64,000 bases of DNA, from NCBI GenBank assembly GCA_965207885.1, contig OZ242311.1, positions 4,224,001 through 4,288,000 on the forward strand. Reading direction: 5' to 3'. Every line of letters begins with the position of its first letter. Positions within the stretch are counted from its first letter, which is position 1. The notes beneath the pieces were generated by a model. It made no database searches and was not told the DNA's origin. It saw only the letters and a program-made list of their open reading frames with translations. Shown in pieces: positions 1 to 64,000 of this stretch. Origin of the DNA: Candidatus Latescibacterota bacterium (GTDB lineage: Bacteria > Latescibacterota > UBA2968). Both the position numbers and the translations under genes were made by a program.

Positions 1-229
1 CATGCAGGAATTTCACAATGGCGCGACTTTTTCTGCATCGTACTACGATTACGAAACCGATCAAATCGAAACATTCAGAGGACGGGTGCGACTGCAACCC
101 TATTATTTTGTCATAAAAAACAAAGCAGTACTTTCGGGCTTACAGGCAACGGTCTGTCCAGCAGACAAAAAAATATTGCACGGAATGGTGGATGCAGTAG
201 TAGTACCTGGCGCAATTAAAGATACTTAA
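1..229 (+). CDS. C-terminal part of a conserved hypothetical protein (truncated by window edge)
   Basis: Open frame from the edge. The GRVRLQPYYFV...ATVCPADKKILHGM segment looks like a conserved C-terminus. Stop lies 11 nt before larE. Confidence 0.55.
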   Translation, partial: MQEFHNGATFSASYYDYETDQIETFRGRVRLQPYYFVIKNKAVLSGLQATVCPADKKILHGMVDAVVVPGAIKDT

Positions 230-240
230 AGGTAAAAAAC

Positions 241-1062
241 ATGACACTTGATGAAAAACTCGCACAGCTAAATGCTTTGCTCAAAGACATGGGCAGTGTG
301 GTCGTGGCATTTTCGGGCGGAGTTGACAGCGCGTTTTTGGCCGCGGCAGCACATCGGATTCTGGGCGACCGCGCGCTGGCAGTAACCGCAGTCTCCGCGA
401 GTTATGCGTCTGGCGAACTCGAAAAGGCTCAAACACTGGCCGAGCAAATTGGCATTCAACTCGACATTGTCTATACCCGGGAAATGGAAAACCCCGACTA
501 CGTAAAAAACGATCCCGATCGGTGTTTTCACTGCAAAAGCGCGCTGGCCGATAAGCTGGACGAAGTAATCGAACACTATACAGACCAATTTGAGTATTTA
601 CTTTACGGCGCGATAGCCGACGATGTAGGTGACTATCGCCCGGGTATGGCTGCCGCTGAATCCCGGGGTATTCGCGCGCCGATGGTCGAATTGGGATTCA
701 CCAAAGACGATGTCAGAACATTGTCAAAGCGATGGCACCTGCCCACCTGGGACATGCCCGCATCTGCGTGTTTATCTTCTCGAATACCCTATGGCACAGC
801 CGTCACAGAGGAAGCATTGCGTAAAATTGACCGCGCCGAGCAATTTTTGAAAGCGCACGGATTTGTGCAAGTGCGCGTTCGGCACCACGAAGATATTGCC
901 CGAATAGAAGTTCCACCTGAAGATCTGGCGCGTTTTTTTCAGGATGGTACAAACGAGGCTGTGGCCCAGGCACTGAAAAATATCGGGTATCGCTATGTAA
1001 CTCTGGATCTTCAGGGCTATCGCACGGGCAGTTTGAATGAAGCGTTATTGTTGATTCGCTGA
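241..1062 (+). CDS. larE: LarE-family ATP-dependent sulfur transferase (PP-loop)
   Basis: PP-loop AFSGGVDS, RCFHCK, DYRPG, SACLSSRIPYG, C-terminal GYRTGSLN. Confidence 0.9.
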   Translation: MTLDEKLAQLNALLKDMGSVVVAFSGGVDSAFLAAAAHRILGDRALAVTAVSASYASGELEKAQTLAEQIGIQLDIVYTREMENPDYVKNDPDRCFHCKSALADKLDEVIEHYTDQFEYLLYGAIADDVGDYRPGMAAAESRGIRAPMVELGFTKDDVRTLSKRWHLPTWDMPASACLSSRIPYGTAVTEEALRKIDRAEQFLKAHGFVQVRVRHHEDIARIEVPPEDLARFFQDGTNEAVAQALKNIGYRYVTLDLQGYRTGSLNEALLLIR

Positions 1063-1067
1063 TAAAT

Positions 1068-1610
1068 ATGGCCTTACTCGAAATAAAAAAATTCGGTTGT
1101 CCAACGCTGCGAAAAAAGGCGACACCTATCCGCGATATAACCGATGATGTGCGGCAGCTTGTTGCGGACATGTTCGAAACAATGTATGAGGCCGAAGGCG
1201 TTGGCCTTGCGGCGCAACAGGTGGGCTTTACAGGGCGACTTCTGGTAATGGATGTTCGCCCGCGCGATCCCATGTCGGAACCCCTGGTATTCATCAACCC
1301 GGAAATTTTATGGGCAGAAGGCGAATGTATTGGCGAAGAAGGGTGTCTGAGCCTGCCGGAAATTGTCGGAGATGTCAAACGTCCGGCACAGGTGCGAGTG
1401 CGCGCGCTCAACGAAAATGGAAGTGTATTTGAGATGACACTGGAAGGCATTGCCGCCAAAGCTCTTCAGCACGAAATTGATCACCTAAATGGCGTACTAA
1501 TCCTCGAACATTTCAATGCGATCAAGCGCAATTTATTGCGCGGACAATTGCGCAAACTACAGCGCGAAGGCAAAACACAGGCATCGAAATTGACGTACGT
1601 ATCGCACTGA
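1068..1610 (+). CDS. def: Peptide deformylase
   Basis: GVGLAAQQVG, EGCLS and QHEIDHLNG motifs. Confidence 0.97.
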   Translation: MALLEIKKFGCPTLRKKATPIRDITDDVRQLVADMFETMYEAEGVGLAAQQVGFTGRLLVMDVRPRDPMSEPLVFINPEILWAEGECIGEEGCLSLPEIVGDVKRPAQVRVRALNENGSVFEMTLEGIAAKALQHEIDHLNGVLILEHFNAIKRNLLRGQLRKLQREGKTQASKLTYVSH

Positions 1611-1623
1611 CAACCGACTATCT

Positions 1624-2445
1624 ATGGCATCTTATATTGATTTGCATCTGCATTCGACGCAATCGGATGGCACATTCTCTCCAATGCAGGTTGTTCAGCG
1701 AGCAGCCGAATTGAGATTATCGGCCATCAGTCTGACGGATCACGATTCGGTTGCTGGCGTGCAAGAGGCTCAGAATGTCGGTCAGAACATCGGTGTGGAA
1801 GTAATTCCCGGCATCGAATTGAGCGCGCAGGAAGCCGGCATAGACATCCACATCCTGGGCTATTTTATCGACCCTGTAAATTCGGATTTACTGGCGTATT
1901 TACAGAAATTTCAAGATGCGCGACACAATCGCGCTAAAAAAATAGTGGCTCGACTCAATCGCCTGGGCGTGCGGATCACGATGGCGCATGTATTACTCAA
2001 AGCGGGCGATGCTGCTATCGGGCGCCCCCATGTGGCGGACGTGCTGGTCGAAGAGGGTTTTGTATTTTCACACGATCACGCATTCCAAAAATATCTGGGA
2101 TATGGAAAACCCGCGTACCAACCCAAATTTGTATTGACGCCGAGCGAAGCGGTAGAAGTTATTCACGCGGCTGGTGGATTGGCCAGCCTGGCACATCCCG
2201 TTTTGTACCGCCGCGATGCTCTCATTCCCAACCTGATCAAACAGGGATTGGACGGTATAGAAGTGATGCATGTCAAACACGCCCACGCAGATGTGCGTCG
2301 CTATTCGGATATGGCAAAACACTATGGCCTCCTCTCAACTGGCGGATCAGATTGCCACGGCGATGGTCGCGGTCAAGCCGTAATGGGAACCGTTCGGGTT
2401 CCTTCGGCATTTTTGGATGCAATGAAGGAAAAATTGGCGCAGTAG
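1624..2445 (+). CDS. PHP-domain phosphoesterase (YciV/TrpH-like)
   Basis: DLHLHSTQSDG, LTDHD, IGRPHVA, GGSDCHG. Confidence 0.9.
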   Translation: MASYIDLHLHSTQSDGTFSPMQVVQRAAELRLSAISLTDHDSVAGVQEAQNVGQNIGVEVIPGIELSAQEAGIDIHILGYFIDPVNSDLLAYLQKFQDARHNRAKKIVARLNRLGVRITMAHVLLKAGDAAIGRPHVADVLVEEGFVFSHDHAFQKYLGYGKPAYQPKFVLTPSEAVEVIHAAGGLASLAHPVLYRRDALIPNLIKQGLDGIEVMHVKHAHADVRRYSDMAKHYGLLSTGGSDCHGDGRGQAVMGTVRVPSAFLDAMKEKLAQ

Positions 2446-2484
2446 AGGCGACGTCTATGTGCCGGCCCACTCCGTATTTTAGAT

Positions 2485-3462
2485 ATGAATGACATTCCAT
2501 TCTTGGACAAAAACCGGGCAGATCAGTATTTTCTAAATACCTTCGAGGTACTCAAAGCCGAAAGCCGCAATCCATCGGTGGTTATGGAGGTATTTCCCAA
2601 TGCCGATGGTCTCTTGTGCGGCATCCGAGAGGTCCTGGATATTTTGCGCCAGATATTGCCCGAAAATACAGAGATCTGGTCGCTGGAGGAAGGATCGGCA
2701 ATGGCGCGCAAAGAAGTGGTATTGCGCCTTCACGCAGATTATCGCGCCATCGGAATTTTTGAAACGGCTTTATTGGGCACGCTCGCTCACGGCAGCGGTT
2801 GGGCCACTGCGGCGCGCGCCTGTGTGGAAGCCGCGGGAGAGATACCCGTGATCAGTTTTGGCGCGCGGCACGTACATCCCGCTGTATCAGACCGCATGGA
2901 ATACGCCGCATTAATCGGGGGCTGTGCGAGCTGTGCAACACCGGCAGGCGCAGCCCTATCCGATCAAAAAGCATCGGGCACCATGCCACACGCTCTGATG
3001 TTGATTTACGGCGATACAGTAGCTGCCGCCCGGGCTTTTGATACCCACATGCCAGATTCCGTGCGACGTGTTATACTGGTAGATACATTTCGAGACGAAG
3101 CCGAAGAAAGCGTGCGCGTCGCGCGTGCAATGGCCGGACGATTGTGGGGAGTCCGCCTGGATACACCCTCGGAATTGGGTGGGGTTACACCCGATCTGGT
3201 CTGGCGCGTGCGCAGGGCATTGGACGATGCGGGCTTTGACCAGGTGGGGATTTTTGTAAGTGGCGGGTTAACGCCCGAGCGGATTTCAGAATTTGTGCGG
3301 CTGAAGTGTCCGATTGTCGGTTTTGGCGTGGGCAGTGCAATCAGCGGCGCATCCCCGATTGATTTTACAGCAGACATTAAGCAAATCGATGGCAAACCCA
3401 TCGCCAAACGCGGTCGCAAACCGGGTATTCAGGACAATCCTCGGCTTCGAAAAAAGAAGTAG
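2485..3462 (+). CDS. pncB: Nicotinate phosphoribosyltransferase (short type)
   Basis: SFGARHVHP, GTMPHAL, LVDTF, GVRLDTPS, SGG, FGVGS, AKRGR. Confidence 0.85.
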   Translation: MNDIPFLDKNRADQYFLNTFEVLKAESRNPSVVMEVFPNADGLLCGIREVLDILRQILPENTEIWSLEEGSAMARKEVVLRLHADYRAIGIFETALLGTLAHGSGWATAARACVEAAGEIPVISFGARHVHPAVSDRMEYAALIGGCASCATPAGAALSDQKASGTMPHALMLIYGDTVAAARAFDTHMPDSVRRVILVDTFRDEAEESVRVARAMAGRLWGVRLDTPSELGGVTPDLVWRVRRALDDAGFDQVGIFVSGGLTPERISEFVRLKCPIVGFGVGSAISGASPIDFTADIKQIDGKPIAKRGRKPGIQDNPRLRKKK

Positions 3463-3500
3463 CGGTTCGTGTTATGGTGTCCCTCTATGTGGAGTGGAAA

Positions 3501-3746
3501 TTGAATATCAAAGTACTCTTTTTTGCATCTTGTCGCGACTTGATTGGCACTGGTGAGCGGGCAATGACACTACCAGATGGTGCGACAGTAACGGATTTGA
3601 TATCAAAGCTCGCAATGGAACAGGCGCGATTTACAGACATGGCACCGAGTTTGATGGTATCGGTCAATCAGGCGTATGTGGAACGGGATGCGGAACTCCA
3701 AGATGGCGATGAGATAGCATTCATTCCCCCTGTAAGTGGTGGATAG
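3501..3746 (+). CDS. moaD: Molybdopterin converting factor small subunit (sulfur carrier)
   Basis: VLFFA start, C-terminal IPPVSGG; TTG start after GGAG. Confidence 0.9.
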   Translation: MNIKVLFFASCRDLIGTGERAMTLPDGATVTDLISKLAMEQARFTDMAPSLMVSVNQAYVERDAELQDGDEIAFIPPVSGG

Positions 3747-3790
3747 GAGCAGGACCTGTGCCCGCCCTTCCGCCGTTAGAGGAAATTATT

Positions 3791-4234
3791 ATGGCTGGCG
3801 ATGTGTATAAAATTCAGGACAAAGAGATAAAACCAGATGCGTTATACAATGCGGTGCTGGCAAATTCGGACGGCGCTGTAACCACATTTGCGGGCGTGGT
3901 GCGAGACAATACAAAAGGGCGCGGAACCTCTTACCTGGTCTATGATGCGTATAGAGACATGGCCGAAAAGAAAATGCGTGAAATTGGAGATGAGGTAAAA
4001 GAAAAATGGGAGGTGGATTGCGTGGGAATATTGCACCGCGTGGGACGGTTGGAAATTGGGGAAATCAGCGTGCTAATCGCGATTTCTTCCCCACATCGCA
4101 AAGCGTCTTTGGAAGCGTGTCACTACGCGATTGATCGGTTAAAACAGACCGTACCGATTTGGAAAAAAGAAGTTTGGACAGACGGAGGTGAAGCCTGGAT
4201 CGAGGGCGACCCATCTGCCTCGGTGTCGAGATGA
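3791..4234 (+). CDS. moaE: Molybdopterin synthase catalytic subunit
   Basis: GAVTTFAGVVRD, HRVGRLEIGE, SPHRK, VPIWKKE. Confidence 0.95.
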   Translation: MAGDVYKIQDKEIKPDALYNAVLANSDGAVTTFAGVVRDNTKGRGTSYLVYDAYRDMAEKKMREIGDEVKEKWEVDCVGILHRVGRLEIGEISVLIAISSPHRKASLEACHYAIDRLKQTVPIWKKEVWTDGGEAWIEGDPSASVSR

Positions 4235-4256
4235 GAGTCAGTAAAAAAGTAACGCG

Positions 4257-4291
4257 AACCGCAGGACTGAGAACGTCCTGCGGTTTTTTTT
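4257..4291. terminator. Intrinsic terminator between convergent genes
   Basis: AACCGCAGGAC-7nt-GTCCTGCGGTT followed by a T run. Confidence 0.8.
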
Positions 4292-5732
4292 ATACTTTTT
4301 GCAATGCGGCGTGAAAAGTCCAGAGACGCCATTGGGCATTGTCGAAATTTGAGAGTTTGATCCGTATTTCCGAAGATCCAACTGGAAGGTCACATGGAAT
4401 ATGGTCAATGGCGAACCCATTCTCATGTTCCCCCGCGTGGATCTCCTCGCCATTGACCCACACGCGAATCCAATCGTCGTAACCGATGGCAAGGGTGTAC
4501 GCCTCTGCTTCGGACAGAGTAATTTGTCCCACCGCATAAGCCGAGACATTGGCGGGTTGGGTGCCCACATTGGTGCGTTTGCGACCTCGAAGGTGCCGCG
4601 TGAAATCGCACCAACCCCGCTCTGAATCCGCGTGAATAGGCATAGAAAATATGGTGGGCGCATTCTCACCCATGTAGATGTCAAAATCAGCGGTATGGGC
4701 ATCGGGCCAATCCGCGACAGATTTCTCGGCCCATTCGGACCGATTGAAATCTTCGCGTGTATTGCAGGGAAAAGGCCCGGCGATTTGCCATTGAGTTGGA
4801 GTGAGAATAGCCGGGGATTCGGCGGGATTGACATAGGCGTAAATAACGCTTTCAAGATCATTCCCGCGGGAGCCAAAACGAATAATAGCCGAATGATCAA
4901 ACCATATTGGATCGGGACCAAAAAAGCGGTACATCACCCCTTCGTAACCAGAGCCACCCGCCGTGTGTCCAGTACTCCGATGGATATGCGGCGCGCCGAC
5001 CCAGTCGGTTTGTGCCTTCCATATCCCAAAGCTCATATTGAAAATATCCTCGCCGCCAATGCCGCGCAGGGCGTGAGGATCGCTTTCACCATCGAGCAAC
5101 CACAGGTCTCCCCCGGTATGATACCAGCCATCAGCGCGATCTCTTACCACCACACCCTTGATCATGCCCGCGATGAATCCACTACCCGAATAGTCGGCCA
5201 TCAGCATACTACCCAGCGATTGAGCGGGATATTCGCCCCGGTGCGTGACGTGAAGGCGCAATGGAGTTAATTCGGTATTGTCATACGACGACCAATCGGC
5301 CATGAACCAGAGCGAAATGGCGCGACCACTATTATTCGTGATTTCGAGACGCAGCGATTTGAAAGGGACGGGCAAATAACAATTGAGCGCGTTTTTGGGA
5401 AGGATTTTGATGGCCGCACTATCAATGGGATAAATATCGTGTTCAAAGAGAATGGCAAAAAAACGAGCGATGGGGAGATCGACAGTGGGATCGTCCTCCC
5501 CATCGCAATAGAGGCGGAGTTGCAAATCGTGGATGGGATCGCGCGCATCGCCTTCGCGCTTATACCCATAAGTGAGCCACCAGTGATGGATACACCCTGG
5601 ACCTTCTTCATCAAAGAGAACTGCCGTTTCGCCAGAAGCCACATTGGGACGACGGGTAACGCGCTGACTTTTGCCGCGAATGGGCAATTCGAGCTCTGCG
5701 TGAAAAAGGCGATTCATCAATGGAATATTCAA
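4290..5732 (-). CDS. DUF2961 (GH172-like) protein with C-terminal PA14-like segment
   Basis: GPGCIHHWWLT, NCYLPVPF, GIGGEDIF, MYRFFGPDPIWF; C-terminal GYDDWIRVWVNG. Confidence 0.7.
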   Translation of the reverse strand: MNIPLMNRLFHAELELPIRGKSQRVTRRPNVASGETAVLFDEEGPGCIHHWWLTYGYKREGDARDPIHDLQLRLYCDGEDDPTVDLPIARFFAILFEHDIYPIDSAAIKILPKNALNCYLPVPFKSLRLEITNNSGRAISLWFMADWSSYDNTELTPLRLHVTHRGEYPAQSLGSMLMADYSGSGFIAGMIKGVVVRDRADGWYHTGGDLWLLDGESDPHALRGIGGEDIFNMSFGIWKAQTDWVGAPHIHRSTGHTAGGSGYEGVMYRFFGPDPIWFDHSAIIRFGSRGNDLESVIYAYVNPAESPAILTPTQWQIAGPFPCNTREDFNRSEWAEKSVADWPDAHTADFDIYMGENAPTIFSMPIHADSERGWCDFTRHLRGRKRTNVGTQPANVSAYAVGQITLSEAEAYTLAIGYDDWIRVWVNGEEIHAGEHENGFAIDHIPCDLPVGSSEIRIKLSNFDNAQWRLWTFHAALQKV

Positions 5733-5865
5733 TCTGATTTTTTGTGTTCAGAAGAAATAACAATAAAACCAATGACGAACAAAGTCACTATAAATGTCAT
5801 AAACAGCATCATTCCAACAGGCATTGTGTGCCTCCTTTTGGCTTAATGAATTGTAAAAAATCCTC

Positions 5866-7590
5866 TTATGCTGTAAAGAAAGCGACGACGGTCCAGCAGA
5901 TTGCTGCCATGCCAGCGGCAATGGAGGCTTGTGGAATTTGCGTTTTGACGTGATCCATCAGATCGCAACCCGTACACATAGAACTGAGAACCGTAGTATC
6001 TGAAATGGGCGAGCACTGATCGCCGTAAACGCTACCGTCTATAACGGCGGCAAAACACAGCGTCATAAAAAGTTCGGGATGTGAAAGACCATTTGCACCC
6101 GCAACCGCCCAGGCCAGTGGCATAGCCAGTGGGAAAGCAACTGCATACGTGCCCCAACTCGTACCTGTGGAAAAGGCAATCGCCATAGTGAGAATTTGAA
6201 GCAAGACCGGCAAAATGAAATATGGAATGGTATCTCCGAGTTGCTCCACCAAAAAGATGCCTCCGCCCGTTTCCTTGCTGATACCGCCAATAGTGATGGC
6301 GAGCAAGAGAATAACCGAGCCGAGCACCACGCCTTTGAGACCATCGTGAAAACCCGCGACAATGTCTTTGAGCGACATGCCCTTGGCAAGAGCCATACCC
6401 ACGGCTATCAGAAGCGCGATGCCAAAAGCCCATTGCACATTGGGAGACCCGCTGGTAATAAAAGTCCCGATAGCAATGGCGATAAGCGCGCCCAGAGGCA
6501 GGAAAAATTCGAGGACATGCGGCGTGTAGCCTTCGGGCACATTGCTTCCCTGCAATTCTTTAGCACTCAAAGGATCGGCATCGTCGGCGTCGAGTTGCCC
6601 GGTCTCTCGAGAACGCTGCATAGCTTCCTTGAGTTGCTTGCCCAAAAAGAGGGGTTTTTCAATACTGAGCAGGAACGTGCCCAACACGGCGAAAATCGCG
6701 TAAAAGCAGAACGGGACACTTTTAAAAAAGAAGAGAAGGCGGTCGGCTTCAGTAGCTAAAAAACTGACGCCAGCGACAAAGATAAAAGCCTGAACATAGC
6801 CGGGCCAAGCGTTGAAAGCGAGTTGTGAGGCAATCGGTGAAGCAGTCGAATCGACGATGTACGCAAGTTCTTCGTGGCTAATTTTTTCCTCGTCGGCAAT
6901 GGGTTTGACAGTTGTTCCGACCAGCACGGTGCTGACAGTGCCGCCCTGAAAGAAAATAACACCGAGCATCCAGGCGACGAGCTTGGCACTTTTGGGACCG
7001 CGAACAAAACGCACAGTCATAAACTCGGCAAAAGCTTGCGCTGCACCCGTGCGCGACCATATCCCCATAAGCCCGCCCAGGAGCCACAAATAGAGCAATA
7101 AGATACTCGCGGCATTTGTCGTTGATAATGAGGGAATTAAAACCTCGCCCGTAAAGTCATAGCGAGTCAAAATAAGCGCGCCCGAAATAATACCGCCCAA
7201 AAGAGCTGTAACGGGTTCTTTGGTAATCCAGCACAAGAGCACGGCCACCACCGCGGGCAGCAGTGACCAGTAGCCCCAGTGGTGTTTTGCGAGGAGTTGA
7301 TAATATTTTGTTTCTCCATCCTCTACCGATGAGACAAATTCCTCTTTGATGGGAGGCGTTTCGCTGGATCCGTGTATTCTCGAGGGGTTGAGCTGCGCTT
7401 GCTCAAGCGGCACCGCATCGAAATAGGCAGGTTTTCCTCTGTAGGTGTAATACAGATTGCCGCTATCGTCTGTGAGGACGTCTAAGGTGATTTGTTCAAC
7501 GGTCCATGTAGGCGGCACAGTTGACCCTACAATCCACGACACGATTATGGCGATGGCAAAAATGACAAAATTGCGAATACCTGTAGGCAT
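5866..7590 (-). CDS. Na+/H+ antiporter NhaC-family membrane protein
   Basis: [43 protein letters not shown]; ATG at 7590 after GGAGG-like SD. Confidence 0.85.
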
Positions 7591-7711
7591 ATACTTCCTC
7601 CAGAGTAAGGGTCTAAAAACACGGGGAGAAGGTGTCCAAAAATAAGGCGGTAAAATGCACTTGTCAATTGCTTTGGCGCGGGATGAGCATGGGAAATCGG
7701 GATAAAACAAG

Positions 7712-7739
7712 TTGACTTTGTGCATAAGTTTGTTACATT
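7712..7739 (+). promoter_or_regulatory. Sigma70-type promoter with a DnaA-box-like site in the spacer
   Basis: TTGACT-16-TACATT with TG extension; TGTGCATAA at 7719-7727. Confidence 0.45.
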
Positions 7740-7842
7740 ATCTTCAAATTTATTCCCTGGCCATGATCACCCCTATTTATGGCCGAAAGGGTTGTGTGCA
7801 TGGCGAGATTTTTTTAACGACGCCGGTGGAGAGGAGGGTTTT

Positions 7843-8034
7843 ATGGAGCAAGCGTTTCCACAGTGTTTGAAGTGCAACACGGGTATTTTGCTACCGCTGT
7901 CGGATTATGGGCGCGATGGGGCATCTATCATGTACAAAGCATGGGTATGCAACAATCCCAACTGCGGATTTAATTTGCGGATTGACAACGGTGAAATTAG
8001 CACGGGCCGGGATATTACCGAGTCCTACAAGTAG
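7843..8034 (+). CDS. Small zinc-ribbon-like protein (63 aa)
   Basis: Strong SD GAGGAGG; CLKC...CNNPNC; followed by a terminator. Confidence 0.7.
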   Translation: MEQAFPQCLKCNTGILLPLSDYGRDGASIMYKAWVCNNPNCGFNLRIDNGEISTGRDITESYK

Positions 8035-8039
8035 AGCTG

Positions 8040-8079
8040 CCATTTCGGCGGGGAATACCTCGCCGAAATGGTTGTTTTT
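8040..8079 (+). terminator. Intrinsic terminator
   Basis: CCATTTCGGCG/CGCCGAAATGG stem plus T-rich tail. Confidence 0.7.
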
Positions 8080-8194
8080 CCCCTTACCGGTTTGCCGTTT
8101 CACCTTCTCCAAAAAGGGCGGCACCGGTTTCTTTCTTTTTTCCCTTCGTATGCCGATACACTCCCCTTAATTTCCCAACAACTGATACATACTT

Positions 8195-9244
8195 ATGAGC
8201 ATTTCTGATCGGCCCATTTTAGGTATTGAAACATCCTGCGACGAAACTGCCGCTGCCGTGGTAGCTGATGGGCATATCTATTCCAACGCGATTTTTTCCC
8301 AAACAGAACACAGTCTCTACGGCGGCGTGGTACCCGAACTGGCATCTCGCAACCACATACGAACACTCCTGCCCGTCGTCGATCAAGCACTTTTAGAAGC
8401 CGACCTGAAACTGGGCGATTTAGGTGGTATCGCTGTGACACAGGGACCCGGCCTGGTCGGCTCCCTGCTGGTGGGCATTTCCGTGAGCAAAGGGCTTGCA
8501 CTGGGTTCGGGGCTACCCCTTGTGGGTGTGCATCACATTGAAGGCCATTTATTTGCAGGCAGTATGGCGCATCCCGACCTGGTGCCACCTTTTATGGCAC
8601 TGGTGGCTTCAGGAGGACACACGGAATTGATTTATGTCTGTGCGTGGGGCAATTACGAGCGCTGGGGACGCACGCGCGACGATGCCGCAGGTGAAGCATT
8701 TGATAAAGTGGCTAAAATACTGGGGCTATTGCGCGAAGGCGAGGTCACCATGGGCGGACCGCGCATTTCAATGCTTGCCGAAGAGGGAAACCCCAATGCG
8801 TTTGATTTTCCGCGTGCATTGATCAACGATCCGGGATTTGATTTTAGTTTTAGTGGGCTAAAAACCTCTGTACTCTATCGGATTCACGATTTCCCTGTGG
8901 AGGATATTAAAGCTATTCGAGCGAATATTGCGGCGAGTTTTCAGGCGGCTGTGGTCGATGTGCTCGTGGATAAGACACTCAAAGCGGCACGGGAAGTAGG
9001 TGCAGAACGAGTATTGCTTTCGGGTGGTGTAGCCGCCAATCGCGCGCTGCGGGCACAACTCGCCGACGGGGCGTCCAAACTCGGGATGGGTGTGTTTTAT
9101 CCGCCCACGCTCTTGTGCACGGACAATGCGGCGATGATTGCCGGCGCAGGTGCTTTTCGATTGGCGCGAGGTGAAGTTGCCGGAGGCAATTTGAATGCGG
9201 CCCCACGGTTGCCGCTGCCTGGACTGCGCGAGCGGCAGGTATAA
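8195..9244 (+). CDS. tsaD: tRNA t6A37 threonylcarbamoyltransferase
   Basis: LGIETSCDET, GGVVPELASR, HHIEGH, SGGHT, DDAAGEAFDK, TDNAAMIA. Confidence 0.97.
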   Translation: MSISDRPILGIETSCDETAAAVVADGHIYSNAIFSQTEHSLYGGVVPELASRNHIRTLLPVVDQALLEADLKLGDLGGIAVTQGPGLVGSLLVGISVSKGLALGSGLPLVGVHHIEGHLFAGSMAHPDLVPPFMALVASGGHTELIYVCAWGNYERWGRTRDDAAGEAFDKVAKILGLLREGEVTMGGPRISMLAEEGNPNAFDFPRALINDPGFDFSFSGLKTSVLYRIHDFPVEDIKAIRANIAASFQAAVVDVLVDKTLKAAREVGAERVLLSGGVAANRALRAQLADGASKLGMGVFYPPTLLCTDNAAMIAGAGAFRLARGEVAGGNLNAAPRLPLPGLRERQV

Positions 9245-9246
9245 CA

Positions 9247-11391
9247 ATGCTGCGCGATATTGGATTTTCCACCTCAGATGGGTGGCTGTTATTAATCGTT
9301 GGCTGCGCTGGAATTTATCTCGCTTTTCTAATGTATCGCTCGCGCCTTAAGGGCACACATCAATTGTTGTTGGGTGTGCGCGTCGCGGCACTTGTTTTGC
9401 TAATTGGCCTTTTGATGGAGCCGATTCTCGCATTGACATTGCATACGCAGCGTTTGCCCTTAGTCGCCCTGCTCATCGACGACAGCGAAAGCATGAAAAT
9501 AGCAGATGGGGATACCGCGCGTTTTGAAGTGGTAAAAGACTTGCTGGCCGGTCACTCGCTCAAAAATTTGCGCGATCGTGCGCGAGTGACGCAGTTTCGG
9601 TTTTCCGATGTTTTGACGCACATGCGCGAGGAAGAAGAACTTACATGGGCGGGGCGAGCGAGCGACCTGGCAGGTGCATTAGATGCGTTGCGCGAGCAAA
9701 CAATGGGTGAAGGGCTTGCCGCTGTGGTGCTCATTTCAGATGGCGGACAAAATTTGGGTGGGAGCCCAGAGCGGGCAGCGGTTGATCTGGGCGCGCCAGT
9801 GATCGCTGTGGGAACAGGTGACCCGGTCGCACCTAAAGATGTATCCATAGTATCGGCGGTTATCGATCCCCTGGGCTATGTGGGTAGGTCGCTGGTGATG
9901 CAAGTGCGCGTACTTTCTTCTGGATTTGAACGAGTGCGCGAGCGGGTGCGCGTACTCCTGGATGATCGGGAAGTGAGTGCCCAAACCATTGCGCTGGCCG
10001 ATGGTGAGCAGACCCTTGAATTTGAGATCCGACCCCAGGGACCCGGACGGCATGCATTTTCGGTACAAATTGCGGCACAAGCAGACGAGCGTACGGTGGG
10101 CAACAACCGCGTAGTGGTCTCGACAGATGTGCTCGAAAGCCGCGTGCGCATTTTAATACTCTCAGGCAGCCCAGGTGCCGATTTGGGTTATTTGCGACGC
10201 GTGCTACAAGAAGATGCCAATTTGGAAGTTGAGGTGCTGGTACGCACATTGATGGCCGGGTGGCAAAGAGATGTACATCGCGCACTGCGCACATTGGACG
10301 AGCGCGATATAGTCGCGTTGATCAACGCACCCTACGAAGTGCTTTCAGGTGTACCAGAGCAGGCAATTATCGCCTTTGTGCAAAAAGGCGGGGGGCTGTT
10401 GGCTCTGGGAGGTGATGCAGCATTTGATAACGGGTACGCGCACTCGGCATTGGCCGATGTTTTGCCCGTGCAGGTTTTGAGGTCGTCAGATACATTTCAA
10501 GAACGCGCTTTTGCCCTTTCGTTTCCCGATTCTCGCCACCCCATTTTGCGCGTATCAGACGATCCATTGAGCGACCGCGACGCCTGGGAAGTATTGCCGC
10601 CACTTCTATCTTATAATCGCGTGGGAGCTGCTGTTTCTAATGCAACTGTGTTGGCACATCATCCCACAGAGCGCGTTGATGGCAAACCGATGCCAGTGCT
10701 GGCAATTCGCCGCGTGGGCGCGGGAAAAACCGCGATTATGGCCTATCAAACATTTTGGCGTCACGGATTGATGATGTGGGGCGATGGCAAGACCGATGCC
10801 GTGGCACGCGCATTTTGGAAAAATATGGTGCGTTGGCTGGTCACGCGCGACGAGATGTCCCGCATAAAAACCATGACCGAAAAACCCGCGTATCGAAGCG
10901 GCGAAGCGGTCGCGGTGCATGCAAGCGTTTTTGACCACCTGTTGCAACCGCGTTCTGGCGCGCGAGTTCTGGTGCGAGTCGGCGATAGTTTGGGTGTGCG
11001 AGAAGTTGTTTTGCGCGATTTGGGCGGTGGGCGGTATGCTGGCAATTTGGGGCGTTTCGCACAAGGCGATTACGAGCTTCAGGTGCAGGCACGGGCCAAT
11101 GATGGTGACCTCGGCACGGGCACGGGTCGTTTTACTGTGGGAAGATACAGCCTGGAATACGAAACCGTGCGCCTGCGCGCCGAACTGCTCGGCGATATTG
11201 CCACGCGCAGCGGTGGGCAATATGTGAGACCTGGTGATCTGAAAGCCGCTCTCGATTCGCTTGTGCTGGCTCCAGAACCTGTTATCACCCTCCACCGGGT
11301 CAGGTTGTGGGGACATGAATGGCCGCTTTTTTTGCTGGTGGGATTGCTGGTATTAGAATGGACGATTCGACGAAGATTGGGGATGTTATAA
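9247..11391 (+). CDS. Membrane protein with VWA-like and glutamine-amidotransferase-like domains
   Basis: N-terminal TM helices, LIDDSESM and LISDG, GGGLLALGG, C-terminal LEWTIRRRLG. Confidence 0.7.
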   Translation: MLRDIGFSTSDGWLLLIVGCAGIYLAFLMYRSRLKGTHQLLLGVRVAALVLLIGLLMEPILALTLHTQRLPLVALLIDDSESMKIADGDTARFEVVKDLLAGHSLKNLRDRARVTQFRFSDVLTHMREEEELTWAGRASDLAGALDALREQTMGEGLAAVVLISDGGQNLGGSPERAAVDLGAPVIAVGTGDPVAPKDVSIVSAVIDPLGYVGRSLVMQVRVLSSGFERVRERVRVLLDDREVSAQTIALADGEQTLEFEIRPQGPGRHAFSVQIAAQADERTVGNNRVVVSTDVLESRVRILILSGSPGADLGYLRRVLQEDANLEVEVLVRTLMAGWQRDVHRALRTLDERDIVALINAPYEVLSGVPEQAIIAFVQKGGGLLALGGDAAFDNGYAHSALADVLPVQVLRSSDTFQERAFALSFPDSRHPILRVSDDPLSDRDAWEVLPPLLSYNRVGAAVSNATVLAHHPTERVDGKPMPVLAIRRVGAGKTAIMAYQTFWRHGLMMWGDGKTDAVARAFWKNMVRWLVTRDEMSRIKTMTEKPAYRSGEAVAVHASVFDHLLQPRSGARVLVRVGDSLGVREVVLRDLGGGRYAGNLGRFAQGDYELQVQARANDGDLGTGTGRFTVGRYSLEYETVRLRAELLGDIATRSGGQYVRPGDLKAALDSLVLAPEPVITLHRVRLWGHEWPLFLLVGLLVLEWTIRRRLGML

Positions 11392-12246
11392 ATGGATAGA
11401 ATACAGAATTTAAAAAACAAAATGTATTCAGTAATCAGTGCGCTGTTTTGTTGCACGATCTTGCTGACTATAAAGGTCTCTGCACAGGTGGTGATCAACG
11501 AGGTGATGGCGCGACCTACCGATGGGACAGAGTGGGTTGAACTGTACAACCGTTCGCCAGACGCGGTTCACCTATCGGGGTGGACGTTATCCGATTTGCG
11601 GACAACGGGACAATTTGAAACAGGTGCGGTCATCGATGGTGGAGGATATGTGATCGTCGCACAAGACGCAAATGCTATTGGCCTGCAATATCCTGGCCTC
11701 GATGTTCCCATCTTGTCGCTTACCCGCTGGCCCCGACTGAACAATGGGGGCGATGGTCTCATTTTGCGCGATGCGACGGCAACGCTTGTCGATAGCATCT
11801 TTTATCCAGCACAAGCGACTGCTATAAGTCTGGAACGCATTGATCTCACTGTAGTGGGAGATCAAAACAACTGGCTCGACAGCCAGGATCCGCAGGGTGC
11901 GACCCCTGGGACTGCAAATAGCGTTCGATTTAATGACGTAGCGGAGTTATCTGTGGTGGTTGAACCCAATCCCTTTGTCGATCAAGTCGCCATTACATAT
12001 CGGGTGCCCTCCCCCAGACTCCACGCAAATTTGTGGGTGTTTGATCGCACGGGCAGACGCGTGGCCTCCTTACTCAAAAGCATTGAAAGTGGCAGTCAGC
12101 GCGTTGTAAATTGGGATGGGAGCAACGATAATGGACAAGTTTTAAAACCCGGTATTTATGTTATCTACCTGGAAGTCAGCACACCGGAAGGCGAATTATT
12201 CCACACCCGAAAATCTGTGGTGCTGGCAAAAGGTATAAGCGAATAA
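11392..12246 (+). CDS. Secreted lamin-tail-domain protein with FlgD-Ig-like C-terminus
   Basis: Signal peptide, VVINEVM, EWVELYN, LNNGGD, TPGTANS, PNPF...WDG...PGIY. Confidence 0.75.
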   Translation: MDRIQNLKNKMYSVISALFCCTILLTIKVSAQVVINEVMARPTDGTEWVELYNRSPDAVHLSGWTLSDLRTTGQFETGAVIDGGGYVIVAQDANAIGLQYPGLDVPILSLTRWPRLNNGGDGLILRDATATLVDSIFYPAQATAISLERIDLTVVGDQNNWLDSQDPQGATPGTANSVRFNDVAELSVVVEPNPFVDQVAITYRVPSPRLHANLWVFDRTGRRVASLLKSIESGSQRVVNWDGSNDNGQVLKPGIYVIYLEVSTPEGELFHTRKSVVLAKGISE

Positions 12247-12348
12247 AGTGTGGTGTTGGGTGGACTTTTTTCTTCTCACTTCTTATTTTTATTTGTCGAT
12301 GTCCCCACATCGGACCTATTCTCCCCTTTGATGCTGTGAGGAACAAAT

Positions 12349-14778
12349 ATGGAACAGTCATCGAAGGCATTACCTGAGACCTCAAAAGATCAGTCGAGAT
12401 TACCTTTTCAAATTTTGGGCATATGCTTGATTGCACTCGCGCTATTGATGGTTCTGAGCTTGCTATCGCACTCGCCTGAGGACCCCCCCAATTCGACGCG
12501 CCCCAACGAGTTGGCGCAAAATCTGGTTGGGTGGCTCGGCGCACACGTATCCTACCATTTGCTATTTAGCGTGGGCTATGGCGCTTACGCGCTGATCGTT
12601 GTGGCATTGGTATGGGGGTGGAACCGCCTCAGGATGTCGAGCGTCAGATCACTAGTGATGCACAGTATCATTCTGTTTTCACTAATGGTGATTTATTGTG
12701 GCACAACAGGCGTGCTCTTTTGGGAACGCCCCACAATGGCCTGGAAATTGGGAGGTGGGCTGGGATTTATGGTATCGTCTTCCCTGCTGGTGCCCTATTT
12801 GGGTACTGTTGGTTCTTATATTTCTTTGGCGACGCTATTTGTGGTACTATTGATGGTTGCCACCGATATTCCGTTTAACCGAATACCCGAGTGGACATTC
12901 TTAAAAAAACGTGCGGAGAAGTCTGACAAGAACGAGACATCGACCGAAGTGGCACGAGTTGAGGACTCCGATCAAGTCGAGGATATCGATCAAATTGAGG
13001 ACATTGATCAAAAAAAAAATACAACTGAAGAAGAGATTGCTGACGACCCCATTTTAGATGAATGGGAAAAGGACGAATTGGCCGAGATGCCCAGGCCCGT
13101 GATCGCCGATGACATGAAAGAAAAAGACATCGATGAACTATTAGAGAAGCACACAAAAAAGACAGTTGCTGATCCCATTCCAGATATGGCACGGGTTGAG
13201 CGAGAAGAAGACAAATTGCCTGAAGTGGAATTTGAGATAGCAGATGAAACGCCTGAGCCAGAACCAGAGCCTGTTCCTTCAAAAAAGAAAAAGAAAATCA
13301 AGCGCAAGCGATCTTCGACATATTTGCTGCCCGATTTGAAGTTGCTGGAGGATCCCCCTCCGGGTGATGGGATTATAGGCCGCGAAACCCTGTTTAAAGG
13401 GGCACAGGTATTGGAGCAAAGCCTGAGCAATTTTGGCGTTCAGGGCAAAGTGGTGCAGGTCAATCCCGGTCCTGTTATTACGACATATGAGGTTGCACCA
13501 CCCCCGGGCGTGAAAGTCAGCAAAATCGTCGGACTTGCAGACGATCTCGCCCTTGTGATGAAAGCGCAAAGCATTCGCATTCAGGCTCCCATTCCCGGAA
13601 AGGCTGCGGTCGGCGTTGAAGTGCCCAATCCAGAACCTTATACGGTCTTTTTAAAAGAAATTTTGGAATCGCGCGCATTCGAGCAGTCCGATTCAAAATT
13701 GATGCTCGGATTCGGCAAAACAGCTTCGGGTGACCCCTATTGTGCCGATCTGGCAAAAATGCCGCATTTGTTAATTGCCGGCGCAACAGGGTCCGGCAAG
13801 TCGGGATGTATTAATGCACTGATTTCCAGTATTTTGTTCCGCTGCACACCAGAGGAAGTGCGTTTTATTATGGTGGATCCCAAAATGCTGGAATTGTCAA
13901 TTTACAACGATATTCCACATCTCCTGGCACCTGTTGTCGTCGATCCCAAAATGGCATCGGATGCGCTCAAGTGGGCAGTATCAGAGATGGAGAACCGATA
14001 TCGCACAATGGCGCAGTTTACCGCGCGCAATATCACTGATTTTAATGCCAAAATGGTGCGGCTGCGACAGGAAGCACCCACCGAGGAAGACCGCGAAGAA
14101 ATTCCCGATGCCTTGCCCTATATTGTCGTGGTAATCGACGAATTGGCCGATTTGATGATGACTGCACCGAGCGATATAGAAAACTCACTGGCGCGATTGG
14201 CACAAATGGCCCGCGCTGTGGGCATCCATCTCATTATTGCAACCCAGCGTCCTTCAGTAAATGTGATTACGGGGACAATCAAAGCCAATTTTCCAACGCG
14301 CATTGCATTTCGCGTGGCATCCAAGGTCGATTCGCGCACGATTATTGACGCCAATGGCGTTGAAAAACTCCTGGGACGAGGAGATATGCTATTTTTGCCT
14401 CCAGGACAACCAGAACCCATTCGCCTTCACGGTGCGTGGATCGATACCGAAGAAACCGAACAATTAGTGGCCTGGGTGAGCGATCAGGATGTCGAACTCG
14501 ACAGAGTTGAATTTGAAGGCGAAAATAGCGATCTTTCTGTTGTAGATAATGAGCGCGATGCCAGGTTTGATGAGGCATTGCGATTGGTGGTTATCCACCA
14601 GCAGGGCTCGGCATCGCTCCTGCAGCGCCGGATGAAGGTCGGATACTCGCGGGCCGCACGCCTTGTTGATGAACTCGAAGCCGCCGGTATTGTTGGTCCG
14701 TCCAATGGATCGAGTAAGGGGCGCGAAGTCCTCGTTGACGAAGACTATTTAGAGGAACTCGAGGAGTTGGATGTATGA
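12349..14778 (+). CDS. ftsK: DNA translocase FtsK
   Basis: 4TM N-terminus, PHLLIAGATGSGKS, IDELADLMM, ATQRPS, gamma domain LQRRMKVGYSRAAR. Confidence 0.97.
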   Translation: MEQSSKALPETSKDQSRLPFQILGICLIALALLMVLSLLSHSPEDPPNSTRPNELAQNLVGWLGAHVSYHLLFSVGYGAYALIVVALVWGWNRLRMSSVRSLVMHSIILFSLMVIYCGTTGVLFWERPTMAWKLGGGLGFMVSSSLLVPYLGTVGSYISLATLFVVLLMVATDIPFNRIPEWTFLKKRAEKSDKNETSTEVARVEDSDQVEDIDQIEDIDQKKNTTEEEIADDPILDEWEKDELAEMPRPVIADDMKEKDIDELLEKHTKKTVADPIPDMARVEREEDKLPEVEFEIADETPEPEPEPVPSKKKKKIKRKRSSTYLLPDLKLLEDPPPGDGIIGRETLFKGAQVLEQSLSNFGVQGKVVQVNPGPVITTYEVAPPPGVKVSKIVGLADDLALVMKAQSIRIQAPIPGKAAVGVEVPNPEPYTVFLKEILESRAFEQSDSKLMLGFGKTASGDPYCADLAKMPHLLIAGATGSGKSGCINALISSILFRCTPEEVRFIMVDPKMLELSIYNDIPHLLAPVVVDPKMASDALKWAVSEMENRYRTMAQFTARNITDFNAKMVRLRQEAPTEEDREEIPDALPYIVVVIDELADLMMTAPSDIENSLARLAQMARAVGIHLIIATQRPSVNVITGTIKANFPTRIAFRVASKVDSRTIIDANGVEKLLGRGDMLFLPPGQPEPIRLHGAWIDTEETEQLVAWVSDQDVELDRVEFEGENSDLSVVDNERDARFDEALRLVVIHQQGSASLLQRRMKVGYSRAARLVDELEAAGIVGPSNGSSKGREVLVDEDYLEELEELDV
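12961..13014 (+). repeat. Imperfect 18-bp tandem repeat x3 in the FtsK linker (EDSDQV/EDIDQI/EDIDQK)
   Basis: GAGGACTCCGATCAAGTC GAGGATATCGATCAAATT GAGGACATTGATCAAAAA. Confidence 0.7.
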
Positions 14779-15455
14779 TGCGTAGAATGCACCACAGGCG
14801 TAGCCTGCAAGCCCTTCTCGCTATTCTCGGTATTTTATTTTTCACGGGAACTGTGCAGGCCGATACGCGCGGCTCAGAGGTAGTTGCGAAATTGCAAAAA
14901 AAATTTGCAGATCTCGAGACGCTTTCCGCTCACTTTGTCAAACAACACTATTGGCGCGTGATGGACCAGCATCAAGAAGTCAAAGGCAAGTTGCTGGTTC
15001 AGCGCCCCGATCAGTTTCGAATGGATTCGGATGTACAGGTAGTGGTGAGCGATGGCAAAACCGTGTGGCACTACGCGCCTGCCAATGCCCAGGTGCTGGT
15101 GAGCGATTACACCGCGATGGAAAATGATCGAAACTATGAAAAATTGTTATTTGATCTGATTTTTTGGGGTGGGTACGACGAAAATTATGTGCCCGTTTAT
15201 GTGGGAGAAGAAAAGATCCATCGCAAAACGTGTTACGCGGTCGATCTATTGGCAAAAAAAGAAGATACGTATATCCATAAAATTCGCCTATGGATAGACA
15301 AACGACTCTACCTGGTGCGGCAAGTGGAATATCGCAATATCCACGAAGATGTGACAACATTTGTGTTGTCGGACTTGAAGGTCAACAAAAAAGCCAGGCC
15401 CGATCAATTTACATTTCACATACCCAGCGGAGTGGAATTGATCGATTTGCGTTGA
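14775..15455 (+). CDS. lolA: Outer membrane lipoprotein carrier LolA
   Basis: Signal peptide, RPDQFR, VVSDGKTVWHY, FTFHIPSGVELID; lies downstream of ftsK. Confidence 0.85.
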   Translation: MMRRMHHRRSLQALLAILGILFFTGTVQADTRGSEVVAKLQKKFADLETLSAHFVKQHYWRVMDQHQEVKGKLLVQRPDQFRMDSDVQVVVSDGKTVWHYAPANAQVLVSDYTAMENDRNYEKLLFDLIFWGGYDENYVPVYVGEEKIHRKTCYAVDLLAKKEDTYIHKIRLWIDKRLYLVRQVEYRNIHEDVTTFVLSDLKVNKKARPDQFTFHIPSGVELIDLR

Positions 15456-15477
15456 TTATAACCGAAAGGAACAAATA

Positions 15478-16594
15478 ATGGCTGTGGAAATTCAGGTGCG
15501 TGAACTACAAGACGCACTATCCGATTATAGCACGCGCGTAGATAAACTCGGGAGGTATCTTTGACCTCGATCAAAGACGAACAAAAATTGCCGAATTTGA
15601 AAAACTCATGGAAGCACCGAATTTCTGGAATGACCGCGAAAATGCACAGCGGATTATCGACGCTTGTAATGCGGAAAAATACTGGGTTGAAAGTTGGGAA
15701 AATTTAAATGAACAAGTGGGCGATTTGGATGTGCTTTTTCAATTGGCATGCGAAGAAGGCGATGCCGAATCTCTGTCTGAAGTCGCTGCTGAAGTACCCG
15801 GGGCTGGCGCAGCTTTAGACGCACTTGAATTGCAGCACATGTTGGGCGATCGAGAAGATCGCAACGACGCGATATTGACCATTCATCCGGGCGCTGGGGG
15901 TACCGAAGCAGCAGACTGGGCGCAAATGTTGATGCGTATGTACACGCGGTGGGCCGAGCGGCGTGGGTTTCAAACCACTGTCCTGGATACGCTTCCCGGC
16001 GAAACGGCCGGAATTAAGAGTGCGACAATTGAGGTGAAGGGCGATTATGCTTTTGGCTATCTCAAGTCCGAATCTGGTGTACACAGACTGGTGCGGATTT
16101 CTCCTTATGATTCCAACAATCGTCGCCACACATCATTTGCATCCGTTTTTGTCTATCCCGACGCCGAAGGCGATATCGAGGTGGAGATCAATCCCAATGA
16201 TCTGAAAGTAGATACCTATCGCGCTGGGGGTGCTGGCGGACAACACGTGAACAAAACCGATTCAGCGGTGCGTATTACCCACGAACCCACGGGGATTGTG
16301 GTGCAATGCCAGAACGAGCGTTCTCAGTACAAGAACCGCAATACGGCCATGAAAATTCTCAAAGCGCGATTGTATCAACACCTGCGGGAAGAAGAAGACA
16401 AAAAACGCGCCAAACTCGAAAGCACAAAAAAACGCATTGAATGGGGCAGTCAGATCCGCAATTACGTTTTTCAACCCTATCAGATGGTGAAAGACGCGCG
16501 AACGGGCTTTGAGACATCGAATGTTTCGGGGGTTATAGATGGCGATCTCGACCCATTTATCCGCGCATATTTACTGTCGTTGAGCACCGCGTGA
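15478..16594 (+). CDS. prfB: Peptide chain release factor 2 (programmed +1 frameshift)
   Basis: ORF1 15478-15564 ends GGG AGG TAT CTT TGA C; the +1 frame continues into SPY, GGQHVN and WGSQIR motifs. Confidence 0.97.
15550..15565 (+). promoter_or_regulatory. RF2 frameshift cassette (internal SD + CTT TGA C)
   Basis: GGGAGGTATCTTTGAC. Confidence 0.95.
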
Positions 16595-16633
16595 ACTGAG
16601 TTTTTAGCAGTGCCCTCAGGCGGGCAATGCGCT

Positions 16634-16662
16634 TGACTTGAATATGCATATTGGTTATAGTT
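16634..16662 (+). promoter_or_regulatory. Sigma70-type promoter with palindrome AATATGCATATT in the spacer
   Basis: TTGACT-17-TATAGT upstream of the island's left repeat. Confidence 0.55.
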
Positions 16663-16700
16663 TAATGACCTTTACAACGTTTAATCTTATAGATATTAGA

Positions 16701-16727
16701 AGGGTTGGGAGGCTGCATTTTTGACTC
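16701..16727 (+). repeat. Left direct repeat (copy of lysS RBS/start region)
   Basis: AGGGTTGGGAGGCTGCATTTTTGACTC; 24/27 identical to 19655-19681. Confidence 0.8.
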
Positions 16728-16803
16728 TGGGTGCCCCATTCCCTAGTTCTTAGACAGCCGATGTGTTGGATAACTAAATTTGTACATGCTAAGGAAAAGT
16801 AAT

Positions 16804-18348
16804 ATGCTGAAAAATTTGCGAATCCAAAATTTCAAGGTTTGGGAGGATACCGGTACTATTCGCTTGGCCCCTCTTACTCTTTTATTTGGTGCCAACAGTT
16901 CCGGCAAGTCCAGTATTGGTCAGTTCCTTCTGATGTTAAAGCAGACAGTTGAGTCACGAAGTCAAGATGTGTTTTATCTTGGTGATAGCAATCCAGCAGT
17001 TCAACTGGGATCTTACGAGGACATAATCTTTCAGCGAGACAGGCAAAAACAGATTAAATTTGAATATCAATGGTCGCCCCAATCACCCATAAGACTTATA
17101 AATCCTGATCCTTATCAGATTTTTTCCGGAGACGATCTGGCCTTTCAAGCAGAAGTTGGCTCCCATAGCCTAACTCGCCGCCCCCAGGTTAAACGGTTCA
17201 ATTATAAATTGATCGCTGCGAATAGCAAAACTCAGCTTTCATTTGGAATGAAGATCCGCTCTCAAACAAGGGGTTATTATGAGCTCGAATCTCCTAACCT
17301 CACTCTCAAGAAGATATCTGGGATGGCGAATCAATCATATAGTACACTACCTCAGAATTCACCTAATCATTTTTATGGCTTTCCTCGTCAGCTAATCACG
17401 GCCTATCAAAATCAGACGATTTTTCGAGAATTCAACGATACGCATGAAGAATTTTTCAGTAATCTTTTCTATCTCGGCCCAATACGCATTGAGGCCAAAA
17501 GATTATATGAAAATGCTGGAGGAATACCAGAAAGTGTGGGATATAAAGGCGAAGATACTATCGCAGCTATTCTAGCGGCCAAAGCTAAAGATAAGATATT
17601 TGAAGAGAGGGAAGACAGGTTTGAGAATAGAATCACTAATAGGCTCAAACAGATAGGGCTGATTGAGGATTTTAAAATTACAGAACTTTCTGATCGGGTG
17701 TGTGAAATTAAAGTGCAAACTAAAGGATCAAAGACTTGGGTGGAACTTCCTGATGTCGGATTCGGTGTCTCGCAAGTGCTTCCAGTGCTCGTGCAGTGTT
17801 TTTATGTACCAGAGAAATCAATCATTTTAATAGACCAGCCAGAGGTACATCTTCATCCCTATGCACAATCGGCTTTGGCTGATGTGATGATTGATATTAT
17901 AAAAAATAGGAATATCCAGTTGGTCATTGAGACCCATTCCGAGCATTTTCTTCGGCGATTGCAAAGACGAATTGCTGAAGACAAGTTGACTCAAGACGAC
18001 GTATCAGCCTACTTCTCTAATATTAACCTGGTGCCATTGGATGAAATAGACAAAATCTCGGAAGTGAAACGAAACTCACTTAAGGAAGCAGGTATTTTGT
18101 CTGCCAATGACCTCGTCATCACACCCTTAGAGACACTACTTGAAATAGATAAAATTGGCGAAATCATAGCGAAGGAATTGTATGAAATCGCGCAAGAAAA
18201 CCTCAAGGCAAAAGGGGGGGCTAAGCTAGAGCCTCTTAATATAGACAAATTCGGCAATATACTCAACTGGCCTGAAAACTTTTTTGGCGATGAGATGGAA
18301 GACATTTTTGCACAAGCCGAGGCAGAAATAAGAAGGCAGATGGAATAA
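16804..18348 (+). CDS. ABC-type (AAA_21/AAA_15-like) ATPase with DUF3696-type C-terminus and inserted HhH domain
   Basis: Walker A GANSSGKS, YLGPIR, DVGFGVSQVLP, IILIDQPEVHLHP, IETHSEH, IDKFGNILNWPENFF. Confidence 0.85.
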   Translation: MLKNLRIQNFKVWEDTGTIRLAPLTLLFGANSSGKSSIGQFLLMLKQTVESRSQDVFYLGDSNPAVQLGSYEDIIFQRDRQKQIKFEYQWSPQSPIRLINPDPYQIFSGDDLAFQAEVGSHSLTRRPQVKRFNYKLIAANSKTQLSFGMKIRSQTRGYYELESPNLTLKKISGMANQSYSTLPQNSPNHFYGFPRQLITAYQNQTIFREFNDTHEEFFSNLFYLGPIRIEAKRLYENAGGIPESVGYKGEDTIAAILAAKAKDKIFEEREDRFENRITNRLKQIGLIEDFKITELSDRVCEIKVQTKGSKTWVELPDVGFGVSQVLPVLVQCFYVPEKSIILIDQPEVHLHPYAQSALADVMIDIIKNRNIQLVIETHSEHFLRRLQRRIAEDKLTQDDVSAYFSNINLVPLDEIDKISEVKRNSLKEAGILSANDLVITPLETLLEIDKIGEIIAKELYEIAQENLKAKGGAKLEPLNIDKFGNILNWPENFFGDEMEDIFAQAEAEIRRQME

Positions 18349-18580
18349 GCCTTTTCTCTCGACAAAATGGACCCGTATTGATTGACATCAATCTGAAAAC
18401 AGTAAAGATTTAAGTGCACCTCCGTCATTGTTCCTCAAATTAGTCAATCGTGGCCTATTGCGGACCATATGTGGCATTAAAAACGTCCAAGATACCTGAC
18501 ATCATAGGGTATTTACCCTAAAAAAATCTTGAGGATCTGCGGCCTGATCTTACAATGACCATGCTACAGGAGCGATACAA

Positions 18581-19036
18581 ATGAGCAAATTAGTAAAAAA
18601 GATCGTTATAGACTCTAGGGTATTCAGTATCTTGGACGATAAACACGCAAGCGGGGAATGCAAATTGAAATGTCTTAAAAAACTCGAGGAAATTCTCAAG
18701 GATAATTGCTGTTTGGTGCTAGACAACAGTCTTCAAATTACACAAGAGTATAAGGCAGCTTGTGGGCACATAGGAGAAAAGCTCTTCAAAAACCTCTCTC
18801 GAAAAAAGAACTCTGTTCCTATTACAGACCATCCTTCTTACCGTCAATATGTTGAATTTCCAGATGATATAAGGCTTTTCAATTTTTTTCCCCGTCAATG
18901 TAAATTTGTTGCTGTTGCCCGTGCAACAAATGAAGCAAAACCGCTACCCATCTACACCATCTCCGGTTTGAGTAATACAACTCATACCGATATTCTGAAA
19001 ATATACTACAACATACCGATCCACATCCTATGTTGA
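18581..19036 (+). CDS. PIN-like protein, degenerate
   Basis: SD AGGAG; IVIDS (cf. VVDTN), LVLD...ITQEY, EFPDD...KFVAVA, C-terminal IHILC. Confidence 0.55.
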   Translation: MSKLVKKIVIDSRVFSILDDKHASGECKLKCLKKLEEILKDNCCLVLDNSLQITQEYKAACGHIGEKLFKNLSRKKNSVPITDHPSYRQYVEFPDDIRLFNFFPRQCKFVAVARATNEAKPLPIYTISGLSNTTHTDILKIYYNIPIHILC

Positions 19037-19654
19037 AATACAAGGGTGTGGATAAAATATACTAAAATTTGTATAAACATGTTTCAAGAAGCCGTTTTAA
19101 AATTCATTCTGGTATCTTTGGAAAGCGATCTGGGCTCCTACTTAAAGCAGGCAGACGTGACGAAAGAAGATGTCATTACGAATCAGTCTGTAAAATATTA
19201 GCAGATTTTTTGTAAGGACCACTCAGCGCGAACGAAAAAGTGTCGATCAATGCAGGAAAATCTATCCATATCCCAAGATATAAAGTTTGACCAACGCAGA
19301 CCAATGCTTTTGTAACTATAATTGAGGCAGCAAAAGTGATGAGAATGATTACTATTTGGGTCATCCTGTTATTTTTTATACTGTCGTTTTATATCGAGAA
19401 GAGACAAATGAAGAGATTTGACATAGCGAATTTAGCTGGCCCTGATTTTGAGAATTTATCGCTTGGCATAATAGCGGGTACAATGAAACTGAATTGAACT
19501 TGGCAACACTCGTGTAGCATTTGCATTGGTCAATTGCACGCCCGGAGAAGTAAAATCATCCGTGCTCCGAAAAAAAGAGCAAAACCACGCTTTGAAAATG
19601 GTAGTATCTATTGGGAAAGAGTAGCTTAGTTTTCATACAATGTAAATATGTTAT

Positions 19655-19681
19655 AGGGTTGGGAGGCTCCAATCTTGACTC
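19655..19681 (+). repeat. Right direct repeat containing the lysS SD and TTG start
   Basis: AGGGTTGGGAGGCTCCAATCTTGACTC. Confidence 0.8.
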
Positions 19682-21219
19682 GGATTGTGGGACAAACGCC
19701 AGAATCACAATTGATCAAACAGCGAGAGGACAAACTCGACGCCATTCGGGCTTTGGGTTTTGAGCCTTATCCGTATCGCTTTGAGCCCACGCATCATTCT
19801 GTAGATATTGTCGCGTCTTTTGATGCGCTGAGTACATCGGGTGCCGAAGTCCGAGTTGCCGGTCGATTGATTGTTACGCGAGGTCATGGCAAAGCGGCCT
19901 TTGCCGATTTGCGGGATGCCAAGGGCCGCCTTCAAATTTATGTACGGCTCGACAATGTTGGCGATGATGCTTTCGCGCTGTGGAAGTTACTGGATATCGG
20001 TGATTTTATCGGCGTATCTGGCCCAGTTTTCAAGACGCGCACAGGTCAAATATCCGTTCAAGTTCAAACGCTCGTGTTGTTGACCAAAGCCATTCGTCCG
20101 CTGCCCGTTCCAAAAGAAGAATTACGCGATGGCGAGCGCGTTGTACACGATCAATTTAGTGACAAAGAACTGCGATATCGCCGTCGTTATCTGGACCTGG
20201 CACTCAACCCCGATGTGCAGGCGGTATTTCGCAAGCGTAGCGCGGTCGTATCTGCAATTCGTGAATTTTTAGATGCACGCGGTTTTCTCGAAGTCGAAAC
20301 ACCGGTGTTGCAGCCGCTCTACGGCGGAGCTTCGGCCCGTCCTTTTTTTACACGTCACAATGCCCTGAATATGCCTCTGTACCTCCGGATATCCGATGAG
20401 TTGTATCTCAAGCGTTTGATCGTGGGTGGGCTTGAGCGGGTGTATGAAATCGGCAAAAATTTTCGCAATGAAGGCATTGATCGAACTCATAACCCCGAGT
20501 TTTCGATGCTCGAATTGTATCAGGCATATGCAGACTATTTTGACATGATGGCGATCGCCGAGGCACTCTACGCCTTTGTGGCTGAAAAGGTAAACGGTGC
20601 AACAACACTCGAATATCAGGGTCGAGAAATTGATCTTACCCCCCCCTGGCCGCGCATTCCCATGCTCGAAGCCATAAAAAAATACGGCGGTATTGATGTG
20701 GCGCGCGCCTCTGATGCCGACCTGTGTGCTGCCTGCAAGCGTTTTGATTCCGATATCGAACCGAAGACAGAACGCGGCTTGTTGATCAATGCGTTGTTCG
20801 AGGCGTGTGTCGAGCCTGAATTGATTCAACCGACCTTTATTATTGACTATCCCAAAGCCATTTCTCCCCTGGCTAAAAGCCACCGAAACCAAAAATGTCT
20901 CCAAGAAGACCTTACCGAGCGGTTTGAATTTTTTATCAATGGCTGGGAAGCGGGCAATGCGTTTTCCGAACTGAACGATCCGAAAGAACAGCGGAAAAGG
21001 TTCCTATATCAAGAAGTATTGCGTGACCAAGGCGACGATGAGGCTCAGGTGCTCGATGATGATTTTTTGATAGCCCTGGAACACGGGATGCCCCCGACGG
21101 GTGGGTTGGGCATTGGTGTTGATCGAATGGTGATGTTGCTCGCAGACGCGCCTTCGATTCGAGACGCAATTCTGTTTCCGCACATGCGCCCTAAAGAGGG
21201 CCTTGAAGACCATGGATGA
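19675..21219 (+). CDS. lysS: Lysine--tRNA ligase class II
   Basis: RYRRRYLDL, EVETP, GGASARPF, FRNEG, HNPEF, GMPPTGGLGIGVDR. Confidence 0.98.
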   Translation: MTRIVGQTPESQLIKQREDKLDAIRALGFEPYPYRFEPTHHSVDIVASFDALSTSGAEVRVAGRLIVTRGHGKAAFADLRDAKGRLQIYVRLDNVGDDAFALWKLLDIGDFIGVSGPVFKTRTGQISVQVQTLVLLTKAIRPLPVPKEELRDGERVVHDQFSDKELRYRRRYLDLALNPDVQAVFRKRSAVVSAIREFLDARGFLEVETPVLQPLYGGASARPFFTRHNALNMPLYLRISDELYLKRLIVGGLERVYEIGKNFRNEGIDRTHNPEFSMLELYQAYADYFDMMAIAEALYAFVAEKVNGATTLEYQGREIDLTPPWPRIPMLEAIKKYGGIDVARASDADLCAACKRFDSDIEPKTERGLLINALFEACVEPELIQPTFIIDYPKAISPLAKSHRNQKCLQEDLTERFEFFINGWEAGNAFSELNDPKEQRKRFLYQEVLRDQGDDEAQVLDDDFLIALEHGMPPTGGLGIGVDRMVMLLADAPSIRDAILFPHMRPKEGLEDHG

Positions 21220-21886
21220 GTTGCTGCGCGCAACAGGGGTTTGCAAACACTATGTATTGGGGGATACCCATATCGAAGTACTAAAAGGGGTTGACCTCGG
21301 GGTTGTTCGCGGCGAAATTGTTGCAGTGGTTGGTGCTTCGGGTGTCGGAAAGAGTACTTTGTTACACATTATGGGCGGGTTAGACCATCCGGCTTCGGGG
21401 ACGGTTGTCATCGATGGCGTCGATATATTTGCCCTTTCAGATACTGATCGCGCCAAATTTCGCAATCGACAGATTGGGTTTGTTTTTCAGTTTCACCACT
21501 TGTTGCGCGATTTTACTGCGCTTGAAAATGTGATGATGCCCCTGATGATTGCCGGTGATTCGCACGATAAAGCACGAGTACCCGCACAAAAATTACTCTG
21601 TGATGTCGGTCTGGAAAAGCGGCTTGCACATTTGCCTTCCGAACTTTCTGGTGGGGAAGCCCAGCGCGTTGCTGTTGCGAGGGCACTGGTGACACAACCC
21701 GCTATTGTTCTGGCCGACGAACCTTCTGGCAATCTCGATAGGGCGCGCAGTGCACAGCTTCACGCATTAATTTGGGAACTTGCCAGAACCCGGCACCAAA
21801 CGTGCATTATTGTAACACACGACCAGCATCTGGCTGCTCGCGCTGATCGGGTGGTCGAGATGGAAGACGGTCGTCTCATTGTTTAA
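21212..21886 (+). CDS. lolD: Lipoprotein-releasing ABC ATPase LolD
   Basis: GASGVGKST, GFVFQFHHLL, LSGGE, ADEPSGNLD. Confidence 0.85.
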   Translation: MDELLRATGVCKHYVLGDTHIEVLKGVDLGVVRGEIVAVVGASGVGKSTLLHIMGGLDHPASGTVVIDGVDIFALSDTDRAKFRNRQIGFVFQFHHLLRDFTALENVMMPLMIAGDSHDKARVPAQKLLCDVGLEKRLAHLPSELSGGEAQRVAVARALVTQPAIVLADEPSGNLDRARSAQLHALIWELARTRHQTCIIVTHDQHLAARADRVVEMEDGRLIV

Positions 21887-21909
21887 ATAAAAAGGCGTGT
21901 GAAACAGTG

Positions 21910-21938
21910 TTGAGTTTTCCTTTATAAACTGTTATACT
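21910..21938 (+). promoter_or_regulatory. Sigma70-type promoter of clpC
   Basis: TTGAGT-17-TATACT with extended -10 TG. Confidence 0.55.
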
Positions 21939-21988
21939 GGAATCAAACACGCTTCGCCAGATTTCTCGTTAGGCGAGAGGAGTATTCA

Positions 21989-24592
21989 ATGCAGAACAGT
22001 ATGTTTTCGGACCAGGTGAAGCAGGTCATGCAACTCGCTCGCGAAGAAGCAGCGCGTCTGGGACACAATTACATCGGCACCGAGCATTTGCTGCTGGGCA
22101 TCATACGCGGGGGCAAAAGTACAGCTATCCAGGTCCTGACAAATCTGAACTTAAATCTCGAAAGGATCAAGCAATCCATCGACGATTTTGTCGCTTCTTC
22201 TGGTAGTTCAATGACGATGGGTGAAGTGCCTTTTACACCCCGCGCAAAACAGATTCTCGAAATTGCTGCCAATGAAGCCAAAGAAATGAAGAGCCGAGTC
22301 GTGAGAACCAGCCATCTGCTGTTGGCACTGTTGAAAGATAAAGACGGGGTTGCCGCACAGATTTTGGTCACATTCGGCGTAGATCACAGAACCGCCAAGG
22401 AGGAGGTGATTGCCGTTTTGCAGGGAAAAACTTCGGGTGGTAAACGCGAAAAAAGAAAAAGCAAAACGCCTTTCCTCGATCATTTCGGACGCGATTTAAC
22501 CGATCTGGCGCGGCAGGGCAAACTCGATCCAACCATTGGTCGCGATCGCGAAATCGAACGGGTGTCACAGATACTTGCCAGACGCAAAAAGAACAACCCT
22601 GTACTTGTGGGCGAACCCGGCGTGGGTAAAACGCAGATCATCGAGGGATTGGCACAGCGCATTGTAGAACGGCGGGTCCCACAAATTTTGCTGGACAAGC
22701 GCGTAGTTACGCTCGATATGGGCGGGATTGTCGCTGGCACAAAATACCGCGGGCAGTTTGAAGAGCGCCTGAAAGCTGTGATGAATGAACTTCAGCAAAG
22801 CCAGAATGTGATTATTTTTATCGATGAGTTGCACACTATTGTCGGTGCCGGTAGTGCCGAGGGTACGCTGGATGCATCCAATATGTTTAAGCCCTCACTT
22901 TCCCGCGGCGAATTGCAGTGCATTGGCGCAACGACCTTAGATGAATATCGAAAATATATTGAAAAGGACGGCGCGCTCGAGCGGCGGTTCCAGACGATAG
23001 TAGTCGATGCCCCTTCAGTGGGTGAGACCATTGAAATTCTCAAGGGCCTAAAAGACAGTTATGAGGCACATCACAAAGTATCGTTTTTACCTGACGCTAT
23101 CGAAGCAGCAGCTCAAATGGCCGACCGCTATATCAGTGATCGCCACTTGCCCGACAAGGCCATTGATGTGATTGATGAAACGGGAGCGCGGGTGCGATTG
23201 TCTCGCCTCAATCCCCCCGAAGAGATCAAAGAAATCGAGATGGCCATTAGTGAGATTACGCGAAAAAAGGATATGGCTGCCGAAAATCAGCAATTTGAAG
23301 AGGCGGCAAGGTTGCGCGATCGCGAGAGAGAACTCAAAAACGAACTCGAAAATATGCGCCAGGCGTGGGAAGTACAGGTGACAGATGACGTTGTCGAAGT
23401 AACAGAAGAACACATTGCCGAAGTGATTTCGAGCATGACGGGTATTCCCGTGTTTCGGCTGGCACAGGCCGAATCCGAAAGACTGATCAACATGGCGTCT
23501 GAGTTGCAAAAGCGGGTGATTGGGCAAGAGGAAGCGGTTTCTACGGTATGTCGCTCCATTCGGCGCACGCGTGCGGGTCTCAAAGATCCCAATCGCCCAA
23601 TCGGCACGTTTTTGTTCTTGGGCCCCACGGGTATTGGCAAAACGTATTTGGCGCAAGCACTGGCGCAGTATCTGTTTGACGATGAAGATGCACTCGTAAC
23701 CGTAGATATGTCGGAATATATGGAAAAATTCGCGGTATCTCGGCTCGTTGGTGCGCCACCGGGTTATGTGGGATACGATGAGGGCGGACAGCTAACGGAA
23801 AAAGTGCGCCGGCGTCCCTACTCGGTGGTTTTGCTCGATGAAATTGAAAAAGCCCATCCCGATGTATTCAATATCCTCTTACAGGTGTTGGATGAAGGGC
23901 GTTTGACAGATAGCTTTGGGCGCAAGGTAAATTTCAAAAATACCATTTTGATTATGACATCCAATCTGGGAACCAAAGATCTGCAGAATGCAGGTGGTTT
24001 GGGATTTGGCCGGTCAGACAAAAAATCAATCCGCGAAAAAATGGAAGAGCGAATCAACGAAGAGGTTAAAAAGACATTTAACCCCGAGTTTATCAACCGC
24101 CTGGATGAAACAGTGATCTTCAATCCGCTGGATCGAAAGGAAATTATTCAGATTGTCGATATTGAGCTTGAAAAAATTCTCGCTCGTGTTGCAGAACGCG
24201 ATATCGACGTGCGTCTCACACAGGGGGCCAAGAGTTTGATCGCCGAAAAGGGCTATGATCCGACGTATGGCGCGCGGCATCTGCGGCGCACCATTCAAAA
24301 GATGATTGAAGATCCCCTGGCCGAAGAGATCATTATGGGTCACTTTGCCGATGGCTGCAAGGTTCGGGTGAGCAAAAAAGGCGATACGCTCAGCTTTGAG
24401 GGAGATTCTATTGCAAAAGAAGAATCGAAAGAAGAATCGGAAGACACGACCGAAATTCAGATGAGTAAAAAAGATAGTAATCTCAACACGGCTGATGAGA
24501 GCGGAGAGGGTAATCTCGATGAAAAAGTTGGAGATCAGGACAAATCGGGAGATCCTGTCGGAGAAGAAGTAGTGAACAAGGACAAAGCATGA
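21989..24592 (+). CDS. clpC: ATP-dependent Clp protease ATPase ClpC
   Basis: Clp-N repeats, [11 protein letters not shown] middle domain (FEEAARLRD), [12 protein letters not shown] loop. Confidence 0.95.
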
Positions 24593-24615
24593 TCGTGAAG
24601 GTGCGGTCAATACCC

Positions 24616-24645
24616 AAACGGCCCGGGCATTAGTCCGGGCTGTTT
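24616..24645 (+). terminator. Probable intrinsic terminator after clpC
   Basis: AAACGGCCCGG...CCGGGCTGTTT hairpin. Confidence 0.55.
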
Positions 24646-24656
24646 GTCGTACAGTC

Positions 24657-24682
24657 GGAACATTTTCCTCTGCTGGGCGTTT
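24657..24682 (+). promoter_or_regulatory. ECF (sigmaE-type) promoter upstream of bamA
   Basis: GGAAC-N16-CGTTT. Confidence 0.5.
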
Positions 24683-24797
24683 GAGGCTTACAAAATAAAG
24701 CGCGAATAGACGAACCCCACCTCAACCACCCAAAACCACTACAAGCTCAAATTCGTTGATTCGTTTTATGTGGTTTTTCAAATAGGTACTGCGCAAC

Positions 24798-27092
24798 GTG
24801 AAAAAAATTTTTATACACAGTTTTTTTCTCTTCATTGTACTATTGAGCGGGCGCACGGGCGCACAAGAAGGCCCGGTGATTCAAGAGATCCGCATTCGAG
24901 GCAATGATTGGGTCGAGACTTCTTTTATTGAATCTCAAAGCGGTTTATTCAAAGGGCAGAATCTGGCGGAAGGCGAAGCCGCACGGGTAATTCGCAATCT
25001 CTACAAAAGCGGTCTGTTTTCCGACATCAAAATTTCTATAGATCGAGTGCCAGACGGTGTAGCCGTTATTATTGATTTGAAAGCCGTACCGCGTTTGGGA
25101 GAGGTGGTTTTTAAGGGCAATCGCGCAATAAAGGACAAGACACTAAAACGCGAATTGGAATTGACTAAAGGCCAGTTGATACAGTCGCGAGAAAAAAAGA
25201 GAGCGGTCAATAAACTGGTCGCGCTCTATCGGGAAAAAGGCTATTTGCTCGCCTCAGTGGATGTGAAGGAAGAGGAGGTTGATGAAGATGGGCGACTGCC
25301 ACTGACCTTTGAAATGCACGAAGGCGAAAAAGTCAATTTGAAAAAAATCCGTTTTCACGGCAATACGGCATTGACCGGAAAACAACTGCGCAAGCAGATG
25401 AAAGAAACCAAACAAGACGGCTGGTGGTTTGGAGGAGGCAAATACAGCGAGGAAACCTATCCCGACGATAGAGAACTGGTTTTGGCCTTTTACCGACAAA
25501 ACGGATATCGGGAAGCGGCAATAGTATCCGATAGTTTGTCCTATGGCCCTGTGAAAAAAAATATGTATCTCGATATCACCATCGAAGAAGGGCCACTTTA
25601 TCGCTTTGGTGCAGTGAGTTGGTCGGGCAATGAAAAAATCACAGATGCGGGTTTTTCTCACTTTATTGTGGTCGATTCAGGCGCGGTTTACAACGAGGAG
25701 CGCGTCTTAAAATCGCGAGAGCAGTTGCAAAATGCCTATATGGACATCGGGCATATAGGCTCGCAGATTTTCCCGCAACAAAAACCCATTGAAGGTCACG
25801 TCGTCAATGTGCATTTTGACGTGGTCGAAAAAGATCCGTGGACAATTCGCAAAATTTTGATTACGGGCAATACCAAAACCAAAGATCGCGTGATTCGACG
25901 CGAGTTGCGCGTGCGCCCGGGCGATACGTTTAGCCGCGCGCTTTTGGAGCGCAGCGTGCGCGAAGTCATGCAACTCAACTTTTTTACCAATGTTTTGCCA
26001 GAGCCTATCGCCGTAGAAGAAACATCAGAGATCGACCTCGAGTTCACCATAGAAGAAAAGTCAACAGGCACGGCGTCTATCGGGGCCGGATATAGCGAAC
26101 GCGACAAGCTGATTGGCACCATTGGATTGCAAATTCCCAATTTTAGAGGCAATGGACAACAACTCGATTTCCAGTGGGAGTTTGGATCGCGCCGCGAAAC
26201 CTTTAGCATAGGGTTTACCGAACCGTGGTTCCGCAATACCCCCACGAGTATATCTGCGTCGCTATTCCGAAGCACCATACGACTGTCAACTTATGGTGTG
26301 GCTGACTTTGATCAGCGCACAGAAGGCGGTGCATTTCGCCTCGGACGCAGGCTGCGCTGGCCCGATTATTCACGCATTTCCGGAGGATATCGCCTCGAGA
26401 AGGTTGCTTTTATCAATTTTTCCGACACTACAGATGTAAGCAATCCCTTTTACCAGGACAATATAACCAGCAGCATCAGTGCAAACTTAACCCGCGACAG
26501 CCGCGATTTGCCGATCTTTCCCACATCGGGCAGCGTGATCTCTTATTCGCCAGCACTCGCCGGTGGATTTTTGGGCGGTAATAGAGATTTTCACAAGCAC
26601 GATATTGTCACGAGTTTTTACTTTCCCATATTCTGGCGGTTGGCCTTAAATGTGCGGTCGCAATTGGGCTTTGTCGCCAGTTATGGCACCGAGCGCGTCC
26701 CGTACCAGGAATTGTATCTGCCGGGCGGCGTTGATATTTTTGAAGGCACCATGTTGCGCGGTTATCCCGACCGCTCAATCGGTCCTCGCAATATTGGGGG
26801 AGAGCCGATTGGGGGTGTCGCGCAGTTGTTGTTTAACGCAGAGATCAGCATTCCCATTGTGCCCAATCAATTTTATGGTCTCATTTTTGCCGATGCGGGC
26901 AATGCCTGGGAAAATCTGGATCGGATCAGCCTGACGGATATGCGTCGGTCGGCTGGTTTTGGCATTCGGATTGTAGCACCTGTGGTGGGTATTATGGGAT
27001 TTGATTTTGCATGGGGATTTGACCGTCGGCGTGTCGATGGTCAGTCCGTACAGATGATGACGCATTTCCAATTCGGCCCGCAATTTTATTAG
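24798..27092 (+). CDS. bamA: Outer membrane protein assembly factor BamA
   Basis: POTRA repeats (GNTKTKDRVIRRELR), LRGY loop, DAGNAW, C-terminal aromatic residue. Confidence 0.95.
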   Translation: MKKIFIHSFFLFIVLLSGRTGAQEGPVIQEIRIRGNDWVETSFIESQSGLFKGQNLAEGEAARVIRNLYKSGLFSDIKISIDRVPDGVAVIIDLKAVPRLGEVVFKGNRAIKDKTLKRELELTKGQLIQSREKKRAVNKLVALYREKGYLLASVDVKEEEVDEDGRLPLTFEMHEGEKVNLKKIRFHGNTALTGKQLRKQMKETKQDGWWFGGGKYSEETYPDDRELVLAFYRQNGYREAAIVSDSLSYGPVKKNMYLDITIEEGPLYRFGAVSWSGNEKITDAGFSHFIVVDSGAVYNEERVLKSREQLQNAYMDIGHIGSQIFPQQKPIEGHVVNVHFDVVEKDPWTIRKILITGNTKTKDRVIRRELRVRPGDTFSRALLERSVREVMQLNFFTNVLPEPIAVEETSEIDLEFTIEEKSTGTASIGAGYSERDKLIGTIGLQIPNFRGNGQQLDFQWEFGSRRETFSIGFTEPWFRNTPTSISASLFRSTIRLSTYGVADFDQRTEGGAFRLGRRLRWPDYSRISGGYRLEKVAFINFSDTTDVSNPFYQDNITSSISANLTRDSRDLPIFPTSGSVISYSPALAGGFLGGNRDFHKHDIVTSFYFPIFWRLALNVRSQLGFVASYGTERVPYQELYLPGGVDIFEGTMLRGYPDRSIGPRNIGGEPIGGVAQLLFNAEISIPIVPNQFYGLIFADAGNAWENLDRISLTDMRRSAGFGIRIVAPVVGIMGFDFAWGFDRRRVDGQSVQMMTHFQFGPQFY

Positions 27093-27163
27093 CGGTCAGA
27101 CTCCTCCTGTACCCATGGATGGCGAGGGAGGGCCAAAAGCACTATTCACGGAGGGAATTTTTG

Positions 27164-27712
27164 ATGACACGCTGTCGCCTACTTTATGTCGCGCTATCTC
27201 TGGCACTAACTGGAATAGCCAGTACTGCCGGCGCGGAGCTAAAGCTGGGGTATATTGATTCGCAGAAAATTTTGGATCAATACAAGCCCTATCAAGATGC
27301 TCTAAGGGAATTTAACCGTTATGAAGAAGAACTCCAGCGCGAGATCAGCACCATGCAAAACGATCTGGCCAAAATGCAGGATACCTATGAACGCCAATCT
27401 CTGCTTTTGAGTGACAAACGCAAACAAGAAGAGCAGCAGGCCATTTTGAAAAAACAGCAGGAACTACAGCGGTTTGTGCAAGACGCTACCTCTCCGCAAG
27501 GCCGTCTCGCGCGCAAAACCGCGGAATTATCCGAACCCATTATTCAAACGGTGAATGCAGTTATTAAACAAGTGGCAGAAGACGAAGATTTTGATTTTGT
27601 GCTCAATTCGACTGCGCTGGCCTATGCGAAAGAGGCACACGATTTGACCGACAAGGTCCTCGAAGCACTGGCCAAAGATCTCGAGGCCAGGGCAAAAACC
27701 GAGGGACCATAG
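27164..27712 (+). CDS. skp: OmpH/Skp periplasmic chaperone
   Basis: Signal peptide, KLGYIDSQKIL, coiled coil, DLTDKVL. Confidence 0.9.
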   Translation: MTRCRLLYVALSLALTGIASTAGAELKLGYIDSQKILDQYKPYQDALREFNRYEEELQREISTMQNDLAKMQDTYERQSLLLSDKRKQEEQQAILKKQQELQRFVQDATSPQGRLARKTAELSEPIIQTVNAVIKQVAEDEDFDFVLNSTALAYAKEAHDLTDKVLEALAKDLEARAKTEGP

Positions 27713-27792
27713 CAGATCATCTATATACGTTATTTTTTTTCAAAGTCTCTGATTTACTCCGCGGGGTGATCGGAGACTTTTTAATGTGAACA

Positions 27793-28242
27793 TTGGAGAA
27801 TGCCGTGACTCTGGACATTAGAGATATTGAAAAAATTCTTCCGCATCGTTATCCTTTTCTCCTAATAGATCGCGTAACCGAGTTGGTCCCCGGCGAGCGG
27901 CTGGTCGCGTACAAAAATGTGTCGGCTAATGAGCCGTTTTTCCAGGGGCATTTTCCCGGCAACCCAGTGATGCCGGGCGTGCTCATTATCGAAGCACTGG
28001 CTCAGGCCGCTGCAATATTGATGAGTGATGGACAGGAGAGCGATTTGATCCCATTGTTTATGGGCATTGACAAGGCGCGTTTCCGAAGGCAAGTTGTGCC
28101 CGGAGATCAACTCCAGCTAAAAGTCGAAGCAGGACAAAAACGCCGCAATGTGTGCAAAGGGGTTGGCGAAGCCACAGTGGATGGCGAAGTCGCCGCACGG
28201 GCCGAATTGATGGCGATGTTTGCAAAACGCGAGGATCTGTAG
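27793..28242 (+). CDS. fabZ: 3-hydroxyacyl-ACP dehydratase
   Basis: [31 protein letters not shown]. Confidence 0.97.
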
Positions 28243-28267
28243 CACGAACGCGCATTGGCTTAATAAT

Positions 28268-28313
28268 AAACCAAAAAACTCGGCCTTTAATGTGACGCCG
28301 AGTTTTTTGGTTT
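28268..28313. terminator. Bidirectional intrinsic terminator
   Basis: 17-bp perfect inverted repeat AAACCAAAAAACTCGGC/GCCGAGTTTTTTGGTTT. Confidence 0.85.
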
Positions 28314-28325
28314 ACCGCACACCTC

Positions 28326-30197
28326 TCATTTTTTTCTTTCCAAAACTTCCCATTCCTCAAATAAGCGCTCCATTTCCTTTTGGATCTCTTCCTTTTCTCG
28401 CGCCAGTTCCTTCAGACGATGCCAGTCGGTGGCGAGGTCTTCCCGCGCCATTTCTGCAACTATCTGATCGGTCTGGTCCTCGAGTATTGCAATCGCTTCT
28501 TCTATTTCGGCTAAGCGGCGTTCCCGTCTTTGCTGCTGCCGCATTGCGCGCTTGCGATTTTCATAGTCGGTTTGCGTTTTGGACGCAGTCTGCACGGTCG
28601 GTATTTCTACACCCTGCATCTGGCGCTGATAAGCATCGTAATTGCCATCTACCAGTTGCCACTTTCCTTCGCCAAGCACAATCAGGCGATTGACCAGACG
28701 GTTGAGAAAATACCTGTCGTGTGAAACCGCGATCACCGTTCCTGAAAAAGCATCAAGCGCGTTTTCGAGCACATGGCAGGAGGCCATATCCAGATGGTTG
28801 GTGGGTTCGTCGAGCACCAGCAGATTGAGGGGTGCGCGCATGAGCTTGGCCAGGGCAACGCGACTTTGTTCTCCCCCACTGAGCGAACCCGTCTCACGCT
28901 CCACATCGTCTCCCGAAAAGAGAAACGCACCCAGAAAATTTCTAATCTCAACTTCTGGAACATTGGGCGTAAGTGACCAGATTTCTTCGAGAACGCTCAA
29001 ATTGGGATTCAGGTCCTGACGGGTTTGCGCGTAATAACCGATCTCGAGACCTTTGCCCGGGATAATGCGTCCCGCGTCCGGTGCGAGTTGTTCCATAAAA
29101 ATTTTCAAAAGTACGGATTTGCCCGAACCATTGGGACCTATAATGCCCAGGCGCTCGCCTCTCCACAACGTGAGATTGAGATCGAAAAATAGAGGGCAGT
29201 TAGGATATCCTTTGGTGAGATTCTCAACCTGTAAGACGCGATCTCCTCCCCGTGTGGTGGTGTTAAATCTGAGCACAATATCGCGTTGTTCCACAACGCG
29301 TTCTACGCGGTCGAGTTTTTCGAGTGCTCGGCGTCGGCTCTGTGCCTGTTTGGTCTTTTGTCCGGCGATATTTCGGCGGATATACTCTTCGGTTCGCTCG
29401 ATATGCGCTCGCTGCGCTCGATAGGCTTTTTGCTGCTGCGCCCGGCGTTGTTCTTTTTCCTCAATATAGAAGGAATAGGTTCCCGAATATTGTTCGACCA
29501 CACCGCGTTCCAGATCTACAATTTTGGTCACAGTGCGCTCGAGAAAAGTTCTGTCGTGAGAAATTATGACAAAAGCTTTGGCATAATCCGAAAGAAAGTA
29601 CTCGAGCCATTCTATAGCTTGTAGGTCGAGGTGGTTAGTGGGTTCGTCCAGAAGCAACAGATCGGGTTCTCTTGCGAGCAATTGGGCAAAGGCCAGGCGA
29701 TTTTTCTGCCCGCCACTGAGCACTCGAGTTGGCAATTTCAGGTCGATTTCGCAAAAACCAAGACCAAACAGAATGGCTTTGGCACTGGCTTCTGTCGCAT
29801 ACCCTCCCATGTGCTCATACTGGTCGCGGAGATGCCCATAATCATTGAGCACAGCATCGGAATTTTCACCTTCAGCCATAATTTTTTCCAGGTCATGGAG
29901 GCGATGTTGCAGAGCCAGAATATCGGCAAAAGCATCGAGTGCCGCATCCATGACCGTAAGCTCTGGATCAAATATGGGTTCCTGTGTCAGAAATTCAATA
30001 TTGACACCGCGCTGTCTGTGAATTTGCCCGTGGTCGGGCAGGCTTTCTTCGGTTATGAGCCGAAGCAACGTGGTCTTACCGCACCCATTGGGCCCGACAA
30101 GCCCGATGCGGTCCCCTGGATCAATTTGCCAATGAATACCAGTGAGCACATCGTGCGCGCCGAAGGATTTCCAGATATCTTCGAGTTGAATAATCAC
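28326..30197 (-). CDS. ABC-F family ATPase (Uup/YdiF-like)
   Basis: Two ABC cassettes (GPNGCGKT, GPNGSGKS, LSGG, DEPTNHLD), no TM segment, C-terminal coiled coil. Confidence 0.92.
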   Translation of the reverse strand: MIIQLEDIWKSFGAHDVLTGIHWQIDPGDRIGLVGPNGCGKTTLLRLITEESLPDHGQIHRQRGVNIEFLTQEPIFDPELTVMDAALDAFADILALQHRLHDLEKIMAEGENSDAVLNDYGHLRDQYEHMGGYATEASAKAILFGLGFCEIDLKLPTRVLSGGQKNRLAFAQLLAREPDLLLLDEPTNHLDLQAIEWLEYFLSDYAKAFVIISHDRTFLERTVTKIVDLERGVVEQYSGTYSFYIEEKEQRRAQQQKAYRAQRAHIERTEEYIRRNIAGQKTKQAQSRRRALEKLDRVERVVEQRDIVLRFNTTTRGGDRVLQVENLTKGYPNCPLFFDLNLTLWRGERLGIIGPNGSGKSVLLKIFMEQLAPDAGRIIPGKGLEIGYYAQTRQDLNPNLSVLEEIWSLTPNVPEVEIRNFLGAFLFSGDDVERETGSLSGGEQSRVALAKLMRAPLNLLVLDEPTNHLDMASCHVLENALDAFSGTVIAVSHDRYFLNRLVNRLIVLGEGKWQLVDGNYDAYQRQMQGVEIPTVQTASKTQTDYENRKRAMRQQQRRERRLAEIEEAIAILEDQTDQIVAEMAREDLATDWHRLKELAREKEEIQKEMERLFEEWEVLERKK

Positions 30198-31012
30198 CTT
30201 TTATCGCCCCTCACGCTATTGAGCACCTGACGCAGATCTTCCGCAGATTGCCGAGCGGCGTCTGCAAAATCGATACCACTGGAAGCGTAGAGGATGCTGC
30301 GCGACGAATTGACGAGAATACCGCTGCCTTTTCTGTTCAGACCATTTTGGACAATTGCATTAGTCTGACCGCCTTGCGTCCCGACACCGGGCAAAAGGAT
30401 GGGGAGGTCAGTGGCAATCGCGCGAATGGTTTTTAAGTCGTTGGGATGTGTTGCCCCCACAACGAGACCACAGGGTCCTATTTCCGACCATTTCACAGCT
30501 TTTTGTGCGAGCACCTCATACAGCACGCCCTGGTCTGTGTTGAGGCGCAAAATATCAGCCGACCCGGGATTGGATGTGAGGCACAAAAGAAAAGCACAGC
30601 CGTTTTGATAAGCCAAAAAGGGGGCAATAGCATCTGTTCCCATCAGAGGGTTGATAGTCACGGCATCAACGCCGAGTTGGCAATATGCCATGTATGCATA
30701 GTGTTCTGCTGTATTGCCAATGTCGCCAGCTTTGAAATCGAGTATAATTGGCATGTCGTTGGGAACAGCCTGGATCACGCCTTGAAGAGCCTCCCAGCCC
30801 GCGATGCCCTGAGCGCCAAAAAATGCAAAATTGGGTTTATAGGCGCATGCAATATCCCGTGTGGCGGCTATAATTTCTTTTAGAAAAACGAGGGTGGGAT
30901 TGGATTTCCCTTTGAGATGTTCGGGCAGCTTTGCCGAATCGGGATCGAGCCCCACACATACAAAACTGTTATTGCGTTGTACCGTATCGCTGTATTTTTC
31001 TGAAAAGGACAT
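30194..31012 (-). CDS. pyrF: Orotidine-5'-phosphate decarboxylase
   Basis: CVGLDP, YKPN, DFKAGDIGNT, LTSNPGS, GLVVGAT, PGVGTQGG, NSSR. Confidence 0.95.
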   Translation of the reverse strand: MSFSEKYSDTVQRNNSFVCVGLDPDSAKLPEHLKGKSNPTLVFLKEIIAATRDIACAYKPNFAFFGAQGIAGWEALQGVIQAVPNDMPIILDFKAGDIGNTAEHYAYMAYCQLGVDAVTINPLMGTDAIAPFLAYQNGCAFLLCLTSNPGSADILRLNTDQGVLYEVLAQKAVKWSEIGPCGLVVGATHPNDLKTIRAIATDLPILLPGVGTQGGQTNAIVQNGLNRKGSGILVNSSRSILYASSGIDFADAARQSAEDLRQVLNSVRGDKR

Positions 31013-31095
31013 TCAATCTCTCCATTAAGCAAATGGCGGACCCCTTGTGGGAATCCGCCGTTACTGAATAACACCACTTCAGCACATGCTTTGAA

Positions 31096-31465
31096 ACAAG
31101 CGGGCCTGTAAGCCGAGTTCTGTCGTCTGGTCTCCCAAACGGATGGCCATTTATCTGGGACGCCAGTTACCCGACGCCTCTTGCAGCCTACCCGAGCATA
31201 ATAGCGAGACGGGCCATCTCTCTGCTCCTATTCGGCCTTGCTCCAAATGGGGTTTACCGTGCCGCGCTCGTCGCCGAGTCGCGCGGTGGGCTCTTACCCC
31301 ACCGTTTCACCCTTGCCCGTAGCGCGAAAAATCGCGCCCGCTGGCGGTCTGTTCTCTGTGGCACTTTCCATCGGGTCGCCCCGCCTGGGTGTTACCCAGC
31401 ATTTTGCCCTGTGGAGCTCGGACTTTCCTCATCCCAAAAGGGACGCGACCATCCGGTCCGCTTGT
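31096..31465 (-). ncRNA. rnpB: RNase P RNA, class A
   Basis: Minus strand has GAGGAAAGTCCGAGCTCC, GGAAAGTGCCACAGA, GGTAAACCCC and ACAGAACTCGGCTTA; P1 ACAAGCGG/CCGCTTGT. Confidence 0.97.
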
Positions 31466-31472
31466 AACATTT

Positions 31473-31895
31473 TTATTTTTTAGACGTGTCGGCACTGTCT
31501 TTTGTTGCAATGCCCTGGTTTGCCAACTGGTCAGCTTCTTTATTCTGATCTCGGCGCACGTGTTTGATCCTAAAGCCGTCAAAGGTTCCACTCAGCATTT
31601 GGGCGGTCTGATAAAGCGGCAAAAGCCCTCCGCTTTTGACTTTGTAAGTCCCATTCATCTGGCGAACCACGAGTTCGCTGTCGGAAAATACTGTCACCCG
31701 GTTGGCTTTGAACTCTGCGGCTTTTTCAAGGCCCTTAATCAGCGCGCGATACTCTGCGACATTGTTGGTCGTACAGCCGATATATTCACAGTGTTCCGCG
31801 ATACAATCTCCATCTGCTTCAATGCGAATGCCAATGCCAGCATGCCCGGGATTGCCCCTGGATGCCCCGTCGATAAATAAGGTCAATTCGGTCAA
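31473..31895 (-). CDS. rnhA: Ribonuclease HI family protein
   Basis: FIDGASRGNPG, TNNVAEY, DSELVVRQ, NKEADQLAN. Confidence 0.9.
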   Translation of the reverse strand: MTELTLFIDGASRGNPGHAGIGIRIEADGDCIAEHCEYIGCTTNNVAEYRALIKGLEKAAEFKANRVTVFSDSELVVRQMNGTYKVKSGGLLPLYQTAQMLSGTFDGFRIKHVRRDQNKEADQLANQGIATKDSADTSKK

Positions 31896-32614
31896 ACTTC
31901 AGCCTCTTCATCATTCCATACCAGAAGGCGACCACAATTTTCGCAGCGCATGATACTATCGGCGCGTCTGACTTCCACCAGGCGTTGAGGGGATAATTGG
32001 CGGTAACAGCCACCACAGGACCCTTTGCGAACTGGTACAATGGCAATACCACCTTTAACAACTCTGCGGATGCGATTGTACATGCTTAAAGGACTGCGTT
32101 CCACACCCGGTTCGATGGCTGACCGCTTCTTTTCCCAGGCACGCACATTTTTCTCTACAGAATTGAGTTTGACCGTCAATTCGTCAATGCGTTTTTGCCG
32201 GTCTTCTTCGATTTCCTGGTAGTAATCTTTGTCTTCGTGGAGTTTTTCCACAATTTTTTCAACTGTATCGATACTTTCCAAAATGGCGGTTTCGTGTTGG
32301 TCTTTGCGATCATGGAGAGTTGCGATTTCGAGTTGCAAAGCATCGTACTCTTTATTGGTCTTTACTTCATAGAGACGATCTTGATGTTTTTTCAGATCTT
32401 CTTCAATTGCGCTGAGTTCCCTTTCAAGTGCCCGGCGATCTTTTTCGAGTTCTTCACTGCGCTGTTGCTGGGCGTCGAGTTGATCGCGTGCATCTTGCAG
32501 TTCTGTTTTGAGACCATTGATTTCTTTGGGGTAATCTATTTGAGATTGGTGCAACGCGTTGATTTCTTTGTCGATTTCTTGAAGTTTCAGCAAATTAACC
32601 AAACTCTCTCTCAT
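31892..32614 (-). CDS. Coiled-coil protein with C4 zinc ribbon (CT398/DUF164-like)
   Basis: LQEID, NKEYDAL, CGGC...CENCGRLL; this rnhA-rnpB context is common. Confidence 0.88.
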   Translation of the reverse strand: MRESLVNLLKLQEIDKEINALHQSQIDYPKEINGLKTELQDARDQLDAQQQRSEELEKDRRALERELSAIEEDLKKHQDRLYEVKTNKEYDALQLEIATLHDRKDQHETAILESIDTVEKIVEKLHEDKDYYQEIEEDRQKRIDELTVKLNSVEKNVRAWEKKRSAIEPGVERSPLSMYNRIRRVVKGGIAIVPVRKGSCGGCYRQLSPQRLVEVRRADSIMRCENCGRLLVWNDEEAEV

Positions 32615-32637
32615 GCGCGGGTCTCCTCGTGAAACGT

Positions 32638-32677
32638 AAAAAAGAAAAGGTGCTACCCTGAGCAGGTGCACCTTTCT
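32638..32677 (-). terminator. Terminator downstream of tRNA-Val
   Basis: AAAGGTGC/GCACCTTT stem followed by a T run on the minus strand. Confidence 0.6.
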
Positions 32678-32733
32678 ATGGCCGTTTTTGCTACAACTTG
32701 AACCTCTTGATCTGTTGACAAGAAGTTTTGGAA

Positions 32734-32810
32734 TGGTGGGCGATACTGGATTTGAACCAGTGACCTCCGGTATGTGAAACCGGCACTCTAACCAACTGAG
32801 CTAATCGCCC
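32734..32810 (-). tRNA. tRNA-Val (CAC)
   Basis: GGGCGATTAGCTCAGTTGGTTAGAGTGCCGGTTTCACATACCGGAGGTCACTGGTTCAAATCCAGTATCGCCCACCA; cloverleaf, encoded CCA. Confidence 0.97.
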
Positions 32811-32951
32811 AATTTCGCAATAATACCGCACAGAACGACCGACCTTTTTTTGATATTTTACAGGAAATTTTGCAATGCATTTTAATTAACAAAAGATAGT
32901 TTGGGATGTCAAGCCCGATTCGTGAAATCAGGCCCTTTCGCATCCCCGCAT

Positions 32952-33716
32952 TTACGCACTTTCTTCCAACTGCACAGTATCGGGCCGCTGACCTATTGAT
33001 GGTGGAGCCATTAAGCGAACCTGTTGTGTCGTCAAATTTTCATAATCATCGACATTGTAATACGTATTTGCCCACGATGAATGTCCGGGGCTGTATTTAT
33101 ACAAAAATGCTCGACGCTCGTGATCAGCTGTCCACGGCATCGTTCCGTGAACCACCGCCTCAGTAAAAATCAACGCATCCCCTGCGTTCACTTCGGGCTG
33201 TACCACATAATGGGGTACCCGTTCATACTCCCGCACATCCCGTGGAATGCTATTCAAAAAATTGGTCTTGTGCGTGCCGGGAATACAACAAAACCCACCA
33301 TCGCCTTTGCGTGCAGGTGTCGTAAAAAAGGTTACCACCGTCAACCCGGTTCGAATAACACCATCGCGGTATTTGTACCAATGATCGCCCTCGCGCCCAT
33401 TATCGCCCCCGTGCAATCGCCCTCGCTGCCCCCCTTTTTGCATAAAAATGCTGTAATCGTGATCAATCCGCACCTTTGGTCCCAAAAATGCCAGCAAATA
33501 AGGCATAATCTTCGGGTGATCCAGCAAATTTTGAAAAGGTATCCCCCACGTTGAGGGCCGTCCCACACTGCGATATTTGCCATCTACCGCCTTCATCTTC
33601 TCATCGGCAATCGCATTCAGTTCATCCACTTCCCCCTCTGAAAGCACATTCTCAATCACAATATAGCCATCTAAATCAAAGACAAATTTCTCTTCAATAT
33701 CCACCGATAACGGCAT
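32952..33716 (-). CDS. Phytanoyl-CoA dioxygenase (PhyH) family protein
   Basis: FDLDGYIVIENVLS, LHGG, GGFCCIPGTHK, AGDALIFTEAVVHG. Confidence 0.85.
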   Translation of the reverse strand: MPLSVDIEEKFVFDLDGYIVIENVLSEGEVDELNAIADEKMKAVDGKYRSVGRPSTWGIPFQNLLDHPKIMPYLLAFLGPKVRIDHDYSIFMQKGGQRGRLHGGDNGREGDHWYKYRDGVIRTGLTVVTFFTTPARKGDGGFCCIPGTHKTNFLNSIPRDVREYERVPHYVVQPEVNAGDALIFTEAVVHGTMPWTADHERRAFLYKYSPGHSSWANTYYNVDDYENLTTQQVRLMAPPSIGQRPDTVQLEESA

Positions 33717-33926
33717 GCTTCACTCCTTTAGATATGGACACAAACAGTCGAATTTACCACAAGATAACCACCTCAATCACCCGCGTCAAAAGCATTTGAA
33801 ACTGCATCAGCCGATAACTCAAAACCTTCGTTATACAGTGTGCTTTGTTCCTTGCGTATGTCGAGAAACCGAGCTATTTTTCAGAACACTGAATGAATTG
33901 AAGAAATAAAAACAAAAGGAGCATTG

Positions 33927-35714
33927 ATGCAGAAGGATTATTCTGAAGTCAAAGGTCAACTGCGAAGTCAAGAGTGGTTTAACAACCCGCACAACATGGG
34001 CATGACAGCCGTCTATGTCGAACGCTACATGAACTACGGCTGGACGCGTGAAGAACTCCAATCGGGCAAACCCGTTATCGGCATCGCGCAAACAGGGGGC
34101 GATCTCACCCCCTGCAATCGCATTCACGTCGAATTGGTCGATCGCGTCAAAGCAGGTATCCGCGACAACGGCGGCATACCCTTTGAATTTCCCGTACACC
34201 CCATTGCAGAACAGGGCAAAAGGCCCACGGCTGCCCTCGACCGCAACCTCGCGTACCTCGGACTGGTCGAAATCCTGCACGGCTATCCCATTGACGGCGT
34301 CGTCCTCACCACAGGATGCGACAAAACGACACCCGCCTGCATCATGGCCGCCTGCACCATGAACCTCCCCTCCATCGTCCTGTCTGGTGGTCCCATGCTC
34401 GATGGGCACTGGCGCGGTCGTCTGGCCGGATCGGGCACGGTTGTCTGGGAAGCCCGCGAACGCTACGCAGCTGGTGAAATCGACTACGACGGATTCATGG
34501 ATATCGTCACATCATCCTCGCCCAGTGTGGGCCATTGCAACACAATGGGAACCGCCTTATCCATGAACGCATTGGCCGAAGCACTTGGACTATCGCTTAC
34601 CGGATGTGCGGCCATCCCCGCACCCTATCGCGCCCGCAAGCAAATGGCCTATCGCACTGGCCTGCGCATCGTCGATATGGTCAAAGAAGATCTCATCCCC
34701 GACAAGGTCCTCACGCCTGAAGCCTTCCAAAACGCCATTGTCGTCAACTCTGCGCTCGGCGGTTCAACCAATGCGCCGGTTCACATCACCGCCATAGCGC
34801 GACACATCGGGCTGGAACTGCCAGCAAAAGACTGGCAAACCCATGGTCACCACATTCCCCTCCTCGTCAACTGCCAGCCCGCAGGCGAATACCTCGGCGA
34901 AGCCTTTTACCGCGCTGGTGGCGTGCCCGCCGTCATGGCCGAACTCGTCAAAGCCGGCAAACTCCACACCCACTGCCAGACCGTCACCGGCAAAACCATA
35001 GGCGAAAATCTCAAAGACATCGCCATTGAAGACGAGCGCGTCATCAAGCCCTATGAACAACCCTTAAAAGAAAACGCCGGATTCATTGTACTCAGCGGCA
35101 ACCTCTTTGAAGCGGGCTTGCTCAAAACCTCCGTAATTGGCGACGACTTTCGCAAAAAATATCTCCAGCGCGCAGGCGATGAAAACGCCTGGGAAGGCAC
35201 AGCTGTGGTCTTCGATGGTCCCGAAGATTATCACCACCGCATCAACGATCCCGATTTGCCCATCGACGAAAATTCCATGCTCTTCGTGCGCTATTGCGGC
35301 CCCGTGGGCTATCCCGGCTCAGCCGAAGTCGTCAACATGCTCCCGCCCGACCGCCTCGTGCAGGCGGGCATTTCCGAACTGCCCTGCATCGGCGATGGGC
35401 GTCAAAGCGGCACTTCTGCCAGCCCGTCCATACTCAACGCCTCTCCCGAAGCCACAGTGGGCGGTGGCCTTGCCTTTCTCAAAACGGGCGACCGCGTGCG
35501 TATCGACCTCAACACATGCACGGCCAATGTCCTCGTCACCGATCAGGAACTCGCGCAACGCAAAAAGGACTGGAAACAACCCGATCTGGTCCACCAGACA
35601 CCCTGGCAGGAAATCTATCGCCAAAATGTGGGACAACTCGCCGATGGCGCATGTATGGAACTGGCCGTCAAATACCAGAATGTGCGCGACAACACCCCTC
35701 GCCATTCGCATTAA
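33927..35714 (+). CDS. IlvD/Edd-family sugar-acid dehydratase (xylonate/arabinonate-type)
   Basis: PCN, GCDKTTP, GHCNTMGTA, GGSTN, GDGRQSGT, C-terminal PRHSH. Confidence 0.9.
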   Translation: MQKDYSEVKGQLRSQEWFNNPHNMGMTAVYVERYMNYGWTREELQSGKPVIGIAQTGGDLTPCNRIHVELVDRVKAGIRDNGGIPFEFPVHPIAEQGKRPTAALDRNLAYLGLVEILHGYPIDGVVLTTGCDKTTPACIMAACTMNLPSIVLSGGPMLDGHWRGRLAGSGTVVWEARERYAAGEIDYDGFMDIVTSSSPSVGHCNTMGTALSMNALAEALGLSLTGCAAIPAPYRARKQMAYRTGLRIVDMVKEDLIPDKVLTPEAFQNAIVVNSALGGSTNAPVHITAIARHIGLELPAKDWQTHGHHIPLLVNCQPAGEYLGEAFYRAGGVPAVMAELVKAGKLHTHCQTVTGKTIGENLKDIAIEDERVIKPYEQPLKENAGFIVLSGNLFEAGLLKTSVIGDDFRKKYLQRAGDENAWEGTAVVFDGPEDYHHRINDPDLPIDENSMLFVRYCGPVGYPGSAEVVNMLPPDRLVQAGISELPCIGDGRQSGTSASPSILNASPEATVGGGLAFLKTGDRVRIDLNTCTANVLVTDQELAQRKKDWKQPDLVHQTPWQEIYRQNVGQLADGACMELAVKYQNVRDNTPRHSH

Positions 35715-35726
35715 ACCTACTGCATC

Positions 35727-36407
35727 GTGATATTTCCGACCCCCGAGGAATATACCGTCCTCATCCTATCGCTTAAAGTAGGCCTGCTCTGCGTGGTTAT
35801 AAGCCTGCCCTTTGCCGTATTGTTGGGATGGGTGCTGGCACGCAAAAACTTTCGGGGCAAGCTCGTCCTCGACGGTCTGTGTCACCTGCCCCTTGTATTG
35901 CCGCCTGTAGTTGTCGGGTATCTACTCCTTCTCCTGTTGGGACGCAGAGGTTTTCTGGGTCAAATTTTGAGCGACTGGTTTGGATTGCAAATCGCATTTA
36001 CCTGGCGAGGTGCTGTATTAGCCGCTGCTGTAGTGGGTTTTCCACTCATGTTAAGAGCTGTTCGCCTCGCCATCGAAAGTGTTGACCCCCGCCTTGAGCG
36101 CGCTGCTCGTACCCTGGGAGCCAATCCGCTCCGCGCCTTTTTCTCCATAACGCTGCGCCTGGCCACCCCGGGCGTACTCGTTGGCTCCCTCCTCACATTT
36201 GCCCGCAGCCTTGGCGAATTTGGCGCCACCATCACCTTTGTTTCCAATATTGCCGGCGAAACCCGCACACTCCCACTCGCCATTTTCACGTACATCAACC
36301 AGCCCGATGGCGAAGCTGCTGCCGCACGCCTCGTCTTACTCTCCATCATCCTATCCCTGGGCGCACTCATCGCCAGTGAGACTATCGCCCGCAAAATGAA
36401 AAATTAA
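35727..36407 (+). CDS. modB: Molybdate ABC permease
   Basis: LPLVLPPVVVGY, FARSLGEFGATI, TRTLPLAI. Confidence 0.93.
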   Translation: MIFPTPEEYTVLILSLKVGLLCVVISLPFAVLLGWVLARKNFRGKLVLDGLCHLPLVLPPVVVGYLLLLLLGRRGFLGQILSDWFGLQIAFTWRGAVLAAAVVGFPLMLRAVRLAIESVDPRLERAARTLGANPLRAFFSITLRLATPGVLVGSLLTFARSLGEFGATITFVSNIAGETRTLPLAIFTYINQPDGEAAAARLVLLSIILSLGALIASETIARKMKN

Positions 36408-36413
36408 AACATC

Positions 36414-37475
36414 ATGCTCACCCTTTGTGTACACAGGCAACTCGCCGAATTTACCCTCGAAATCAATGTGACATGTGCCTATCCCGTCACCGCGATATTT
36501 GGACCTTCAGGATCTGGCAAAACCACCCTCTTGAATCTCATAAGCGGCCTGATGCGACCAGATAGCGGTCAAATCAGCATTGATGACACCATTTTATTTC
36601 ACGCTAAAAAAGGCATTGACCTGCCACCGGAAAAGCGACGTATAGGCCACGTATTTCAAGACGATTTGCTCTTTCCACACCTGACCGTGCGCCAAAATCT
36701 CCTGTACGGGTATCAATTTCTCGAGCCATCAGAACGCAAATTTCACCCCGACACCATTATCGACCTGCTCGAACTAAACACCCTGCTCGACCGCCTCCCA
36801 AATCTCCTCTCTGGCGGTGAACGCCAGCGCGTCGCTCTGGGGCGAGCCATCCTGACTGCTCCCAGATTACTCATCATGGATGAACCCCTGACCGCGCTCG
36901 ATCAAGAGCTCAAAGACCGCATCATGCCCTATCTGCGCCACATTCGCACGGATCTGGGCATCCCCATGCTCTACGTCAGCCACGCAATTGGTGAAATTCT
37001 ACAACTCACCGGACAGGTCATTGTGCTCAATCGCGGACAAGTACTCGCGCATGGAGACTTCTTTTCTATCGCTCACCAGCCCAAAATTCTGCCCCTGCTC
37101 GAAGCGCATGGTTTTGAAAATGTCCTGCCCGTTGAAGTCATCGCATCCAATCGCGTGCAATACAACAACCAAATCCTCCATATCCCCCCCTGTGACCGCA
37201 GACCGGGCACACATATCTTTATAGGCATCCGGGCAAACGACATCATTTTGTGCCAACAACGACCTGCGGGTTTAAGCATTCGCAACGCCCTCTCTGGAAG
37301 GATTCTCGACATCGTTGAAACGCATGGGCGACGCCTCGTGTACATCGATGTGGGCAAACGCCTCGCCGCCGAAGTCACGTCCGAAGCGATAGAGGAATTG
37401 GCTTTAAAAATCGGCGATCCCGTAATTTGCCTGATAAAAACACACGCCATTCGCATAGGCCCAGATATCTCTTGA
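36414..37475 (+). CDS. modC: Molybdate ABC ATPase with TOBE domain
   Basis: GPSGSGKT, PEKRRIGHVFQ, LSGGE, SIRNAL, C-terminal TOBE. Confidence 0.93.
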   Translation: MLTLCVHRQLAEFTLEINVTCAYPVTAIFGPSGSGKTTLLNLISGLMRPDSGQISIDDTILFHAKKGIDLPPEKRRIGHVFQDDLLFPHLTVRQNLLYGYQFLEPSERKFHPDTIIDLLELNTLLDRLPNLLSGGERQRVALGRAILTAPRLLIMDEPLTALDQELKDRIMPYLRHIRTDLGIPMLYVSHAIGEILQLTGQVIVLNRGQVLAHGDFFSIAHQPKILPLLEAHGFENVLPVEVIASNRVQYNNQILHIPPCDRRPGTHIFIGIRANDIILCQQRPAGLSIRNALSGRILDIVETHGRRLVYIDVGKRLAAEVTSEAIEELALKIGDPVICLIKTHAIRIGPDIS

Positions 37476-37519
37476 GGCCTGCGCCTCCTCCATCTCTCTA
37501 CGAAAAAAAACAAAATTTC

Positions 37520-37548
37520 TGAAACCCATTCACAACCTGCACTGTCTA
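37520..37548 (+). promoter_or_regulatory. Candidate ECF-type promoter
   Basis: TGAAAC-N17-TGTCTA upstream of the ECF sigma locus. Confidence 0.35.
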
Positions 37549-37651
37549 TTTATGTGACATTGGGTAACTATTTTCTTATTTTTCGTTCCAAAGTGCATCC
37601 AAAGGTATGTAACAGTGAAGATGAAATTTGTAAAAAATTCCGATTTCTTCC

Positions 37652-37680
37652 TTGACGTATCGGAGTTCTCTAACTATCTT
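37652..37680 (+). promoter_or_regulatory. Sigma70-type promoter
   Basis: TTGACG-17-TATCTT. Confidence 0.55.
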
Positions 37681-37939
37681 TTTGAAGCTGAACAGTATTG
37701 TTGCAATCCACCAATCTCAAACAGGGAATCCATCGTGTATATCCGTAAACCCGCACCACAGGGCTGAGTCTCCTGGAACGACATCCCGGTAACACCTTTA
37801 CACAAGAGATTTTCGTGTTCAATCTCGCCATTGTTGCCTTTAACAGTCCTATCCAGGATAGCTCGCAATTTGAATTGCACGCGCTCTTATTGCGCCTGGG
37901 GAGGACCATATGGCTTGTTGAATGCATCACAAAGACACT

Positions 37940-37964
37940 GCCATCCTCACCGGATGGCTTTTTT
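37940..37964 (+). terminator. Intrinsic terminator 1 in the leader
   Basis: GCCATCC-5nt-GGATGGC TTTTTT. Confidence 0.75.
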
Positions 37965-37967
37965 AAT

Positions 37968-38006
37968 GGCCACAGCGCAAAACGAGACGCGGTGGCCCTT
38001 TTTTTT
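37968..38006 (+). terminator. Intrinsic terminator 2 in the leader
   Basis: GGCCAC...GTGGCC followed by C and T8. Confidence 0.65.
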
Positions 38007-38098
38007 CACAGGAGGTACTATGATTATTTGACAAACGATTGGTAAACAAATATCTGGCTCACCATTTCTCCCCCTTCACCAGAGAAAGGAGATTTGAT

Positions 38099-38203
38099 AT
38101 GATGTCAGTACAAACAGAAAGGCCCTCACGCGAGTCTTTGGCGGGACGACGTGAGGACCCCAGATCACACCGACAAGTACATGCGGTGTTCCGCATAATT
38201 TAG
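38099..38203 (+). CDS. Candidate 34-aa small protein
   Basis: SD AAGGAGA; MMSVQTERPSRESLAGRREDPRSHRQVHAVFRII. Confidence 0.3.
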   Translation: MMSVQTERPSRESLAGRREDPRSHRQVHAVFRII

Positions 38204-38254
38204 GACAAATTTCCGATAACTGCAAATGGAATCACAAACTTGTGGAGAAATTAG

Positions 38255-38452
38255 ATGCAAACATGGAAGGATGTATTCCGCAGAAAAGAGGAATTGCAAA
38301 ATCTGAAAAACATCGGATTCTGCTTTCTGATTGTCGTTGCCCTCATCACGGGTTCTTATGCCCTGACGGGGTTGCGCGACATTTTTCAAGTCTCGCTTGC
38401 GGAGCCTACCGAGTGGGAAATCACCGCAACGCCTGACGATATTGACGAATAA
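38255..38452 (+). CDS. Small single-pass membrane protein (65 aa)
   Basis: SD GGAGA; one hydrophobic helix IGFCFLIVVALITGSYAL; acidic tail. Confidence 0.55.
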   Translation: MQTWKDVFRRKEELQNLKNIGFCFLIVVALITGSYALTGLRDIFQVSLAEPTEWEITATPDDIDE

Positions 38453-38500
38453 ACGACCATTCCGCAGAGAAATTGATAACCATTCACCAGAGGATTAACC

Positions 38501-39082
38501 ATGCAGTACGCAGAAGAGCGGGATCTGGTGCGCCGCACATTAAATGGCGATGCCGGGGCTTTCAACAGCCTTTACAAACGCCATCACGCCCGAATTCTCG
38601 CCACACTAATTGGACGAACCAGAAATCGACACGATGCTGAAGATTTGATGCAAGTGACTTTCTTGCGCGCCTATCGCGGTTTGTCCGGGTTCCGCGGGGA
38701 GGCTGCGTTTTCAACCTGGCTGATGCAAATTGCCCTGAATGTGTGTACCACGCACATGCGATCCAAACAAGCCCGTCGATCGTGGCAGCAAACCATTGAA
38801 GATCCACAACTCGGTTATCGAGATACATGGGAGCCGGCCAATACAGAGCGTCCCGACGATGCATTGTCTCGAAAAGAATGCCGCGAGATGCTCGAAGAGA
38901 GCATAGAAGAACTGCCGCAGCGATATCGCCATGCCGTGCGATTGCGCTATGTACAGGATCGATCTTATGCAGAAATTGCCAGAGAACTCGGCGTGCCGAT
39001 GGGCACCCTGAAAACCTGGCTTCATCGCGCGCGACACCAGTTGCAAGAATCTCTTAATGACACGGAACTTGCGGCAATGTAA
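38501..39082 (+). CDS. ECF sigma-70 factor (RpoE/SigW-like)
   Basis: DAEDLMQVTF, FSTWLMQIALN, SYAEIARELGVPMGTLKTWLHRAR. Confidence 0.93.
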   Translation: MQYAEERDLVRRTLNGDAGAFNSLYKRHHARILATLIGRTRNRHDAEDLMQVTFLRAYRGLSGFRGEAAFSTWLMQIALNVCTTHMRSKQARRSWQQTIEDPQLGYRDTWEPANTERPDDALSRKECREMLEESIEELPQRYRHAVRLRYVQDRSYAEIARELGVPMGTLKTWLHRARHQLQESLNDTELAAM

Positions 39083-39147
39083 AACGTCTTACAACGTGTT
39101 AGCGCAACAGCCATTAAATTTTAACAACCGAAGGAGAAATTCATTTT

Positions 39148-39360
39148 ATGCACTGCGACATTTGCGGGCGCGAAAACGCGCACATCCACAAAATCGACCG
39201 CATGTATGGCAAGGGGAAACACACCGTCACCATTCGCAATATTCCCCTTGCGATATGTTCGACCTGTGATGAACGCTATTTTGCGCCTCGCATACCCGAC
39301 AAAGCCGAGCAACTGAGTCCAGTACTTCACAAACACTCAGAGTCGTCCTGTCTTGTATAA
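39148..39360 (+). CDS. YgiT/MqsA-type zinc finger protein
   Basis: SD AAGGAG; MHCDICG...IRNIP..ICSTCDERYF. Confidence 0.75.
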   Translation: MHCDICGRENAHIHKIDRMYGKGKHTVTIRNIPLAICSTCDERYFAPRIPDKAEQLSPVLHKHSESSCLV

Positions 39361-39370
39361 ACAAGCAGCT

Positions 39371-39407
39371 AAAAAAAGCCGCCGATAGATGTACCGGCGG
39401 CTTTTTT
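39371..39407. terminator. Bidirectional intrinsic terminator
   Basis: AAAAAAGCCGCCG...CGGCGGCTTTTTT. Confidence 0.85.
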
Positions 39408-39517
39408 GTGTTCGTTTTCGGACACTACTGTATCAAAATCGGACACTTATCCATAACCTATTGATTTTATTTTTTTAAAAAAGTTTAATTGTTTTCCATT
39501 AAACTATAAAATTTTCC

Positions 39518-39555
39518 TTGACACCTGTTCTTTTGTTTAGTATTTTTGTGCATAG
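39518..39555 (+). promoter_or_regulatory. Sigma70 promoter with adjacent DnaA-box-like site
   Basis: TTGACA-17-TATTTT; TGTGCATAG at 39547-39555. Confidence 0.55.
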
Positions 39556-39590
39556 AACGTTGAGTCATAATTCCTTGACAGGAGGTAATC

Positions 39591-39887
39591 ATGGCAAGCA
39601 TTAAGGTTCAGACCGAGCAGGATATTAGGGAAATTCTACTGTCCGATTTGAGTCGAGATTTGCTCAAAGTTGCCGATCGCATCCAGGCCGAGATGCCGCA
39701 GGTGCCTTTTGATGCCATTCGCCCCGAAGCCATGGCGCGCATCGAAGCCGCTGAACAAGCTGTCGATACTCTGGCACGAGATTTGACCCAGGGCCAGGGG
39801 GAACTCACTGAATGGCATGGTGCCCTGACGAATTACGAATCGGCCTGGTTTCAGGTCATAGAGTCTTTAGGCGTCCGCAATAATTAA
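39591..39887 (+). CDS. Hypothetical acidic helical protein (98 aa)
   Basis: Perfect SD AGGAGGT; coherent ORF. Confidence 0.75.
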   Translation: MASIKVQTEQDIREILLSDLSRDLLKVADRIQAEMPQVPFDAIRPEAMARIEAAEQAVDTLARDLTQGQGELTEWHGALTNYESAWFQVIESLGVRNN

Positions 39888-39973
39888 ATCGCAACCCATA
39901 TATTCACGTTTATTTTCGGCAATAAATAACCCGTTGTGTTGCCGATTTCCACGAAAGTAAAGGAGAGATAGCA

Positions 39974-40702
39974 ATGTCCCAGCGAGATATGAAGGCGAAT
40001 AACTCAAATATGACTGCGACAGCAGCCCAAACTATCGACCATATCAAGAAGCAGATTGCAGAGTCTGAAGGTTTCCCCATTGAGAAGATCGATGAGTTTG
40101 TAGTGTTCATCCAGAACGATCCCTACATCACGTCTGCGGGTTTGCAGTACAAAATGTTGCAAACCTATAAGGCTGGCAAATTCGCAGTACAGGCTGTAAT
40201 GCCTTCCAAAGAAGAATACGCTCTGTTGCGGCGGATGATGGGATTAAAAGATGAGGAACCGCTGGTGGTAATGCGCGGTGAGGTGTGGGTCGAGGGACTT
40301 GCGCGTCCTTTTGTCGATTACGGCACCACAACGCCTAAGAATCTCAAAGGATTTGTGCGATTTTCAGATTACCCACTCGAAATGGCGACGCGACGCGCCA
40401 CCAATCGGGCGATGCGTTTGGCTACCGCGACGGGGATGTGTTCTGTCGATGAGCTACAGGTAGCCACAGATGCCGCCAGCGATGTTGGAGAGGAGTACAA
40501 CAGTTCATCTGCCACGCAAAGTCAGATTGATCTGATTAAAAATCTGGGGCGCAGTCCACGGCTAACCGAGCGAGAACGCGAGCGATTGAAAACCCAGATT
40601 GAAGGTGGATTGGACAAGCGCCAAGCATCCGAATTGATCCAAAAAATAAAAGCGAGGTTAGACGCTCGGCGCAAAGCCGATGCACAACCTATTGCAGCTT
40701 GA
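39974..40702 (+). CDS. Putative single-strand annealing protein (RecT/Bet/Rad52-like fold)
   Basis: SD AAGGAG; PYITSAGL and EMATRRATNRAMRLATATGMCSVDE resemble the annealase core; C-terminal ATQSQIDLIKNL...KRQASELI module. Confidence 0.55.
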   Translation: MSQRDMKANNSNMTATAAQTIDHIKKQIAESEGFPIEKIDEFVVFIQNDPYITSAGLQYKMLQTYKAGKFAVQAVMPSKEEYALLRRMMGLKDEEPLVVMRGEVWVEGLARPFVDYGTTTPKNLKGFVRFSDYPLEMATRRATNRAMRLATATGMCSVDELQVATDAASDVGEEYNSSSATQSQIDLIKNLGRSPRLTERERERLKTQIEGGLDKRQASELIQKIKARLDARRKADAQPIAA

Positions 40703-40776
40703 TTTTGAGCCGGTTGTAGCGCGCATTCTTTCGTCAGGGGAGAGGGGAAGGATTTAGCGTACAACCGGCACTTAAT

Positions 40777-40812
40777 AAAAAAGCGGGAGCTCTATAAGAG
40801 CCCCGCTTTTTT
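40777..40812. terminator. Intrinsic terminator
   Basis: AAAAAAGCGGG...CCCGCTTTTTT. Confidence 0.8.
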
Positions 40813-40906
40813 GTTTTCTACGGCAAATAGTGCCCTCTTGTGCTTTCGTTTCCTTTTGTGTATCATGGAGCAATGTGCAAACGATCAAAAATGCGATAAA
40901 AGGCGT

Positions 40907-43261
40907 ATGGTTATGAAATCGATAATACTGGGAATTTTGTGCATTGCGCTGACTGCAACAGATGGTCTGGCAAAAGACGCTTCGCCAGAGGCCATTGCCG
41001 CGGCAGAGAGAGCATATCAAGAAGGGATGAAACACTTTGAGGCAGAAAATCTGGACGCGGCACTTGTATCGTTTCAATCTGCGATTGCCCAGAACGAAAA
41101 GTACGCACCCGCCTATGTGGGCCTGGGCCATGTCTATTTGAAACAGGGCGATCTGGCCGAAGCGGAAAAGGCGTTTAAGACCGCAGTCTCAAAAAACAAA
41201 AAATACGCGCCAGCTTACAATGGACTGGGCCTGGTCTATAGCCGGAAAAAGAACGAACTGCGTCGGGCAATTGCGTATTTTCGGGATGCAAATCGGGCAG
41301 ATAAAACGTACTCGGAAGCGCAATATAACCTGGCTCAAACCCTGGAAAATTACGGCAGCAGTGAGACCCTTAAAGCCTATCGCAATGTCTTAAAAATCGA
41401 TCCCAAACACCCCAATGCAAACTATCGCATAGGAATATTGCTCGATGCAGATGGAGAACGCGAAAAAGCCGTGCAAGCATATCGCGATCAATTAGAAGCA
41501 AAACCGGATCACCGCGGGGCACGCTTGAATCTGGGCATTGATCTGAAATTGCTCGGGCAATTGCGAGAGGCACTTCAGCACCTGCTCAAAGTTGCAACCG
41601 TTGCCAGCGATTTTCAACGTCGCGCCGTATTGGAATTGGCGCAGGTATTTCAAAGGGCAAAGGCATTTGACCAGTCTGCGCGATTATTTGAATCATATAT
41701 CAGACAGTTATCCGAAAAAGAACAAGAGACGTATTGCGATCTGAATCTCGTCGCATCGGGTCCTATTCTCAAAGAATATAACGATGCCGAGACACTTCCA
41801 GAAAAAAAACGCGTTTTTAGAACATTCTGGTCGCGTTTAGATCCGGCTCCCGTCACCGAAGCCAATGAACGGTTATTGGAACACTATCGCCGCGTCGCGT
41901 ATGCGCGTGAATTTTTTGGGACACTTCGATTTCCCTGGGACGCGCGCGGCGAAGCCTATATCCGCTATGGCGCGCCTGACCATGTGAGCAATTCGGGCAA
42001 TATTCAACTGGAGCGAACAAAAAAATTAGTTGACGTAAAAGAGCGGCTCATTCAAAAAGCCGGACCGGCAGTGGACCGGTTGCTCAGGGCGCGGGCCGAC
42101 CCGGTAGCATCGGGCATGACTGGTATGCAGAGGCAATTGCGCCGCGCCGAGCAACGAGGCCCCGGCGAACGACAACAAGTAACCAGTGGAACCATTTTGG
42201 GCTGGCCGGTATATCCGGTGGACGGGATATGGGAATACTGGATCTATGCCGATGTTGGCAATGGCATAGAGGTCGTATTTGAACAGCGCGCAAACCAGGG
42301 GGCCTGGGATTATGCCGATATACCCCTCGGCAGAGGGCGGATTGCTCGGATCTGGCAGGACATGCATCCGGAAATTGTCTTGAAACAGGTCGCAGTTCTT
42401 ACACCGATGACATATCGCCCCGACTTTGCGACGGGCGCATTGGATTTTTATTTCTCCTCATCTGCTTTTCGGGGGCAAGAGGGTTTGACCGCACTCGAAA
42501 TTTATTACGGTATTCCAACCGCGCAATTGCACTTTGCAGCCGGGCAAGATGGCGTGCAGATCGCACAATTAGATCGCGGCATTGTGGTTTACAATCAAGC
42601 GGGCGATCCCGTCTATCGCACGAGCCGAGAAATGGTACTGGGCGCATCGGGTGAAGCCACCCAGTCGCCTGGCGCGTATATGCCGGAACTGGACCGTTTG
42701 TTTTTAACGCCGGGCAATTATCGCATCTCCGTGCAGGTTCTGGATCGCCGTTCGAGAAAATCACAGGTGTATCATGTCAACCGCGTCGTACCCGAATTTG
42801 ATATAGACGACGAGTTAAAAATCAGCGATGTGGAACTCGCCGCCACCATCAATGTGGCCGACAAGAATCGGTTCCAAAAGGGCGATATCGAAGTGATCCC
42901 CATAGCCTCAAAAGCCTATTTGCCCGCGCAACCCGTGTTTATCTATTTCGAAATTTACAACTTAAAACGCAATGCCTTCGGCCAGACCAAATACCGCGTA
43001 TCTTATGTGGTGCGATCGCGCGATCAAAAGACCATCGGCGCGCGAATTTTGGGTGGCGTGGGCAAAATGCTCGGACAAAAGAGCGAGCAGGGCGTTGTTT
43101 CAATCGAATACGAACAAGTGGGAACAGAGACACAAGAACCGGGATATCTCGAATTGGATATGTCGCGCTCTGAACCGGGCGAAAAGACCGTAGAAATCGC
43201 GATTGTGGATGAAACAACAGGCCAGACAGCAACCGCGACAGCGACATTTGTCACTCAATAG
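40907..43261 (+). CDS. Secreted TPR-repeat plus GWxTD-domain protein
   Basis: Signal peptide, TPRs (AYVGLG, AYNGLG, AQYNLA), FWSRLDP..NERLLEHYRRVAYA..WDARGEAYIRYGAPD. Confidence 0.8.
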   Translation: MVMKSIILGILCIALTATDGLAKDASPEAIAAAERAYQEGMKHFEAENLDAALVSFQSAIAQNEKYAPAYVGLGHVYLKQGDLAEAEKAFKTAVSKNKKYAPAYNGLGLVYSRKKNELRRAIAYFRDANRADKTYSEAQYNLAQTLENYGSSETLKAYRNVLKIDPKHPNANYRIGILLDADGEREKAVQAYRDQLEAKPDHRGARLNLGIDLKLLGQLREALQHLLKVATVASDFQRRAVLELAQVFQRAKAFDQSARLFESYIRQLSEKEQETYCDLNLVASGPILKEYNDAETLPEKKRVFRTFWSRLDPAPVTEANERLLEHYRRVAYAREFFGTLRFPWDARGEAYIRYGAPDHVSNSGNIQLERTKKLVDVKERLIQKAGPAVDRLLRARADPVASGMTGMQRQLRRAEQRGPGERQQVTSGTILGWPVYPVDGIWEYWIYADVGNGIEVVFEQRANQGAWDYADIPLGRGRIARIWQDMHPEIVLKQVAVLTPMTYRPDFATGALDFYFSSSAFRGQEGLTALEIYYGIPTAQLHFAAGQDGVQIAQLDRGIVVYNQAGDPVYRTSREMVLGASGEATQSPGAYMPELDRLFLTPGNYRISVQVLDRRSRKSQVYHVNRVVPEFDIDDELKISDVELAATINVADKNRFQKGDIEVIPIASKAYLPAQPVFIYFEIYNLKRNAFGQTKYRVSYVVRSRDQKTIGARILGGVGKMLGQKSEQGVVSIEYEQVGTETQEPGYLELDMSRSEPGEKTVEIAIVDETTGQTATATATFVTQ

Positions 43262-43277
43262 GACAGGAGCAAATTCA

Positions 43278-44621
43278 ATGCGTATTTTCGATGTTGAAAC
43301 CATGCGCGCACACGCGCGTGAGATTTTTGATACGGCAGTCAAAGCAGTTGATGCCGAACAGTGCGTGCGGCAATTTGTATCGCTGGATGACAATATTTTG
43401 CACATAGGCGATCAAAATTATGATTTAAGTGTTTACCACCGCATCCTGGTCGTGGGCACGGGCAAAGCCTCACCGAAAATGGGCGTAGCTCTGGAAGATA
43501 TATTGGGTGATCGCATCTCCGGTGGATCAATGAATACAAAATACGACCATGCATTGCCCTTAAAACATATCGACATAGTGGAATGCGGCCATCCTGTACC
43601 TGACGAATCGGGAGTTGACGGCGTCGGACGCATGGTTCATTTGCTGGAAAAAGCGGATGAAAACACGCTGGTGATTTGTTTGATCTCCGGTGGTGGCTCG
43701 GCACTCGCGCCCGCACCTGCTGATGGATTGACGCTTGCGGACAAACAAGAGACCACGAGCCTATTGTTGGCCTGCGGTGCAAATATTGTAGAACTCAATG
43801 CCATCCGCAAACATCTATCGCGCTTAAAAGGTGGGGGGTTAGCACGTGCGGCTTTTCCCGCAACAGTTGTCGCACTCATGTTGTCAGATGTGATTGGCGA
43901 TCCCATGGATGTCATTGCATCTGGCCCCACAGTGCCGGATACCGCAACATTTAAAACGTGTATGGATATTCTGGACAAATACGAATTGGTCGATAAAATA
44001 CCCGAAAGTGTTCGGCTGCGACTAAAAGCCGGTTTGGCCGGAGATATTGAAGATACGCCCAAGCCCGGTGATGCGGCGCTCTCCAAAGTTCAGAATCTCG
44101 TGGTCGGCAGCAATGGTTTGGCCGTAGCTGCGGCAAATAACAAAGCGATGGAATTGGGGTATAATGCCCTGGTATTATCTACGCGCATCGAGGGCGAGGC
44201 GAGAGAAGTCGCTTATGTATATGCGGGTATTGCCAAAGAAATTGTGACATCTGGACAGCCCATTGCGGCCCCGGCCTGCGTGATTGCCGGCGGAGAAACA
44301 ACCGTGCTGGTGAGCGGAGAGGGCAAGGGCGGGCGCAATCAAGAAATTCCGCTATCGGGCGCAATTCAATTGGCCGGATGGGACAATGTCGTACTATTTA
44401 GCGGAGGTACCGATGGCACCGATGGGCCAACCGATGCCGCGGGCGCCGTAGCCGATGGACAAACCATAGCGCGCGCAGAGGCACTGGGACTATCCGCGAT
44501 CGCGCATCTAAAAAACAATGACGCCTACCACTTTTTTAAACCGCTGGACGACCTGATCATCACCGGAGCAACAGGAACCAATGTGGCAGATGTCGCGCTG
44601 GTAATGGTCGGGAATGCATAA
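43278..44621 (+). CDS. Glycerate 2-kinase (DUF4147/MOFRL)
   Basis: GTGKAS, HPVPD, LISGGGSAL, SDVIGD, GGETTV, GGRNQE, TDGTDG, TGTNV. Confidence 0.92.
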   Translation: MRIFDVETMRAHAREIFDTAVKAVDAEQCVRQFVSLDDNILHIGDQNYDLSVYHRILVVGTGKASPKMGVALEDILGDRISGGSMNTKYDHALPLKHIDIVECGHPVPDESGVDGVGRMVHLLEKADENTLVICLISGGGSALAPAPADGLTLADKQETTSLLLACGANIVELNAIRKHLSRLKGGGLARAAFPATVVALMLSDVIGDPMDVIASGPTVPDTATFKTCMDILDKYELVDKIPESVRLRLKAGLAGDIEDTPKPGDAALSKVQNLVVGSNGLAVAAANNKAMELGYNALVLSTRIEGEAREVAYVYAGIAKEIVTSGQPIAAPACVIAGGETTVLVSGEGKGGRNQEIPLSGAIQLAGWDNVVLFSGGTDGTDGPTDAAGAVADGQTIARAEALGLSAIAHLKNNDAYHFFKPLDDLIITGATGTNVADVALVMVGNA

Positions 44622-44639
44622 CTTCGGGAAATATGTCTC

Positions 44640-45413
44640 ATGTCCAATTTAACCGAACCCATCCTCAACGAAGTCGAAGTCGATTATTTCCGGCGCCACG
44701 GGTATATCATACGCACCGATTTACTCACCGTTGATGAACGCGACGAATTTATCGCCCTATTCGACCACGACCGCGAGCAATTTGTGTTTCGCTGGCATCC
44801 CTATGGCTATCACCAGCAAGCCAATTACGACGCGCTCGTCACCACGCCCGAATTTGACCGCGTGATTCGTCACCCAAAAATTCTCGCTGCAATCGAACAA
44901 CTCATGGGGGGACCGGTTTGCTTTGGCGAAATTGGCGCGCGTTATATGCCCCCTTACGACGGCGAACTGCACCGCAGTTGGCACCGCGATCGCCCCCACT
45001 GGGACGAGCATCCATTTCGAATGGACTATATCCAGCTCATGCTCTATCTCACGAACGTGGGCGCAGACACCCACTGTTTTTCACTCTCGCCCGAATCGGT
45101 TTACGAACCCACTCTCGAAGATAACGAAGCACAACTCAAACGCGGAGGCATCGCCGATATTCACGGTCCCGCAGGCACGGTCTGTCTCTTCAATGTCGCG
45201 GCACTACACACGGCTACCACGCGACCTACGAAATGCGACCGCAAAACCCTGCAAATATACTACGGACACCGCGACCACAAATACTTGGCCAACGACTCCA
45301 TCATCCCTCCCATCTTCTGGCGCGACCACAAAGACCCCGAAGTGCGCGCCTTTTACGGCAACCTCAACGAAGTCTCCAATATTTACAACAAAGCATTTGG
45401 AATCCAGCCATGA
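44640..45413 (+). CDS. PhyH-family Fe/2OG dioxygenase
   Basis: FRRHGYII, WHRD, AGTVCLFNVAALH. Confidence 0.8.
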   Translation: MSNLTEPILNEVEVDYFRRHGYIIRTDLLTVDERDEFIALFDHDREQFVFRWHPYGYHQQANYDALVTTPEFDRVIRHPKILAAIEQLMGGPVCFGEIGARYMPPYDGELHRSWHRDRPHWDEHPFRMDYIQLMLYLTNVGADTHCFSLSPESVYEPTLEDNEAQLKRGGIADIHGPAGTVCLFNVAALHTATTRPTKCDRKTLQIYYGHRDHKYLANDSIIPPIFWRDHKDPEVRAFYGNLNEVSNIYNKAFGIQP

Positions 45414-46222
45414 CCTTCCGAACAACACCTCTCACGCCCAACTACGGCGTTGAAGTTCACGACATTGACCTCACCCAAATCAATGGCGAAATGGCCGAAG
45501 CCATTCTCGATGCAGTCAACGAACACGCCCTGCTTCTCTTTCGGAGGCAATCGCTCCACGACGAAGACATCTACACCCTCAGTGCTGCGCTCGGACCCGT
45601 CGCAGAACCCGCAGCCAGAGTCAATCACAGTCCCCGTTTCAAAGAAGTCAATTACCTCTCGAATTTGAACAATGATGAAGGAACATTTATCGGTGCTCCC
45701 ATCACAGACAATGACAGTAGCTGGCATACAGATCAGGCCTTTCGCAAAAATCCCGCCACACTATCCACGCTTTTCTGTATCATCGCCCCGGAACAAGGGG
45801 GCGGCACCAGCTTTTGTAGTACACACATGGGCTATGAAGCCCTTCCGAAAACACTCAAGAAGCACATCGAGAACATGCGCGTCAAATATCTGCCCGGCAA
45901 AATTCACGAAGTCGAACCCCTTGTAGTCACCCATCCTCTGGTACTCACCAGCCCGAGCACAGGTCGAAAAACTCTCTATCTGGCTCCCCACACGCGTGGA
46001 ATTGACGGGCTGGACGAAGCCGAAAGCCAGGCTCTCAAAAACGAACTGCTCACCTATCAACTCCGCCCACAGCACATATACCAGCACAACTATCGCATGG
46101 GCGACATGCTCATTTACGACAACGCACAACTCCTGCACAAACGCGACGCGTACAAAGGTCCCCGCTTCCTGAAAATCACGCGCGTCTTTCTTTCCCACGA
46201 CCGCTTCGCCATTCCCGACTGA
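45410..46222 (+). CDS. TauD/TfdA-family dioxygenase
   Basis: GVEVHDIDL, WHTD, GGGTSF, HPLV, GDMLIYDNAQLLHKR; ATGA overlap with the upstream gene. Confidence 0.9.
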   Translation: MTFRTTPLTPNYGVEVHDIDLTQINGEMAEAILDAVNEHALLLFRRQSLHDEDIYTLSAALGPVAEPAARVNHSPRFKEVNYLSNLNNDEGTFIGAPITDNDSSWHTDQAFRKNPATLSTLFCIIAPEQGGGTSFCSTHMGYEALPKTLKKHIENMRVKYLPGKIHEVEPLVVTHPLVLTSPSTGRKTLYLAPHTRGIDGLDEAESQALKNELLTYQLRPQHIYQHNYRMGDMLIYDNAQLLHKRDAYKGPRFLKITRVFLSHDRFAIPD

Positions 46223-46224
46223 CC

Positions 46225-48219
46225 ATGGCTGCAACATCTCCCCAACAAGAATCTCAAGCTATTCCCTCGCGCATCACGGGACGCTCTGTGTTCTTTGGCG
46301 CACTCACCGCCATTGCCCTCAATGTGTACACAGACCACGCCGGGTTGGTGATGGGATCGTCATCCCTGGTCAAATCGCAATACCCCATGGCCATGTTGCT
46401 GCCCTTTGTACTCTGGTTATTTGCCAATATCGGTCTCAAAACCTTCTGGCCCAAAGCGGCACTTTCGGGCACCGAACTGCTGGTCATCTACAGCATGTCC
46501 TGGATCGCGGGCGTTATTCCCCTCGAAGGTTGGGCAGCTTATTGGACGAGCACAATGGCCGTGCCCACCTATTATGCGTCACCTGAAAATCGCTGGACCG
46601 AAATTATCTTTGACATCTTGCCCTGGTGGACCCTGCCAGACATATCGCCTGCAGTCATTCGTCCTTTCTACGATGGATTGCCTCCCTATGGTTCCATCCC
46701 CTGGGTGGGCTGGTTGCAACCCCTATTCTGGTGGACCGCCATCTCATTGGCCGTTTTTACAGCGGGATTATGCCTGTGTATTCTCTTTCAGCGCCAGTGG
46801 GAAGACCACGAGCGACTCGCCTTTCCGCTTGCGCAATTTGCCGTAGAACTGACTTCTGGCTTTGATCAACCCGGACGCGTTCCCGGCATATTTCGCAACA
46901 AAATTTTCTGGGCGGGCTTTTTCACTGTTTTTGGCGTTTTCGCGTGGAATATCCTCGGTTATTTCGCCACGGGCTTGCCGCGCATCACCATCTATGCCGG
47001 GTACCTGAGCAAACAAATCGACCTCGCCCGCGACTTTCCACCCATTTACCTTCGCATCTTGCCCCCGGTAGTCGGCCTCACCTACTTCTGCAATCTCGAC
47101 ATCCTCTTCAGTTTTTGGGTTCTGCGCCTCGTCGCCATAGTCAAACTCGGCATCATGGACCGCACGGGTTTCACCCTGGGCCTGACCAACCAGCAGGCAA
47201 AATCATCCGAAATCATCAATCTCGAAAGCCACGGCGCCCTTGTTTTGCTGGCGCTCTGGTCTATTTGGGCCGCTCGGGGACACCTGTCTCGCGTCTGGCA
47301 AGCTGTTGTAGAAGGCCGACAGTCTGTTCATAACGACAGCATTATATCCTACCGCATGGCATTTATCGGCTTTATTCTGGCAACCACTTTCATCATCGGC
47401 TGGATGAGTGCAATGGGCATGTCTATCCCCATTGCACTCTTGCAAACCGCGCTACTCTACACGGCATATTTCACCGTCGCCAAATTCACGGCCGCCAGTG
47501 GTTTTCCCCATCTTCTACCCATATATGGTAAAGGCGGTGGCATGGTCTATACCTTTACAGGTACTGCCAACTTGACCCCCTCGGACTTTGTGGGTACTGA
47601 ATTTGTCAACTCCAGCGCCTTCTTTGGCAACACTCGCATTCCCGCATGGCCCGCGCTACCCCACCACTTGAAATTGCACGGCGCAACGCCAAACGCCCGC
47701 ATTGCCCGTATCGCCGTGCTGGCCTTCACCGCGGGCTTGCTCGCATCCTTCATCTTTATTATCTATCTGGCATACGCCCACGGGGGGCAAAATCTGCACA
47801 CAGCCCCATTTTCCGGCCGCTCAAACTCGGCCTCGGTCCGCCTCTACAGCAACATGACCAACCACATACTCAACGAACAAAAAACCGTTTTTGATCCATA
47901 TAAAATGGCCGTATGGTTCATTGGCATCTTTGAAGCGCTCGTGCTCATTGGCTTGCGAAGCCGCCTGCCCTGGTGGCCCCTGCACCCGATTGGCCTCGCC
48001 TTTCAAAATACCTCTGGTCCAAGAATCTACAGCTTCTCCATTTTTCTCACCTGGGCAGCCAAATCACTTTTCCTGCGTATCGGTGGCATTGCCCTGTACC
48101 GCCGCGCAGCACCTTATTTTATTGGTCTGCCAGTGGGCTATGTCACAGGCGTCATTGTTTCGTCTATTGTCGATCTCATCTGGTTCCCAACAGGTGGACA
48201 CTGGACACATGGATGGTAG
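46225..48219 (+). CDS. Polytopic membrane protein (DUF6785/DUF6784-like putative transporter)
   Basis: ELLVIY, YYASPENRW, RQWEDHERLAFPL, WWPLHPIG. Confidence 0.7.
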   Translation: MAATSPQQESQAIPSRITGRSVFFGALTAIALNVYTDHAGLVMGSSSLVKSQYPMAMLLPFVLWLFANIGLKTFWPKAALSGTELLVIYSMSWIAGVIPLEGWAAYWTSTMAVPTYYASPENRWTEIIFDILPWWTLPDISPAVIRPFYDGLPPYGSIPWVGWLQPLFWWTAISLAVFTAGLCLCILFQRQWEDHERLAFPLAQFAVELTSGFDQPGRVPGIFRNKIFWAGFFTVFGVFAWNILGYFATGLPRITIYAGYLSKQIDLARDFPPIYLRILPPVVGLTYFCNLDILFSFWVLRLVAIVKLGIMDRTGFTLGLTNQQAKSSEIINLESHGALVLLALWSIWAARGHLSRVWQAVVEGRQSVHNDSIISYRMAFIGFILATTFIIGWMSAMGMSIPIALLQTALLYTAYFTVAKFTAASGFPHLLPIYGKGGGMVYTFTGTANLTPSDFVGTEFVNSSAFFGNTRIPAWPALPHHLKLHGATPNARIARIAVLAFTAGLLASFIFIIYLAYAHGGQNLHTAPFSGRSNSASVRLYSNMTNHILNEQKTVFDPYKMAVWFIGIFEALVLIGLRSRLPWWPLHPIGLAFQNTSGPRIYSFSIFLTWAAKSLFLRIGGIALYRRAAPYFIGLPVGYVTGVIVSSIVDLIWFPTGGHWTHGW

Positions 48220-48247
48220 GCCTGGGACTACTACAGAAAGGTTTCTC

Positions 48248-48967
48248 ATGCCCAAACAAAAACACATTCTCATCACAGGCGGTGCGGGCTTTGTCGCTGG
48301 CATGTTGCGCCAGCACTGGGGCGCAACCTATCGCCTTCGGCTTGCAGATATAAACCCGGTTGAAAATCTTGCAGATCACGAAGAATTTGTCCGGATGGAT
48401 ATAACCAATCTCGACGAATTTCAAGCTGCTTGCCGGGACATTCATACCGTCATTCATCTCGCAGCCGATCGCAGTCCGCGTGCCGACTTTTACGAAACCT
48501 TACTCGACCTCAACATTATTGGTGCATACAATGCCTTTCACGCTGCACACCTGTGTGGTTGCAAGCGCATTGTTTTTGCCAGCTCGGTCAATGCCGTGTT
48601 GGGCTACCCGGGCGATTCCCCCATCGAATGGGATGTGCCCGTATTTCCCACCAATGTCTATGGTGCCACCAAATGCTGGGGCGAAGCCCTTGCGCGGGTA
48701 TATTCCGAAACCCACGGACTATCCTGTATCTGTGTGCGCCTGGGCGGGCCGAGATGGAATACCGATGAAATTTACGATCCAGACAAACCCAGCATGCTCA
48801 TCAGCCCCAGAGATACCGCGCAACTTTTTCAAAAATGCGTGGAAGCAGAGACCAACTTTGCCATTGTACATGGCGTATCTGATCACAAAAAATCCTATCT
48901 CGGAATTGATAGGACCAGGGAAGTATTGGGCTACGCCCCACAGGACGGCACAGCGAAAAGGCCGTAA
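48248..48967 (+). CDS. NAD-dependent epimerase/dehydratase (uronate dehydrogenase-like)
   Basis: ITGGAGFVA, VIHLAA, VFASS, YGATK. Confidence 0.85.
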   Translation: MPKQKHILITGGAGFVAGMLRQHWGATYRLRLADINPVENLADHEEFVRMDITNLDEFQAACRDIHTVIHLAADRSPRADFYETLLDLNIIGAYNAFHAAHLCGCKRIVFASSVNAVLGYPGDSPIEWDVPVFPTNVYGATKCWGEALARVYSETHGLSCICVRLGGPRWNTDEIYDPDKPSMLISPRDTAQLFQKCVEAETNFAIVHGVSDHKKSYLGIDRTREVLGYAPQDGTAKRP

Positions 48968-48976
48968 ACAGAAAGG

Positions 48977-49435
48977 ATGCCCATGGGAAAGGGAAAATTC
49001 TCATCGACAAAAACATATCACGATCTGCCCTGTGCACATCGTCAGGGATACCACGATGGTCACTGTCACTTTATTCACGGATACAACCGCGAGATCACGT
49101 TTTATTTTACCTGCAACGAACTCGACGAAAACCACTTTGTCGTCGATTTTAGCAAGCTCAAAAAGCTCAAAGCATGGTTGGAACACATGTTTGACCACAC
49201 CATGCTCATCAACGAAAATGATCCCGAACGCGAATTTTTTGAAGAAATGCACCGCCGGGAGCTGATCGACCTGCGAATTATGCCCAACGTTGGCATGGAA
49301 GCGTCATCAAAATATGTCTTTGATTACGCCGACAAACTCGTGCGCGACATGACCCAAAACCGATGCTGGGTCTATAAAGTTGAAACCCGCGAAAACACGA
49401 AAAACTCGGGCATATACGAACTTGTAGATGGCTGA
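48977..49435 (+). CDS. queD: 6-carboxy-5,6,7,8-tetrahydropterin synthase
   Basis: CAHR, CHFIHGY, VVDF, FDHT, RENTKNS. Confidence 0.8.
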   Translation: MPMGKGKFSSTKTYHDLPCAHRQGYHDGHCHFIHGYNREITFYFTCNELDENHFVVDFSKLKKLKAWLEHMFDHTMLINENDPEREFFEEMHRRELIDLRIMPNVGMEASSKYVFDYADKLVRDMTQNRCWVYKVETRENTKNSGIYELVDG

Positions 49436-49497
49436 TCTATACACCTGAATAGCATTTTTTATTTTACTGCACAAAATACTGCACATATTTTTTCTTA

Positions 49498-49538
49498 TAA
49501 CACAATAAGTCAATTATATACAATGATTTATTGTGTTA
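49498..49538. repeat. Imperfect palindrome upstream of the sigma promoter
   Basis: TAACACAATAA-19nt-TTATTGTGTTA. Confidence 0.7.
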
Positions 49539-49546
49539 TTTTTTTC

Positions 49547-49575
49547 TTGACTTATGAACAAGTGTTCACTATATT
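49547..49575 (+). promoter_or_regulatory. Sigma70 promoter with operator palindrome TGAACA-AG-TGTTCA in the spacer
   Basis: TTGACT-17-TATATT; GAAC-N4-GTTC at 49556-49567. Confidence 0.7.
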
Positions 49576-49663
49576 GTTGTTCGTCACTACTGAGGCCATT
49601 TCACAGAATCAGATAGATCTTTCGCACAGGGTATAGGACCTCAGAACACCATAAGGAGGAAAC

Positions 49664-50644
49664 ATGATTTCCGAAACGAACCAGCATCGTGGGCAGGCTC
49701 TTCGCAAAGCCCCAGATCGCACCTCATCCTATGTGGGCGATGAACCCTCTCTGGCCTATTACTACAAGGAAATCGAACGACATCCACTGCTCACGCCAGA
49801 CGAAGAAAAAGCCCTGACAGAGCAAATTGCCCTGGGCAATCTACCAGGTGCTAGTACTCGTGCTCGGCGGGCAGGAGAACACGCCCGAGAAAAGCTCATC
49901 ACCAGCAACCTGCGCTTTGTCATTCACATTGCCAAAAATTTTAAGAATCAAGGGCTTCCCCTGGCCGACCTCATCAATGAAGGCAACATGGGTTTGATGA
50001 CTGCCGCCCGCAAATTCAAACCCGAAAAAGGTTACAAATTCATCACTTACGCAGTCTGGTGGATACGGCAGAACATCCTCAAAGCCCTCGAAGTTCAAAC
50101 CCGATCCATCCGGATTCCCGGCAATGTTGTCAACGACCTCAACAAACTGCGGAAAGTCGAAGCTGAAATGACTCAACACCTCGACCGGCAGCCCGATGCC
50201 GATGAACTCGCCCGAGAAACCGATCTGCCTTTAAAAAAAGTCACACACACCCTCGAATCGGCCTATAATACCATATCGCTGGATACCCCAATGTACGATG
50301 AAGTCACAAACTCAGCGCCACGGGCTGTCACCCTGCAAGAAACTCTATCGGATCCCCAAATATTGTCTCCAGAAGATGCCTATATCCAAAACACTATGCA
50401 CAACGATATACACAACGCGCTCAGTGCCTTACCAGATCGCGATCGGCAAATTCTACATCTCTATTACGGTTTCAGCGACCCGACAGAACGCGCCGAAGTC
50501 AGTAGTTCAAAACCCGCGACCTATCAACAAATAGGCGACAAACTGGGGGTAAGTAGAGAGCGGGTGCGCCAACTCAAAGAAGAGGCACTCAATCGGCTGC
50601 GGCATCCCACTCACAGTAAGCGACTTGCCACCTATTGTAGTTAA
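49664..50644 (+). CDS. Group 2-like (RpoD/RpoS family) sigma factor lacking region 1.1
   Basis: YYKEI..PLLT, SNLRFV, DLINEGNMGL, YKFITYAVWWIRQ, SRERVRQL. Confidence 0.92.
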   Translation: MISETNQHRGQALRKAPDRTSSYVGDEPSLAYYYKEIERHPLLTPDEEKALTEQIALGNLPGASTRARRAGEHAREKLITSNLRFVIHIAKNFKNQGLPLADLINEGNMGLMTAARKFKPEKGYKFITYAVWWIRQNILKALEVQTRSIRIPGNVVNDLNKLRKVEAEMTQHLDRQPDADELARETDLPLKKVTHTLESAYNTISLDTPMYDEVTNSAPRAVTLQETLSDPQILSPEDAYIQNTMHNDIHNALSALPDRDRQILHLYYGFSDPTERAEVSSSKPATYQQIGDKLGVSRERVRQLKEEALNRLRHPTHSKRLATYCS

Positions 50645-50697
50645 AGTGAAAAATTGTACACCGCGTGTTCCCTTAAAACACAGCCCTAACAAAACCT

Positions 50698-50728
50698 GAG
50701 CGTCGGCGCGATTTGCCGGCGCTCTTTG
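50698..50728 (+). terminator. Probable intrinsic terminator
   Basis: GAGCGTCGGC/GCCGGCGCTC stem plus TTTG. Confidence 0.55.
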
Positions 50729-50847
50729 TGCTTCTACACCCTTGTATTTCTACTTGCGTTTAAAGCCGAAACCTTGCTATTTACAATATTCAAACGATCT
50801 TCTTGGAAAGTTGCACACCGCTTATTAGCTCACAATGAGAATCAACT

Positions 50848-51660
50848 ATGAAAATCCTCATCCTCTCTACACTCGGCGCGCTCATTCTGCTCGGTGTGGG
50901 TGTGTACATTATTTTTTATATTTCAGATCGCGACAAAATTGAAGGCAAATCCTTCTTCCGCCTTGAAAATCGCTGGCTCTATGGCTTTTTGGGCTACGCA
51001 TCTGTCATAGTTATCACTTTTCTGATCCTGATTTTGCAAACCTCACTCACGCGCCAAGGGCAAACCCTTGAAAATACCCAGGCGCGGTTTCAGCAAGAAC
51101 TCACGGCTTTTCGCGAGCGACTCGGCGACCAAACCGACCGCCTCATGTCCCAAATCAATGAAAAAGCGGAACTCACCGGATCTGAAGTCGAGGTGCGCGG
51201 CAAACTATCCAACGAAATCGACCATCATCAACGCACCCGTAAAGAGCTTGCCGCTACACGCGAACAATTGCGCCTCACACAAAGCGACTTAAATCGGGAA
51301 ACGCTCTCACACCGCGCCTATCTCGACAGCCTCAACACCGAAAGATCACTTCACGCATCAACCCAAAATCGGCTCAAGCGCGAGGAGGCACAACACGCCA
51401 AAAACCGCGAGACATTGCGAAACACCCAACAAAAACTCGACCGCGCCAACGAGCGACTAAACGTACAAAATCGCCAGATTAAAGCACTGAGAAGCGATCT
51501 CAAACGCGCACAGGACAACGCCGACAACGCACGCCAGATAGCCAGTCGCCTCTTACAACAATCCGGTGACCATCAGCGGGCACTCCTGATCCTTCAAGCC
51601 ACCGTCGATTCTCTCTTTCTAAAAGAATTTAAACGCCCCCGAGTTCCTTCAGAAAAATAG
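50848..51660 (+). CDS. Membrane-anchored coiled-coil hypothetical protein
   Basis: Two N-terminal hydrophobic helices followed by a long heptad-rich region. Confidence 0.75.
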   Translation: MKILILSTLGALILLGVGVYIIFYISDRDKIEGKSFFRLENRWLYGFLGYASVIVITFLILILQTSLTRQGQTLENTQARFQQELTAFRERLGDQTDRLMSQINEKAELTGSEVEVRGKLSNEIDHHQRTRKELAATREQLRLTQSDLNRETLSHRAYLDSLNTERSLHASTQNRLKREEAQHAKNRETLRNTQQKLDRANERLNVQNRQIKALRSDLKRAQDNADNARQIASRLLQQSGDHQRALLILQATVDSLFLKEFKRPRVPSEK

Positions 51661-51678
51661 ACGAGGAGAAAATACATC

Positions 51679-52842
51679 GTGAAACTCAAAATCCTCCTTC
51701 CCATCATTGTCCTGATCATCGGTATGCTGGGAGCTTTTGCACTTGTCAAAAACCGGGAAGTCGTCCAGCCCAAACCAACAGAAGTACCCCCACCGCTTGT
51801 GCGAGTTAAATCCGTTCATCCCACAGACTTCCAACTCATTATTCCAGCGCAAGGCACGGTTGCCCCGCGCACGCAAACCACACTCATTTCACAAGTGGCA
51901 GGCCAGATCATTGATGTATCGCCCGCATTTGCCAACGGGGGATTTTTTGAAAAAGGCGATGTCCTGCTCACAATTGATCCGCGCGATTACGCAGTCGCTG
52001 TCGCACAGGCACAGGTTCAGGTTGCACAGGCCAAATTGCGATTGGCACGCGAAGAAGAAGAAGCCGCAATTGCCCGTGACGAATGGAAACGCCTGGGCAA
52101 TGGAGATCCAACCGATCTCGTCTTGCGCAAGCCACAAATTGACGAAGCCCGTGCGACCATTGCCGCAGCCGAAGGCGCATTGATGCGCGCCAACCTCAAC
52201 CTCGAACGCACGCAAATCAGAGCACCATATCCCGGGCGCGTTCGCACCAAAAATGCCGATGTCGGACAATACGTCAACCCGGGTTCACCGCTCGGCCACA
52301 TTTACGCGATTGACTATGCCGAAGTGCGCCTGCCCGTGCCCGATGAGCAACTCGCTTACCTGGACCTGCCGTTCTCCTTCCGCAATAATCCCCATGATAA
52401 TTCAGGCCCCGATGTGCGCTTCCACGCCACATTTGCCGGACAGAAACACACCTATATGGGACGCATTGTGCGCGTTGAAGGCGAAATTGACACGCGCTCT
52501 GGCATGATCGCGCTCGTCGGGCGCGTGGATAACCCATACCGCCAGCGCGATAGCAACACGCCGCCATTAGCTGTGGGTCTGTTTGTCACTGCAGAAATCC
52601 TGGGCCAGCGCGCGGAAAACGTCGTGGTCATCCCGCGCGCTGCACTGCGCGGCAAAAATCGCGTCCTCGTGGTCACGGGCAATCGCCTCTATTATCGAAC
52701 CATCGACATCTTGCGCGCCGACGCAGAAAAAGTCGTTGTTAAAAGCGGTCTAAAATCGGGTGATCAACTCTGCCTATCGCCAATCGATACCGTCGTCGAT
52801 GGCATGCGCGTGCGCACCGTGCGCACTGGAGGTACGCAATGA
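51679..52842 (+). CDS. RND efflux periplasmic adaptor subunit
   Basis: N-terminal anchor, GGFFEKGDVLLTIDPRDY, LERTQIRAPYPG, IPRAAL. Confidence 0.92.
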   Translation: MKLKILLPIIVLIIGMLGAFALVKNREVVQPKPTEVPPPLVRVKSVHPTDFQLIIPAQGTVAPRTQTTLISQVAGQIIDVSPAFANGGFFEKGDVLLTIDPRDYAVAVAQAQVQVAQAKLRLAREEEEAAIARDEWKRLGNGDPTDLVLRKPQIDEARATIAAAEGALMRANLNLERTQIRAPYPGRVRTKNADVGQYVNPGSPLGHIYAIDYAEVRLPVPDEQLAYLDLPFSFRNNPHDNSGPDVRFHATFAGQKHTYMGRIVRVEGEIDTRSGMIALVGRVDNPYRQRDSNTPPLAVGLFVTAEILGQRAENVVVIPRAALRGKNRVLVVTGNRLYYRTIDILRADAEKVVVKSGLKSGDQLCLSPIDTVVDGMRVRTVRTGGTQ

Positions 52843-55800
52843 AAAATGCCATTGAATGGTTTGCCCGAAACAGCGTGGCGGCCAATCTGTTGATGGTATT
52901 GATCCTGGGAGGGGGCATTTTTCTCACATCCAGTATTCGCATGGAAGTCTTCCCAGAATTTTCACAGGACATGATCAATATCTCTATGATCTATCGAGGC
53001 GCTGCTCCCGAAGAAGTCGAAGAAGCCGTCTGCATACGCATCGAAGAAGCCGTAGTAGGTCTCGACGGCATCGAGCGCATCACCTCCACGGCATCGGAGA
53101 ACAGCGGTGTTGTCAACATCGAACTCGAGTCGGGTGCTGATATGCGCAAACTGCTCGACGATGTCAAAGCCCGCGTAGATGCCATCACCACTTTTCCGGT
53201 GGAAACGGAAAAACCCGTCATTCGAGAAATCACCAACCGCCGCCAGGTCATCAACGTTGCTATCTCGGGACCGACAGATGAAAAAACCCTCAAAACAATC
53301 GGTGAGCAAGTCAGAGACGACATTGCAACCATTCCCGGCATCACACAGGTCGATCTCGTCAGCACACGCCCTTACGAAATCGCCATCGAAGTTTCGGAAA
53401 ATGATCTGAGGCGTTATAACCTCACTTTTAGCGAAATTGCCATGGCCGTGAGGCATTTCTCGCTCGATCTGCCCGGCGGCGCCATTCGAACACAGGGCGG
53501 CGAAATCCTGTTGCGCACCAAAGGGCAGGCATATCGAGGCAAAGAATTTGAATCGCTCGTCTTGCGCTCTCGGCCCGATGGCACGTACCTTCGCCTGGGC
53601 GATGTCGCCACAGTCATCGACGGGTTTGCCGAAACAGACCAATCTGCTCAATTTGATGCAGAACCCACCGTGACAATCAAGGTTTATCGCGTGGGCGATC
53701 AAAATGCTCTGGACATTACCGAAAAAGTTAAAGCCTATATCAATAATACACAACAGCGCATGCCCGATGGCATCAAACTCACCGTCTGGGCAGACTTTTC
53801 TCGCATCTTAAACGACCGCCTGGAACTCATGCTGCACAATGGCCAACTGGGCTTTATCCTCGTCTTTATCGCGCTGACGATGTTTCTCCGTTTGCGACTC
53901 GCCTTCTGGGTTGCTCTGGGCATTCCCATCTCATTTCTCGGTGCAATCGGCCTGATGCCCTTCTTCGACATCTCCATCAACATGATCTCCCTTTTTGCAT
54001 TTATCGTGGTGCTCGGCATTGTCGTAGATGACGCGGTCATCGTAGGAGAAAACATCTATCGCCATTACCAAATGGGCAAACGCGGTTTGCGCGCAGCCAT
54101 TGATGGCGCGCAAGAAGTATATGTTCCCGTCATTTTTGCTATCCTCACATCTATTGCTGCCTTCTCTCCCCTGCTCACCGTTGAAGGCAGCATGGGAAAA
54201 ATCATGAGACTCATTCCCATGATTGTCATCCTCACCCTCATATTTTCACTCATCGAATCGCTCTTTATTTTACCAGCACACCTCGCGCACGCCAAAATAG
54301 ATTTAAAAAAAGACAGGGATCCCCCGCGCAAACGCGCCATTGTCACTCTGTGGCAACGCGTTCAAAATGGCGTGGCCGATGGTTTGCTCATCGCTGTTGA
54401 CCGCTATTATCGCCCCTTTCTCGAATGGGCACTTCAATGGCGGTATCTAACCCTCGCAGGGGGTGTTGCCACGCTCTTTCTCACCGTGGGCCTCGTTGGC
54501 GGCGGATGGATCAAGTTCGTCTTTTTTCCCAACGTCGAATCCGATAATATCGTAGCTATGCTCACCATGCCCCAGGGCACACCTGCCGAGGTCACTGAAA
54601 AAGCAGTGCGCCGCCTGGAGGCCTCAGCGCAGCAACTCCAACGGGAAATTGAAGGCGAGAATTCGGGTTCGGTATTTCGCCATGTTTTCGCATCTGTGGG
54701 CGAACAGCCCTATCGCGCAGCACAAGGTCCGCCCACCGGGAATGCCGCCTCATTTTCATCAGCACATCTGGGCGAAGTCTATATTGAACTCATGCCTTCG
54801 GAAAATCGCGACATCAGCAGTGAGGAAATTGCCAACCGCTGGCGCAAACTCACCGGCACTATTCCCGACGCGGTCGAACTGACCTATTCATCCTCGCTAT
54901 TTTCATCTGGAGAAGCCATCAATATCCAGTTCTCAGGCCCCGACTACGGCGAATTGCGCGAAGTCGCCGAAAAATTCAAAAGCGCGTTAAATGACTATCC
55001 CGGTGTCTTTGACATCGCCGATTCATTTCGCCCGGGGAAAGAGGAAGTGAAACTCTCCCTCACCCGACAGGCCGAAACTCTGGGTATCACATTGGCCGAC
55101 CTCGCGCGCCAGGTCAGACAGGCATTTTACGGAGAAGAAGCGCAACGCATTCAGCGCGGTCGCGACGACATCCGCGTGATGGTGCGCTATCCCGAATCAG
55201 AGCGACGATCTCTGGGCAATCTCGAAGACATGCGCATTCGCACGCCCGGCGGAGGCGAAGTGCCCTTTTCAATCGCCGCGAGTGCCGAACTCGGCCGGGG
55301 CTATGCATCCATCCGGCGCGCCGACCGCCAGAGAGTTATCAACGTTACTTCCGATGTCGATATAAGCATCGCCAATGCAAATGAAATCATCGCCGATTTC
55401 ACCCGCACTGTCTTGCCTCAAATACTGGCAGATCATCCCCGCGTGCGCTACGATTTTGAAGGCCAGCAAAGAGAGCAGACCGAAATGCTACAGGGACTGG
55501 GCAATAGCTTTGTTATCGCCTTGCTCATCATTTATATTTTGCTCGCCATTCCCTTCAAATCCTATGTCCAACCCCTCATTGTGATGGGGGCCATCCCATT
55601 TGGAATCGTCGGCGCGGTCTGGGGGCATGTCGCTCTTGGATTTAATCTCTCTATTCTCTCCGTATTTGGCATCGTTGCACTTACAGGCATCGTCGTCAAT
55701 GACAGTCTGGTCATGGTCGATTTTATCAACAAACAACGCGAAAAAGGCCACCCACTTTCCGACGCCCTCCGCGAAGCCGGTGCCGTGCGTTTCCGCCCCA

Positions 55801-56048
55801 TACTCTTGACCTCGGTCACGACATTTCTCGGCCTCACGCCCCTGCTATTGGAAAAAAGCCTTCAGGCGCAATTCCTGGTGCCAATGGCCATATCCCTCGG
55901 CTTTGGCGTTCTCTTTGCTACTGTAATAACCCTCTTGCTCGTTCCCATCAGCTACAATATTCTCGAAGACCTCATCAACGCCTTCTACCGCCTCATCGGG
56001 CGCGAACGCCGCGCATTCCGATCAGAACTGAATCGCGCAGCAGATTAA
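52839..56048 (+). CDS. RND efflux permease (AcrB/AcrD/AcrF family)
   Basis: GIVVDDAVIVGENI, GIVVND, RFRPILLTS; 1069 aa. Confidence 0.95.
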   Translation: MKNAIEWFARNSVAANLLMVLILGGGIFLTSSIRMEVFPEFSQDMINISMIYRGAAPEEVEEAVCIRIEEAVVGLDGIERITSTASENSGVVNIELESGADMRKLLDDVKARVDAITTFPVETEKPVIREITNRRQVINVAISGPTDEKTLKTIGEQVRDDIATIPGITQVDLVSTRPYEIAIEVSENDLRRYNLTFSEIAMAVRHFSLDLPGGAIRTQGGEILLRTKGQAYRGKEFESLVLRSRPDGTYLRLGDVATVIDGFAETDQSAQFDAEPTVTIKVYRVGDQNALDITEKVKAYINNTQQRMPDGIKLTVWADFSRILNDRLELMLHNGQLGFILVFIALTMFLRLRLAFWVALGIPISFLGAIGLMPFFDISINMISLFAFIVVLGIVVDDAVIVGENIYRHYQMGKRGLRAAIDGAQEVYVPVIFAILTSIAAFSPLLTVEGSMGKIMRLIPMIVILTLIFSLIESLFILPAHLAHAKIDLKKDRDPPRKRAIVTLWQRVQNGVADGLLIAVDRYYRPFLEWALQWRYLTLAGGVATLFLTVGLVGGGWIKFVFFPNVESDNIVAMLTMPQGTPAEVTEKAVRRLEASAQQLQREIEGENSGSVFRHVFASVGEQPYRAAQGPPTGNAASFSSAHLGEVYIELMPSENRDISSEEIANRWRKLTGTIPDAVELTYSSSLFSSGEAINIQFSGPDYGELREVAEKFKSALNDYPGVFDIADSFRPGKEEVKLSLTRQAETLGITLADLARQVRQAFYGEEAQRIQRGRDDIRVMVRYPESERRSLGNLEDMRIRTPGGGEVPFSIAASAELGRGYASIRRADRQRVINVTSDVDISIANANEIIADFTRTVLPQILADHPRVRYDFEGQQREQTEMLQGLGNSFVIALLIIYILLAIPFKSYVQPLIVMGAIPFGIVGAVWGHVALGFNLSILSVFGIVALTGIVVNDSLVMVDFINKQREKGHPLSDALREAGAVRFRPILLTSVTTFLGLTPLLLEKSLQAQFLVPMAISLGFGVLFATVITLLLVPISYNILEDLINAFYRLIGRERRAFRSELNRAAD

Positions 56049-56073
56049 TCGCACGTGGTTTTCTCGCAATTAC

Positions 56074-56106
56074 AAAGGCCGATTGCTTTTGCAACCGGCC
56101 TTTTTT
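56074..56106 (+). terminator. Intrinsic terminator
   Basis: AAAGGCCG...CGGCCTTTTTT. Confidence 0.75.
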
Positions 56107-56197
56107 GCTCGCTATTGACAAGCTTTGTCGATGCGTGTACATTGCGCTCACGACTTATAACGCACGCCAGCATGTCTCAAAACTGAAAGGATAACCA

Positions 56198-57571
56198 ATG
56201 GCTCCCAACATCATCTTTATCCTTACCGATGATCAAGGACCCTGGGCTGCCGGATGTTATGGCAATCCAGAAATTCGCACTCCCAATCTCGACCGCATTG
56301 CCGCCACGGGTATTCGCTTCGACAATTTCTTTGTCACCATCCCCGTGTGTTCGCCCAGCCGCGCCTCTTTTCTCACCGGTCGCATACCCTCACAACACGG
56401 CGTACACGACTGGATCCGCGAGGGCAACACCGGTCCCGATGCGGCTTCTTATCTCCAGGACGAAATCTGCTATACCGATATCCTATCCGAACACGGCTGG
56501 ACATGTGGATTATCGGGCAAATGGCACCTGGGCAATAGCACCTTGCCGCAGCACGGCTTCTCGCACTGGTTTGCCCATGAAAAAGGCGGTGGTCCCTACA
56601 ACGACGCCACACTGGTACGCAACGGCGAACTCATCACCGTACCGGGTTATGTGACCACCGCCATCACAGACGACGCCCTCGCATTCATCGACAACCACGC
56701 CAATGACGACAATCCCTTTTATCTCAGCGTTCACTACACAGCGCCCCACAGCCCCTGGACTGGACATCCCCAGGATATTGTCGATTCCTACGACGACTGC
56801 CCATTCGAATCCTGCCCACAAGAAGATCCACACCCCTGGGCGGGAGGCTTGAGCAATAATTTGGGCAACCGCGAGAGTCTCAAAGGTTATTTTGCCGCTG
56901 TCACCGCAATGGATTATGACGTGGGACGCATCCTCGATAAAATTGAGGACAAAGGGATTCGCGACAACACCCTTGTTGTCTTCACCTCTGACAATGGTTT
57001 TTCCTGTGGTCATCATGGTTTTTGGGGCAAAGGCAATGGCACGCGCCCCTTAAATATGTATGAAAACTCCATCAAAGTGCCTTTCTTGGCCAGTCATCCC
57101 GGCGTCATCCCCGAAGGCAGTGTACAGCCCGCAATGGCTTCGGGATACGATTTTATGCCCACCCTCCTCGACTATCTCAACTTGCCCTTACCCGAAGATC
57201 GCAACTACCCCGGTCGATCCTTCCTCGCCGCCCTCAAAGACGAAGAAGATCCCGGACGCGACAATGTCGTTATCTACGACGAATACGGCACGACGCGCAT
57301 GATTCGCACGGTCGAGTGGAAATACGTACATCGCTATCCCGATGGCCCCAACGAACTCTACGACCTGCAAAACGATCCCGACGAGCGCGACAACCTCGTT
57401 GACGACAATGCGCAGACCAATCGCATCAGAACGATGAAAACGCAGATGGAAACGTGGTTTGCAACCTATAGCGTCCCCGACAAAGACGGGCGCGATTATA
57501 ATGTCACAGGTAGCGGTCAACTCCGCCCCGTAGGCCAAAAATGGGAAGACGACCGCAAACCCTTTGCATAA
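56198..57571 (+). CDS. Formylglycine-type sulfatase
   Basis: PNIIFILTDDQ, CSPSRASFLTG, GKWHL, TSDNG, ELYDL. Confidence 0.95.
   Translation: MAPNIIFILTDDQGPWAAGCYGNPEIRTPNLDRIAATGIRFDNFFVTIPVCSPSRASFLTGRIPSQHGVHDWIREGNTGPDAASYLQDEICYTDILSEHGWTCGLSGKWHLGNSTLPQHGFSHWFAHEKGGGPYNDATLVRNGELITVPGYVTTAITDDALAFIDNHANDDNPFYLSVHYTAPHSPWTGHPQDIVDSYDDCPFESCPQEDPHPWAGGLSNNLGNRESLKGYFAAVTAMDYDVGRILDKIEDKGIRDNTLVVFTSDNGFSCGHHGFWGKGNGTRPLNMYENSIKVPFLASHPGVIPEGSVQPAMASGYDFMPTLLDYLNLPLPEDRNYPGRSFLAALKDEEDPGRDNVVIYDEYGTTRMIRTVEWKYVHRYPDGPNELYDLQNDPDERDNLVDDNAQTNRIRTMKTQMETWFATYSVPDKDGRDYNVTGSGQLRPVGQKWEDDRKPFA
57478..57571 (+). repeat. Direct repeat copy 1 (sulfatase 3' end)
   Basis: About 85% identical to 58528-58620 (manual alignment: 13 substitutions, 1 gap). 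Confidence 0.9.
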
Positions 57572-57595
57572 AGGTTTTCTATCAAGGAGGTACTG

Positions 57596-58480
57596 GTGAA
57601 AACGGGTGTGTGCAGTTACTGTTTCAATTCGATGCTGACCGAGGGTAAGATCTCTTTGATGGAGGCGATCGAATTCGTAGGAAAGGAGACTGAGGCCGAC
57701 TGCTTCGAGCCCTACTCCCCATACTGGCGTCCTGATCGAGACGTGCAAGAACAGGCGCGCGAGGCCCGGAAACTGATGGACCGGGTGGGCCTACAGGCCT
57801 CGTGCCATGCCCTGGCGACCGATTTCGCCGTCTATGACGAAGGTGAAAATCGCGCCTGCCTGGACTGGTGTGAGAAGATGCTCCAGGTCGCCGTGATCCT
57901 CGGAGCCGATACGGTCCGAGTCGATCCCCGCACCGCCCCACCTCCCGGCAGATCCCGCGACGATATCGATCCCGAAGACGCCCTCGTCCGAGTTGCCCAA
58001 AGCATGCAGACCGTCGCCGACATCGCTATCGAAAAAGACTTGAAAGTCGGCGTTGAGAACCACGGGCTGCTGCTCGGACGCACGTCGCAGACCGCGCGCA
58101 TCGTCGAGCGGGTCGATCGCCCCAACTTCGGCGTGAACCTCGACTTCACCAATTTCCGCACGGTCTTCGGAGAAGACCACGTTGAGGCGACCCGGCTTCT
58201 CGCCAGACATGTCGTCCACATTCACGCCAAGGACTTCCACATTCGGCAGGATCCCCAACTTGGGGAGGAGTGGCGCAAAATCCCCTCGGGCGAATACGTC
58301 AAGCGCGCGGTCGGCGGCGAGGGGAACTCGAGTTGGGCCGAGATCTTTCGCATCCTCAAAGATGTGGGCTACAAGGGCACTATCTGCCTCGAGGTCTCAG
58401 ATCCAGCGGACATCCGGGGCAGTGTCGCCAAAGGAGCGGCCAATTTGAAGCGTATCATCTCGGAGGTGGAGCAGTTGTAA
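57596..58480 (+). CDS. Sugar phosphate isomerase/epimerase (xylose isomerase-like TIM barrel), GC-rich
   Basis: SD AAGGAGG + GTG start; VENHG, NLDFTNF, HIHAKD, GYKGTICLE. Confidence 0.85.
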   Translation: MKTGVCSYCFNSMLTEGKISLMEAIEFVGKETEADCFEPYSPYWRPDRDVQEQAREARKLMDRVGLQASCHALATDFAVYDEGENRACLDWCEKMLQVAVILGADTVRVDPRTAPPPGRSRDDIDPEDALVRVAQSMQTVADIAIEKDLKVGVENHGLLLGRTSQTARIVERVDRPNFGVNLDFTNFRTVFGEDHVEATRLLARHVVHIHAKDFHIRQDPQLGEEWRKIPSGEYVKRAVGGEGNSSWAEIFRILKDVGYKGTICLEVSDPADIRGSVAKGAANLKRIISEVEQL

Positions 58481-58527
58481 TGCCAGAGCCAGGACGTGGA
58501 TGGAAGCCACGGCAACCGCTACCGCCT

Positions 58528-58620
58528 CGACAAAGACAGACGCGATTACGTCGTCACAGGTAGCGGTCAACTCTGCCCTGTCGGCCGAAACTGGGAAGAC
58601 GACGCAAGCCCTTTGCGTAA
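58528..58620 (+). pseudogene. Direct repeat copy 2: frameshifted remnant of the sulfatase C-terminus
   Basis: DKDRRDYVVTGSGQLCPVGRNWEDD vs DKDGRDYNVTGSGQLRPVGQKWEDD. Confidence 0.85.
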
Positions 58621-58697
58621 GAGACCTGTAAGAGAGGCATCTCTGCCTCGACTATTGCAATCGGTACTTGTCTTTAACGTACGGGATGACCAGAAGG

Positions 58698-61091
58698 ATG
58701 TTCAAAAGCTATCTAAAAACAGCGGTTCGCAACCTCGCCAGACATCGCGTATACTCGGCGATCAACATCATTGGCATGTCTATCGCCCTCGCCTTTTGCA
58801 TCCTCACCTTCCTATTTGTTCACCGCGAATGGACTTATGATGCCTTTCACGAAAATGCCGACCGCATATATCGGATTACAGTACAGCACAAAAGTCCTTT
58901 TTATGATGGTGTGATGGTTGAGGTGTCACCCTTTCTCGGGCCTGCAATCAGCGAAGCATTCCCCAACATACAGACTGTTCGTTTCCAAAATGACTCAGGA
59001 AAAATCGGCACCGAAGATCGCGTTTTTCACGATCAGTTTTACAATCTATTCGGTTTTGTTGATCCCAACTTCTTCGAAGTTTTTTCTTTTCCGATCATTC
59101 ATGGCGATCCTACTCGCGTCCTTCGAGACAAGTATTCCGCGGTCATAACAGAGCGCACCGCGCAGCAGTATTTCAACAAGCCCGACCCGGTTGGGGAACT
59201 GCTGTCCATTCAGTACGAAGAGCAAATTCAAAATTACACCATCACAGGCATTGTGAAAAATGTGCCCAAAAACTCCATGCTTAAATTTGAAGTGCTACTG
59301 CCTTATGAACAATATGAGCAATTTGTGCGTGAACGCGACTACTCTGGCTCAGTGGGTACTTATATCATGCTCCCTCCGAATGTAAAACCAAATAGTCTCG
59401 AACAACAATCTTCCAGGTGGACCAATATCTGGTGGGACAAAGATACCAAAATCCGGCGAAGCAAAGACAGAGATATACAACTCAAACTCCTGCCCATCAC
59501 CCAAATGCACTTCGATCAAAACTTACGGGGATACCTCGGTAGCAGTAATCCAGTCTATTCATACATTCTGTCGGGTATTGCAATCCTGGTGCTATTTATC
59601 GCCTGTGTCAACTTCACAACCTTAACCATCGGACGACAGGCAACGCGGGCGCGAGAAGTCGGCTTGCGAAAAGTCGTTGGAGCCGGACGCATGCAGATCG
59701 CAAAACAATTTATCGGAGAATCGCTCTTACTCATTGTCATAGCACTAACTACTGGTATTGCCATAGCAGTACTCGCGTTGCCAATATTCAATAACTTAGT
59801 CGGTCAAAACTTCGTTGAAGCTTTGACCTTAAGCGATGGTCTCAATTTCACAACCCTTGCGTTTCTCATTTTGCTGATCAGTCTCATTGGCATCACAGCA
59901 GGGGGTTATCCCGCCCTTGTGCTATCCCGATTGCAGCCAACCCAAATCATAACGAGCAGGTTGCAAATTAAAACGGGCAATCGTTTTGGCAGCGTATTGG
60001 TCATTTTTCAGTTTGCCCTTTCTATCTTTTTTATCATCGTCACCCTGATGATGGGCAAACAACTCATGTTTTTGCGAACCAAACCCCTGGGATATCAAAT
60101 CGAAAACATCGTCTCCATTGATACTTTTGAACTGGCAGAAGAAAGCAAAACCCTGCCAAACGTTTTTCGGGATGCCCTGCGGTCTTACCCCGCCGTGATC
60201 AGTACGACCTGGTTTGATGCTATGGGCATGGGTGGAATGTCTTTCGCCTGGATGTTTGTAACATATCAGGGAAGTCCAAAGCAAGATGTTGCACTCTTTT
60301 CTATTGATTACGATTTGTTCAAAACACTCGGCATGAAACTCGTTGCAGGTCGAGAATTTTCTGAAGAATTTGCCACCGATAACAAAAAATCGATCATTGT
60401 CAATGAGACACTGGTCAAAAAATTTGGTATAGAAGATCCCATCGGCAAAACATTTAATTACCGTACCATCATCGGCGTTATTCGCGATTTCCATTTTCGC
60501 TCTTTGCATCATAAAGTTGAACCCGCTATTATGTCCCTCGGTACCGGTACACGGCATTCTCGCTTATTGATCCGCATCCACCCCGAAAATGTGCCGGGTA
60601 CCATGGCGTTTATCAAAAAACAATGGGAAAAAGTCGCCCCTGATCACGCATTCGAATTTTCATTTCTCGATGAAGAGTTGGAGGAACAGTACCAGAAGAC
60701 AGAACGCTGGACTTACATCATTCAATACGCGACGGGGTTTGCCATCTTCATCGCTGGACTCGGTGCGTTTGGTCTGGCTACACTAACTGTCGCGCGACGC
60801 ACCAAAGAAATTGGCATTCGCAAAGTACTGGGCGCATCCCAGGCGCAAATTTTGTCTCTACTCTCGCGAGAATTTGTCCTCTACATCGCCCTTGCAAGCC
60901 TCATAGCGTTTCCTATCGCCTATTACGCGATAAATCAATGGCTGCAAACATTCCCCTACCGCATTGAGTTGGGTTTGGTTACATTTCTACTCGGTAGTTT
61001 TGTTATGTTTATAGTGGTTGTTACAACGATTGCCACCCAGGTCCTCAAAGCGATACGCGCAAACCTGGTCGAAGCCTTGCGATATGAATAG
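58698..61091 (+). CDS. ABC transporter permease, duplicated MacB-PCD/FtsX type
   Basis: MFKSYLKTAVRNL, IACVNF, RAREVGLRKVVGA, RRTKEIGIRKVLGAS, EALRYE. Confidence 0.92.
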   Translation: MFKSYLKTAVRNLARHRVYSAINIIGMSIALAFCILTFLFVHREWTYDAFHENADRIYRITVQHKSPFYDGVMVEVSPFLGPAISEAFPNIQTVRFQNDSGKIGTEDRVFHDQFYNLFGFVDPNFFEVFSFPIIHGDPTRVLRDKYSAVITERTAQQYFNKPDPVGELLSIQYEEQIQNYTITGIVKNVPKNSMLKFEVLLPYEQYEQFVRERDYSGSVGTYIMLPPNVKPNSLEQQSSRWTNIWWDKDTKIRRSKDRDIQLKLLPITQMHFDQNLRGYLGSSNPVYSYILSGIAILVLFIACVNFTTLTIGRQATRAREVGLRKVVGAGRMQIAKQFIGESLLLIVIALTTGIAIAVLALPIFNNLVGQNFVEALTLSDGLNFTTLAFLILLISLIGITAGGYPALVLSRLQPTQIITSRLQIKTGNRFGSVLVIFQFALSIFFIIVTLMMGKQLMFLRTKPLGYQIENIVSIDTFELAEESKTLPNVFRDALRSYPAVISTTWFDAMGMGGMSFAWMFVTYQGSPKQDVALFSIDYDLFKTLGMKLVAGREFSEEFATDNKKSIIVNETLVKKFGIEDPIGKTFNYRTIIGVIRDFHFRSLHHKVEPAIMSLGTGTRHSRLLIRIHPENVPGTMAFIKKQWEKVAPDHAFEFSFLDEELEEQYQKTERWTYIIQYATGFAIFIAGLGAFGLATLTVARRTKEIGIRKVLGASQAQILSLLSREFVLYIALASLIAFPIAYYAINQWLQTFPYRIELGLVTFLLGSFVMFIVVVTTIATQVLKAIRANLVEALRYE

Positions 61092-61098
61092 AGGATCA

Positions 61099-61347
61099 AT
61101 GAATTGGCCAATGTGGTGGGATTGGGAACTGGAAATAACACCGCATGTTGAAACGCGAATGGAAGAAAGAGATTTCACTGAAATCGATCTGAGAACCATG
61201 CTAGATCGCGCTGATGCTTTTGAACCAGATGAAATTGAAGGACGGTATATGATTCAAACGCGACATCGTCGAGACGATTGGATAATTATTGTTGAACCAG
61301 ATGAAGAAGATCACTTATTGGTGGTTATAACCGCTTTTCGCATATAA
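61099..61347 (+). CDS. DUF4258-like putative toxin
   Basis: TPHVETRMEER, WIIIVE, LVVITAF. Confidence 0.7.
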   Translation: MNWPMWWDWELEITPHVETRMEERDFTEIDLRTMLDRADAFEPDEIEGRYMIQTRHRRDDWIIIVEPDEEDHLLVVITAFRI

Positions 61348-61355
61348 GGTACCCG

Positions 61356-61625
61356 ATGAAAACTCGATATTTGGAAGTGACATTTCGCAAGGGTAAACCG
61401 CTCGCAGCCTATTTGTATTTGCCGAGAGAGCCCGGTGCTAAGAGTGCCAGAACAGAACTTATGGGGTCTGGCTTGCTGGTGGATTATCAGGCCGATGGTC
61501 GTCCGATTGGCTTAGAGATCACAGCACCTGACAAAGTCACATTGGATCAGATCAACGGTATTCTCAAGCGATTAAATTTACCCTTACTGGACCCCCAAGA
61601 ATTGGCCCCCTTACAAGCAGCATAA
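61356..61625 (+). CDS. DUF2283-like putative antitoxin
   Basis: AAYLYL, LVDY..DGRPIGLEI. Confidence 0.75.
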   Translation: MKTRYLEVTFRKGKPLAAYLYLPREPGAKSARTELMGSGLLVDYQADGRPIGLEITAPDKVTLDQINGILKRLNLPLLDPQELAPLQAA

Positions 61626-61642
61626 GACATTGGAGGACGGAT

Positions 61643-62869
61643 ATGAATGACAAATTAGCTCTCTACGGCGGGGAAAAAACGCGCACAGATCCCTTTCCCT
61701 CGCGCACGCCATTTGGAAAAAAAGAAGAAGACTTATTATTGGACGCCGTGCGCAGTCAAAATTTGTTTGGCAAGAGCGGCACCTATGTCAAAGATTTTGA
61801 AAAGCAATTTGCCGAATTTTACGGAATGGAACATGCACAAAGTTCGACGAGCGGCACGGCGGCCATTCACCTGGCAGTGGGCGTTGTCGATCCCGAACCG
61901 GGGGACGAAATCATCACTGCGCCCATTACCGATCCGGGCAGCGTAATGCCCATTTTGATTCAAAATGCCGTGCCCGTATTTGCCGACGTCGATCCCCTGA
62001 CAATGAACATGACACCCGAATCAATAGAAGCAAATATTACAGACCGAACGCGCGCAATCATCCTCGTACACTTGTTTGGGCGCCCCTGCAATGTCGAAGA
62101 AGTGGTAAAAATTGCGGAAAAATACCATATTACGCTAATCGAAGATTGCAGCCAATGTCACGCCACCAAATACAAAGGTCGCTATGTGGGAACTTTTGGG
62201 CACATGGGTTGTTTTAGCTTGCAGCAGTCCAAACACATGACCACGGGCGATGGCGGAATGACTGTCACACATGACCGAGAAACCTATATTCGCCTCAAGC
62301 TGTTCTCCGATAAAGGATGGGATTATCAATATATGGCCGACCGCGATCACGCTTTTGTCGCACCCAACTATCGCATGACCGAAATGCAGGGCGCAGTTGG
62401 CCTCGCACAACTGGAAAAGGTGCGCGGCGTGGTCGAAAGACGCCACGAATTGGGCGCGTTGCTGTGTGAACTGATTGCCGATGCCCCGGGCATAACGCCC
62501 GTTCCACCCGAAGGAGACCGCGAAGTTTCGTGGTGGAATTTTATTTTTCACATCACGGGTCACGACCCCGACGAATTTTGCAAAGCCGTGCGTGCCGAAG
62601 GCGTGTCTATGGGAGCGCATTATATCAAAGACCCGATTTTTATGCGCGGAAATTATTTGACCGAAAAACGCACCTATGGAAACAGCGGATTCCCCTTTCA
62701 CCACGGCGTAACAAGCCGCGAATATAACTACGGCCCAGAACTCGTTCCAGGCGCAGTACAGGCATTGAGTACAGTTGTCGTATGGGGCCTTCACGAGCAC
62801 CTCGACGAAAATGACATCCGCGACACCGCCGCCGCAATCAACAAAGTCGCAAACGGCCTGGGCAGATAG
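61643..62869 (+). CDS. DegT/DnrJ/EryC1/StrS PLP aminotransferase
   Basis: SGTAAIHLA, PGDEII, IEDCSQ, FSLQQSKHMTTGDGG, NYRMTEMQGA. Confidence 0.93.
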   Translation: MNDKLALYGGEKTRTDPFPSRTPFGKKEEDLLLDAVRSQNLFGKSGTYVKDFEKQFAEFYGMEHAQSSTSGTAAIHLAVGVVDPEPGDEIITAPITDPGSVMPILIQNAVPVFADVDPLTMNMTPESIEANITDRTRAIILVHLFGRPCNVEEVVKIAEKYHITLIEDCSQCHATKYKGRYVGTFGHMGCFSLQQSKHMTTGDGGMTVTHDRETYIRLKLFSDKGWDYQYMADRDHAFVAPNYRMTEMQGAVGLAQLEKVRGVVERRHELGALLCELIADAPGITPVPPEGDREVSWWNFIFHITGHDPDEFCKAVRAEGVSMGAHYIKDPIFMRGNYLTEKRTYGNSGFPFHHGVTSREYNYGPELVPGAVQALSTVVVWGLHEHLDENDIRDTAAAINKVANGLGR

Positions 62870-62886
62870 ACGAGAAAAGGAACCAA

Positions 62887-63921
62887 ATGCATCAGTCTCG
62901 TACACAGTGGTATTACACCAGACATATTTTTGCAAGTGTGCTCTGTATTTTAACTCTTTCTGCTTGCGGAAACACACCACCGGACGTCACGGGGCCCACA
63001 CCGGGCGAACCCGAGGCAGAGGCAATACCGGGAGGTCCGGGTCGGATCTCATATTTGAGGCAAAACCTGCAAACGGGCAGTTTTCATCTCCATATCGTAG
63101 ATCCCGATGGTAAAAACCCCATCAACCTCAATCCCATAGACGACCTGGCTGAATATTCCGGGCAATCGTGGTCGTCCGACGGCACACAACTCGCCTTTGC
63201 CTCGAACCGCAGCGGCAATGCCAATTTCAACATTTTTGTCATGAATGCCGACGGGAGCAATATCCGCAGTGTGGTTGAAGATTCGGGAGGCGATTTTGCA
63301 TCGTCCTGGTCGCCCGATGGGCAAAAAATTCTCTTTCAGGCCTGGCGCAGCGATGAGACAACCTGGGATATTTATGTCGTCAATATCAACGGCTCTGACG
63401 AAAAGGTGTTGATCAATACAGAGATGGAAGAACAACTGCCCGTCTGGTCGCCCGATGGCACCAAATTTGCCTATCAGGCTGGACATCGCGGTCGGGGAAC
63501 CGATATCTATATCGCCAATGTCGATGGTACAGGCGCGATGCGTTTGACAGATGGCAATGGCACCTTGCACTCTGCACCTGCCTGGTCGCCAGATGGAACG
63601 CAGATAGCATTCGAATCCAACCGCCATCAACCCCCACCAACAGATACGAGAACACCCCTGGCACAGTACGAGATTTACTTAATGAATCCGGATGGTTCAA
63701 ATGTGCGCCGTCTCACGTCTTCCCAACCCCTCGAAGCATTGCGCAATCCAACCTGGTCGCCAGATGGAAAGCAAATAGCATTTGCATTTCACACCTATGC
63801 AACAAATCTCATCTCGGGATTTTCGACCATTAAGGTCATGAATGTAGATGGCTCTAATATGTACTCCATTCCCGATCTCCCTCTTGGCGCACGCTTCCCG
63901 CGTTGGTCGCCCGTGCCGTAA
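62887..63921 (+). CDS. TolB-like PD40 beta-propeller lipoprotein
   Basis: Lipobox LSAC; repeated WSPDG..IAF motifs. Confidence 0.85.
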   Translation: MHQSRTQWYYTRHIFASVLCILTLSACGNTPPDVTGPTPGEPEAEAIPGGPGRISYLRQNLQTGSFHLHIVDPDGKNPINLNPIDDLAEYSGQSWSSDGTQLAFASNRSGNANFNIFVMNADGSNIRSVVEDSGGDFASSWSPDGQKILFQAWRSDETTWDIYVVNINGSDEKVLINTEMEEQLPVWSPDGTKFAYQAGHRGRGTDIYIANVDGTGAMRLTDGNGTLHSAPAWSPDGTQIAFESNRHQPPPTDTRTPLAQYEIYLMNPDGSNVRRLTSSQPLEALRNPTWSPDGKQIAFAFHTYATNLISGFSTIKVMNVDGSNMYSIPDLPLGARFPRWSPVP

Positions 63922-63952
63922 ACACACATCTATGTCGTGAATCAACCACCTG

Positions 63953-63982
63953 AAAGTCTCAGATTTTATCTGAGACTTTTTT
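63953..63982 (+). terminator. Intrinsic terminator
   Basis: AAAGTCTCAGAT/ATCTGAGACTTTTTT. Confidence 0.75.
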
Positions 63983-64000
63983 GTTTGACTTCGCCGCTTT

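Follow-up and report, generated by a model that had tools for sequence, protein, structure and literature searches.

The window analysed here is a stretch of 64,000 nucleotides from Candidatus Latescibacterota bacterium (contig OZ242311.1), and it holds a putative anti-phage ATPase whose C-terminal region is interrupted by a small domain. The question raised by this locus is where that domain came from and what it might do in its new position: bind a phage factor, keep an older contact with the host machinery, or nothing in particular.

An islet between prfB and lysS

The ATPase gene lies downstream of prfB and is followed by a gene for a 151-aa protein and then by lysS, whose ORF begins at 19675. 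ATPase and partner occupy a low-GC islet of 2.95 kb between prfB and lysS, in which GC falls from ~0.50 outside to 0.36-0.43 inside. The features are as follows.

16701..16727, no strand assigned: left-hand member of the pair of 27-nt direct repeats delimiting the islet; a duplicated lysS leader (D1; 89% identity with 19655-19681, at a spacing of 2954)
16804..18348, + strand: HEC-03-type ABC ATPase gene, with an AAA_15/AAA_21 core and a DUF3696 tail (Pfam, PADLOC)
18028..18210, + strand: inserted, predicted (HhH)2 domain, residues 417-477 (alignment gap, HhH profile matches, predicted fold, similarity to the NusA C-terminal domain, CTD)
18217..18309, + strand: DUF3696 tail, residues 480-510 (PF12476, 29.7 bits against a cut-off of 22)
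18581..19036, + strand: putatively PIN-like partner gene, 151 aa (PADLOC model HEC-03A, partner genes of relatives)
19655..19681, no strand assigned: right copy of the 27-nt direct repeat (D1), overlapping the start of lysS

Contigs of relatives from two sequencing runs cease to match at 16691 / 16727 and run on into lysS-like sequence, which indicates that the prfB-lysS junction in these relatives is an empty site without the islet; in run X7 a contig has a loose end at 19656, near the right repeat copy. The ATPase likely starts at the ATG at 16804, because its database twin (P0002, 514 aa) and homologues begin MLK(N/K)LRIQNF, and an in-frame TTG at 16780 is a possible alternative. Against PHROGs, the ATPase matched unannotated phage families only, and no match was found for the insert, the partner or a small ORF at 19336-19497.

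Kinship of the ATPase with HEC-03 and Menshen

Pfam assigns the ATPase to AAA_15 (5.8e-29), AAA_21 (1.4e-23) and DUF3696 (7.6e-7), NCBIfam gives sub-threshold matches only, and the predicted structure of the whole protein has a pLDDT of 80.8 and a pTM of 0.81. The PADLOC model HEC-03B (PDLC04148) matches at 1.9e-108 and 361.5 bits, aligning residues 9-414 with model positions 1-407 of 458, and a second stretch of the match resumes after the insert, so that, the insert aside, the ATPase follows the HEC-03 model from end to end. The next gene matches the small-partner model, HEC-03A (PDLC04147), weakly and over residues 20-74 only (1.3e-5), and in both cases a two-gene operon sits on an acquired islet. 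HEC-03 (Hma-embedded candidate 03), an ABC ATPase with a PIN protein, is reported to reduce plaque numbers in E. coli, with both genes required (bioRxiv 10.1101/2024.01.29.577857). By analogy, we infer that ATPase and partner form a two-gene anti-phage system of HEC-03 type, with this gene supplying its ABC ATPase, and that the system would act in defence. The window ATPase departs from HEC-03 in the 61-residue, apparently NusA-derived (HhH)2 ahead of its DUF3696 tail, and its insert-bearing relatives depart further by adding an RNA ligase gene. Where the HEC-03 paper treats specificity, it is ascribed to Inserts 1 and 2 together with terminal extensions and a NusA-like domain goes unmentioned, and how these ATPases sense infection is stated there to be open (bioRxiv 10.1101/2024.01.29.577857).

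A second point of comparison is Menshen (NsnABC), whose NsnB shares the AAA_15 plus DUF3696 architecture; the PADLOC NsnB model matches the window ATPase at 1.2e-63. In AlphaFold 3 models of Menshen the DUF3696 element of NsnB sits on the PIN-like domain of the effector NsnC (PMC12065111), and by transfer from these NsnB-NsnC models the DUF3696 tail in the window is likely a docking element for the PIN-like partner. Unlike Menshen, the window has no NsnA (ParB-DUF262) gene beside the ATPase, the upstream neighbour being prfB, and its partner is a small stand-alone PIN-like protein rather than an inPIN-nuclease fusion such as NsnC. The words 'NusA' and 'decoy' are absent from the main text of the Menshen paper (PMC12065111).

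No PIN match was returned by Pfam for the 151-aa partner or for the partners of three relatives. The partner is 31-36% identical to genes of 165-179 aa that lie directly 3' of the ATPase in four relatives (L002, L003, L004 and L032), with an internal deletion, and the homology is also recovered by tblastn (2e-14); it thus appears to be a diverged, shortened form of the relatives' partner. It lies 233 nt downstream of the ATPase, where the two genes overlap in relatives. In relatives with the insert the PIN-like gene is followed by an RNA ligase as third gene, which the window lacks; a tblastn search of 19037-19675 for a ligase remnant gave a best E of 0.2, with three queries falling at ~19349-19399, and was not significant. 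The window system looks eroded relative to its relatives, because its partner is shortened and set apart, the RNA ligase is absent and a second hairpin loop, described below, has been lost.

A 61-residue insertion ahead of the DUF3696 tail

A sequence-only reading of this DNA had noticed some 60 aa between the last ATPase strand and a DUF3696-type tail, and had described these flanks as nearly adjacent in relatives. The ORF does encode that peptide, at L417-A477, and both parts of the description hold. In a MAFFT alignment of 121 rows (the listed 119 closest relatives, out of ~7,800 family members, plus the window protein and its twin in the database), the linker was counted between the invariant anchors F412 and L483. 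It is nine residues long in 96 rows, whereas 25 rows have 70-77 residues between the anchors, apart from one with 145. The 25 rows carry an insert of 61-66 residues, in one instance as a tandem duplication. A regex count of the linker agreed, with 14 rows unparsed, and a block alignment left a clean gap at the insert. The net insertion after the final strand of the ATPase core thus amounts to 61 residues, and the nine-residue linker of 96 rows shows the flanks adjoining in most relatives. Besides the window and its twin the insert is a minority feature, carried by 23 of the 119 listed closest relatives and missing from 96. That reading had also suggested asking whether the slot varies; it does not exchange cassettes, being either empty or occupied by this same (HhH)2 domain in the 121 aligned rows. 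The idea of a general cassette site was rejected, since no other domain occurs there among those rows.

Predicted fold of the insert

The insert had further been likened to the (HhH)2 fold of the NusA acidic repeats (AR), and structure prediction and profile comparison both agree. Its model, with a pLDDT of 84.7, places helices at 20-28, 34-39, 42-46 and 53-71 of a 74-residue construct, consistent with a compact five-helix (HhH)2 domain made of two HhH motifs and a connector helix. Foldseek aligned it to the Rad51/Dmc1 N-terminal domain (NTD; TM ~0.7, rmsd 1.1-1.7 over 57-61 alignment columns, gaps included) and to NusA AR1 (1u9l_B, rmsd 1.1). VIA-align ranked AF1548 (Z 10.8), Rad51 (Z 10.5), NusA AR1 (Z 9.3; 1u9l_B, rmsd 1.5 over 64 residues), NusA AR2 (Z 8.9) and alpha-CTD (Z 8.2). 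The window insert by itself falls under the Pfam thresholds (RNA_pol_A_CTD 20.8 against 23.8 bits, HHH_5 19.6 against 27), and as a single sequence it drew only weak PDB matches (E at least 0.18). HHH_5 was matched at E<=0.1 by all 23 aligned inserts (best 1.6e-9), and a profile of the inserts matched (HhH)2 domains in the PDB at 7e-6 to 1e-4, among them alpha-CTD (7e-6), NusA AR1 and Rad51 NTD (both 4e-5).

Evidence for an origin of the insert in NusA

HhH domains are common and mobile, so the insert could in principle be a generic (HhH)2 of independent origin whose likeness to NusA is one of fold or composition; the sub-threshold Pfam scores of the window copy and the lead of multi-HhH repeat proteins in a whole-protein ranking would suit that account, which is nevertheless very improbable and already disfavoured. 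In its own genome the insert has a single other match, NusA (~3,084,737-3,086,098 of G000:C1), with 30 of 61 residues identical (49%), no gaps and an E of 4e-15; no match came from alpha-CTD, although the genome has it, nor from another HhH protein. When 185,579 species genomes were scanned with a pattern, 32 loci emerged, six of them ATPases and 26 NusA genes; five of the latter and the own-genome NusA were run against Pfam, and all six contain NusA_N, S1, KH_5 and HHH_5.

A profile search of 1.84 billion representative proteins was dominated by the multi-HhH repeat proteins when whole proteins were ranked. Re-ranked by best single domain, ATPase inserts scored 83-110 bits and NusA or NusA fragments 52-77 bits, and every non-ATPase match above 50.2 bits was NusA or a fragment of it; at 50.2 bits stood P0199, an unassignable 51-residue fragment. 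The identifiable top non-ATPase single-domain matches are thus all NusA, with identities of 49-67% (67% being the highest insert-to-NusA value) over ~60 gapless residues, all of which speaks against an independent (HhH)2. So does the gradient of identity with taxonomic distance, from 43-52% to NusA of the genus and 33-41% to that of the sister family to no match at E<=1e-5 beyond the order. Of the 33 columns that NusA conserves best, the inserts retain 19-23, including a lineage-specific G-I-x-S-A-N-D-L motif that is shared with this NusA and that none of the other NusA and HhH sequences compared contains.

The phylogeny joins the clade of the window insert to the NusA CTDs of Latescibacterota (support 90/91). 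Because those CTDs fill one side of a branch (72/80), the insert is sister to them and not demonstrably nested among them. The second insert clade is unplaced, and the tree neither establishes nor rejects that all inserts arose once (p-AU 0.40). Carriers with a named source are Latescibacterota, and all five carriers in a scan of 168 genomes of the phylum belong to the window's genus. It is well supported by these comparisons that the insert was copied from the C-terminal domain of host NusA. The link to NusA is stronger than had earlier been supposed, with CTDs of the same phylum, own-genome NusA included, nearest in sequence outside the ATPase family; an origin in the NusA of the same phylum, beyond likeness of fold, is the new element here. 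Compared with NusA CTDs (AR1 and AR2 in E. coli, a single CTD in Latescibacterota NusA), the insert has the same predicted fold and finds in them its closest sequence family. Unlike NusA, the window ATPase has no NusA_N, S1 or KH by Pfam and has the C-terminal domain alone in common with it; the inserts also lack the conserved hairpin-1 glycines, and the end branches of the window and its closest relative, P0003, measure 0.24-0.31 against 0.01-0.09 in most NusA rows.

Hairpin loops and charge

The G-h-G hairpin loop is the classic backbone-binding element of HhH motifs, and the case for a protein-binding bait had first been made from its replacement by DKIS and DKIG and from an acidic segment. 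Both observations are accurate for the window copy: DKIS and DKIG align with GTG and GIG of own-genome NusA, the loops K-I-S and K-I-G do not conform to G-h-G, and the net charge is -6. They do not all extend to its relatives. The hairpin-1 G-x-G, at least 90% conserved in NusA CTDs, is lost in 30 of 30 inserts, but the hairpin-2 G-I/V-G is retained in most insert-bearing relatives, the first of its glycines being absent in the window copy, and charge ranges from -6 to +2 over all inserts. Acidity and the second GhG loss are thus peculiar to the window copy, because most relatives keep the hairpin-2 motif and charge varies, and an argument for bait from these two traits is valid for that copy only.

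These loops also bear on a different possibility, that the insert keeps contacts of NusA with RNA polymerase, an elongation factor or nucleic acid and places the ATPase and nuclease there, so that what is sensed would be phage transcription or nucleic acid and not a NusA-targeting phage protein. In favour of such a tether or adaptor are the retained NusA columns, the hairpin-2 motif kept in most relatives and the DNA binders of the fold family (Rad51 NTD, alpha-CTD, AF1548), and the PIN-like protein and RNA ligase of relatives point to an RNA substrate. E. coli AR2 makes host contacts of this kind, with alpha-CTD (title of PDB 2JZB) and with NusG (PMC4937328), and a copy of a NusA CTD could equally retain NusA's own. 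Against it stand the universal loss of the hairpin-1 motif and, in the window, of the first hairpin-2 glycine. A complex prediction of the insert with own-genome alpha-CTD (rpoA ORF residues 250-335) scored 0.00, which is no answer and counts neither for nor against binding. The tether is on balance unlikely, if worth serious consideration.

Rate of change and selection

Compared with P0003, the window protein differs at 24 of the 61 positions of the insert and at 45 of the 453 outside it (Fisher 3.7e-8), and a contig that is ~94% identical over the ATPase contains a 69-nt stretch within the insert too diverged to align. Mean identity is likewise lower in the insert than in the backbone, at 61.5 against 74.6% in clade I and 62.6 against 78.4% in clade II. 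The insert is not the sole variable part, since residues ~90-220 (ABC 'Insert 1') are even less conserved in clade I (48-58%). Fast divergence agrees with an integrated decoy and is awkward for a tether: a housekeeping contact should be conserved, and between the window and P0003 the insert is the fastest-changing segment.

By the Nei-Gojobori method, dN/dS is 0.2-1.3 in the insert and 0.08-0.44 elsewhere, values which, over 61 codons, fit relaxed constraint as much as an arms race. On the window's lineage the insert stands at ~1.0 (0.69-1.29), as would be seen if the domain were a passenger that entered in a single illegitimate recombination event, sits in a loop permissive enough to tolerate it and drifts free of any ligand. 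At least the window copy would then lack a specific ligand, and the whole window system may be eroding; the loss of both GhG loops in that copy, the short, displaced partner gene, the absent ligase gene and a 5'-truncated ATPase in L005 all suit a decaying module. This is improbable, given that two deep clades (23 of the listed 119 closest relatives) have kept the insert with I-S-A-N and other positions invariant, that its model folds confidently and that its dN/dS is 0.2-0.8 in pairs without the window. The backbone of the window ATPase itself, with an intact frame and a dN/dS of 0.17-0.37, is under purifying selection.

A possible bait for phage proteins that hijack NusA

The explanation that best accommodates the whole is that the captured NusA domain serves this HEC-03-type ATPase as bait, drawing NusA-hijacking phage proteins, a reading that falls just short of an even chance. 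In a sub-lineage whose named sources are all Latescibacterota, the ATPase very probably took up the one C-terminal (HhH)2 of host NusA, as a copy spliced between the last strand of its core and the DUF3696 tail. The captured domain would mimic the NusA CTD, so that phage transcription-takeover proteins that seize NusA, as the antiterminators lambda N and lambda Q do in E. coli, would bind the domain instead; as it lies directly ahead of a putatively effector-holding tail, such binding could alter the assembly of ATPase and effector, which would free or activate the PIN-like nuclease and bring the infection to an abortive end. The assignment of effector holding to the tail and of phage factor binding to the domain is inferred. 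That this is an integrated decoy with an identifiable original, a NusA CTD copy that baits antitermination or host-takeover factors and fires a PIN-like nuclease, is a specific form of the proposal and somewhat more doubtful.

Varied domain integrations are typical of plant NLR integrated decoys, of which RRS1-WRKY is an example. In bacteria the idea has been raised for bNACHT11, where mimicry is put forward as a hypothesis and no host homologue is named (PMC11702601). The window ATPase resembles both in being a putative immune NTPase with an added domain whose homologue is a host protein targeted by pathogens, here the NusA CTD, and in the restriction of that domain to a sub-lineage and its fast evolution. 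An integrated decoy should also have its nearest relatives in the host protein that it copies, and those of the insert are NusA CTDs of the same phylum. Unlike either, the window receptor is an ABC ATPase and not a STAND NTPase; unlike bNACHT11, its insert has a host paralogue identifiable by sequence in the same genome; and unlike plant NLRs, its slot holds no other domain in the 121 listed rows. Phage targeting of the acidic repeats is documented for E. coli only, as an interaction of NusA AR1 with lambda protein N (title of PDB 1U9L) and as binding of lambda Q to AR2 (PMC7171158). A full-text literature search found no paper linking NusA to anti-phage decoys.

If the bait proposal is true, the ATPase would do in a prokaryote what the integrated decoys of NLRs do in plants, and such decoys would not be confined to eukaryotes; hijack of NusA would also have to be common enough among phages other than the lambdoid ones of E. 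coli for selection to favour a sensor devoted to it. The predicted trigger is a phage protein with affinity for the C-terminal domain of NusA. Sensing by ABC-ATPase defence systems is largely open, and here a candidate sensor is legible from sequence; were the prediction to hold, a search of defence proteins for domains taken from housekeeping proteins could reveal triggers, and the host targets of unknown phages.

Occurrence in other sequencing runs

Small shares of the stretch are present in runs labelled sponge or coral-reef metagenome, a distribution from which no habitat is deduced. Metatranscriptome contigs from run X13 span parts of the ATPase and partner genes at 82-97% identity; they are sequences of relatives in an RNA library and no proof of transcription of the window gene.

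An inserted domain in a HEC-03-type ATPase

The peptide singled out by the sequence-only reading lies in the product of an ORF at 16780-18348 (+) of the window. The ATPase gene and its neighbour are placed as follows:

16804-18348, + strand: ATPase gene, from an ATG that is the likely start, shared with its database twin P0002 (514 aa) and all homologues
18581-19036, + strand: putative PIN-like partner gene (151 aa), the next gene after the ATPase

Pfam reports AAA_15 (5.8e-29), AAA_21 and a C-terminal DUF3696 for the ATPase, and PADLOC matches it to two models, HEC-03 ATPase (1.9e-108) and Menshen NsnB (1.2e-63). The partner matches PADLOC's small HEC-03 partner model weakly (1.3e-5) and is 31-36% identical to the products of 165-179-aa genes directly 3' of the ATPase in four related loci. 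HEC-03 has been described as a pair, an ABC ATPase and a PIN-domain protein, that reduces phage plaquing in E. coli and needs both genes to do so (bioRxiv 10.1101/2024.01.29.577857); the A and B labels of that preprint are reversed in PADLOC. The Walker B region of the ATPase reads L-I-D-Q-P-E (17855-17872, residues ~350-355), with Q353 nearly invariant in the family. Many ABC ATPases have a catalytic glutamate where this family has Q353, and to judge from this residue the family may bind ATP and hydrolyse it slowly.

The insert comprises 61 residues (417-477; window 18028-18210, +). The window protein, P0002 and 119 other proteins, taken from the best 120 of 7,831 matches, were aligned, and slot length was counted in residues from F412 to L483, two invariant anchors that were themselves left out of the count. 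It holds 9 residues in 96 rows and 70-77 in 25 (the window protein and P0002 included), with one exception among the latter; the insert is present in 23 of the 119 other proteins, and in a block alignment the gap falls cleanly between AYFANI(N) and AKLEPL. The proposal that the segment is an insertion between the ATPase and the DUF3696 tail is borne out by the 96 rows with a 9-residue linker. Among these best 120 matches the slot is either empty or occupied by this domain and nothing else, and it does not look like the variable, cassette-type site that had been considered. The exception, P0029, is a 620-aa metagenomic protein in which a tandem duplication of the AAYFASIN flank and the first half of the insert yields a slot of 145 residues. 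With the insert columns removed, the ATPase tree contains a well-supported clade of 30 rows that splits three ways, into 6 insert-less proteins, 9 insert-bearing proteins including that of the window, and 15 insert-bearing proteins; the two groups of insert-bearing ATPases are referred to here as clade I (with the window) and clade II. The tree as drawn requires two changes in insert state, and a single gain is also compatible.

Alone, the window insert reaches 20.8 bits for RNA_pol_A_CTD (Pfam threshold 23.8) and 19.6 bits for HHH_5 (threshold 27), below both; HHH_5 is matched by 23/23 aligned inserts at E<=0.1 (best 1.6e-9). Against the PDB, the insert profile matches the RNA polymerase alpha-CTD 1doq (7.2e-6), E. 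coli NusA AR1 (4e-5) and the Rad51 N-terminal domain (4.4e-5). AlphaFold2 predicts the helices expected of an (HhH)2 domain for a 74-residue piece (pLDDT 84.7) and the same helices, between two strands, in the full-length ATPase (pLDDT 80.8). Foldseek on the insert model returned the N-terminal domains of Rad51, Dmc1 and RadA, NusA AR1 (1u9l_B, rmsd 1.1) and alpha-CTD; the short length of the domain keeps the E-values modest (7e-3 to 8e-2). VIA-align against ~48,000 chains placed AF1548-C (Z 10.8) and Rad51 (Z 10.5) at the top, followed by NusA AR1 (Z 9.3, rmsd 1.5, 64 residues), NusA AR2 (Z 8.9) and alpha-CTD (Z 8.2). The structural matches bear out an (HhH)2 fold akin to the RadA N-terminal and NusA AR domains, as had been recognised at the outset.

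Origin of the insert

The main new result of the analysis is the derivation of the insert from NusA, as indicated by sequence comparison. A pattern from the insert alignment was run on 185,579 species (one genome each) and gave 32 loci: 6 insert-bearing ATPases, and 26 in which the match is confined to the insert, always at residues ~360-425 of proteins of 444-603 aa. Pfam identified five of these 26, together with the copy in the window's own genome, as NusA (6/6; NusA_N, S1, KH_5, HHH_5), and the two NusA loci looked at lie within rimP-nusA-infB operons. In the window's genome the insert matches itself and NusA only, the latter at 30/61 identical residues without gaps (E 4e-15); a normal alpha-CTD is present, yet unmatched.

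At E<=1e-3, 359 matches came from a profile search covering 1.84 billion representative proteins; ranked by whole protein, they are mostly multi-HhH repeat proteins. When the matches listed were re-scored by best single domain, ATPase inserts scored 83-110 bits and Latescibacterota-type NusA CTDs 57-77 bits, the latter interleaved with fragments at 52-69 bits; among these fragments, Pfam gives NusA KH matches for P0139, P0147, P0169 and P0207, and the sequence of P0135 matches that of NusA tails. At 50.2 bits, the fragment P0199 has 51 residues, too few for assignment, and no identifiable non-NusA protein among the matches listed exceeds ~46 bits on this measure. An independent, non-NusA origin of the insert is regarded as highly improbable. 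Compared pairwise, inserts and NusA domains share up to 67% identity (database protein P0008 against genome-scan locus L006); for the window the figure is 49-52%.

In the domain tree, the inserts of the window's clade (14 rows) cluster with NusA domains from Latescibacterota (support 90/91), other NusA falling outside; these Latescibacterota domains all lie on one side of a branch (support 72/80), and the inserts are therefore sister to them and not demonstrably nested within. Clade II inserts have no settled placement in this tree, and a common origin for every insert is not rejected (p-AU 0.40). Among 168 genomes of the phylum, 5 have an insert-bearing ATPase, every one of them in the genus of the window (21 genomes including the window's own). 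Outside the window's order no NusA domain matches at E<=1e-5, and identity declines from 43-52% within the genus to 33-41% for the sister family. NusA carries this domain generally, while only one sub-lineage of the ATPase has the insert; the direction of transfer was therefore from NusA to the ATPase.

Of 33 columns at least 90% conserved in NusA domains, 19 are kept in the window, 23 in clade I and 21 in clade II, including V-P-L and a lineage-specific G-I-x-S-A-N-D-L motif. Both glycines of hairpin 1 (G-T/V/I-G in NusA) are gone from all inserts; hairpin 2 reads G-I/V-G in most relatives, but the window has K-I-G and its closest relative, P0003, has N-I-A. The sequence-only reading, which had the GhG loops replaced by DKIS and DKIG, placed them correctly in the window, but loss of the second loop is limited to this small branch. 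It had also called the segment acidic, which holds for the window copy (net charge -6) and not for the inserts at large: charge runs from -6 to +1 in clade I and from -5 to +2 in clade II, and with such a span acidity is no conserved feature. NusA domains range from -6 to +2 (mean -3.6). The E-I-D-K-I of each insert hairpin is encoded by a 15-nt repeat (14/15 identical; 18042-18056 and 18141-18155) whose copies lie 33 codons from each other; conversion of one HhH half by the other in the window's lineage is a possible source, and similar-sized repeats also arise by chance in this AT-rich region.

Divergence of the insert

Between the window protein and P0003, whose backbones are 89% identical, 24/61 insert positions differ, against 45/453 others (Fisher 3.7e-8). 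Mean pairwise identity is 61.5% for the insert and 74.6% for the backbone in clade I (insert lower in 26/28 pairs), and 62.6% and 78.4% in clade II (82/91 pairs). A metagenome contig differs from the ATPase gene at 73 of 1,156 nt (~94% identity) and includes, within the insert, a 69-nt stretch of equal length that is too diverged for alignment at 80%. Within clade I, the ABC 'Insert 1' (residues ~90-220) is more variable than the insert (48-58% identity). In the insert, Nei-Gojobori dN/dS is 0.2-1.3, with a value of ~1 for the window's lineage; elsewhere it is 0.08-0.44. With only 61 codons, these values are compatible with an arms race and relaxed constraint alike.

Possible function

The NusA-derived insert immediately precedes the DUF3696 tail. 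In the related Menshen NsnB, AlphaFold 3 models dock this tail onto the effector's PIN-like domain, and binding or hydrolysis of ATP is suggested by the authors to govern effector activity or release (PMC12065111). The (HhH)2 domains of the E. coli NusA CTD are docking sites of phage antiterminators, with lambda N on AR1 (PDB 1U9L) and lambda Q on AR2, at a site common with alpha-CTD (PMC7171158). Given this position and this docking role, the best-supported reading, though a tentative one, is that the insert could be a bait for phage factors that seek the NusA CTD. Such a factor would bind the ATPase's copy instead, the bound bait would disturb the ATPase-effector assembly, and the nuclease would thereby be freed or activated. 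The reading gives this HEC-03-type system a concrete, testable trigger hypothesis. That the insert instead tethers the complex, positioning it on the transcription machinery or nucleic acid, seems rather unlikely.

In four other genomes of the window's genus the system lies at another site than in the window. An RNA ligase gene (PF09414) is the third gene, after the PIN-like gene, in four insert-bearing loci, L002, L003 and L004 from three of these genomes and L032 from clade II:

L002, 5862-6614: RNA ligase, PF09414 E 3e-33
L003, 5866-6615: RNA ligase, PF09414 E 1.8e-32
L004, 5905-6618: RNA ligase, read from the ORF only
L032 (clade II), 5923-6597: RNA ligase, PF09414 E 1.8e-29

This arrangement hints at an effector that cleaves RNA and brings its own ligase for repair or regulation. 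No RNA ligase gene is present in the window's system. In the fourth of these genomes of the genus, at L005, the ATPase copy (4722-5375) is 5'-truncated to a 218-aa frame and is followed by neither a PIN-like partner nor an RNA ligase ORF; the two downstream ORFs are of 188 and 244 aa. For the window's copy, a partner gene that is shortened and set apart, the missing ligase and the loss of both GhG loops lend some support to a drifting passenger without specific role, a reading that is considered unlikely.

The insertion noted by the sequence-only reading is confirmed; its bait interpretation is partly supported and has been sharpened. Both the HEC-03 system type and the (HhH)2 fold are already known. 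No description of a captured NusA domain in a defence ATPase was found in the searchable papers, which yielded one unrelated review and nothing relevant, and 'NusA' and 'decoy' are both absent from the main text of the Menshen paper (PMC12065111). The integrated-decoy idea has already been raised for a bacterial NLR-related protein, with no host homologue named where it is raised (PMC11702601).

Genomic setting

The ATPase and partner genes sit on a 2.95-kb islet between prfB and lysS, with a GC content of 0.36-0.43 against ~0.50 in the flanks. Its further features are:

16701-16727 and 19655-19681: 27-nt direct repeat bounding the islet, 89% identical, a duplicated lysS leader
19336-19497: small ORF in the islet, 53 aa, hydrophobic N-terminus

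Contigs of two public runs depart from the window sequence at 16691 and 16727 and then run into lysS-like sequence; since they join the prfB side directly to lysS, relatives have an empty site at this junction. The small ORF has no family match, and one RNA-library contig covers it at ~94% identity. The neighbouring prfB (body ORF 15608-16594) has a classic programmed +1 frameshift site at 15551-15566, a Shine-Dalgarno-like GGGAGG followed by TAT CTT TGA C, which explains why the listed prfB ORF is without its N-terminus.
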